36,945 nt of DNA from Castellaniella sp. Lineage in GTDB: Bacteria > Pseudomonadota > Gammaproteobacteria > Burkholderiales > Burkholderiaceae_B. Positions within the stretch are counted from its first letter, which is position 1, and each line of letters opens with the position of its first letter. The stretch covers positions 1 to 36,945 of the forward strand of contig DAHVSI010000238.1 of NCBI GenBank assembly GCA_027324645.1, read 5' to 3'. The position numbers and the translations under genes are program-made. Under the pieces are notes generated by a model. The model made no database searches, was not told the origin of the DNA, and worked only from the letters and a program-made list of their open reading frames with translations. Of the stretch, positions 1 through 36,945 are shown piece by piece.

Positions 1-1
1 C

Positions 2-553
2 GGTGTGGGCATGGTGCCTGAAGAACGACTGGGGCGTGGCGCTGTCCCCGATATGTCGCTGGCCGATAACTTGCTTCTGTCGCATCAGGACACTGCCACC
101 GTTCGTCATGGGTTTGTCCGAAGCAAAGCGGTACGTCGCCATACTGCAAACATCATTGAGCGGTTTTCCGTTGCGGCGCCCGGGCCGCAGGCGCTTGCGA
201 TGAGTCTGTCCGGTGGCAACCTGCAAAAATACATCATTGGTCGTGAAATCACGCGTAAGCCACGGGTTTTGCTGGTGGCTCAGCCCACCTGGGGCGTGGA
301 TGTGGGCGCAGCGGCGCGTATCCGCTCCGAGCTGATTGCATTGCGTGAGGCCGGTTGCGCCGTTTTGGTCATCTCCGAGGAACTGGACGAACTGTTCGAC
401 TTATCCGACCGTCTGGTTGTCATTGCTGGTGGCAGGCTGTCGCCTCCCATTGATGCCCGGCAGGCCACGCGCGACATGATTGGCCAATGGATGAGCGGCC
501 TGTGGCCTGGCTCATCACATACTGTTCAGGAGGCCGGTCATGCTGCGCCTTGA
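2..553 (+). CDS. ABC transporter ATP-binding protein, C-terminal part (5' end outside window); second NBD of a duplicated sugar/nucleoside-type ATPase
   Basis: The frame is open from the window edge. It has an LSGGNLQK signature-like motif, a VLLVAQPTWGVDV Walker-B-like segment and ISEELDELFDLSDRLVV. Its 3' end overlaps the next permease start (540) by 14 nt. Confidence 0.85.
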   Translation, partial: GVGMVPEERLGRGAVPDMSLADNLLLSHQDTATVRHGFVRSKAVRRHTANIIERFSVAAPGPQALAMSLSGGNLQKYIIGREITRKPRVLLVAQPTWGVDVGAAARIRSELIALREAGCAVLVISEELDELFDLSDRLVVIAGGRLSPPIDARQATRDMIGQWMSGLWPGSSHTVQEAGHAAP

Positions 554-1601
554 GGCCAGGGCAACGCCATCGGCATGGATGGCCTGGCTGTCGCCGGTAC
601 TGGCGGTGCTGTTGACCATGGTGTGCGGCACACTGCTGTTTATTGCGCTGGGTAAAGATCCCGTGGCGGGCCTCGGCGTCTTTTTTTACGAGCCGGTCAA
701 AGACTTGCGCGGCTGGTCCGAAGTGGGTATTAAGGTGGCGCCCCTGCTCATGGTTTCGGTGGGGCTGGCCATGTGTTTTCGGGCCAATGTGTTCAATATT
801 GGGGCCGAAGGCCAGCTTATTCTGGGCGGCATCACCGCCGGAGCCACAGTCCTGTATTTTGACGACGGTACTGGCGGCGGAGCATTCATGATTGCGCTGG
901 CTCTGGCTGCCGGGGCGCTGGGAGGCATGTGTTGGGCGGGGATTGTGGCATGGCTCAAAGATCGCTATCACGCCAACGAAATTCTTGTCTCGCTCATGCT
1001 GGTCTACGTGGCCGAGCTGTTGCTGAGTTGGCTGGTGCATGGGCCTATGCGGGATCCCGACAGCTTTGGTTTCCCCGAGTCCCGCCTGTTTTCTGACGGC
1101 TTTCTGCTGCCGGCAATCCTTACAGGTACACGCCTGCATATTGGATTACTTCTGGCGCTGCTGGCCAGTGTTTGCGGCTGGCTGTATTTTTCCCGAAGCT
1201 TCTCGGGTTACAAGTTGCGGGTCGGCGGCCTGGCGCCTCTGGCTGCCCGATACGCGGGCTTTTCGTCACGCCGTACCTTGTGGACCGTCATGCTGGCTTC
1301 GGGTGGCCTGGCAGGGATGGCCGGCGCTGCCGAGGCCATGGGGCCAATTGGACAGCTCACCCCATCGTTGTCCCCAGGCTATGGTTTCGCAGCCATTATT
1401 GTGGCGTTTGTGGGGCGGCTGCACCCCGTTGGCGTTATTTTCAGCAGTTTCATCATGGCGCTGTTCTATATAGGTGGTGAACTGTCCCAAAGCCGTCTGG
1501 GCATGCCCAGTGCTGTAACGGGCATTTTTCAGGGGATATTGCTGTTTGCCCTGCTGGCCTGTGATGTGCTCATCCACCACAAAGTCAGGTGGAGGGCCTG
1601 A
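540..1601 (+). CDS. ABC transporter permease (BMP/nucleoside-sugar type, YufP-like)
   Basis: 353-aa polytopic hydrophobic protein. AGGAGG lies 6 nt upstream of the ATG. It sits between the ATPase and a second permease. Confidence 0.85.
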   Translation: MLRLEARATPSAWMAWLSPVLAVLLTMVCGTLLFIALGKDPVAGLGVFFYEPVKDLRGWSEVGIKVAPLLMVSVGLAMCFRANVFNIGAEGQLILGGITAGATVLYFDDGTGGGAFMIALALAAGALGGMCWAGIVAWLKDRYHANEILVSLMLVYVAELLLSWLVHGPMRDPDSFGFPESRLFSDGFLLPAILTGTRLHIGLLLALLASVCGWLYFSRSFSGYKLRVGGLAPLAARYAGFSSRRTLWTVMLASGGLAGMAGAAEAMGPIGQLTPSLSPGYGFAAIIVAFVGRLHPVGVIFSSFIMALFYIGGELSQSRLGMPSAVTGIFQGILLFALLACDVLIHHKVRWRA

Positions 1602-1602
1602 T

Positions 1603-2520
1603 ATGGAATCTCTGGCCCCCTTAATCGCTTCTGCCATTGTTGCCGGCACGCCTCTCATGCTGGCGTCGCTGGGGTTGCTTATCAACGAGAAGTCTGGCGT
1701 GATCAACCTGGGTTCTGAAGGCATGATGCTGGTTGCAGCCATAGCCGGTTTTGCCATCACGGTGGATACGGGCAGCAGCATTCTGGGGTTTGCTGCCGGA
1801 GCGCTGGCCGGTGTGTTGCTGGCAGCGTTCTTTGCTTGGTTAACCGTCTGGCTGGGGGCCAATCAGGTTGCAACCGGCCTGGCATTGTCGCTGTTTGGGG
1901 TGGGTGCATCGGCCTACCTGGGCATTGACTATGTGGGCGAGACGCTCACAGGAACACGCCATGCCATTCCCTGGCTGCGTGATGTGCCTTTTTTGGGGCA
2001 GGCGTTGTTCCGCCATCATCCCATGGTGTACATCGCCTTGCTGCTATGCCTGGCCACCGCCTGGTTCCTGGGGCGCACACGGGCCGGGCTGGTTCTGCGT
2101 GCCGTGGGCGAGTCCCCCTCGTCAGCTCATTCGCTGGGATATGACGTCCGGCGCATCCGCTTGGCAGCATTGTTGTTTGGCGGGGGCTGCTGTGGGCTGG
2201 CTGGTGCCTTCCTGTCGCTGGTGTACACGCCCATGTGGGTCGAAGGCATGGTGGCGGGCCGTGGCTGGATTGCCCTGGCATTAACCACGTTTGCCACCTG
2301 GCGGCCGTTGCGCGTCATGCTGGGCGCTTTTCTGTTCGGCGGTATTACCATTCTGACTTATCATATGCAGGCACTGGGTGTGCCCATCGCCTCCCAGTGG
2401 CTGTCCATGTTGCCGTATCTGGCAACCATACTGGTACTGGTGCTTATTTCGCGTAATGCCAGCTGGATCAGGCTCAATATGCCGGCTTCGCTGGGTAAAC
2501 ACTTCACTCCCAATTCCTAA
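1603..2520 (+). CDS. ABC transporter permease (second subunit, YufQ-like)
   Basis: I chose the in-frame ATG at 1603 (MESLAPLIAS...), 2 nt after the upstream stop. The track start at 1546 would overlap the previous gene with non-membrane-like sequence. The protein is hydrophobic and multi-TM. Confidence 0.85.
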   Translation: MESLAPLIASAIVAGTPLMLASLGLLINEKSGVINLGSEGMMLVAAIAGFAITVDTGSSILGFAAGALAGVLLAAFFAWLTVWLGANQVATGLALSLFGVGASAYLGIDYVGETLTGTRHAIPWLRDVPFLGQALFRHHPMVYIALLLCLATAWFLGRTRAGLVLRAVGESPSSAHSLGYDVRRIRLAALLFGGGCCGLAGAFLSLVYTPMWVEGMVAGRGWIALALTTFATWRPLRVMLGAFLFGGITILTYHMQALGVPIASQWLSMLPYLATILVLVLISRNASWIRLNMPASLGKHFTPNS

Positions 2521-2530
2521 GGACCTCACT

Positions 2531-3616
2531 ATGACAAAAACCATGCATAAAGCGTTGCTGGCAATCGGAGCCGGCAGTCTGATGGCGTTGTCGGGCGTAA
2601 GCAGTGCCCAAGACGATCCGGTCAAAGTCGGCTTCGTTTACGTCAGCCCCATTGGTGATGCGGGTTGGACCTGGCAGCAGGATATCGGGCGCAAGGAAAT
2701 GGAAGAAGCGCTCGATGGCAAGGTGGTTAGCCAATACGTTGAAAACGTGCCCGAAGGTGCTGATGCAGAACGCGTGATTCGCGATCTGGCCGAACAGGGC
2801 AACGAGCTGATTTTTACGACGTCATTTGGCTACATGAACCCGACCATCAAGGTGGCCCGCCAGTTTCCCGACGTCAAGTTTGTGCACTCCACGGGTTACA
2901 AGACGGCGCCTAATGTGGCAACCACCAACTCCCGCTTCTATGAAGCCCGCTATCTGGGCGGCATTGTGGCCGGCAAAATGACTGAAAGCAACGTCATTGG
3001 CTATGTGGGTGCCTTCCCCATTCCCGAGGTGTTGCAGGGCATTAACGGCTTTACGCGGGGGCTGCGTAGCGTCAACCCGGATGCAGAAGTGCGCGTGATC
3101 TGGGCCAACACCTGGTACGACCCGGGTAAAGAGCGTGATGCTGCGTTGGCGCTGCTGTCCCAAGGCGCCGATGTGGTGACTCACCATACTGATTCCACAG
3201 CTGTTGTGCAGGCGGCGCAGGATGAAGGCAAGTATGTTGTAGCCTACCATTCCGACATGCAAAAATACGGACCTGATGCCCAGATTGCAGCTGTGACCCA
3301 CCACTGGGGGGATTACTTTACCGAACAGGCCAAGGCCGTCGTGGATGGCGACTGGGAAACCTCCAGTACCTGGGGTGGCCTTAAGTCGGGCATGGCGGCG
3401 CTGGACGGTATTGGCGACATGGTGCCGGACGATGTCCGTGAGCTTGTCGAGGAAAAGAAAGAGCAGATCGCTTCAGGCGAACTTGCCGTATTTGATGGCC
3501 CCATTGTGGACAACGAAGGCAAAACCCAGCACGAATCGGGCGTACTGGATGACGATGGCTTGAACAACATGAATTATTATGTGCGCGGCGTCGCCAGCAA
3601 GTATCCCGATCAGTAG
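2531..3616 (+). CDS. BMP-family ABC transporter substrate-binding protein (periplasmic, signal peptide, no lipobox)
   Basis: Start MTKTMHKALLAIGAGSLMALSGVSSAQ looks like a signal peptide, with AAGGA upstream. KVGFVYVSPIGDAGWT and GYVGAFPIPEV are typical of Med/BMP binding proteins. Confidence 0.85.
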   Translation: MTKTMHKALLAIGAGSLMALSGVSSAQDDPVKVGFVYVSPIGDAGWTWQQDIGRKEMEEALDGKVVSQYVENVPEGADAERVIRDLAEQGNELIFTTSFGYMNPTIKVARQFPDVKFVHSTGYKTAPNVATTNSRFYEARYLGGIVAGKMTESNVIGYVGAFPIPEVLQGINGFTRGLRSVNPDAEVRVIWANTWYDPGKERDAALALLSQGADVVTHHTDSTAVVQAAQDEGKYVVAYHSDMQKYGPDAQIAAVTHHWGDYFTEQAKAVVDGDWETSSTWGGLKSGMAALDGIGDMVPDDVRELVEEKKEQIASGELAVFDGPIVDNEGKTQHESGVLDDDGLNNMNYYVRGVASKYPDQ

Positions 3617-4431
3617 GTTGCCTGCCGATTCGTGATCAGTCCCTTAAGGCCGTCAATCACGGCCTGGGGCTGATCGCGGTGCGGCACATGGCGGCAATCG
3701 TCCAGCACAAGCAGGTCGGTGTGCCGAGTCAGGCGCTGTATGCCACGAATTTGCTCTAGTGTGCCGTACTCGTCCTGCTTGCCCTGAATGGCCAAAACTG
3801 GGCACTGTATGTTTGCGACATCGGCTTCAATGTTCCAGTCACGAAATGCCGGGGTCAGCCAGGTGTCACTCCAACTGAAAAACACCGAATCCGGATCCCG
3901 ATGGTGCCGGCCCAGTCGCTGTTTCATGTTGGTGGTGCGGTAGGCTTCGTTAGCAACGTGTATGCCTTGCACCGTCATGTCTTCCACAAAAATGTGCGGC
4001 GCTGCCACAGCAATGGCGGCAACCCGCTCGGGAAAGGCGGCGGCGTACAGCAGGGCTATTGAGCCACCATCGCTGTGGCCATACAGGAACGGTCGTTTCT
4101 GGGCCAGGCCCAGGGCGTCCAGTACAGCTGGCAGATCTTGTTCGGCTTCCTGGTGCAAATATTGCAAGTCGCGCGGTTCGTCAGGGGTGCGGGGCGTGCT
4201 CTGGCCATAGCCATAGCGGCTGGTGACAAGCCCCCGGCAACCCAGTTGCTGACATACCTGTCTGGGCCAGTCGCGCCAGGTGCTGATACTGCCCAGCCCC
4301 TCATGCAAAAAAATCAATAATGGGGCTTGGGTATCAGGCGCATCGATCCATTGGTATTCGATGTGAACCGGCTGGCCGGCTCGCTGGATTTGAATGGTGG
4401 GGTGTGTTGCAGAAGCGGGTAAGGAGGTCAT
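3610..4431 (-). CDS. alpha/beta-fold hydrolase
   Basis: It has an LLIFLHEGLGS oxyanion-type segment, a GHSDGG nucleophile elbow and C-terminal ...DDCRHVPH. The track start at 4437 is TTG, so I prefer the ATG at 4431. It overlaps the binding-protein gene convergently by 7 nt. Confidence 0.75.
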   Translation of the reverse strand: MTSLPASATHPTIQIQRAGQPVHIEYQWIDAPDTQAPLLIFLHEGLGSISTWRDWPRQVCQQLGCRGLVTSRYGYGQSTPRTPDEPRDLQYLHQEAEQDLPAVLDALGLAQKRPFLYGHSDGGSIALLYAAAFPERVAAIAVAAPHIFVEDMTVQGIHVANEAYRTTNMKQRLGRHHRDPDSVFFSWSDTWLTPAFRDWNIEADVANIQCPVLAIQGKQDEYGTLEQIRGIQRLTRHTDLLVLDDCRHVPHRDQPQAVIDGLKGLITNRQATY

Positions 4432-4506
4432 GCACAATACAATCGAGACAGGCAGGGGTATGATTAGACAATTAAGTCTGGATTGTAATCAAAAGGCGCT
4501 AATTCA

Positions 4507-4971
4507 ATGAAGTTCAGGGAATTCAGGGTGGGTATGCTTATTGAGCATCCCCCGGTCACGGTGACCAGGCAGGAAATGGAATCCTTCGCTCAATCGTACG
4601 ACCCGCAATGGTTTCATGTGGACGCCGACCGGGCAGAGCATGGTCGCTGGGGCGGGCTTATTGCCAGCGGCTGGCTAACTTGCAGCCTGGCCATGCGCAT
4701 GGCGGTCGATGCAGCGCTTCACGACTCAGAATCGTTCGGTTCGCCCGGAGTTGAGCGGCTGCGGTGGATGCTGCCCGTACGTCCTGGCGATGCGTTGCGC
4801 CTTGAGGCCACGGTGGATTCGGTACGTACTTCGTCCTCACGGGATGACCTGGGCATCATGCGTTGGACTTGGCGCGTTTTTAATCAGCATGATCAGCAGG
4901 TGCTCGAGCTCGAGGCAACCAGCCTGTTTGATCTGATCAACGAAACGAGCCAGGCGGATGGTGCCGGCTAA
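4507..4971 (+). CDS. MaoC-like (R)-specific enoyl-CoA hydratase / hot-dog fold protein
   Basis: 154 aa. FAQSYDPQWFHVDADRA...GGLIASGW matches the MaoC dehydratase hot-dog motif region. Confidence 0.7.
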   Translation: MKFREFRVGMLIEHPPVTVTRQEMESFAQSYDPQWFHVDADRAEHGRWGGLIASGWLTCSLAMRMAVDAALHDSESFGSPGVERLRWMLPVRPGDALRLEATVDSVRTSSSRDDLGIMRWTWRVFNQHDQQVLELEATSLFDLINETSQADGAG

Positions 4972-5945
4972 CTGGCCAGCAAACCACCAAAACGCTGATC
5001 AATAATTTGCTTGGCCTGGGCCATGATGCGATCGATCAGATCACTGACATCGGGGATGTCGTCAATCAGCCCGGCGACCATGCCGCATGACCAGGCGCCC
5101 GAGTCGGTCTGACCCTCCTGCATGACGCGCGGGTAAACGCCGGCGACTTCTTCCACAATGTCATCAAAGCTGATCTGGCTGCCCAGGGCTTGCTCTTTGT
5201 CCAGCAAACGTTCAACGGCCGGATTGGTTAATACTCGCTCTGTATTGCGTAGCGGACGCATGATCAGGCGGGTATCGAGCTCGGTGGCGTCAACAATAGC
5301 CTGCTTGACGTTAGGGTGCACAGGCGCTTGCCGGGTTGCGACAAAACGGGTGCCCATATTGATCCCGTCTGCGCCCAGCGCCAGGGCCGCAACCAGCGAG
5401 CGCCCGTCGGCCATGCCGCCGGAGGCAACAAACGGAATCGTTAGTTCATCAGCCGCACGGGGCAGCAAAATAAAATTGGGCACATCGTCTTCACCCGGGT
5501 GGCCGGCACATTCGAAGCCATCAACACTTACCGCATCACAGCCAATGGATTGTGCCTTGAGGGCATGACGCACCGAGGTGCATTTGTGGATGACCCGGAT
5601 GCCTGCGTCTTGCAGCGCCGGCAGCCAGGGCTGGGGGTTGTTGCCGGCCGTTTCGACGATGCCAACCTTGCCCTTGATGATCACGTCAATCAGGGCCGGA
5701 TAGTCGGCCTTTTTAAGCGATGGCAGAAACGTCAGGTTGACCCCAAAGGGCTGGTCAGTCAGGTCATGGCAACGGTCAATTTCCGAGGCCAGGGCCTTGG
5801 CATTGGGTTGGGTCAGCGCCGTGATGATGCCCAGGCCGCCGGCGTTGGATACCGCTGCGGCCAGCTTGGCGTAGCCCACATGGTGCATCCCACCCTGGAT
5901 GATGGGATGCTTGATGCCGAACAATTCGGTGATACGGGTTTTCAT
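4968..5945 (-). CDS. nitronate monooxygenase family protein (NMO / FabK-like FMN oxidoreductase)
   Basis: I chose the start MKTRITELFGIKHPIIQGGM. GIKHPIIQGGM and ASGGMADGR are characteristic NMO motifs. It lies 10 nt downstream of the gcdH stop on the same strand. Confidence 0.8.
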   Translation of the reverse strand: MKTRITELFGIKHPIIQGGMHHVGYAKLAAAVSNAGGLGIITALTQPNAKALASEIDRCHDLTDQPFGVNLTFLPSLKKADYPALIDVIIKGKVGIVETAGNNPQPWLPALQDAGIRVIHKCTSVRHALKAQSIGCDAVSVDGFECAGHPGEDDVPNFILLPRAADELTIPFVASGGMADGRSLVAALALGADGINMGTRFVATRQAPVHPNVKQAIVDATELDTRLIMRPLRNTERVLTNPAVERLLDKEQALGSQISFDDIVEEVAGVYPRVMQEGQTDSGAWSCGMVAGLIDDIPDVSDLIDRIMAQAKQIIDQRFGGLLAS

Positions 5946-5955
5946 GAGAAGCCGC

Positions 5956-7149
5956 TCAGAAAAAAGCCTGCAATCCTGTTTGAGCGCGGCCCAGAATAAG
6001 GGCATGCACGTCGTGTGTGCCTTCGTAGGTGTTTACTACCTCAAGGTTGACCAGATGGCGTGCGACGCCAAATTCGTCGGAAATCCCGTTGCCGCCCAGC
6101 ATGTCGCGCGCCAGACGGGCCACATCAAGGGCTTTGCCGCATGAGTTGCGTTTCATGATGGACGTGATTTCGACTGCTGCGCTGCCTTCATCCTTCATGC
6201 GCCCCAGCCGCAGGCAACCCTGCAGTCCAAGCGTGATTTCGGTTTGCATGTCGGCCAGCTTTTTTTGTATGAGCTGGTTGGCTGCCAGCGGGCGGCCAAA
6301 CTGCTTGCGGTCCAGCGTGTATTGGCGCGCGGTATGCCAGCAATCTTCAGCAGCACCCAGGGCACCCCAGGCAATGCCATACCGGGCAGAATTCAGGCAG
6401 GTAAAGGGGCCACGCAAGCCTGATACTTCGGGCAACAGCTGCTCGTCGCTGACTTCGACATCGTCCATGACGATTTCGCCCGTGATGGATGCACGCAAGC
6501 CAACCTTGCCGTCAATAACCGGCGCTGACAGGCCTTTCATGCCTTTTTCAAGGATGAAGCCACGAATCTTGCCGTCATCGTCGCCACCAACAACCTTGCC
6601 CCACACAACAAACACATCGGCAATAGGGGAGTTGGTGATCCACATCTTGGTGCCGGAAATACGATAGCCACCGTCGATACGGACGGCACGTGTTTCCATA
6701 TTGCCTGGATCGGAACCGTGATTGGGTTCGGTCAGGCCAAAGCAGCCAATCCACTCGCCCGTGGCAAGCTTGGGCAGATACTTCTTTTTTTGTGCTTCGG
6801 TGCCAAATTCATTAATGGGGACCATGACCAGCGAAGACTGGACGCTCATCATGGAGCGGTAGCCCGAGTCGATACGCTCGACTTCACGTGCAATCAGGCC
6901 ATAGCACACATAGTTAAGGCCGGCACCGCCGTATTCTTCGGGAATGGTGGCACCAAGCAGCCCAAGTTCGCCCATTTCGCCAAAAATGGCCGGGTCGGTT
7001 TGCTCGTGGCGGAAGGCTTGCAATACACGTGGTGCCAGCTTGTCCTGACAATAGTGGTACGCGGCATCCCGAACCATGCGCTCATCATCCGTTAGCTGAT
7101 TATCAAGCAGCAAGGGATCGTTCCAGTGAAAGGAAGGGGATGTCGACAT
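5956..7149 (-). CDS. gcdH: glutaryl-CoA dehydrogenase
   Basis: 397 aa from the ATG at 7149 ([20 protein letters not shown]). It is collinear with GCDH as I recall it: [52 protein letters not shown]. The 117-aa upstream extension in the track overlaps the next gene and is not protein-like. Confidence 0.93.
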
Positions 7150-7198
7150 GATAGAACTCCGTGAGATAGGGTAAATAGGGTTGAAACTCCGGCGGACA

Positions 7199-8923
7199 CT
7201 AGGCGTTGTTGCGTCCATCGGATTGTTGATTGAGTGCCCGTTCGCGCAGCGTATCGAGCGTGGCACTGGGCGTGATTGCCTGGGGATCCAGATGGCAATG
7301 CAAAATGGCGGGCCGTTTGCTGTCCAGGGCACGTTGCATGGCAGGCATGAATTCGTCTGTGGTGCGGACTGTTTCACCGTGACCGCCAAAGGCGGTGGCA
7401 TAAGCGGCAAAATCCGGATTGTGCAATGCCGTTGCCGAAGGCCGGCCCGGATAATGCATTTCCTGATGCATGCGAATCGTACCGTACATGCCATTATCAA
7501 TCAGGATGACAATAATGGGCAGGTCGTACTGAACGGCGGTGGCAAATTCCTGGCCGTGCATTAAAAAGCAGCCGTCTCCTGCAAAACAGACAACGGGGCG
7601 ATTGGGATGAATCCGTTTGGCTGCTACGGCGGCAGGCAGGCCATAGCCCATGCTGCCCGATGTGGGTGCCAGTTGCGTGCCGTACTCGGTAAAGTGATAA
7701 AACCGGTGCAGCCAGGTGGCAAAGTTGCCTGCGCCGTTGCACATAATGGTATTGGCGGGCAGGGTGTCACGAAGCGCCTGCATGATGGGCCCCATCTGCA
7801 AGTCGCCCTGTATGGTGACCTTGGCTGGGTCCGACCAGGCCAGAAAGTGTTCATGCAGCTGCGTGACCAGTTCTTGCCGGGTGTCGCTTGCGGTCCCATT
7901 GGTTTGCTCTGACAGCGCCGCAGCAAAGGACACCGGAGAGGTATTGATGGCAAGCTGGCTGCGATATACCCGGTTGAGTTCGCCGGCATCGGGGTGAATG
8001 TGCACAAGCGTTTGGCTGGTGCTGGGCCCCGGCACGGGAAACAGGGTATATCCCTGGCTGGGGGTTTCGGACATGCGCCCCCCAACCAGTAAAACCAGGT
8101 CGGCGTCGCGGATGTAGTCCAGGAGTTGCGGGTTGCAACCCAGGCCCACATCGCCGACAAAGCACGGGTGCGAAGCGGGAAACAGCATCTGACGGCGAAA
8201 CTGTACGGCAACCGGCAGGTGGTTTTGCTCGGCAAAATCAGCAAACTGCTGAATAGACTGGGCATCCCAGCGCGACCCGCCCAGAATGGCAATAGGACGT
8301 TGGGCCGCTGACAACTGCGACATGAGTTGGCTTATTTGCTGTGGTGCCGGGGTAGTGTCAATCGCTGTGAAGCGCGGAGCGTCGGCCACGGCAGTAGCTT
8401 CAGTGAGCATGTCTTCAGGCAGGGCAATCACGACAGGACCGGGACGTCCTGAGGTGGCCACATGAAATGCCCGTGACACAATTTCCGGAATACGTTCGAC
8501 TTGGTCGATCTCGGTCGTCCACTTGGTCTGGCTGCCAAATACGGCACGGTAATCCATTTCCTGAAAGGCATCGCGGTCACGCATGTTGCGCGCAATTTGG
8601 CCCACAAACAAGATCATGGGCGTAGAGTCCTGGTGGGCGATATGCACGCCCGCCATGGCATTGGACGCCCCGGGGCCGCGCGTTACCATGCAAATCCCCG
8701 GCGTGCCGTGTAATTTGCCCCAGGCTTCGGCCATCATGGCGGCGCCACCTTCCTGCCGGCACACCGTCACGTTGATGGTTTGGTCGTACAGGCCGTCCAG
8801 GACGGCAAGGTAGCTTTCGCCCGGAACACAAAAGACGTGTTCGACACCCTGAGCGGCAAGCTGATCAACAAGAATGTGGCCGCCTGTGCGGCGGACGGGA
8901 ACGGAAGCGCGAGAGACGGTCAT
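7199..8923 (-). CDS. thiamine diphosphate-dependent enzyme (acetolactate-synthase-like family, specificity unknown)
   Basis: 574 aa. It has an N-terminal pyrimidine-binding domain ([10 protein letters not shown]...GPGASN) and a C-terminal ThDP motif GDGCFLM...N. Confidence 0.85.
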
Positions 8924-9014
8924 GACAGAGTCGTATTAACAAAGGATTCGGTTATTGTATTGCTTATTGGAACCGGAGTTCTGTTTGCCGGGGTCGGTCA
9001 GCTTGGAGAATTTC

Positions 9015-10832
9015 ATGAGGCCCAGTCAGTATTCTGCTCTGCTTTGCATCACTTTCAGTGTATTGCTGCTTACCACGCCGGCCAGCGTTGTGGCACGCGG
9101 CACGGTCGATGAGCCCGTCATTCCCTTGCTGACCGAGACAGACAAGGGGTCGGCGGATAATCCTGATGAGCTGGATCCCGAGGCCGCAACCGGACGCGGT
9201 GACCACGCCTTGGTTCAGAGTACCCACGATATGGTCAGTGCCGCCAACACGCTGGCCAGTCAGGCGGGGGCGCGCATGCTGGCGGACGGCGGCAGTGCGG
9301 TCGACGCCATCATTGCCATGCAGTTTGTGCTGAATCTTGTTGAGCCTCAATCTTCAGGTCTTGGGGGTGGCGGCTTTGTGGTCAATTTTGACGCTGAAAC
9401 GGCTCAGGTGCAGGCCTGGGACGGACGCGAGACGGCGCCGGCTGCTGCCCGTGCAGACCGGTTTCTGAAAGAGGGCGAGGCCCTGTCTTTTCGTGATGCG
9501 GTAAACAACGGGCGGGCCGTGGGTGTGCCCGGTTTGCTTCGCATGTTGCACGACCTGCATAGCCAGCACGGCATTTTGCCGTGGGCAGAGCTAGCTGCGC
9601 CGGCCATCAAGCTGGCTGAGTCGGGGTTTCCTGTGTCTGATCGCCTGCATCAATTGCTTGCCGACAGCAGTGCCTTGCGCGACCAGCCCGAGGCGGCTGC
9701 CTATTTTTATGACCCGTCTGGTGACCCATGGCCCGTTGGGCATGTGTTAACCAATCCCGAATTTGCACAAACCCTGCGGCTGATTGCCGAGCAGGGCCCC
9801 AAACCTTTTTACGAAGGCGAACTAGCAACAGCGATGGTGGCCGCGGTGGCCGAACACCCAAAGCCAGGGGATTTGTCGCACGCTGATCTGGCAGGTTACC
9901 AGGCAAGCCAGCGCGATCCGCTATGCATGCCTTATCGCACATACCAGGTTTGCGGTATGCCGCCGCCCAGTTCTGGCACGCTGGCTGTGTTGCAAATGCT
10001 AGGCATACTGTCGCACACGCCTATTGACAGCCTTGAACCCAACGAACTCATGTCTGTGCACTATTTTGCCGAGGCAGGCCGGCTGGCTTACGCCGATCGC
10101 AATCGGTACGTGGCCGATCCGGATTTTGTGGACGTGCCGCTGGAGGAGTTGCTGGATGCACAGTATCTGCAGGACCGGGCGGGCCTGATTCGTGATGATG
10201 AGTCCATGGGCAAGGCTCGTGCCGGAGAGCCAGATGGCGCAAACGCACGCCCTGGCACCGATGGCACGGCTGAACAGCCTTCCACCACCCATATGGTGGC
10301 AACAGACGTCATGGGCAATGTCGTCAGCATGACGTCAACCATCGAGTCGGCATTTGGCAGCAAAATTTTTGTCAATGGCTATTTGTTGAATAACGAACTC
10401 ACCGATTTTTCTTTGACGGGGACGGACGAACAAGGACGCCCGGTATCCAACAGAGTAGAGGCAGGCAAAAGGCCGCGCAGCTCTATGGCACCAATGATTG
10501 TCCTGCAGGACGGGCGGCCGGTTGTGGCGCTAGGGTCGCCAGGCGGGCCGGCCATTATTAATTACGTGGCTAAAACGCTGTTAGGTGTGCTGGACTGGGG
10601 AATGGATATTCAGAAGGCCATTGACTTGCCGCATCGTGGCAGCCACAACAGTGCCACCACCTACCTTGAAAAGGGCACATCGCTGGCCAAGCTACAGGAC
10701 GATCTGGAAGACCTGGGCCATGAGGTTGAGCTTAAGGATTTTCCCAGTGGTCTGCATGGACTGGTCATGACGCCCGATGGAATCCAGGGGGGAGCAGACC
10801 CACGCCGGGAAGGCCGGGCCGTGGGCCACTAG
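9015..10832 (+). CDS. ggt: gamma-glutamyltransferase (periplasmic, signal peptide)
   Basis: I chose the start MRPSQYSALLCITFSVLLL, which looks like a signal peptide. The autoprocessing and nucleophile region PSTTHMVATD and the C-terminal GGADPRREG are typical of GGT. Confidence 0.9.
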   Translation: MRPSQYSALLCITFSVLLLTTPASVVARGTVDEPVIPLLTETDKGSADNPDELDPEAATGRGDHALVQSTHDMVSAANTLASQAGARMLADGGSAVDAIIAMQFVLNLVEPQSSGLGGGGFVVNFDAETAQVQAWDGRETAPAAARADRFLKEGEALSFRDAVNNGRAVGVPGLLRMLHDLHSQHGILPWAELAAPAIKLAESGFPVSDRLHQLLADSSALRDQPEAAAYFYDPSGDPWPVGHVLTNPEFAQTLRLIAEQGPKPFYEGELATAMVAAVAEHPKPGDLSHADLAGYQASQRDPLCMPYRTYQVCGMPPPSSGTLAVLQMLGILSHTPIDSLEPNELMSVHYFAEAGRLAYADRNRYVADPDFVDVPLEELLDAQYLQDRAGLIRDDESMGKARAGEPDGANARPGTDGTAEQPSTTHMVATDVMGNVVSMTSTIESAFGSKIFVNGYLLNNELTDFSLTGTDEQGRPVSNRVEAGKRPRSSMAPMIVLQDGRPVVALGSPGGPAIINYVAKTLLGVLDWGMDIQKAIDLPHRGSHNSATTYLEKGTSLAKLQDDLEDLGHEVELKDFPSGLHGLVMTPDGIQGGADPRREGRAVGH

Positions 10833-11677
10833 CGGAAAACAACCGTGCGCTGACCATTGAGCAAAATACGATGCTCGACATGGGACCGTACTGCCCGGGC
10901 CAGTACCAGTGATTCGATGTCGCTGCCTACGCGTGTCAGGGCTTTGGCGCTCAGACCATGGTGGACGCGCTCCACATCCTGTTCAATGATGGGGCCTTCA
11001 TCCAGATCGGAGGTGACGTAGTGTGCTGTGGCACCAATAATTTTGACACCGCGGGCGTGTGCCTGGTGGTAGGGGCGGGCGCCCTTAAAGCTTGGTAAAA
11101 AGCTGTGGTGAATATTGATGGCCCGCCCGGCCAGCGCGTCGCACAGTTGCGGGGACAAGATCTGCATGTATCGTGCCAGCACGACCAGATCGACTGCGTT
11201 GTCCTTGACTAGGTCAAGGATTTGCTGCTCTTGTTCCGGGCGGGTGTCCGGGGTCACGGGCAGGTAATGGTAAGGGATGCCATAGCCGGCTGCCAGCGAG
11301 GCATAGTCATTGTGGTTAGAGGCAATGCCCGCTATGTCTACAGGCAGCTGGCCGCTGTCTGCACGGAAAAGCAGATCATTCAGGCAGTGGCCCTGTCGGC
11401 TGACCAGAATAAGCAAGCGTTGACGCTGTTGCGCATCGTAGATTTGCACATGCATGTCAAAGCGATGAGCCAGCGATTCAAACGATGCTTGCAAATCGGC
11501 AACGGCCATCGGTTCGGGCAAATGAAAATGTACGCGCAGAAAAAAACGGCCTGTTTCCAGATCGCCAAACTGCTGGGCGTCAATAATGTTGCCATGCAGA
11601 TTCAGCAGCCAGCCGGTCACGTTGTGCACAATGCCAATGCGATCGGGGCAGGACAGGGTCAGGATGTAGTCATTCAT
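10829..11677 (-). CDS. purU: formyltetrahydrofolate deformylase
   Basis: 282 aa with an N-terminal ACT-like segment (LTLSCPDRIGIV) and a formyltransferase core (INIHHSFLPSFKGARPY, GATAHYVT). Confidence 0.9.
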   Translation of the reverse strand: MNDYILTLSCPDRIGIVHNVTGWLLNLHGNIIDAQQFGDLETGRFFLRVHFHLPEPMAVADLQASFESLAHRFDMHVQIYDAQQRQRLLILVSRQGHCLNDLLFRADSGQLPVDIAGIASNHNDYASLAAGYGIPYHYLPVTPDTRPEQEQQILDLVKDNAVDLVVLARYMQILSPQLCDALAGRAINIHHSFLPSFKGARPYHQAHARGVKIIGATAHYVTSDLDEGPIIEQDVERVHHGLSAKALTRVGSDIESLVLARAVRSHVEHRILLNGQRTVVFR

Positions 11678-12227
11678 GATTGTGGCGGGTTGATGTTTGA
11701 TGAGGCGTATCCGGGGACTCGGCAGCAGCAGGCGTCAAGGCAAAGCCACCGCCGTGATACACCAGAGGCGCCACCTGCTGATATTCACAGCGTTCTACTT
11801 GCCCCACAAAAATAACGTGGTCGCCGGCCTCATGTTGGGCAACATTGCGACACTCAAGCCAGGCCGCCGTGCGCTGGTCATCCAGCATCAGGGTGCCCCC
11901 TGGGGCCCGGGCAAGACTGACGTCCTGGAAGCGTTCGTCCTGGGGGCCCCGTGCAAATCGTCCGGCCAGTTCTTTTTGCTGGGCCGATAAAATATGCACA
12001 ACGTAGCGCCCGGTTTGTTGAAACTGCGGCAGGGACGATGCTTTCTTTGTGAGTGTCCACAGAATGAGCGGCGGCTGCAAGGACAAAGAATGAAACGAGC
12101 TGATCGTCAGGCCCAATGGCGAGCCGCTGGCTGGTGATTCTGTTGTGATCAAGGTCACACCAGTAGGAAACCGGCCTACGACTGAGCGAAAATGGCGTTC
12201 ATCAAAAGGGGGCAAAGCGTCGGTCAT
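11670..12227 (-). CDS. flavin reductase family protein (HpaC/NADH:flavin oxidoreductase-like)
   Basis: 185 aa with FRSVVGRFPTGVTLITT. Its stop overlaps the purU start in the sequence ATGAATGA (8 nt). Confidence 0.8.
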   Translation of the reverse strand: MTDALPPFDERHFRSVVGRFPTGVTLITTESPASGSPLGLTISSFHSLSLQPPLILWTLTKKASSLPQFQQTGRYVVHILSAQQKELAGRFARGPQDERFQDVSLARAPGGTLMLDDQRTAAWLECRNVAQHEAGDHVIFVGQVERCEYQQVAPLVYHGGGFALTPAAAESPDTPHQTSTRHNHE

Positions 12228-12242
12228 GAAATAAGTGTGGGG

Positions 12243-12890
12243 TCAGGGTGCCAGCCGGCTGCGCGCCCAGCTACCTTGCTGATTGGCCTGGTACACAATG
12301 CGGTCGTGCAGCCTGCAGCGGCGGCCCTGCCAAAACTCCAGGTAATCGGGTACCAGGCGATAGCCGCCCCAGTTTTCCGGGCGCGGAGGGTGGTCGCCAT
12401 AGTCGTCAATGGCCTGTTGCAAGCGGTGTTCCAGCTGGGCCCGTGTGATGGGCTGGCTTTGGGGCGAGGCATAGGCGCCAAGTCGTGAGCCCGCAGGGCG
12501 ACTATAGAAATAGGCGTCGGATTCGTCTGCGGAGACCTTGCTGACTGTGCCCTCGGCACGGATCTGGCGTTCGATGCCGGGCCAGTAGAACAACAGACAC
12601 GCACGCGGGTTGTCGGCAAGTTCATGGCCCTTGCGGGAATCGTAGTGGGTATAAAACACCAGGCCACTGGCGTTGCAGGCCTTGAGCAGCACCGTCCGTG
12701 CCGATGGCTGGCCCCGTGCATTGACCGTGGCAAGCGTCATGGCTGTGGGGTCAATAACACCCGGTGTGGTGCGTGCTTCATTGACCCACTGCACGAGTAC
12801 GGCCAGCGGATCGTCGCCCAGCGCATTGTCATCAAGCTGGGCGTGATCGTAACTACGGCGGATATCGGCAAAAGACATCAGCAAAGGCAT
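12243..12890 (-). CDS. pdxH: pyridoxamine 5'-phosphate oxidase
   Basis: 215 aa, collinear with E. coli PdxH as I recall it. It ends ...EFWQGRRCRLHDRIVYQ...SRLAP. Confidence 0.9.
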   Translation of the reverse strand: MPLLMSFADIRRSYDHAQLDDNALGDDPLAVLVQWVNEARTTPGVIDPTAMTLATVNARGQPSARTVLLKACNASGLVFYTHYDSRKGHELADNPRACLLFYWPGIERQIRAEGTVSKVSADESDAYFYSRPAGSRLGAYASPQSQPITRAQLEHRLQQAIDDYGDHPPRPENWGGYRLVPDYLEFWQGRRCRLHDRIVYQANQQGSWARSRLAP

Positions 12891-12937
12891 GAAGGATTGG
12901 CAATCCTCCAGTTTAACGGAATGCAGCGTGCCGTGGC

Positions 12938-13564
12938 TCAGGCAAGTGCTTTGTCCGCGTGCTGCAGGTGGGTAACAATAGTTTGCAGGTGGCGGTCGTG
13001 GATGTTGTGTGCAACCAGGGCGTCTGCGGTTTCCATCACGTATTCACGGCATGGGCCGCTGCGGCCGTGTGCCCCGTTAATGACCTGCACCAGCTGGCTG
13101 GGTGGCAGGTCGCGCACGTACGCTTCGGTAGCGCGGTTCATGGTAAAAACCAGCGCATTGACAGGCCCGTCGGGTGTGCGACACGTAAGCCATCGGGGTA
13201 CATACGCGGCGGTGGGCATTTCACGGTACCACAGTGCGTCCATGGTTTTGGGGACATGGCGCCCGGCAATGCGAAAGACAACACCGCGGCATGAACCCCC
13301 GCGATCCAGGCCAAAGACCAGTCCGGGCCGTTCGGGTGTCCCCCGGTTGACGCTGGACCACAGGCAAAGCGCACGATGGTAGCCGTGCAACCGGGCATCA
13401 CGGCGTTCGTCAAATACAAAATCGGGCCGCCATATGAGCGAGCCATAGCCAAACACCCAGACATCGGTGCCGGGCTGCCACTGCTGCATGCTGGCACGCA
13501 GCGAGACGGCGCGTTCGGCATCAGTCAGTACGCGAAAAGCTTGAGCGGAAGGTGGAGTAGACAC
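12938..13564 (-). CDS. chaC: glutathione-specific gamma-glutamylcyclotransferase (ChaC family)
   Basis: It has VWVFGYGSLIWRPDF, the YGSL motif of the GGCT/ChaC fold, and overall collinearity with ChaC. Confidence 0.82.
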   Translation of the reverse strand: MSTPPSAQAFRVLTDAERAVSLRASMQQWQPGTDVWVFGYGSLIWRPDFVFDERRDARLHGYHRALCLWSSVNRGTPERPGLVFGLDRGGSCRGVVFRIAGRHVPKTMDALWYREMPTAAYVPRWLTCRTPDGPVNALVFTMNRATEAYVRDLPPSQLVQVINGAHGRSGPCREYVMETADALVAHNIHDRHLQTIVTHLQHADKALA

Positions 13565-13645
13565 AAAGACAACCAGCAGATCACAGTAAAATCATGGGTT
13601 ACCAGTATTCTGGTGGTTCCCGTCGCATTTATCAAGTATGTAACC

Positions 13646-14479
13646 ATGACTCAGTTGAATATCAAGCCGGATCACGAGCGGCGCTTTGGCGGCCTGCAGC
13701 GGCTGTATGGTACGATCGTTTTACAGCAGCTCAAGGCCGCCCATGTCATGATCGCCGGCCTGGGGGGCGTGGGCGCCTGGAGCGCCGAGGCGCTGGCCCG
13801 TTCCGGCGTCGGCAAGCTGACATTGATTGATCTGGACCACGTGGCGCCCTCCAATATCAATCGGCAGCTGCACGCCGTGACAAGCACAGTTGGCCAGGCC
13901 AAGGTAGACGCCATGGCAGAGCGGGTTGCCGCCATACAGCCCGACTGTGAGGCGGTGCGTATTGATGATTTTGTCACGCCCGAAAACGTGTCGGAGCTAC
14001 TTGCCAGCCGGCCGCACGTGCTGCTTGACTGCACCGACCAGGTGGCAGCCAAGGTAGCCATGATTCTTGAAGCCCGGTCCTGGGACATTCCTCTTGTGGT
14101 GTGTGGCGGCGCCGGGGGCAAAACCGACCCGTTACGCTTGCGCGGTGGGGACCTTTCCCTGGCGACACACGATGCTCTGCTCAATCGTGTTCGTCAGCAA
14201 TTGCGGCGTCATCATGGTTATCCGCGCGGGCAGGCAGGCCGTGGGAAAGCGTCCGCACGTCCACCACGCATGTGTGTGTCGGCCTTGTGGTTCGATGAGC
14301 CTGTCAGGCTGCCGGATAGCTGGCAACAGACGCGGGATGATGCAGGCGGCGCCACGAGGCCCGCGGACCCGTTGCAGGGGCTCTCATGCGCCGGCTACGG
14401 ATCGGTGGTGACTGTCACGGCCACCATGGGCATGGCGGCGGCCGGCCAAGCCCTGGAATTGTTGGTTGAGCCGTCTTAG
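13646..14479 (+). CDS. tcdA: tRNA threonylcarbamoyladenosine dehydratase (ThiF/E1-like)
   Basis: Start MTQLNIKPDHERRFGGLQRLYG. GLGGVGAWSAEALARSGVG..LIDLD...NINRQ matches TcdA/CsdL. The track start at 13376 overlaps chaC on the opposite strand. Confidence 0.88.
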   Translation: MTQLNIKPDHERRFGGLQRLYGTIVLQQLKAAHVMIAGLGGVGAWSAEALARSGVGKLTLIDLDHVAPSNINRQLHAVTSTVGQAKVDAMAERVAAIQPDCEAVRIDDFVTPENVSELLASRPHVLLDCTDQVAAKVAMILEARSWDIPLVVCGGAGGKTDPLRLRGGDLSLATHDALLNRVRQQLRRHHGYPRGQAGRGKASARPPRMCVSALWFDEPVRLPDSWQQTRDDAGGATRPADPLQGLSCAGYGSVVTVTATMGMAAAGQALELLVEPS

Positions 14480-14560
14480 GTTTGTGACATCCGGACATAC
14501 CCTAGATCCTTTTGATAGATAATGGCGGTAAACTAGGCGGTTTCTCAGGAGGAGCCATTT

Positions 14561-15676
14561 ATGAATTTCAAGCTTCGTCATATAGCAACGGCTGTCTGCG
14601 TCACAGCCTCCATGGTTGCTGCCTCGGCCGCTTCAGCGGAAGACACCATCCAGATGGGTGCCGTGCTGTCCCTTACGGGCTCCAGCGCGACTGTGGGTGA
14701 AGACGTCCGTCGTGCGGTTGACATCGCCGTTGACGAGATCAACGACGATGGCGGCGTGCTCGGTAAAAAGTTCGAGGTCATTGTCGAGGACTCGGCTGGC
14801 AACACAACGTCAGCGCTTAATGCGGCACGCAAGCTTGTTAGTGTCGACGAGGTCCCGGTCATTATTGGTGAATACTCGTCAGGCATTACGCTGCCCATGG
14901 CACAGTACATCGTCAAAGAAGGCGTCAACCACATCAACGTGGCCAGCACCAGCGTCAAGATCCGCGACCTGGGCGATACCGCATTCAACCTGATCGGCCT
15001 TGAAGATGCCGGCAACAAGTTTTCATCCAGCGATGTGTATTCACAGGGCATGAAGCGCATCGCCCTGATCGCTCCCAATAACGCCTACGGGCAGGGCGTC
15101 GCCGAAGGTTTCCGCGACGAATACGAGAAACTTGGTGGTGAAATCGTCAGCGAAATCCTGTACACCGAAGGGCAATCCACCTATCGCCGCGAGCTGCAGC
15201 AAATGGCGCGCACCAAGCCCGATGGCTATGTTTATACTGCCTACCCGCAGGAAGCGGCCGTCATGAATCGCGAAGCCAGCGAACTGGGACTGCAAAACGA
15301 CCCTTGGTATGGCATTTTGCTTAGCATGTGCTTAAGCGACACCCCTGATGATATCGCCGAAGGGCAAATTGGCATGGAGGTGGGCTCGCTGCGTGGTGAC
15401 AAGGGTGAAGCCTATAAGAAAACGTTCACCGAACGTCATCCTGACGGCATGAAATCGTCTTATACTGGCTACGCTTATGACGCTGTCATGATGACCGCCA
15501 AGGCTATTGAGCAGGCTGGTTCCACGGATGTCGAGGCTGTCACAGAGGCGCTCAAAGAAGTGGGTCAGGACTACGAAGGCGTCACTGGCGAAATCACCTT
15601 TGACGATGACTTGCAACGTATCGATCCACCGTACGATGCACTCATCTCCAAAGACGGTGAAATCGTCCGCCGCTAA
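14561..15676 (+). CDS. Liv-type (type I periplasmic binding fold) ABC substrate-binding protein
   Basis: It has a signal peptide ending ASAASA and IQMGAVLSLTGSSATVGED, typical of LivK/Leu-Ile-Val-binding family proteins. AGGAGG lies upstream. Confidence 0.85.
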   Translation: MNFKLRHIATAVCVTASMVAASAASAEDTIQMGAVLSLTGSSATVGEDVRRAVDIAVDEINDDGGVLGKKFEVIVEDSAGNTTSALNAARKLVSVDEVPVIIGEYSSGITLPMAQYIVKEGVNHINVASTSVKIRDLGDTAFNLIGLEDAGNKFSSSDVYSQGMKRIALIAPNNAYGQGVAEGFRDEYEKLGGEIVSEILYTEGQSTYRRELQQMARTKPDGYVYTAYPQEAAVMNREASELGLQNDPWYGILLSMCLSDTPDDIAEGQIGMEVGSLRGDKGEAYKKTFTERHPDGMKSSYTGYAYDAVMMTAKAIEQAGSTDVEAVTEALKEVGQDYEGVTGEITFDDDLQRIDPPYDALISKDGEIVRR

Positions 15677-15706
15677 CCCTGATTGATTACCGTCGGGTAC
15701 GCAAGG

Positions 15707-15736
15707 GCCGCCACCCGCCATATCGGTGTGGCTGGC
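15707..15736 (+). terminator. GC-rich intercistronic stem-loop between the binding-protein gene and the first permease gene (possible partial terminator or mRNA stabiliser)
   Basis: GCCGCCACCCG (15707-15717) pairs with CGGtGTGGCtGGC (15724-15736). That gives 11 bp with two single-nt bulges and a 6-nt loop, followed by the T-containing tail TCTTTGCGTT. Confidence 0.3.
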
Positions 15737-15761
15737 TCTTTGCGTTCGTGCAGGATAAACA

Positions 15762-16655
15762 ATGCTTCAGATTCTGGTTGATACGCTGCTGCGCACATCA
15801 GACCTTGCGCTTGTCGCGCTTGGACTAAGCCTGGTGTATGGGCTGGCCAAATTTCCAAATATCGCCCATGTCCAGTACGCCATGATGGGCGCCTTTCTGT
15901 CTTATGTATTCTCGACCTGGGGGCTACCCCTTGTCATTGCCATTGGCGTTGCCTCTTTGGTTACCGGGCTTTTCACGTTGCTGGTGCACCACTACATTTT
16001 CCGGCTTCTGCTGCGCTCCAGTCCGGCCGTCACCATGATTGGCTCGCTGGCCATGTCCATGCTGATCGTGGCCGTCGCGCTGGCGCTGGCGGGTTCCTAC
16101 CCCAAAATGTTTGACCGTCCGCGCACACCGCCCATCTTTCTGGGTGATGCCATATTGTCCTGGTCCCAGGTTATAACCATGGCAACAACCGGCACAATCA
16201 TTGTCCTGTTTTTGTTGCTGCTGTTCTATACCCGGGTGGGCAGGGCCATGCGGGCCTTGTCATCCAACCGCGACCTGGCCTATGCCAGTGGGCTCAACGC
16301 CAATCGCATCACCAATATTGTGGACTTCAGCAGCGGCGCCCTGGCAGGCCTGGGTGGCAGCATGCTGGCCATGTCCATTGGCGCGCACATCAATCTTGGC
16401 CACGATTTGCTGCTGCCAACGTTTGCGGCCGCCATTCTGGGAGGGCTGGGCAACCCTATTGGTGCCATTGGCGGCGCATTGCTGATTGCCTTTGCAGAAA
16501 CGCTGGTTACCAACGTTAATTTTGGTTTTCTTTTTGGCCAACCCATGGTGTTCATGCCCGCATCCTATATCAACGCTGCATCGTTCTTTATTCTGTTGAT
16601 TGCACTTATCTTCCGGCCTTACGGTCTATTCGATCGCGAGGTGCGGCGTGTTTGA
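15762..16655 (+). CDS. branched-chain amino acid-type ABC permease (LivH family)
   Basis: 297-aa polytopic protein ending ...LIFRPYGLFDREV, as in the LivH family. Confidence 0.85.
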   Translation: MLQILVDTLLRTSDLALVALGLSLVYGLAKFPNIAHVQYAMMGAFLSYVFSTWGLPLVIAIGVASLVTGLFTLLVHHYIFRLLLRSSPAVTMIGSLAMSMLIVAVALALAGSYPKMFDRPRTPPIFLGDAILSWSQVITMATTGTIIVLFLLLLFYTRVGRAMRALSSNRDLAYASGLNANRITNIVDFSSGALAGLGGSMLAMSIGAHINLGHDLLLPTFAAAILGGLGNPIGAIGGALLIAFAETLVTNVNFGFLFGQPMVFMPASYINAASFFILLIALIFRPYGLFDREVRRV

Positions 16656-17538
16656 TTTTCTTGTTTCATCGTTAACAGTTGCCGGTATCTATGCGCTGAT
16701 GGCGCTTGGTCTAAACCTGCAGGCAGGTTATGCACGTTTGCTGAATTTTGGCCATATTGTTTTTGCCGGCATTGGCGCTTATGCCACGGGCATTTTCATT
16801 CGTGAGGGCTGGGGCGCATTTCCTGGAGCCGTCACCGGCATGCTGTTAGCCATGGCGCTGGGCTGGGGCATTGCCAGGCTGGGCCGCGAACTGGGCGCCG
16901 ATTACTGGGCCATTGTCACGCTGGCCATTGCCGAGATTGTGCGCACAGTCGCCAATAACGAAACCTGGCTCACCGAGGGTGCTCAGGGGATTGGCAATTT
17001 GCCGTCGCTGTTTGACAACCTGGGCCGCCCGTATAACTCCCTGGCATTTCTGGCGTTCACCCTGGTCGCTGTGCTGCTGGCAGCGCTGTTTTGTCGGCGT
17101 CTGGGCAAGGGCCGCCTGGGCCGTGCGTTGCGGGTGATGCGTGAGCAGCCCAACCTGGCTGCCTGCATGGGTTACGACCTGACGGGGCTCAAAAGCCGGG
17201 CGCTGGTTTCGGCAGCGGCCATTACCGCACTGGGCGGTTCGCTGTATGCCCACTACATGAGCTTCGTGGGCCCAGATTACATGATGGCCTCCGAAACATT
17301 CCTGCTGTGGACCATGGTCATGATCGGCGGACTGGGCAACACTGCCGGCGTACTGGTGGGCGTCATACTGGTCCAAGGCGCCTATACGCTGGTGCCTTTT
17401 GCCCGGCAATTCTTTGGGTTTGGATCCGACATGGCAGCGTCCCTGCGTCTGGGGCTCATTGGCGTGATCCTGCTCACGTGTCTGCTCTGGCGCACTGAAG
17501 GTCTGTTGCCAGAACGCATCCGCAAGGTGTCATCATGA
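16648..17538 (+). CDS. branched-chain amino acid-type ABC permease (LivM family)
   Basis: I chose the GTG at 16648, with GAGG 6 nt upstream. It overlaps the livH-like stop by 8 nt. The N-terminus ...VAGIYALMALGLNLQAGYA is LivM-like. Confidence 0.78.
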   Translation: MFDFLVSSLTVAGIYALMALGLNLQAGYARLLNFGHIVFAGIGAYATGIFIREGWGAFPGAVTGMLLAMALGWGIARLGRELGADYWAIVTLAIAEIVRTVANNETWLTEGAQGIGNLPSLFDNLGRPYNSLAFLAFTLVAVLLAALFCRRLGKGRLGRALRVMREQPNLAACMGYDLTGLKSRALVSAAAITALGGSLYAHYMSFVGPDYMMASETFLLWTMVMIGGLGNTAGVLVGVILVQGAYTLVPFARQFFGFGSDMAASLRLGLIGVILLTCLLWRTEGLLPERIRKVSS

Positions 17539-18368
17539 GCCAGGTTGTACTCACGGTCGAATCGGTTGCCAAGGCATTTGGCGGCAACCAGGTTCTCAAG
17601 GACGTCAGCTTCTCGGTCAACAAGGGCGAGATCGTTGGACTGCTGGGCCCCAACGGGTCGGGCAAAAGCACCTTGCTTAATACCATCACGGGTTTTGAAA
17701 CAACGGATGCAGGCAGCGTTCAGTTTGAGGGTCGGCGTATCAATAATCAGGTCACCCACCGCATTATCCAGCATGGTGTGGCCCGAACCTTCCAGCTACC
17801 AAGCATGCCCGAAAAAATGTCTGTCATGGAAGTCGCCATGGCAGCAAGCACCGCGCATCATGGCTTCTGGGATACATTCCTGGGCTCCCCAGGCGCGCGG
17901 CGTGCCGAACAGCAAGCCTACGAGCGCGCACTTGCCCTCACGGAACGCCTGTTGCTTACCGACGTGCGTGACTTGTCGGCGGCGGCCCTGTCTGGCGGCC
18001 AAAAAAAGCTGCTGGGCATTGTGTGCGCCCTGATGGCACAGCCGCGCATGCTGATGCTTGACGAGCCCACGGCCGGCGTACACCCCAACCTGCGTCAAGA
18101 CATTGTTCGTGTATTGCGTCAGCTTAACGAAGAAGGCATGACGATTGTGGTGGTAGAGCACGACATGCATTTTATTCGCGAACTGTGCCATCGCTGTGTT
18201 GTGCTCGACCGGGGCCATATTGTGGCTGACTGCCACCCCAACGAACTAGCCACGAACGAGCAGGTCCTAAATGCCTATCTGGGCACCACACGACCGCATG
18301 GTATTGATGTTGACACAGGCGGGGCAGAGGCTGCCGTGCAGGATAACAACGGACAGGCAATTTCATGA
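17535..18368 (+). CDS. ABC transporter ATP-binding protein (LivG family)
   Basis: Walker A GPNGSGKST, signature LSGGQKK, Walker B LMLDEPTAG. There are 4-nt overlaps with both neighbouring genes. Confidence 0.88.
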   Translation: MSQVVLTVESVAKAFGGNQVLKDVSFSVNKGEIVGLLGPNGSGKSTLLNTITGFETTDAGSVQFEGRRINNQVTHRIIQHGVARTFQLPSMPEKMSVMEVAMAASTAHHGFWDTFLGSPGARRAEQQAYERALALTERLLLTDVRDLSAAALSGGQKKLLGIVCALMAQPRMLMLDEPTAGVHPNLRQDIVRVLRQLNEEGMTIVVVEHDMHFIRELCHRCVVLDRGHIVADCHPNELATNEQVLNAYLGTTRPHGIDVDTGGAEAAVQDNNGQAIS

Positions 18369-19099
18369 CAACACAACACGTTGTTTCAGTTCAGGACATT
18401 TTGGCGGGCTACACCCCCGAGGTAGATATTCTGCGTGGCATGACACTCCATGCCGATCAGTCCGAAATCGTGACCCTGCTGGGTCCAAATGGCTGCGGCA
18501 AATCTACCTTGCTCAAAGCTATTGCGGGCTACCTGATTCCGCATACCGGCCAGGTCGTGCTCGATGGCAATGACGTCACCCGTATTCCTGTGCACGAAAA
18601 AATCCGCCATTGCAGTCTGGGTATCGTGCCCCAAACAGATAACGTCTTTACCGCCTTGTCGGTACGTGACAACCTTCTGGTTGGAGGGCACTATCTTGAC
18701 AACGCACAAAACGCCCGGCGTATCGATGCACTTTGCGAGCTGTATCCCATGCTCGCACGCAAGCTTCGGGCACCGGCTGCATCCCTGTCCGGGGGCGAAC
18801 GGCAAATCCTGGCGCTGGCCCGGGCACTCATGCCCGAACCCTCCATTTTGCTGCTCGACGAACCCTCGGCTGGCCTGTCCCCCAAAATGCTGCAAGAGGT
18901 ATTTGAGGCGATCGTCAACGTACGTGACCGCGAACAGGTTACCATCCTGATGGTCGAACAAAATGCCATGGAGGCATTACGCATTTCTGATCGTGCGTAC
19001 GTCCTGGCCATGGGAAAAATCGCATTGACCGGAAATGCGCACGACCTGATGCACGACGAGCAAATGCGTGAGCTATATCTGGGCGGACAGGCGGGCTGA
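18365..19099 (+). CDS. ABC transporter ATP-binding protein (LivF family)
   Basis: Walker A GPNGCGKST, signature LSGGERQ, Walker B LLLDEPSAG. Confidence 0.88.
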   Translation: MTTQHVVSVQDILAGYTPEVDILRGMTLHADQSEIVTLLGPNGCGKSTLLKAIAGYLIPHTGQVVLDGNDVTRIPVHEKIRHCSLGIVPQTDNVFTALSVRDNLLVGGHYLDNAQNARRIDALCELYPMLARKLRAPAASLSGGERQILALARALMPEPSILLLDEPSAGLSPKMLQEVFEAIVNVRDREQVTILMVEQNAMEALRISDRAYVLAMGKIALTGNAHDLMHDEQMRELYLGGQAG

Positions 19100-22000
19100 C
19101 GGCGGAACGGCGTGTTCCTGACGCTGCATGAACGCAGTCAGGATGGCTGCGGTATGTGAGCGATCCGCATGCTGCATCACCTGCTCCGGCGTGCCTTCTG
19201 CTACCAGGCGGCCACCGCCTGTTCCCCCTTCCGGCCCCAGGTCCAGCAGCCAGTCGGCCTCGGCAATGACATCCAGGTTGTGTTCTATCACGACCACCGT
19301 GTTGCCTGCGCTGGTCAGGCGGTGCAATACACCGATCAGCTTTTCAACGTCAGCCATCGACAGACCTACCGTGGGTTCATCCAGCACATAGAACGTGCGG
19401 GGCTGGCGAGAAGCGCGGCCGGTGCGCCGTACCCCTTCGTCCAGGCGCGCCTTGACGAGCTCTGTGACCAGCTTGACCCGCTGGGCTTCGCCTCCTGACA
19501 GGGTGGGTGACGGCTGCCCCAGCGTCAAATATCCCAGACCAACATCCTGCATCAGTTTGAGGGGACGCAGGATGTTCTGATGGGCTTGAAAGTAGGGAAT
19601 GGCTTCATCTACGTTCATGGCCAATACCTGGCCAATATGCTTGCCCTGCCAGGTCACGCCAAGCGTATCGGGGTTGAAGCGGTCGCCGTGGCATGCGTCG
19701 CAAGGCACCTTGATGTCGGGCAGGAAGTTCATTTCAACCGTTCGCATTCCCTGGCCTGCACAAACCGGGCAACGCCCGTCGCCCGTATTGAATGAGAACC
19801 GGGTAGCCGTCCAGCCCCGCAAGCGGGCTTCCTGCGTGCTGGCAAACAACCGCCGGATTGCATCCCAGAAACCGATATAGGTAGCGGGGCACGAGCGTGG
19901 CGTTTTGCCGATGGGCGTCTGGTCGACCTCCAGGACGCGGTCAATGTGTTCGCTGCCTTCGATTCGGCGACAGCCCTGAACGGCCTGTTCGTTGCTTGTA
20001 TGGTCGTTGCGTGTGTGGTGCAGCATGCCTGACAAGCTGGTCAGTAATACGTCACGGGCCAGTGTGGATTTACCCGAGCCCGATACACCGGTGACTACCG
20101 TGAGCCGCTGGGCAGGAATGCGCGCGTCCACATTGCGCAGATTATGCTTGTGCGCGTCACGCACGATGATAAAGGGATGGTCGCTGGCAATGGCACGCCG
20201 GGGTTGCATAGGGTGGTGCAGTGGGTCGCGCAGATACCGGCCCGTTAGGGAATGCTCACTGGCCATGATGTCGTCAACGGTTCCCTGTGCCACGACTTGC
20301 CCGCCACGGGTGCCTGCTCCCGGGCCCATGTCGATCACGTGTGCAGCGCGCCGGATGGTGTCCTCGTCGTGCTCCACCACGACCAGCGTGTTGCCATGGT
20401 TACCCAAGGCTTGCAGGGCGTTAAGCAAAATACGGTTATCTCGGGGGTGCAAGCCAATGGTGGGTTCATCCAGCACGTAGCATACGCCCTGCAGATTGCT
20501 GCCAAGCTGTGCAGCAAGACGAATACGCTGAGCTTCTCCGCCCGACAGCGTGGGTGCCGCACGGTCCAGTGAAAGATAACCCAGGCCGACTTCAAGCATA
20601 AAGGCAAGCCGGTTGCGGATCTCTGACAGGACATCGCGCGCAATTTCGGCTTCCCGTCCTTCAGTGACCAGTTCGGTGAAAAACTGGTTCGCATCTGTGA
20701 CGGGCATGGCTCCAAGCTGTGCTATGGATTTGCCGCGCCACTGTACGGCCAGTGACACCGGGTTCAGGCGTTGGCCCTGACAGTGACGGCACAAATCTGC
20801 CTCGTGGCTTTCATCAACCCAGGTCTGCTCTTCGCCGGTCTGTTCTGCATCAAACCCTTTAATATGGCGGCCCGTACCAAAACAGTGCGGGCACCAGCCG
20901 TGCTTGGAGTTATAAGAAAACAGGCGCGGATCGGGCTCGGGAAAGCTGGTCGCGCAACTGGGACAGGCGCGGTTGGTAGAAAAATTCAGCCATTGCACGT
21001 CAGTCCGTATACCGTGCGCACGACGTTCTGGCAGTGTTTGCGCAGGCGTGCCCTGGGTTAGCCCAGTCATCACGGCAAGGTTTCCGTGGCCATGTTCCAG
21101 GGCTTTTCTGATGGCTTGCCGAAGCCCCAGCTCGTCGGCTGGATCAACCAGCATATCTGCCACAGGCAAGTGTATGGTGTGTTCTTTATAGCGATCAAGA
21201 CGTGGCCAGGGCTCAACAGGGACGAATTGACCATCCACGTGCAAATGGGTGTATCCCCGGGCGGCAGCCCATTTTGCCAGGTCGGTGTAATAGCCCTTGC
21301 GCGCAACAACCAGGGGTGCCAGCAGGCCAATGTGTTCGCCCCGGTGCTGGGCCAACAGGCGGGCGGCAATCTGTTCGGGCGATTGTGGCTGAACAGGTAT
21401 CTGGCAGTCTGGACACATCTGCGTGCCCAGTCTGACATACAGCAGGCGCAGGAAATGGTGGATTTCAGTCATGGTGGCGACAGTCGATTTATGACCGCCG
21501 CGACTTGTACGCTGCTCGATGGCAACGGTGGGTGGAATGCCGTATATGGCGTCCACGTCAGGCTGCCCCGCCGGCTGAACAATGCTGCGGGCGTAGGCGT
21601 TGAGGGACTCAAGATAGCGGCGCTGCCCTTCATTGAACAGGATATCGAACGCCAGCGTGGATTTGCCAGATCCTGAAACCCCAGTGATGACGGTAAAGAT
21701 GTCATGGGGGATTCGGACGTTAACGCCCTGAAGGTTGTGCTCGCACGCGTTGACGACCTCGATATCGTGCAGTGTGACGGGCGTGGGCTGGTATGCTGAC
21801 GCGTCCTGCGGCAGCGGCTCGCTCAGGTGGTGCGGCGTGGCCGGAGCTCTGTCGTGGATGATATGCGCATCGTAATCACGCAGTGCCTGGCCGGTATGGG
21901 AGGCAGGGTGCGCCATGAGTGTTTCAGGCGTCCCGGTTGCGACGACCTCGCCGCCCGCCTCACCACCTTCCGGGCCCAGGTCAATCAGCCAGTCTGCGGC

Positions 22001-24787
22001 CCTGACCACGTCAAGATTGTGTTCAATAATGAGCAATGAATGGCCGGCACCCAGGAGTTTTCGAAAAGCACCCATCAGCCGGGCCACGTCGTCGGCATGC
22101 AAACCTGTGGTGGGCTCATCGAACAGCAACAGATTGCCCTTGCGGGCAACCCCGGCCTTTGCACCGCGCATTTTTGCTGCCGCTGCCAGATGGCCGGCCA
22201 GCTTAAGGCGTTGTGCTTCGCCGCCCGACAGTGTGGGTACGGGCTGACCCAGGCGGACGTACTCCAGCCCAACATCAATCAAAGGGGCCAGCCCACGCTG
22301 GACTTCGTGCAGCCCGCCAAAATAACTGGCGGCCTCGCTGACCGTCATATCCAGGACATCGGCAATTGAGGCGGTCGCACCTTGATGCTCAACCTGCACC
22401 TCAAGAATCTCGGGGCGGAAGCGCGACCCGTTGCAGTCTGGACAGCGTAGATACACGTCCGACAGAAACTGCATCTCGACATGCTCGAAACCGGTGCCGC
22501 CACAGGTGGGGCAGCGTCCGTCTCCTGTATTGAAGCTGAATGTGCCCGGCTTATAGCCCCGTTCCTTGGCCAGGGCGGTCTGGGCAAACAGCTTGCGGAT
22601 TGCATCGTAGGCGCCCACATAGCTGGCTGGATTGGAGCGGGCTGTTTTGCCAATGGGCGTCTGGTCAACCAGGACGACATCAGCCAGTTGCTCGGCCCCC
22701 AACAGATGCTGATAGTCGCCAGGCGCTTCGGTTGGGCGACCCTGCTGTTTAAGAAAAGCCGGATACAGGACATCCTGAACCAGGGTGGATTTGCCCGAGC
22801 CGGATACACCCGTAATGCACACAAGCCTGCCCAGGGGCAGGGCGATCGAGATATTTTTAAGGTTGTGTGCCCTGACGCCTTCAAGAATAAGGCGGGGGGT
22901 CTGATCGGTAACTGGCAGCGGGCGGGGTGCCTCGACGCTTAAGCGCCCGCTAAGATAGCGTCCGGTTAGCGTGTCGGCCTGCCGCAAAGCGTCCGGCTGG
23001 CCGTCAAAGATGATGTTGCCACCGCGCTCGCCGGGCCCGGGCCCGATGTCGACAATGCGGTCAGCAGCCACCATGATCTGCGGGTCGTGTTCCACGACCA
23101 CGAGTGTGTTGCCGTTATCACGCAGGCGATGCATGATGTCGACAATACGATGCATGTCACGTGGATGCAGGCCGATGGACGGTTCATCAAGCACAAACAG
23201 CGTATTGACCAGCGATGTGCCCAGAGCGGTCGTCAGGTTGATGCGTTGCACCTCGCCACCCGAGAGTGTGCGGCTTTGCCGCTCCAGGGACAGATACCCC
23301 AGCCCGACCTCGCACAGAAACGCCAGCCGTGAGCGAATCTCGGTTAATAGCAACCCCATGGCGTTATCCATATGGGTGCTGGGGCGCAATGTGTCAAAAA
23401 ACCGCTTGACCTGGTCAATGGGCAAGCGCATCAAATCCACAATATTAAGCCCGGGCAGCTGCTGCAGACGCTGTCGGCCAAAGTCTGCGTGCCAGGGCAT
23501 AAAACGCGTGTAGTCGCCGGCATCGTCCACCTGTTCGTCACCAAGGCGCCACAAGGTGGCATCGGCTTTAAGACGCGCCCCGTGACAGGTGGGGCAGGGG
23601 GTATAGCTGCGATATTTTGACAGGAGAACGCGGACGTGCATACGGTAAGCACGACTTTCAAGCCAGTCAAAAAAGCGGCGCATTCCGTACCAGTGTGTTT
23701 TCCAGTCACGCTTGCGACCGCCGAAGTCGGGGCTGCCTTCAATCACCCACCTTTGTTCGTCGGCGGCCAGGTCCTGCCACGGCACATCCAGCCGGATTCC
23801 TTCCTGGCGGGCGTATCGTTCCATGTCTTTCTGGTACGGCAGGTAGGTGGCTGTTTGCAATGGCCTGAGGGCGCCATCCTGTAGGCTGAGTGCCGGGTTG
23901 GGTATGACCAGGTCATAATCAATGCCCATGACCCGGCCAAACCCGCGACAATCCTCGCAGGCGCCCAGTGGCGAGTTAAATGAGAACGTGCTGGGCAGGG
24001 GTGTCGCGTACCGAATGTTGCAGTCGGCACAGTGCAAGTGCTCGCTGAAGCGCCAAACGGGATTTGAGTCAGGGTCGTCGGCATCAGCAACGTAGACGGC
24101 GATACTGCCGCGGCCCTGCTGGAACGCCGCATCCAGTGCTTCCATGACACGCTCGTGCTCGGCACGCCCCAGGCGGAAACGGTCCTGAATCACGTGAAGG
24201 ACGCGCTGGGCTTGTCCTTGGTCATCGTGCTGGGTCTCTTCGGTGTGGGTCCGCGTGTAACCTTGCTGATGTAAGAACCCTTCTACTTCTTCCTGAGTGA
24301 AGTTGGCAGGTACCCGGACCGGAAAAGTGACAACCAGGCGCGGGTCGGTATCGCCCACCCGCTCCCGGAGCTGCTGCATGACGGTCTGCGGGTTGTCGCG
24401 CACGACAGGTTGGGCGCAACCCCGGCAATACAGCCGGGCCATGCGGGCAAACAGCAGTTTCAGATGATCATTGAGCTCGGTCATGGTGCCGACTGTGCTG
24501 CGGGAATTGCGCACCGGGTTGACCTGGTCAATGGCTATGGCGGGCAAAATGCCCTCGATGCGGTCTACCTGGGGCTTGTCCATGCGATCCAGGAACTGCC
24601 GCGCATAGGGCGAAAATGTCTCTACGTAACGGCGCTGGCCTTCGGCATACAGCGTATCGAAGGCCAGAGAACTTTTGCCGGAGCCCGACACGCCCGTCAG
24701 GACAAGCAGTTCAGCAGTACGGATAGTGAGATTGAAGTTTTTAAGGTTGTTCTGGCGAGCGCCAATGATGCGGATGTCGGAAGTCAT
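19073..24787 (-). CDS. double-length UvrA-family protein: two complete UvrA units fused in one 1904-aa polypeptide (four ABC nucleotide-binding domains)
   Basis: Start MTSDIRIIGARQNNLKNFNL aligns with the canonical UvrA N-terminus. GVSGSGKS occurs four times (24671-24694, 22787-22810, 21659-21682, 20066-20089), and there are four LSGGE signature motifs. Zinc-module Cys pairs are at aa 121/124+253/256, 277/280+398/401 and 759/762+782/785, then 1125/1128+1275/1278, 1299/1302+1333/1336 and 1673/1676+1696/1699. No stop or frame break occurs between the units. Confidence 0.9.
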   Translation of the reverse strand: MTSDIRIIGARQNNLKNFNLTIRTAELLVLTGVSGSGKSSLAFDTLYAEGQRRYVETFSPYARQFLDRMDKPQVDRIEGILPAIAIDQVNPVRNSRSTVGTMTELNDHLKLLFARMARLYCRGCAQPVVRDNPQTVMQQLRERVGDTDPRLVVTFPVRVPANFTQEEVEGFLHQQGYTRTHTEETQHDDQGQAQRVLHVIQDRFRLGRAEHERVMEALDAAFQQGRGSIAVYVADADDPDSNPVWRFSEHLHCADCNIRYATPLPSTFSFNSPLGACEDCRGFGRVMGIDYDLVIPNPALSLQDGALRPLQTATYLPYQKDMERYARQEGIRLDVPWQDLAADEQRWVIEGSPDFGGRKRDWKTHWYGMRRFFDWLESRAYRMHVRVLLSKYRSYTPCPTCHGARLKADATLWRLGDEQVDDAGDYTRFMPWHADFGRQRLQQLPGLNIVDLMRLPIDQVKRFFDTLRPSTHMDNAMGLLLTEIRSRLAFLCEVGLGYLSLERQSRTLSGGEVQRINLTTALGTSLVNTLFVLDEPSIGLHPRDMHRIVDIMHRLRDNGNTLVVVEHDPQIMVAADRIVDIGPGPGERGGNIIFDGQPDALRQADTLTGRYLSGRLSVEAPRPLPVTDQTPRLILEGVRAHNLKNISIALPLGRLVCITGVSGSGKSTLVQDVLYPAFLKQQGRPTEAPGDYQHLLGAEQLADVVLVDQTPIGKTARSNPASYVGAYDAIRKLFAQTALAKERGYKPGTFSFNTGDGRCPTCGGTGFEHVEMQFLSDVYLRCPDCNGSRFRPEILEVQVEHQGATASIADVLDMTVSEAASYFGGLHEVQRGLAPLIDVGLEYVRLGQPVPTLSGGEAQRLKLAGHLAAAAKMRGAKAGVARKGNLLLFDEPTTGLHADDVARLMGAFRKLLGAGHSLLIIEHNLDVVRAADWLIDLGPEGGEAGGEVVATGTPETLMAHPASHTGQALRDYDAHIIHDRAPATPHHLSEPLPQDASAYQPTPVTLHDIEVVNACEHNLQGVNVRIPHDIFTVITGVSGSGKSTLAFDILFNEGQRRYLESLNAYARSIVQPAGQPDVDAIYGIPPTVAIEQRTSRGGHKSTVATMTEIHHFLRLLYVRLGTQMCPDCQIPVQPQSPEQIAARLLAQHRGEHIGLLAPLVVARKGYYTDLAKWAAARGYTHLHVDGQFVPVEPWPRLDRYKEHTIHLPVADMLVDPADELGLRQAIRKALEHGHGNLAVMTGLTQGTPAQTLPERRAHGIRTDVQWLNFSTNRACPSCATSFPEPDPRLFSYNSKHGWCPHCFGTGRHIKGFDAEQTGEEQTWVDESHEADLCRHCQGQRLNPVSLAVQWRGKSIAQLGAMPVTDANQFFTELVTEGREAEIARDVLSEIRNRLAFMLEVGLGYLSLDRAAPTLSGGEAQRIRLAAQLGSNLQGVCYVLDEPTIGLHPRDNRILLNALQALGNHGNTLVVVEHDEDTIRRAAHVIDMGPGAGTRGGQVVAQGTVDDIMASEHSLTGRYLRDPLHHPMQPRRAIASDHPFIIVRDAHKHNLRNVDARIPAQRLTVVTGVSGSGKSTLARDVLLTSLSGMLHHTRNDHTSNEQAVQGCRRIEGSEHIDRVLEVDQTPIGKTPRSCPATYIGFWDAIRRLFASTQEARLRGWTATRFSFNTGDGRCPVCAGQGMRTVEMNFLPDIKVPCDACHGDRFNPDTLGVTWQGKHIGQVLAMNVDEAIPYFQAHQNILRPLKLMQDVGLGYLTLGQPSPTLSGGEAQRVKLVTELVKARLDEGVRRTGRASRQPRTFYVLDEPTVGLSMADVEKLIGVLHRLTSAGNTVVVIEHNLDVIAEADWLLDLGPEGGTGGGRLVAEGTPEQVMQHADRSHTAAILTAFMQRQEHAVPPSARLSAQI

Positions 24788-24803
24788 GGTTCTATGATAA
24801 ACG

Positions 24804-24830
24804 TTGAGGCGGCGCGTCGAGTGGTAGAAT
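24804..24830 (+). promoter_or_regulatory. putative sigma70-type promoter with extended -10 for the 42-codon minigene
   Basis: TGgTAGAAT (TG at 24822-24823, hexamer at 24825-24830) with TTGAGG at 24804-24809. The spacer is only 15 nt, so the -35 assignment is weak. Confidence 0.3.
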
Positions 24831-24869
24831 GGCCCAGGATCCGGTAAATTATCCTCAAGAGGTTTTTTT

Positions 24870-24998
24870 ATGAAAGAAATCAATCGCACGCGACGCAACT
24901 CGATCGAGCGTCGCAGCCTAAGCAAGTCGTTCAAACGCTTGTTTGTCAATGCGCCACGTGGCACGTTCAAAATGCTTGAAAAGGTCAAGCGCGCCTAA
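24870..24998 (+). CDS. unannotated small ORF encoding a 42-aa strongly basic peptide (MKEINRTRRNSIERRSLSKSFKRLFVNAPRGTFKMLEKVKRA)
   Basis: It is below the 60-aa cut-off of the ORF track. AAGAGG (24857-24862) lies 7 nt upstream of the ATG. It has a TAA stop and an intrinsic terminator 13 nt downstream. G/C is enriched at third codon positions (28 of 42). The peptide has 14 K/R and 3 D/E. Confidence 0.45.
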   Translation: MKEINRTRRNSIERRSLSKSFKRLFVNAPRGTFKMLEKVKRA

Positions 24999-25011
24999 TT
25001 AGGCACAGTCG

Positions 25012-25043
25012 GCCGGCGGAATAGGTTCTGCCGGCATTTTTTT
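25012..25043 (+). terminator. rho-independent terminator (plus-strand orientation), placed between two convergent genes
   Basis: GCCGGCGG (25012-25019) pairs with CTGCCGGC (25028-25035). That is 8 bp including one G-U pair, with an 8-nt loop, followed by A and seven T (25037-25043). Confidence 0.6.
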
Positions 25044-25047
25044 GACA

Positions 25048-25470
25048 TTAGTCGTCTGGTTCAGGGGGATCCGTCAGGTCAAAAGGCAGGACTTCGTGCA
25101 GGTTGCTGGTCCATGCAATCTCGTCGCCTTCCTGGTCAACCTTAATATACCGGACGCCGGGCAAGTCCGATAACTGCAGGGCCCATAAAAACTCACAATC
25201 GTAGATGTCGCCGTCACGCAGTGACAGGCCACCACGGTTGCCAACCAAACGGGCCTGCGGGCCGCCTACCTGGACAACAACGACATCATCGAGGGTTTGG
25301 CCTGGCAGTAACGGGACGGCAAATAAAGCCCACTCAAAGCCGGTTTCAGCAGCACCAATGATTTCACCCAGTACTGGTTTGCCCATCCATGCGCTCATGG
25401 CATCTGCAGTACGGCCCAGCAGATCAATTTCTGCTGAATCAAAGGTCAGGCCGGGCGTGGCGTCGGACAT
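25048..25470 (-). CDS. hypothetical protein, 140 aa, strongly acidic (25 D/E, 7 K/R); family not recognised
   Basis: Clean ORF with an ATG start. It is divergent from ettA and convergent with the small basic ORF. I recognise no motifs. Confidence 0.6.
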   Translation of the reverse strand: MSDATPGLTFDSAEIDLLGRTADAMSAWMGKPVLGEIIGAAETGFEWALFAVPLLPGQTLDDVVVVQVGGPQARLVGNRGGLSLRDGDIYDCEFLWALQLSDLPGVRYIKVDQEGDEIAWTSNLHEVLPFDLTDPPEPDD

Positions 25471-25544
25471 GGGGTACTCCTGCTGGTGGGTTGGCGCAAT
25501 CGGCTAGCTTAGACCATTTTAACTTTCTTTTGCAGTAAGGACTT

Positions 25545-27218
25545 ATGAGCCAATACGTTTATACGATGAATCGCGTCGGCAAAATTGTGCCGCCCAAGCG
25601 CCAGATTTTGCGCGACATTTCGCTATCGTTTTTTCCTGGAGCCAAAATTGGTGTGCTGGGTCTGAATGGGGCGGGCAAATCCACGCTGCTTCGGATCATG
25701 GCCGGAGAGGATCGCGACATCGAGGGCGAAGCCCGTGCCATGCCGGGGCTCAATGTGGGTTATTTGCCGCAAGAACCACAGCTCAATCCCGAGCATACGG
25801 TGCGGGAATCTGTCGAAGAAGGTTTGGGTGAAATCTTTTCGGCGCGGGCGCGCCTGAACGAGGTATACGCCGCCTACGCTGAGCCCGATGCGGATTTTGA
25901 CGCGCTGGCTGCTGAACAGGCCGAGCTGGAGGCCATTATCGAAGCGGCTGCCTCAAGCGGTAGCGACGATATCGAAACACAGATGGAAATTGCAGCGGAT
26001 GCGCTTCGGCTGCCGCCCTGGGATGCTGTTGTAGGGCGTCTGTCCGGTGGTGAAAAGCGCCGGGTTGCACTGTGTCGGCTGCTGCTGTCACGGCCCGATA
26101 TGCTGTTGCTTGACGAGCCCACCAACCACCTGGACGCCGAGAGCGTCGAGTGGCTGGAGCAGTTCTTACGCAAGTTCTCGGGTACTGTTGTCGCGGTCAC
26201 GCACGACCGATACTTTCTTGATAACGCGGCAGACTGGATTCTGGAACTTGACCGTGGCCACGGTATTCCCTGGAAAGGTAACTACACGTCATGGCTGGAA
26301 CAGAAACAGGATCGCCTGCAGCAGGAAGAGGCTGCCGAATCCGCACGCCAGCGGACCATCAAGAAAGAGCTTGAATGGGTACGGCAAAATCCCAAGGGGC
26401 GGCAAGCCAAAGCCAAGGCAAGGCTGGCGCGCTTTGAGGAGCTGTCATCGCACGAATACCAGCGCCGCAACGAAACACAGGAAATTTTCATTCCTGTTGC
26501 TGAACGTCTGGGCACGGAAGTCATTGAATTCAAGAACGTGAGCAAGGGCTATGGTGATCGCCTGCTCATGGACGATGTCAGCTTCAAGGTGCCGGCAGGG
26601 GCAATCGTAGGCATTATCGGGCCTAACGGTGCGGGTAAGTCCACGTTGTTTCGCATGATCTCCGGCCAGGAAAATCCGGATGCCGGCACGATCGACATCG
26701 GTCAAACCGTCCAGTTGGCGTATGTTGACCAGTCGCGTGATGCCTTGCCTGATGACAAGACGGTGTTCGAGGCGGTTGCCGATGGCTCCGACGTGATCAA
26801 TGTGGGCCGGTTTGAAATGCCCGCCCGGGCGTATGTAGGCCGCTTCAACTTCAGGGGCTCCGACCAGAACAAGTTTGTAGGGGATTTGTCCGGGGGCGAG
26901 CGCGGCCGTCTGCATTTGGCCAAAACACTGGTCTCCGGCGGTAATGTGCTGCTTTTGGACGAGCCTTCTAACGACCTGGACGTTGAGACCCTGCGTGCCC
27001 TTGAGGATGCGTTGCTTGAATTTGCCGGTTGTGTGATGGTGATCAGTCATGATCGCTGGTTCCTCGACCGCATCGCAACGCATATCCTGGCTTTCGAAGG
27101 GGATTCGCGTGTGGTATTTTTTGATGGCAACTACCAGGAATACGAAGCTGACCGACGGGCCAGACTGGGTGAAGAAGCCAGCCGCCCCCGCCGCCTTCGT
27201 TACAAACCCTTGCGCTAA
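25545..27218 (+). CDS. ettA: energy-dependent translational throttle protein EttA (ABC-F family)
   Basis: N-terminus [47 protein letters not shown]. It has two NBDs ([18 protein letters not shown]), two LSGGE signatures and an inter-domain linker. Confidence 0.92.
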
Positions 27219-27230
27219 CAGGAGCCTGTG

Positions 27231-27791
27231 ATGCCCGCCTTGTATCATCATGAATCCAGTGTGCTGATCATCGACATGCAGACACGCCTGTTGCCCGCCA
27301 TTGCGGGCCACCAGGAACTGGTTGGGTGTGTCGAGCGATTTGCCCAGGCAGCACGGTTGCTCGATGTGCCTGTGTTGGCCACAGAACACTGTGCCGACAA
27401 AATCGGCCCCACGACCGATGCGCTGACGCCACATATTGATGAGGTTTTTCAAAAAACGCACTTTGACGCAACGCAAGAGGCCGGGCTGACGCATTTCATG
27501 CGTCAAGGCCGGCACAGGGTGTTGTTGGCTGGCGTTGAGTCCCATATCTGTGTGTTGCAAACGGGGCTGGGGCTTAAACGGATGGGCTTTGAGCCAGTGC
27601 TGGTTACAGACGGTGTTGGGTCGCGTCAACCTTCAGACCGCGAAGCGGCTCTGGCGCGGTGGGCCCATCATGGCCTGGAAGCCGTATCGTCCGAAATGGC
27701 GCTGTTTGAATGGATGGGGACACCCGCACATCCTTGTTTCCGCGAGGTCTTGGCGCTGCTTAAGGGGGCGCCAGAGCAGTCCAGCCAGTAG
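27231..27791 (+). CDS. isochorismatase-family hydrolase
   Basis: It has VLIIDMQ near the N-terminus and a GVESHICVLQT catalytic-Cys segment. AGGAG lies 6 nt upstream of the ATG at 27231. Confidence 0.8.
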   Translation: MPALYHHESSVLIIDMQTRLLPAIAGHQELVGCVERFAQAARLLDVPVLATEHCADKIGPTTDALTPHIDEVFQKTHFDATQEAGLTHFMRQGRHRVLLAGVESHICVLQTGLGLKRMGFEPVLVTDGVGSRQPSDREAALARWAHHGLEAVSSEMALFEWMGTPAHPCFREVLALLKGAPEQSSQ

Positions 27792-27946
27792 CAGCGCTTC
27801 CTTCTGTTCCGGGCTCTTCGTGTCTTTGCTCAATAAATGCCTGTAAGCATTTCATTTGTTTACAAAAGCAAGGGCTTGGATAATCTGTTTGATCTGATTT
27901 ACGTTACAGTGATCTCATGATTGACAGTGTTAACCAGGAGAGTCAA

Positions 27947-28174
27947 ATGATTACCGGACGGTTTGTTAAATTAGCTTCTGCGAGCTTGCTGGCTATAAGC
28001 TTGGCAGGCTGTGCGTCGTGGGACGGCATGAGCCATCGACAGAAAAGCGCAGTGACAGGCGCCGGGGTTGGTGGCGTAGCCGGGGCTGCCATTACGGGTG
28101 GCGGCGTGCTGGGTACCGCAGGTGGTGCCGCTATTGGTGGCGTTGTCGGTGACCAGATCGGTAAACACCGCTAG
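27947..28174 (+). CDS. glycine-zipper (OsmB-like) small lipoprotein
   Basis: I chose the start MITGRFVKL with AGGAGA upstream. It has an LAGC lipobox and a Gly-rich GAGVGGVAGAAITGGGVLGTAGGAAIGGVVG zipper. Confidence 0.75.
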   Translation: MITGRFVKLASASLLAISLAGCASWDGMSHRQKSAVTGAGVGGVAGAAITGGGVLGTAGGAAIGGVVGDQIGKHR

Positions 28175-28193
28175 TTAAAGATGCGCACCACCA

Positions 28194-29495
28194 CTAGCGG
28201 TTAATGTGCTGGGGCAGCCACGTGGCCAGTTCAGGCCACGCAATCATGATCATGACCATAGCAATCATGACCAGAAACATCGGAAAGGCTGCCCGGGCCA
28301 AATACCCCAGGTCGTGTTTGGTCATGCCTTGCAGAATAAACAGGTTGAATCCTACCGGTGGGGTAATTTGCGCCATTTCGACCGTAATCACTACAAAGAT
28401 GCCAAACCAGATTGGGTCAATGCCAGCCTGGCGGATAATTGGCTCAATAATGCCAATGGTAAGTACCACGGCCGAAATGCCGTCCAGGAACATGCCAATC
28501 ACAACATAGAACAGGAGCAAGACCAGCAGCAGCTGGAATTGCGTTAGGCCCAGCGTGCCGATCCAGGTAGCCAGGGCACGGGGTAGGCCAATGTAGCCCA
28601 TGGCCAGGGTCAGGAAGGCAGCGCCGGCCAGTAACAGGGCAATCATGGCTGAGGTACGGGTGGCCCCCATCAGGCTGTCCGTGAATGTGCGCCACGATAA
28701 CGATCGTTGTATGGCCGAGATGACAAGGGCACCGACAACCCCTACAGCCGCCGCCTCGGTAGCCGTGGCAAGGCCGGTGTACATGGAGCCGATAACCAGC
28801 AAAATCAGCGCCACCACGGGGATGAGAGTGCGTGAGGCAGCCAGCTTTTGCTTAAAGCTGAGTGTGGTTTCCCCTGCAGGCTGCCAGTCGCGGGAAAAGC
28901 GGGCAGCCACAGCGGTGTAGAGCATGAACAGCAATGCCAGGATGATGCCTGGAATGATGCCGGCAATAAACAGCCTGGTAATGGATTCGTTGATGGTGAC
29001 GCCGTAAACAATTAGGATCAGAGACGGCGGGATCAGCAGACCAAGCGTAGCAGCGCCTGCCAGGGTGCCCATAATCAGGTGCTCGGGGTAATTGCGTTTG
29101 CGCAGCTCTGGGATGGACATGCGCCCGACGGTTGAGCAGGTTGCAGCGGAAGAGCCTGACACAGCGGCAAATACCGTACACCCCGCAATATTGGTGTGCA
29201 GCAGCCCGCCCGGGAGCCTGTGCAGCCAGGGCGCAAGCCCGTTGAACATGTCCTCGGACAAGCGCGTACGGTGCAGGATTTCCCCCATCCATATAAACAA
29301 TGGCAGGGCAGTAAGCGACCAGGAAGAGGATGAGCGCCACAGAATCGTCATCATGGCGTCGCCAGTGGGCCGCGTCACAAACAGTTCCATGCCGATATAG
29401 GCGCACCCCAGCAGTGCCAGCCCGACCCATAGGCCACTACCCAGCAGCAGAGCCAGGATAAAAAGAAAGGTGCCTATAACGTAGAAGGACTCCAT
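28194..29495 (-). CDS. TRAP transporter large permease (DctM family)
   Basis: 433-aa polytopic protein with a typical DctM N-terminus and length. It is last in the P-Q-M gene order. Confidence 0.9.
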   Translation of the reverse strand: MESFYVIGTFLFILALLLGSGLWVGLALLGCAYIGMELFVTRPTGDAMMTILWRSSSSWSLTALPLFIWMGEILHRTRLSEDMFNGLAPWLHRLPGGLLHTNIAGCTVFAAVSGSSAATCSTVGRMSIPELRKRNYPEHLIMGTLAGAATLGLLIPPSLILIVYGVTINESITRLFIAGIIPGIILALLFMLYTAVAARFSRDWQPAGETTLSFKQKLAASRTLIPVVALILLVIGSMYTGLATATEAAAVGVVGALVISAIQRSLSWRTFTDSLMGATRTSAMIALLLAGAAFLTLAMGYIGLPRALATWIGTLGLTQFQLLLVLLLFYVVIGMFLDGISAVVLTIGIIEPIIRQAGIDPIWFGIFVVITVEMAQITPPVGFNLFILQGMTKHDLGYLARAAFPMFLVMIAMVMIMIAWPELATWLPQHINR

Positions 29496-29519
29496 GCCGC
29501 TCGCTTCTTTTGGTAAGGG

Positions 29520-30068
29520 TTATTCGACAATATCGGGGACAATGTTGTCCTGGCGCCGTATCAGCAAAGACACCAGATTATCGGCAAAGCACAAGGCCAG
29601 AATGATTGCCCCTGCCGCCATGGGTGTTTGCACAATCCATAGCCTGGTATTGTCCTGTCCCTGGCTGACATCGCCCAGCACGTATGACCAATAGACCAGC
29701 GCAACCGCATGCCAGGACAGGGCAATGGAAAAAACCGCGCCCAGCAGGTGGCAAATGACTTCAGCCACGTAGCGCGCCTGACCCTTTAGGCGGCCCAGCA
29801 GCAGGCTGACCCTGACGTGCCCGTCGCGATTGAGCGTATAAGAAAACGCCAGAAATGATGCGGATGCCATCATGTACCCGGCGTAGCTGGCCGCGCCCGG
29901 GAAGCTGATGCCCATGGCGCGTGTGGCCATTTGAGCAACAATGATGCAAAGCAGGACAAAAAGACAGACGGCCGACAGGATGCCGGAGGCCAGGTACAGC
30001 CCATCCAGCGGTCGGCGCAGCTTGCATAGCAGCGAAGTCACGGGCGGTGTCTCGGGTTGGGGTAGCAA
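29520..30068 (-). CDS. TRAP transporter small permease (DctQ family); start uncertain (TTG 30068 or GTG 30041)
   Basis: About 170-182 aa with four hydrophobic segments, located between the DctP and DctM genes. The track start codon is TTG, only 2 nt after a strong hairpin. Confidence 0.78.
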   Translation of the reverse strand: MLPQPETPPVTSLLCKLRRPLDGLYLASGILSAVCLFVLLCIIVAQMATRAMGISFPGAASYAGYMMASASFLAFSYTLNRDGHVRVSLLLGRLKGQARYVAEVICHLLGAVFSIALSWHAVALVYWSYVLGDVSQGQDNTRLWIVQTPMAAGAIILALCFADNLVSLLIRRQDNIVPDIVE

Positions 30069-30070
30069 GG

Positions 30071-30094
30071 CGGGATCCGCCTGGGCGGATCCCG
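30071..30094 (-). other. perfect 10-bp GC-rich stem-loop in the dctP-dctQ intergenic spacer (likely mRNA-stabilising or decoupling element)
   Basis: CGGGATCCGC (30071-30080), a 4-nt loop, then GCGGATCCCG (30085-30094). It starts 9 nt after the dctP stop. No T-tract follows on the transcribed strand. Confidence 0.55.
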
Positions 30095-30103
30095 GTGACA
30101 GAG

Positions 30104-31087
30104 TTACTGCTTGGCGTTATAGGCTTCGAGGATCTCTTCCCCGTCAGAGCCTGCCCGCTCAAGCCACTCGTCGGCCATGATTTCGCCAAACTCTGCCAGC
30201 CCTTTTTCCAGCTCAGGGCTGGGGTCGCTGACCTTGACGCCATTTTCATTAAGCGTATCAAGGTATTCGGCGTCCAGTTTCTTGACCTTTTCAAGACCTT
30301 TTTCGTCGGTCATGGCGCCGCACTCGGAAATGGCGTCCTGCGTGCCGCTGTCCAGATCTTCCCATGCTTTCTTGTTGATGAACACGGTGTTGCGTGGCAG
30401 CCAGGCCTGCACATTGTAGAAATGCTTGATGCCCATTTCCCAGACTTTGGTGTCAACACCGGTTGTGCTGGATGTCATGAAGCTGTCGACCACACCTGTG
30501 GTGAGAGCCTGACCCAGTTCGGCCTGTTCGATTTGCATCGGGGACATGCCGGCGAGTTCGGCAATGCGTGCGGTGGCGGCGTTGTAGGCACGGAACTTGA
30601 TGCCTTTCAGGTCATCGACCGAGTTGATTTCTTTTTTGGTGTAAAAGCCGCTGGCTGGCCAGGGTACGGAGTACACATAAACCAGATTTTGTGAGTCAAG
30701 CAGGTCTTCCATGTAAGGCAGTGCGGTTTGCCAGAGCTGGTCGGAGGCGTCAAACGATGTGGCTATGAAGGGTATGGCTTCGACGCCGTAGAGTGCATTT
30801 TCGTTTTCGTGTGCAGAAGTGACCCGTTCGCCGATTTCTGCCTGGCCAGTTTGCACGGCGCGCTTGATGTCGTTACCGGCAAACAGCGAACCGTTAGGGT
30901 GGGTAGTGATGTCCAACTCACCGTCGGTCTTGTCCTTGACACATGTGGCGAATTCAGCAGCGTTTTCAGAGTGAAAGTTGCTGGCCGGATAAGCCAGCGG
31001 CATGTCCCACTTGGCTGCTTGTGCAGGTGTGGCAGCAAGACCCAGTGCTGCCATGGCCAACAGGGAAGGCAATGTTCTTTTGATCAT
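30104..31087 (-). CDS. TRAP transporter substrate-binding protein (DctP family)
   Basis: It has a signal peptide ending AQA and WDMPLAYPASNFHSE...IGER, typical of the DctP family. GGAGA lies 8 nt upstream of the ATG. Confidence 0.9.
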   Translation of the reverse strand: MIKRTLPSLLAMAALGLAATPAQAAKWDMPLAYPASNFHSENAAEFATCVKDKTDGELDITTHPNGSLFAGNDIKRAVQTGQAEIGERVTSAHENENALYGVEAIPFIATSFDASDQLWQTALPYMEDLLDSQNLVYVYSVPWPASGFYTKKEINSVDDLKGIKFRAYNAATARIAELAGMSPMQIEQAELGQALTTGVVDSFMTSSTTGVDTKVWEMGIKHFYNVQAWLPRNTVFINKKAWEDLDSGTQDAISECGAMTDEKGLEKVKKLDAEYLDTLNENGVKVSDPSPELEKGLAEFGEIMADEWLERAGSDGEEILEAYNAKQ

Positions 31088-31137
31088 GAATCGAGTCTCC
31101 AGTACAGATAGTTAAAATTATTGAGTTGAGTTGTTAC

Positions 31138-31160
31138 GTTATGACCGCGTTGGTCATAAC
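31138..31160. promoter_or_regulatory. perfect inverted repeat GTTATGACC-N5-GGTCATAAC, candidate operator in the dctP / helicase divergent region
   Basis: The 9-bp arms are exact reverse complements. Its centre is 62 bp upstream of the dctP ATG. An extra 8/9 half-site GATCATAAC lies at 31178-31186. Confidence 0.4.
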
Positions 31161-31268
31161 CAATCGTTGCTGGCCCCGATCATAACAAGCTCTTGTCTGT
31201 GTTGTCTGTCAGGATATTCCCGTCCTATTGGCAGCCAAATGATGCCTGGCTGCGGGTAAGCTGATTGC

Positions 31269-33275
31269 ATGACAACAACGCTGTCCGCTCTGCCAGATCA
31301 CGACGCGGCCGCCTCATCCGGTGCATCCCGAATATGGCAGCATCCTGCCCTGCGGTCCCTGACTGCCGAACAGCGGCAGGCCGTAGCTACGTGGGCGTCT
31401 CGTCAAGCTTTGGTGGCTGCCGCCGGGTCTGGGAAAACCGCAACCATGGTGGGCAAGGTGGTGTACAGCATACTGACCGGGCGCTATCGTCCCGAAGAGG
31501 TGCTGGTTCTGGCATTTAACCGTAGTGCGGCCCATGAGCTGCAGCAACGACTGGCCAGCCACATGGCGTATGACCATGCCGGTTCGGCAGGCGCCGCCAG
31601 AGCAACGGCCGATATTCGGGTGGCCACGATGCATGCGCTGGGGCTGTCCGTGGTCCGGCAGCAGCATCGTCGGGCGCTCAGGGTGGTAGACGATGTTCTG
31701 GACGAGGTGCTTGCGTATCTGCTGCAGACGGATGTGGCGTTCGCTGACAGGTGGCTGTTTTATCGTACGTTTGCTCATGTGCTCGTCAAACATCCTGATG
31801 AGTGTGCTTCGGCGGCGGCATGGCGCCGGTTTGTCAAAACTCATGGTCAGCGCAGCGGGCGCCGGGTCGGATTTTTGACGTTACGCAATGAGTGGGTGCA
31901 AACGCAGTTTGAACAGGCCGTTGCAAACTGGCTGTATTGCCATGGCTTAGCGTACCGGTACCGGCCAGAGGGTATAGGATCGTCGCTGGCCCGCGTCTGT
32001 CAGGGGCAGCTTGCGCGTCCTTTGTCAGGCCGCATGGTGTTTATTTTGGCCAGATCCGGCTGCCGCCTGTATTGTCTGTCCTCACCACGACGGGCGCCGG
32101 CTCGTGCAGGTGGCCACAGGGTTCTGCACGTCAGTTTGCAGGATTACCGTAGCGGTGCCTTGCCGGTCCGGCTGCGCACCCTGCTTTGCCCCGACCGGCG
32201 CAGCCCGCTGACGGGACGCATGCGTGTGGTGCTAGGCGCCCTTGGCTACCGTTTGGGGCGTAGTCAGCGAGCCACGCTATGTCGCGCCGTCAGTCTGGCA
32301 CGTCTGCGTGATCTGGCGGCAGCAGACCTGGCCAAGGCTGCGACGGGCAGTCATGCCCCGCAGCACGCAGGCTGGTACGGGCCCATGCTGCAGCAGCTTG
32401 TACGCAGTTATCGCCATATCATGCAGGAGCGTGGCGTGACTGACTATGAAGGGATGCTGGATCTGGCGGCGGAGCAGTTTGTGCAGGGCACATCGGATCA
32501 TGCCTATCAACTGATCCTGGTAGACGAATTCCAGGATACGTCGCCGGCAGCGGTACGACTGTTGCAGGCAATGCTGGCCAGCCGGCCCAAGTGTGATTTA
32601 TTTGTGGTGGGCGACGACTGGCAGTCCATTTATCATTTTGCGGGCGCTCAGTCCGATGTGCTGCAAACCTTTCAGGCACAGTTTGGGAAGGCCGTGGTAT
32701 CGCAGTTGACGTGCACATTTCGTTTCGATCAGCACCTGGCCAATATGGCTACCCGGTTTGTGCAGGCCAATCCGGCGCAGCTTGCCAAGCCGGTACGCGC
32801 CAATCGCCAGGGTAGTGCTTCCAGCGTGATCCACCATGCGTATGATTCAGTTGAACACATGTGGGAATGGTGTGAACGCTGTTTGCATACGCTGGCAGAG
32901 CGCATCGACGTCCCAATGGCAACCGTCATGATCCTGGGACGTTATCAGCATCAGTCGCCCGCACGGCTGCCGGCATGGAGGCACGCCTTTTCCCAGCTCA
33001 GCATTGATTATCATACGGTACATGCCGCCAAGGGTATGGAAGCGGACGCAGTGATCCTGATAGGCTTGGAAACGGGGCGCTATGGCTTTCCCTGCACACA
33101 GGATGACGATCCGCTGGTCTGCCTGGTACAGCGCAGCAACGAGACATTTTTGCATGCAACCGAGCGACGGCTTTTTTATGTAGCTCTGACCCGCGCCAGG
33201 TACCAGCTCTATCTGCTTGGCAGCGCTCAGCACCCATCTCCCTTTGTGCAGGAACTGGGTGTTACACCGTCCTGA
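31269..33275 (+). CDS. UvrD/Rep-type superfamily 1 helicase, helicase IV (HelD)-like core without the long N-terminal domain
   Basis: Walker A AGSGKT (31425-31439). Also present are DEFQDTS (motif II), VGDDWQSIY (III), VHAAKGMEADAVIL (V) and RRLFYVALTRAR (VI). The helicase IV-like segment FEQAVANWLYCHGLAYRY precedes an atypical central region. Confidence 0.8.
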   Translation: MTTTLSALPDHDAAASSGASRIWQHPALRSLTAEQRQAVATWASRQALVAAAGSGKTATMVGKVVYSILTGRYRPEEVLVLAFNRSAAHELQQRLASHMAYDHAGSAGAARATADIRVATMHALGLSVVRQQHRRALRVVDDVLDEVLAYLLQTDVAFADRWLFYRTFAHVLVKHPDECASAAAWRRFVKTHGQRSGRRVGFLTLRNEWVQTQFEQAVANWLYCHGLAYRYRPEGIGSSLARVCQGQLARPLSGRMVFILARSGCRLYCLSSPRRAPARAGGHRVLHVSLQDYRSGALPVRLRTLLCPDRRSPLTGRMRVVLGALGYRLGRSQRATLCRAVSLARLRDLAAADLAKAATGSHAPQHAGWYGPMLQQLVRSYRHIMQERGVTDYEGMLDLAAEQFVQGTSDHAYQLILVDEFQDTSPAAVRLLQAMLASRPKCDLFVVGDDWQSIYHFAGAQSDVLQTFQAQFGKAVVSQLTCTFRFDQHLANMATRFVQANPAQLAKPVRANRQGSASSVIHHAYDSVEHMWEWCERCLHTLAERIDVPMATVMILGRYQHQSPARLPAWRHAFSQLSIDYHTVHAAKGMEADAVILIGLETGRYGFPCTQDDDPLVCLVQRSNETFLHATERRLFYVALTRARYQLYLLGSAQHPSPFVQELGVTPS

Positions 33276-33341
33276 ATGGGCACACGGTTACAATAGCCGG
33301 TGCCAGTGTGTACCTAAGATGTCTTAACCGGAAACTGCAAC

Positions 33342-33779
33342 ATGCTGACAGCTTTGCTGGTCTTGGCCGCCGTGATGTTCGGCCTCTACAATGTATTCAT
33401 CAAGTTATCTGCCGCACATATCCAGCCGCTTCTAGGTGCTGTGGTACTGCAATTTGTGGCGGCATTTATCGGGCTGGGCTTTATGCTGGCCCTTAAAGTC
33501 GCTCAAGGCCTGTCTTTTCATGCTGCACCGCGTGGAATCATTATGGCAGTGGCCGCCGGCATTGCTATCGGGCTGGTCGAAATACTGACTTTTGTGATTT
33601 ACGGCAAGGGGATACCTGTTGCCGTGGGCAATCCACTGATCATTGGTGGCTCAATCATTGTGACCACCAGCCTGGGCGTCTGGTGGTTGCGAGAATCGCT
33701 TGGCTGGGTACCCAGTGTGGCGGTGCTGCTCATCGCGGCGGGCATCATGCTTTTAGCGTGGGATGCAGCTCGTGCGTGA
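33342..33779 (+). CDS. small EamA-like (DMT superfamily, single-domain) membrane protein
   Basis: 145 aa with about five hydrophobic helices and a composition typical of half-size DMT/EamA proteins. Confidence 0.65.
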   Translation: MLTALLVLAAVMFGLYNVFIKLSAAHIQPLLGAVVLQFVAAFIGLGFMLALKVAQGLSFHAAPRGIIMAVAAGIAIGLVEILTFVIYGKGIPVAVGNPLIIGGSIIVTTSLGVWWLRESLGWVPSVAVLLIAAGIMLLAWDAARA

Positions 33780-33833
33780 CGGTATGATAAAACCTTTTCA
33801 AGTTTCAAACGTTTCATCGGAAGGATTCACGCC

Positions 33834-35078
33834 ATGTTTGGCATAAAACGTTACCGGCAGGCCATTTTTTCCGGCCGGCTTGCTGGTCTTGCCCTGGTAT
33901 GTTCAGGGCTTATCGCCGCTCCCTCATTATCTGTCAGTCAAACCATCAAGATTGGCGAATTAAATAGTTACAAGTCGCAGCCTGCTTTTCTGGGGCCTTA
34001 TAAAAACGGCATGCAACTGGCCGTAGATCAGATCAACGACAAAGGTGGCGTCAATGGCAAGCAACTTGAGCTGATTGTCCGCGACGATCACGGTAATCCG
34101 GCCGATGCCGTTCGTGTGGCCGAAGAACTGCTGTCGCGTGACAAGGTGGATGTGCTGACGGGCACGTTCCTGTCGCATGTCGGCATGGCAGTCAGCGATT
34201 ACGCGCGCCATAAAAAGCGTTTTTTCCTGGCTTCTGAGCCGCTCACGGACAAGATGGTTTGGTCGGATGGTAACCGCTATACCTATCGGCTACGTAATTC
34301 CACCTATATGCAAGTAGCCATGCTGATCCCGGCAGCCGTCAAAATGAATAAAAAACGCTGGGCGATTGTGTATCCCAACTACGAGTATGGTCAGTCGGCG
34401 GTCCGGACGTTCAAAAAACTGCTGTCCGAGGCCCAGCCTGATGTGGAGTTTGTATCCGAGCAGGCCACGCCGCTTGGTAAGGTGGATGCTGGCAGTGTCG
34501 TTCAGGCTCTGGCCGACGCCGAGCCTGACGCGCTGTTCAACGTCTTGTTCGCTACCGATGTAGCGCGGTTTGTACGGGCCGGTAATCAGCGTCATGTTTT
34601 CGATGATTTGCCTGTTGTCAGTATGCTGACGGGCGAACCGGAATACCTGGACCCTCTGGGCACCGAAACCCCCGAGGGCTGGGTTGTGACGGGCTACCCC
34701 TGGTATGACATTGACACGCCCGAGCACGAGGCATTTTTGAGCGCCTATCAAGAACGCTACGATGATCATCCCAGACTGGGCACGCTCATTGGGTACAACA
34801 CCATCCTGTCGCTGGCTGCCGGTATTGACAAGGCAGGCTCTACCGATACCGAAGACCTTATTGAGGCATTCAGCGGCCTGGAGCTCATGACGCCGGTTGG
34901 GCAAATCCGGTATCGAGAGCTGGATAACCAGTCCACGATGGGTGCCCACGTTGGTCGCCTGGCCATCCAGGATGGTAAAGGCGTCATGGTGGATTCATAC
35001 TATGCCGATGGTGCCGATGTGCAGCCGGATGACGACGATGTTCGTCAGTGGCGACCCGAATCGGCAGACCAGCCGTAA
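33834..35078 (+). CDS. Liv-type ABC substrate-binding protein
   Basis: It has a signal peptide and IKIGELNSY...GMQLAVDQINDKGGVNGKQLELIVRDD, typical of the Leu/Ile/Val-binding protein family. Confidence 0.85.
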   Translation: MFGIKRYRQAIFSGRLAGLALVCSGLIAAPSLSVSQTIKIGELNSYKSQPAFLGPYKNGMQLAVDQINDKGGVNGKQLELIVRDDHGNPADAVRVAEELLSRDKVDVLTGTFLSHVGMAVSDYARHKKRFFLASEPLTDKMVWSDGNRYTYRLRNSTYMQVAMLIPAAVKMNKKRWAIVYPNYEYGQSAVRTFKKLLSEAQPDVEFVSEQATPLGKVDAGSVVQALADAEPDALFNVLFATDVARFVRAGNQRHVFDDLPVVSMLTGEPEYLDPLGTETPEGWVVTGYPWYDIDTPEHEAFLSAYQERYDDHPRLGTLIGYNTILSLAAGIDKAGSTDTEDLIEAFSGLELMTPVGQIRYRELDNQSTMGAHVGRLAIQDGKGVMVDSYYADGADVQPDDDDVRQWRPESADQP

Positions 35079-35090
35079 GTAAAGGGTCTC

Positions 35091-36945
35091 ATGTCCCTGT
35101 CCGGATTTCTGGTCCAGCTCGTTAACGGGCTGGCCGATGCCTCGTCGCTATTTCTTGTCGCTGTTGGTCTGTCCCTGATATTCGGTGTGACCCGCATCGT
35201 CAACTTTGCGCACGGGTCGCTGTACATGCTGGGCATCTATCTGGCCGTCAGCCTGGTCAACCTGTTGGGTGACAGCGTAGCGGGTTTCTGGACGGCCATC
35301 CTGCTGGCTGCGTTACTCGTGTCGCTGGCTGGGGTGGCCATAGAGTGGCTGCTGCTGCGCCGAATTTACCAGGCCCCCGAGCTGTTTCAGCTGCTGGCCA
35401 CGTTTGCGCTGGTGCTGATTATCGGTGACTTGGTCTTGTGGGGTTGGGGCCCCGAGGACTTGTTTGGGCCTCTGGCTCCGGGGTTGTCTGACTCGGTGCC
35501 CGTACTGGGACGCTACATACCGCAGTACGACCTGCTGTTGATCGTCCTTGGCCCAGTAGTGCTGGGGGTGCTGTGGTGGGCCGTATCGCGCACGCACTGG
35601 GGGGCGCTATTGCGTGCTGCCACTCAGGATCGGTCCATGCTGTCTGCCCTGGGTGTGAACCAGGCTTGGCTGTTTACCGCCGTGTTTGCGCTGGGGGCAT
35701 TTCTGGCCGGTCTGGGTGGGGCATTGCAGTTGCCGCGCCAGCCCGCCAACTTGCAAATGGACCTTAACGTCATTGCCGAAGCCTTCGTGGTTGTGGTGGT
35801 GGGCGGTATGGGTTCCATGCCCGGTGCTTACGTGGCGGCTTTGCTTATTGCCCAGATCAAGGCATTGTTTGTGGCGTTCGGTACAGTCAATTTCTGGGGT
35901 TGGCGAGTTGATTTTTCCAGCTTGACGCTGGGAGCCGAGTTTGCACTGATGGCAGTAGTGCTGATTTTCCGGCCCTGGGGCCTTTTTGGCCGACGGCCGT
36001 CCGAGGCCCGTACTGTTGGTGCACCCGAACAGCCACTGCGTCCGGCAGGTAAAGGGTTTATAGCAGTATTGATGCTGGCAATGGCTGTACTGCTGGCCCT
36101 GCCGGCACTGGCCAATACCCTGCCTTACGCTTCTGTGCTGGCCTCCGATGCGTTGTTGGCCATTTTGTTTGCCCTGAGCCTGCATTTCATGATGGGTCCG
36201 GGCGGCATGTATTCGTTTGGCCACGCTGCCTATTTTGGCCTTGGGGCTTATGGCGCAGCATTACTGTATAAACAGGCCGGCTGGAGCATGCTGCAGGCCA
36301 TGGCCGCCGGTCCGCTGGTAGCGGTTGCCGGCGCGATTGTCTTTGGCTGGTTTTGTGTGCGCCTGTCCGGTGTGTATCTGGCAATGCTCACCCTCGCGTT
36401 TGCCCAGATTGTGTGGTCGGTGGTGTATCAGTGGGATACGTTTACCGGTGGCTCCAACGGCCTGATTGGCATTTGGCCAAGTCAGGCCTTGTCGGGGCAG
36501 ACCTACTATTACTTCATGCTGGCAGTGGTGGTTGTGGGCGCCTGGCTGTTGCGGCGCATTGTATTTTCGCCGTTTGGGTATGCCATGCGTGCGGTGCGCG
36601 ATTCGCGCGACCGCGCCCAGGCGTTAGGAATAGGCGTTGTCCGGGTACAGTGGCTCACGTTTGTTATTGCCGGTTTGGCTGCAGGCGTGGCAGGCGCGCT
36701 GTTTGTTTTTGCCAAGGGCAGTACGTCGCCCGAGGTCCTGTCTATTTCTCGATCGGTAGACGGCCTGGTGATGGTTTTACTGGGCGGGATTGGTCACCTT
36801 GCCGGCCCCATTCTGGGCGCCGGGGTCTTCCAGGTCATGGACGATGTGTTCACAGGAATAACGGAATACTGGCGTGCCCTGTTTGGCGGCGTCATTATTC
36901 TGCTTGTTCTGGTGTTCCCCAATGGGCTGGCTGGGATCGGCCGGC
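35091..36945 (+). CDS. fused LivH-LivM type ABC permease (3' end outside window)
   Basis: I translated it codon by codon from the ATG at 35091 to the window edge and found no stop. The N-terminal half is LivH-like (MSLSGFLVQLVNGLADASSLFLVAVGLSLIFGV...LIFRPWGLFGRR). The C-terminal half is LivM-like (LFALSLHFMMGPGGMYSFGHAAYFGLGAYGA...). It is absent from the ORF track, presumably because it has no stop codon. Confidence 0.85.
   Translation, partial: MSLSGFLVQLVNGLADASSLFLVAVGLSLIFGVTRIVNFAHGSLYMLGIYLAVSLVNLLGDSVAGFWTAILLAALLVSLAGVAIEWLLLRRIYQAPELFQLLATFALVLIIGDLVLWGWGPEDLFGPLAPGLSDSVPVLGRYIPQYDLLLIVLGPVVLGVLWWAVSRTHWGALLRAATQDRSMLSALGVNQAWLFTAVFALGAFLAGLGGALQLPRQPANLQMDLNVIAEAFVVVVVGGMGSMPGAYVAALLIAQIKALFVAFGTVNFWGWRVDFSSLTLGAEFALMAVVLIFRPWGLFGRRPSEARTVGAPEQPLRPAGKGFIAVLMLAMAVLLALPALANTLPYASVLASDALLAILFALSLHFMMGPGGMYSFGHAAYFGLGAYGAALLYKQAGWSMLQAMAAGPLVAVAGAIVFGWFCVRLSGVYLAMLTLAFAQIVWSVVYQWDTFTGGSNGLIGIWPSQALSGQTYYYFMLAVVVVGAWLLRRIVFSPFGYAMRAVRDSRDRAQALGIGVVRVQWLTFVIAGLAAGVAGALFVFAKGSTSPEVLSISRSVDGLVMVLLGGIGHLAGPILGAGVFQVMDDVFTGITEYWRALFGGVIILLVLVFPNGLAGIGR

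Follow-up and report, generated by a model that had tools for sequence, protein, structure and literature searches.

A tandem UvrA of Castellaniella sp. with two diverged units in one chain, a possible covalent and asymmetric pseudo-dimer

Class I UvrA loads UvrB in the form of a homodimer whose chains are ~940 aa long. A 36,945-nucleotide stretch of Castellaniella sp. DNA, here called the window, encodes a UvrA chain of 1904 aa, which raises the question of what a UvrA with two units in one polypeptide might do. The initial annotation described one uninterrupted open reading frame that encodes a pair of UvrA units carrying six zinc modules and four ATPase sites between them, and the motif scan and the translation both agree with this description. 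The positions it gave are consistent, including those of the linker, and only the strand has to be added: the gene lies on the minus strand, as do all features described below. The complete coding sequence occupies 19073..24787 (ORF list and translation; stop codon at 19073-19075) within an open reading frame that runs from 19073 to 24988 and has a TTG start. The internal ATG at 24787 yields the 1904-aa product and opens MTSDIRIIGARQNNL, the UvrA N-terminus common to all homologues. Plus-strand translation of 19073-24787 contains no open frame and many stops, and the GC and GC3 of the gene agree with those of its neighbours. The reading frame shows two UvrA units that would be translated as one polypeptide.

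The motif scan placed four GVSGSGKS Walker A octapeptides at aa 32, 660, 1036 and 1567, which belong to NBD-I (24671..24694) and NBD-II (22787..22810) of unit 1 and to NBD-I (21659..21682) and NBD-II (20066..20089) of unit 2. All four are invariant in family alignments, and these identical octapeptides are encoded by exactly the synonymous codon strings that had been reported for them. LSGGE signatures are found at aa 508, 853, 1414 and 1763, together with four Walker B motifs (hhhDEP) and 12 CxxC motifs that make up the six Cys4 modules. The Zn1 CxxC pairs bracket a domain of 128-146 aa in both units. When each half was searched separately, both proved to be UvrA: against TIGR00630 (cut-off 729.8) unit 1 scored 954 bits, unit 2 998 and the full length 1945, while E-values against solved UvrA structures were 1.5e-228 for unit 1 and 1.3e-232 for unit 2 (PDB phmmer). 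The full-length protein also scored 1976 bits against NF001503 (cut-off 1147), with the single units just below it at 965 and 1016. Given these profile and sequence scores, chance is no issue for the UvrA assignment of each half.

Unit 1 (aa 1-970; 21878..24787) resembles class I UvrA in its succession of NBD-I, a UvrB-binding domain (UBD)-like domain, an insertion domain (ID), NBD-II and three Cys4 modules, and aligns with E. coli UvrA end to end at ~40% identity. Its AF2 model (mean pLDDT 76.7) matches 2r6f and 3uwx with TMq 0.69-0.72 over ~1000 columns. The ID (aa 281-397; 23597..23947) lies between the Zn2 cysteines C277/C280 and C398/C401; the 117 aa that separate these CxxC pairs align with the E. 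coli ID and match Pfam UvrA_DNA-bind (PF17755) with 48.4 bits against a cut-off of 23.2. The Zn3 module, or C-terminal zinc finger (C759/C762/C782/C785; 22433..22513), aligns with E. coli C740-C766 and is invariant. The UBD-like domain (aa 125-252; 24032..24415) has kept its fold, being modelled as a confident alpha/beta domain with pLDDT of about 84-93, and is degenerate in sequence: its match to Pfam UvrA_inter (PF17760) reaches 17.7 bits (E=3.3e-3) and so falls short of the gathering score (23.3), and with 54% mean identity it is the least conserved folded region of the family.

Unit 2 (aa 1008-1904; 19076..21766) shows the opposite arrangement, with a canonical UBD and no ID. Its AF2 model (mean pLDDT 77.4) has as its best match 3uwx_A, a UvrA-UvrB complex. 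The UBD (aa 1129-1274; 20966..21403) was placed by Pfam, alignment and AF2; it matches UvrA_inter with 85-101 bits over profile positions 1-105 of 109, and the canonical motifs LLAPxxxxRKG and GYxxxxVDG line up with their E. coli equivalents in a region modelled at pLDDT 84-93. In the Zn2 module (C1299/C1302 ... C1333/C1336; 20780..20893) a 30-aa loop replaces the ID, for which unit 2 gave no UvrA_DNA-bind match and a gap opposite the E. coli ID in the alignment. Zn3 (C1673/C1676/C1696/C1699; 19691..19771) aligns with E. coli and is invariant. Since the ID of unit 1 is present and that of unit 2 absent, the whole protein has one ID, not two. The earlier description of two full UvrA units was therefore overstated, because unit 2 is without an ID and the UBD of unit 1 is degenerate in sequence. 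Its suggestion that the two halves could differentiate was borne out, with the ID retained in unit 1 and the canonical UBD in unit 2.

The units are joined by a Pro/His-rich, hypervariable linker (aa 971-1007; 21767..21877), DYDAHIIHDRAPATPHHLSEPLPQDASAYQPTPVTLH, which contains 6 Pro and 5 His. Across 121 family members its mean identity is 23%, and the conserved SHTG and NAxEHNL motifs on either side of it lie 35 to 93 aa apart. At the level of sequence the linker is shown to be a variable tether. The claim that the duplication is old and not an artefact also stood: the units are about 40% identical as proteins, their DNA likeness is confined to three patches of 30-97 nt with 73-87% identity, and a single ORF is found in more than 120 homologue clusters, complete genomes included. 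In 49 of 104 split representatives unit A best matches unit 1 of the window protein and unit B its unit 2, with low self-similarity, and in most of these 49 each unit is closer to its counterpart in the window than to E. coli UvrA. The tandem fusion appears to be ancient and monophyletic.

The architecture is far from unusual. Tandem UvrAs form a large, diverse and routinely annotated superfamily for which NCBIfam holds a double-UvrA model, and the gene itself is ordinary: proteins 74-77% identical to its product are annotated as UvrA in hundreds of genomes. Alcaligenaceae contribute more than 120 clusters of 1880-1950 aa that align over 99-100% of the protein at 69-77% identity, and orthologues at 61% identity are carried by a Ralstonia megaplasmid, where the annotation reads uvrA_2, and by a replicon of Burkholderia. 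Among the best 150 representatives of 50%-identity clusters, about 130 are junction-spanning tandems of several layouts, over whose junction the query aligns continuously. The layout of a full unit followed by an ID-less unit recurs among subfamily representatives, and the gene belongs to this "full + ID-less" subtype of tandem UvrA, whose members come from Burkholderiales as well as from Verrucomicrobiota and Planctomycetota. The core regions of both units have consensus frequencies of 87-95% in 121 sequences, and the Walker A Lys, Walker B Glu, signature, H-loop His and Zn2 and Zn3 cysteines (including all four Zn2 cysteines of unit 2) do not vary in an alignment of 20 subfamily members whose identity goes down to 35%; both units are likely to be under strong purifying selection. 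Tandem UvrAs were reportedly treated as "class III" by Goosen and Moolenaar in 2008. Where open-access text was searched for UvrA described as tandem, duplicated or class III, no functional or structural work on any of them came up, consistent with what the initial annotation had said. The gene is an additional member of an already annotated family that is large, old and apparently unstudied.

The surroundings of the gene bear on its regulation and on its status as a paralogue. No NER gene is adjacent to it in the window, no biosynthetic or efflux genes lie nearby, and it is not in the uvrA-ssb arrangement known for E. coli. The 82-bp intergenic region upstream contains no LexA box (CTGT-N8-ACAG), the core CTG-N10-CAG being absent, and a decayed look-alike of such a box lies at 24822-24837. 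LexA-type boxes are present upstream of the orthologues of B. bronchiseptica, a Bordetella MAG and B. multivorans. By annotation, Cupriavidus CH34 carries uvrA1 on CHR1 and uvrA2 on CHR2, the tandem length of the latter (Rmet_4549) being putative. In alignments each unit is 40-50% identical to E. coli UvrA, which is paralogue-level divergence when judged by the identity expected of orthologues. We counted this value, the Ralstonia uvrA_2 and the Cupriavidus uvrA1/uvrA2 pair in favour of paralogue status; the PGAP product name is plain UvrA.

We suggest, with a probability of about 0.55, that the tandem UvrA acts as a covalent, asymmetric pseudo-dimer in damage sensing, probably as a second UvrA beside a canonical one. 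Units 1 and 2 would pack like the protomers of the UvrA2 dimer. Covalently joined and asymmetric by necessity, the resulting pseudo-dimer would bind DNA and use ATP for sensing distortions. Because there is only one canonical UBD, one UvrB rather than two would be recruited, and the resulting A-A'.B1 sensor would feed normal UvrB/UvrC excision. The UBD-like domain of unit 1, still folded in the model, may have kept the ability to bind UvrB, and the complex would then be A-A'.B2. In this lineage the tandem protein is probably accessory to a canonical ~950-aa UvrA, and it may be damage-inducible in some relatives. A bolder version, which we regard as quite improbable, makes the "full + ID-less" tandem a hard-wired asymmetric sensor in which unit 1, with its ID, clamps and probes DNA and unit 2, with its UBD, delivers exactly one UvrB in a fixed orientation; if true, this would be a natural solution to the problem of picking one UvrB and one strand from a symmetric UvrA2B2. 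As a variant, the diverged UBD-like domain of unit 1 may have been retargeted to a partner with a UvrB-domain-2-like module, such as Mfd.

If the pseudo-dimer reading is right, family members are natural covalent UvrA heterodimers with the UvrB-binding and insertion domains split unequally between their halves. Canonical UvrA and UvrB do form an A2B1 assembly (PMC11985968; PDB 9ga3), and the choice between A2B1 and A2B2 stoichiometry, like the choice of strand, is still debated (PMC11985968). Mutation of one protomer is hard because canonical UvrA is a symmetric homodimer, and an asymmetric pseudo-dimer supplied by nature would be convenient for addressing these questions. The tandem UvrA also bears on why many Burkholderiales retain a second, SOS-linked UvrA.

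Two other roles for the protein have to be weighed. It could be an accessory paralogue that works without UvrB, as class II proteins such as DrrC, Ecm16 and UvrA2 do, binding DNA and spending ATP to displace intercalators or further non-covalently bound ligands, or taking part in a different DNA transaction. The placement of orthologues on secondary replicons as a second uvrA and the modest identity of each unit to E. coli UvrA would fit such a role, as would the independence of Ecm16 from UvrB and UvrC and the existence of tandems built of class-II-like units, for example P0225, which has no UvrA_inter match. We consider it unlikely. The defining feature of class II UvrA is that the UBD and the first zinc module have been lost, whereas the UBD of unit 2 is high-scoring and conserved across the family; both halves match class I structures better than class II structures, and the biosynthetic or efflux genes are missing from the neighbourhood. 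A link to NER is favoured over a class II role by the retained canonical UBD and by the greater closeness of both halves to class I than to DrUvrA2 or Ecm16. It is likewise doubtful that the tandem protein is the sole housekeeping UvrA of the organism and performs all nucleotide excision repair. Every needed element is present (UBD, ID, Zn3 and four ATPase sites), the PGAP name is consistent with such a role, the orthologues of Bordetella and Burkholderia have SOS boxes as canonical uvrA does, and NCBIfam treats the double-length PRK00635 as a UvrA equivalog; the double-length UvrA of Chlamydia is, we assume, the sole housekeeping UvrA there. Against this stand the paralogue-level divergence from E. 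coli UvrA, the position of the gene outside a uvrA-ssb arrangement, and Ralstonia and Cupriavidus, in which the second uvrA accompanies a chromosomal one.

The remaining alternatives concern the polypeptide itself. The chain might not fold back on itself. Two chains would then associate through like units (1 with 1', 2 with 2') or through swapped ones to form a four-unit assembly, and each unit does retain the conserved core through which canonical UvrA dimerizes. We hold this to be very unlikely, as the linker, which varies widely in length and can measure only 35 aa, looks like a simple tether, and among family representatives ID-less and ID-bearing units are fused in either order, which agrees with heterotypic pairing inside a single chain. 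There is a negligible chance that the reading frame is an assembly artefact or that a sequencing error in the linker has joined two neighbouring genes: the units share almost no DNA identity, the clusters with a single ORF come from many independent assemblies, and the single-ORF tandem is also present in 134 Ralstonia megaplasmid records and in distant phyla.

Of the known systems, class I UvrA (E. coli; 2R6F, 3UWX, 3PIH, 3ZQJ, 9GA2-5, 9GXK and others) provides the best sequence and fold matches of both units, which share its NBD-I/NBD-II core, signature domains, Zn2 and Zn3 and, in each unit, the DNA-contacting GKT(P/A)RS motif. The window protein differs in having two units per chain, one ID and one sequence-canonical UBD, and in an extra insert of ~35 aa after Zn2 in unit 1. 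Its true orthologues are the Burkholderiales tandems (Bordetella, Achromobacter and Pusillimonas, ~1900 aa; Ralstonia uvrA_2; Burkholderia multivorans WP_045592911.1), which share 61-77% identity over 99% of the length, have their units in the same order and likewise lack the ID in unit 2. They differ in linker sequence and length, in a Lys-rich loop of the unit 1 UBD-like domain and in genomic context, and several have an SOS box where the window gene has none.

NCBIfam PRK00635, a model of 1809 positions named excinuclease ABC subunit A, likewise has two UvrA units per chain and is, we presume, the Chlamydia type. The window protein scores 1121 bits against its cut-off of 3054, and is therefore not a member; it probably arose as a separate fusion. 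Class II UvrA (D. radiodurans UvrA2, 2VF7; DrrC; Ecm16, 7SH1) is likewise a paralogue beside a canonical UvrA and has the ABC core with an ID, but lacks the UBD and first zinc module, both of which the window protein has. Both halves score clearly lower against 2VF7 and 7SH1 than against class I structures. The analogy drawn earlier to DrrC and Ecm16 is weak, because a class defined by those losses is a poor model for a protein that keeps a canonical UBD. By analogy only, the fold and function being unrelated, the SSB of Deinococcus-Thermus carries two OB folds per chain and forms a dimer instead of the usual tetramer; there too, a duplication has fused two subunits of a homo-oligomeric DNA-binding protein and left the halves free to diverge.

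The tandem uvrA is encoded on the minus strand, from 24787 to 19073; translation of the plus strand over the same interval gives stops throughout. The minus-strand open reading frame (ORF) spans 19073-24988, and the product read from the ATG at 24787, which starts MTSDIRIIGARQNNLKNF, the N-terminus common to every homologue, is 1904 aa long. A motif scan matched every motif detail of the initial annotation, with GVSGSGKS Walker A motifs at aa 32, 660, 1036, and 1567 encoded by four different codon strings, LSGGE signatures at aa 508, 853, 1414, and 1763, and twelve CxxC motifs that make up six Cys4 zinc modules; it also located four Walker B motifs. The Pro/His-rich linker claimed between unit 1 (aa 1-970) and unit 2 (aa 1008-1904) was seen at aa 971-1007 (nt 21767-21877). 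Since similarity between the units is nearly absent at the DNA level, being limited to three patches of 30-97 nt, and both units have the composition of the neighbouring genes, the duplication is old and lies in a native gene, and it is neither a recent repeat nor an assembly artefact, as had been argued from the codon differences.

Searched separately against TIGR00630, unit 1 scored 954 bits and unit 2 scored 998 bits, both above the cut-off of 729.8. Each half matched solved class I UvrA structures with E-values of about 1e-228, and the scores of each to class II D. radiodurans UvrA2 (2VF7) and Ecm16 (7SH1) were clearly lower. These scores identify each half as a UvrA in its own right. The initial annotation had gone further and described two full UvrA units, but this is only partly right because the chain has one insertion domain (ID), on unit 1, and one sequence-canonical UvrB-binding domain (UBD), on unit 2. 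In Pfam, unit 1 contains the DNA-binding ID profile PF17755 and a sub-threshold trace of the UBD profile PF17760 (17.7 bits, against a cut-off of 23.3), and unit 2 matches PF17760 strongly (85-101 bits) and has no match to PF17755. The cysteine pairs of the second zinc module (Zn2), which bracket the ID, are separated by 117 aa in unit 1 (C277...C401) versus 30 aa in unit 2 (C1299...C1336). Alignment to E. coli UvrA shows that the ID is cleanly deleted from unit 2, which keeps the LLAPxxxxRKG and GYxxxxVDG motifs of the UBD, and that unit 1 is about 40% identical to the E. coli protein from end to end, with a diverged UBD region. Modelled one at a time with AlphaFold, the units (mean pLDDT of 76.7 for unit 1 and 77.4 for unit 2) both match the class I UvrA structures 2R6F, 3UWX, and 3ZQJ at a TM score of about 0.7. 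In the unit 1 model the UBD-like region forms an alpha/beta domain with high confidence, so its fold is predicted to survive where its sequence signature does not. Unit 1 additionally carries a family-specific insert of about 35 aa after the second Zn2 cysteine pair (aa 412-447, window 23447-23554 on the minus strand) that neither unit 2 nor E. coli UvrA has, and in which R428, F429, P431, and W436 are nearly invariant family-wide.

In 121 members of the family, consensus frequencies are 87-95% in the ATPase cores, and the linker is 23% identical and varies in length from 35 to 93 aa. Invariant residues were sought in a 20-member subfamily alignment with identities down to 35%. Here the Walker A Gly/Lys/Ser and the Walker B Glu-Pro are invariant, and three of the sites also have an invariant Asp before the latter. 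Invariance extends to the Gly-Glu core of each of the four LSGGE signatures, to the H-loop His of three sites (H567, in the first ATPase domain of unit 1, is nearly invariant), and to the Zn2 and Zn3 cysteines of both units. This residue conservation indicates that both halves are functional, with activity probable at each of the four ATP sites. The Zn1 cysteines are under less constraint than those of Zn2 and Zn3, and the Paracandidimonas soli orthologue (P0047) has lost all four of them from unit 1, leaving 10 CxxC motifs versus 12, which agrees with a loosened constraint on that unit's UBD-like region.

Homologues of this length are abundant. In a collection of 5.8 billion proteins, more than 120 clusters of 1880-1950 aa align to 99-100% of the query at 69-74% identity; they belong to Bordetella, Achromobacter, Pusillimonas, Alcaligenes, Castellaniella, Candidimonas, and relatives, and all carry the name excinuclease ABC subunit UvrA. 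With tblastn against plasmids, orthologues covering the full length at 61% identity were detected in Ralstonia solanacearum, on its megaplasmid of approximately 2 Mb (134 Ralstonia records), and in Burkholderia multivorans, on a replicon of 550 kb. A query spanning the junction (aa 640-1340) was run exhaustively with HMMER against a set of 1.84 billion sequences, each representing a 50%-identity cluster; of the 150 best, about 130 were 1500-2340 aa long and aligned straight through the junction. A scan of species genomes placed full-length tandem proteins, among the matches listed, in Bordetella, Comamonadaceae, Thauera, Planctomycetaceae, and Verrucomicrobiota, the last represented by Chthoniobacterales, Prosthecobacter, and Opitutales. 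The tandem UvrA architecture is very common.

The layouts of these homologues, read from motif spacing and from Pfam on examples, are varied. The layout of the window protein, a full unit followed by an ID-less one, recurs in P0121-123, P0131, P0133, P0138, P0163, and P0181; P0143 has the same spacing, yet Pfam recognises both of its UBDs. The order is reversed in P0146 and P0168, both units are full class I in P0124 (two UBD and two ID Pfam matches), and P0225 and others, of about 1600 aa, are tandems of class-II-like units without a UBD; mixed layouts are also present. P0124 (2334 aa) and P0127 (2343 aa), whose units are strongly canonical, are about 400 aa longer, and their second part measures about 1310-1330 aa, so that they have an extra C-terminal region.

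To follow the history of these fusions, 104 representatives were split into two units and each unit was compared with the units of the window protein and with E. coli UvrA. In 49 of them the first unit was best matched by unit 1 and the second by unit 2, and in most of these each unit was closer to its counterpart in the window than to E. coli UvrA, with low self-similarity. This unit-by-unit correspondence, together with the low self-similarity, marks the window-type tandem as an old and monophyletic fusion. In other tandems the two units are similar to one another and to E. coli UvrA, a sign of independent duplications of younger age. P0213, a 914-aa UvrA 60% identical to unit 2 and without a normal ID, lies at 281-3025 of a 3.1-kb metagenome contig (L006). 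It was considered as half of a split gene, and this was ruled out by the unrelated ORF upstream of it on the contig; P0213 is stand-alone, and the ID-less unit type therefore exists unfused too.

The surroundings of the gene gave no operon clue to function in the window. Downstream lies a convergent branched-chain amino-acid ABC transporter, whose livF-like ATPase gene (18365-19099, plus strand) overlaps the 3' end of the tandem uvrA by its last 27 nt (19073-19099). Upstream, a divergent ORF for a strongly basic 42-aa product (MKEINRTRRNSIERRSLSKSFKRLFVNAPRGTFKMLEKVKRA; 24870-24998, plus strand) is separated from the tandem uvrA by an 82-bp gap, and a terminator-like hairpin follows it at 25012-25035. 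It is succeeded by an ORF for an acidic 140-aa product (25048-25470, minus strand) that adjoins the gene of an ABC-F type ATPase with two ABC domains and ABC_tran_Xtn (25545-27218, plus strand), and by an isochorismatase-family gene and a TRAP transporter. Neither small product has a Pfam match. A UvrD/Rep-family helicase of 668 aa is encoded 6.5 kb from the tandem uvrA (31269-33275, plus strand); the 271-position N-terminal helicase profile is matched over residues 31-472, a span that implies a large insertion. In B. bronchiseptica a 42-aa ORF 66% identical to that of the window occupies the equivalent place upstream of the tandem uvrA (L002 9407-9535), and a partial copy lies in the locus of a Bordetella metagenome-assembled genome (MAG; L007); the Ralstonia and Burkholderia tandem uvrA loci yielded no homologue. 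Except for this small ORF, which Bordetella shares, there is no conserved context in Bordetella, Ralstonia, or Burkholderia. The window contains no detected tRNA or Rfam families, and its promoter and terminator scans were at background level.

LexA-type boxes, defined as CTGT-N8-ACAG or one mismatch away, precede three orthologues: CTGGGTATTTATACAG in B. bronchiseptica (L002 9847, at -157 of the tandem uvrA), CTGTTTATATATACAG in the Bordetella MAG (L007, at -31, about 31 nt before the start of the match), and CTGTATGAATATACAG in B. multivorans (L005, at -134, about 134 nt upstream). None was found upstream of the tandem uvrA in the window, Ralstonia, Thauera, or Caenimonas. Because boxes occur in three orthologues and the window has a decayed look-alike alone (24822-24837, reverse complement CTGGGCCATTCTACCA), SOS control of the tandem uvrA seems to be lineage-dependent.

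The best-supported reading of the protein is a covalent, asymmetric UvrA pseudo-dimer. One chain holds two conserved, complete ATPase/DNA-binding cores, the linker acts in the family like a tether, and the ID and the canonical UBD are kept in a complementary way on the two units. The fusion of an ID-less to an ID-bearing unit in either order fits a heterotypic pair. The two units would pair intramolecularly, as in the canonical UvrA2 dimer, the tandem protein would sense DNA damage, and UvrB would be recruited mainly via unit 2. For canonical UvrA-UvrB, A2B1 is one documented assembly, with stoichiometry and strand choice still debated (PMC11985968). A class-II-like role, in which the protein would act independently of UvrB, is less likely, because class II UvrA is defined by loss of the UBD, whereas here the canonical UBD is kept under constraint. 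As to whether the window protein is the sole UvrA of this organism or a second copy, we favour the latter because of the uvrA_2/uvrA2 annotations in Ralstonia and Cupriavidus and the paralogue-level divergence from E. coli UvrA. The tandem gene is named uvrA_2 in one Ralstonia annotation, and the genome paper of Cupriavidus metallidurans CH34 lists uvrA1 on CHR1 and a second gene, known there by name as uvrA2, on CHR2.

All sequence and fold tests identify the window protein as a UvrA, and it belongs to a family that is already known and annotated and, as far as we found, unstudied. No structural or functional work on a tandem UvrA came up in the open-access literature searched for class III, tandem, duplicated, or fused forms. 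A 2008 review reportedly gave double UvrAs the name 'class III', and SEED lists a role called 'Excinuclease ABC subunit A, dimeric form'. With its UBD, ID, and three zinc modules the window protein is like class I UvrA, but its chain carries the UBD signature and the ID signature only once each. It belongs neither to class II nor to the 1809-position double-UvrA equivalog PRK00635 of NCBIfam (1121 bits versus 3054). It is an orthologue of the approximately 1900-aa UvrA of Alcaligenaceae and Burkholderiaceae, and the interest lies in the built-in asymmetry of this tandem UvrA family rather than in the window gene.
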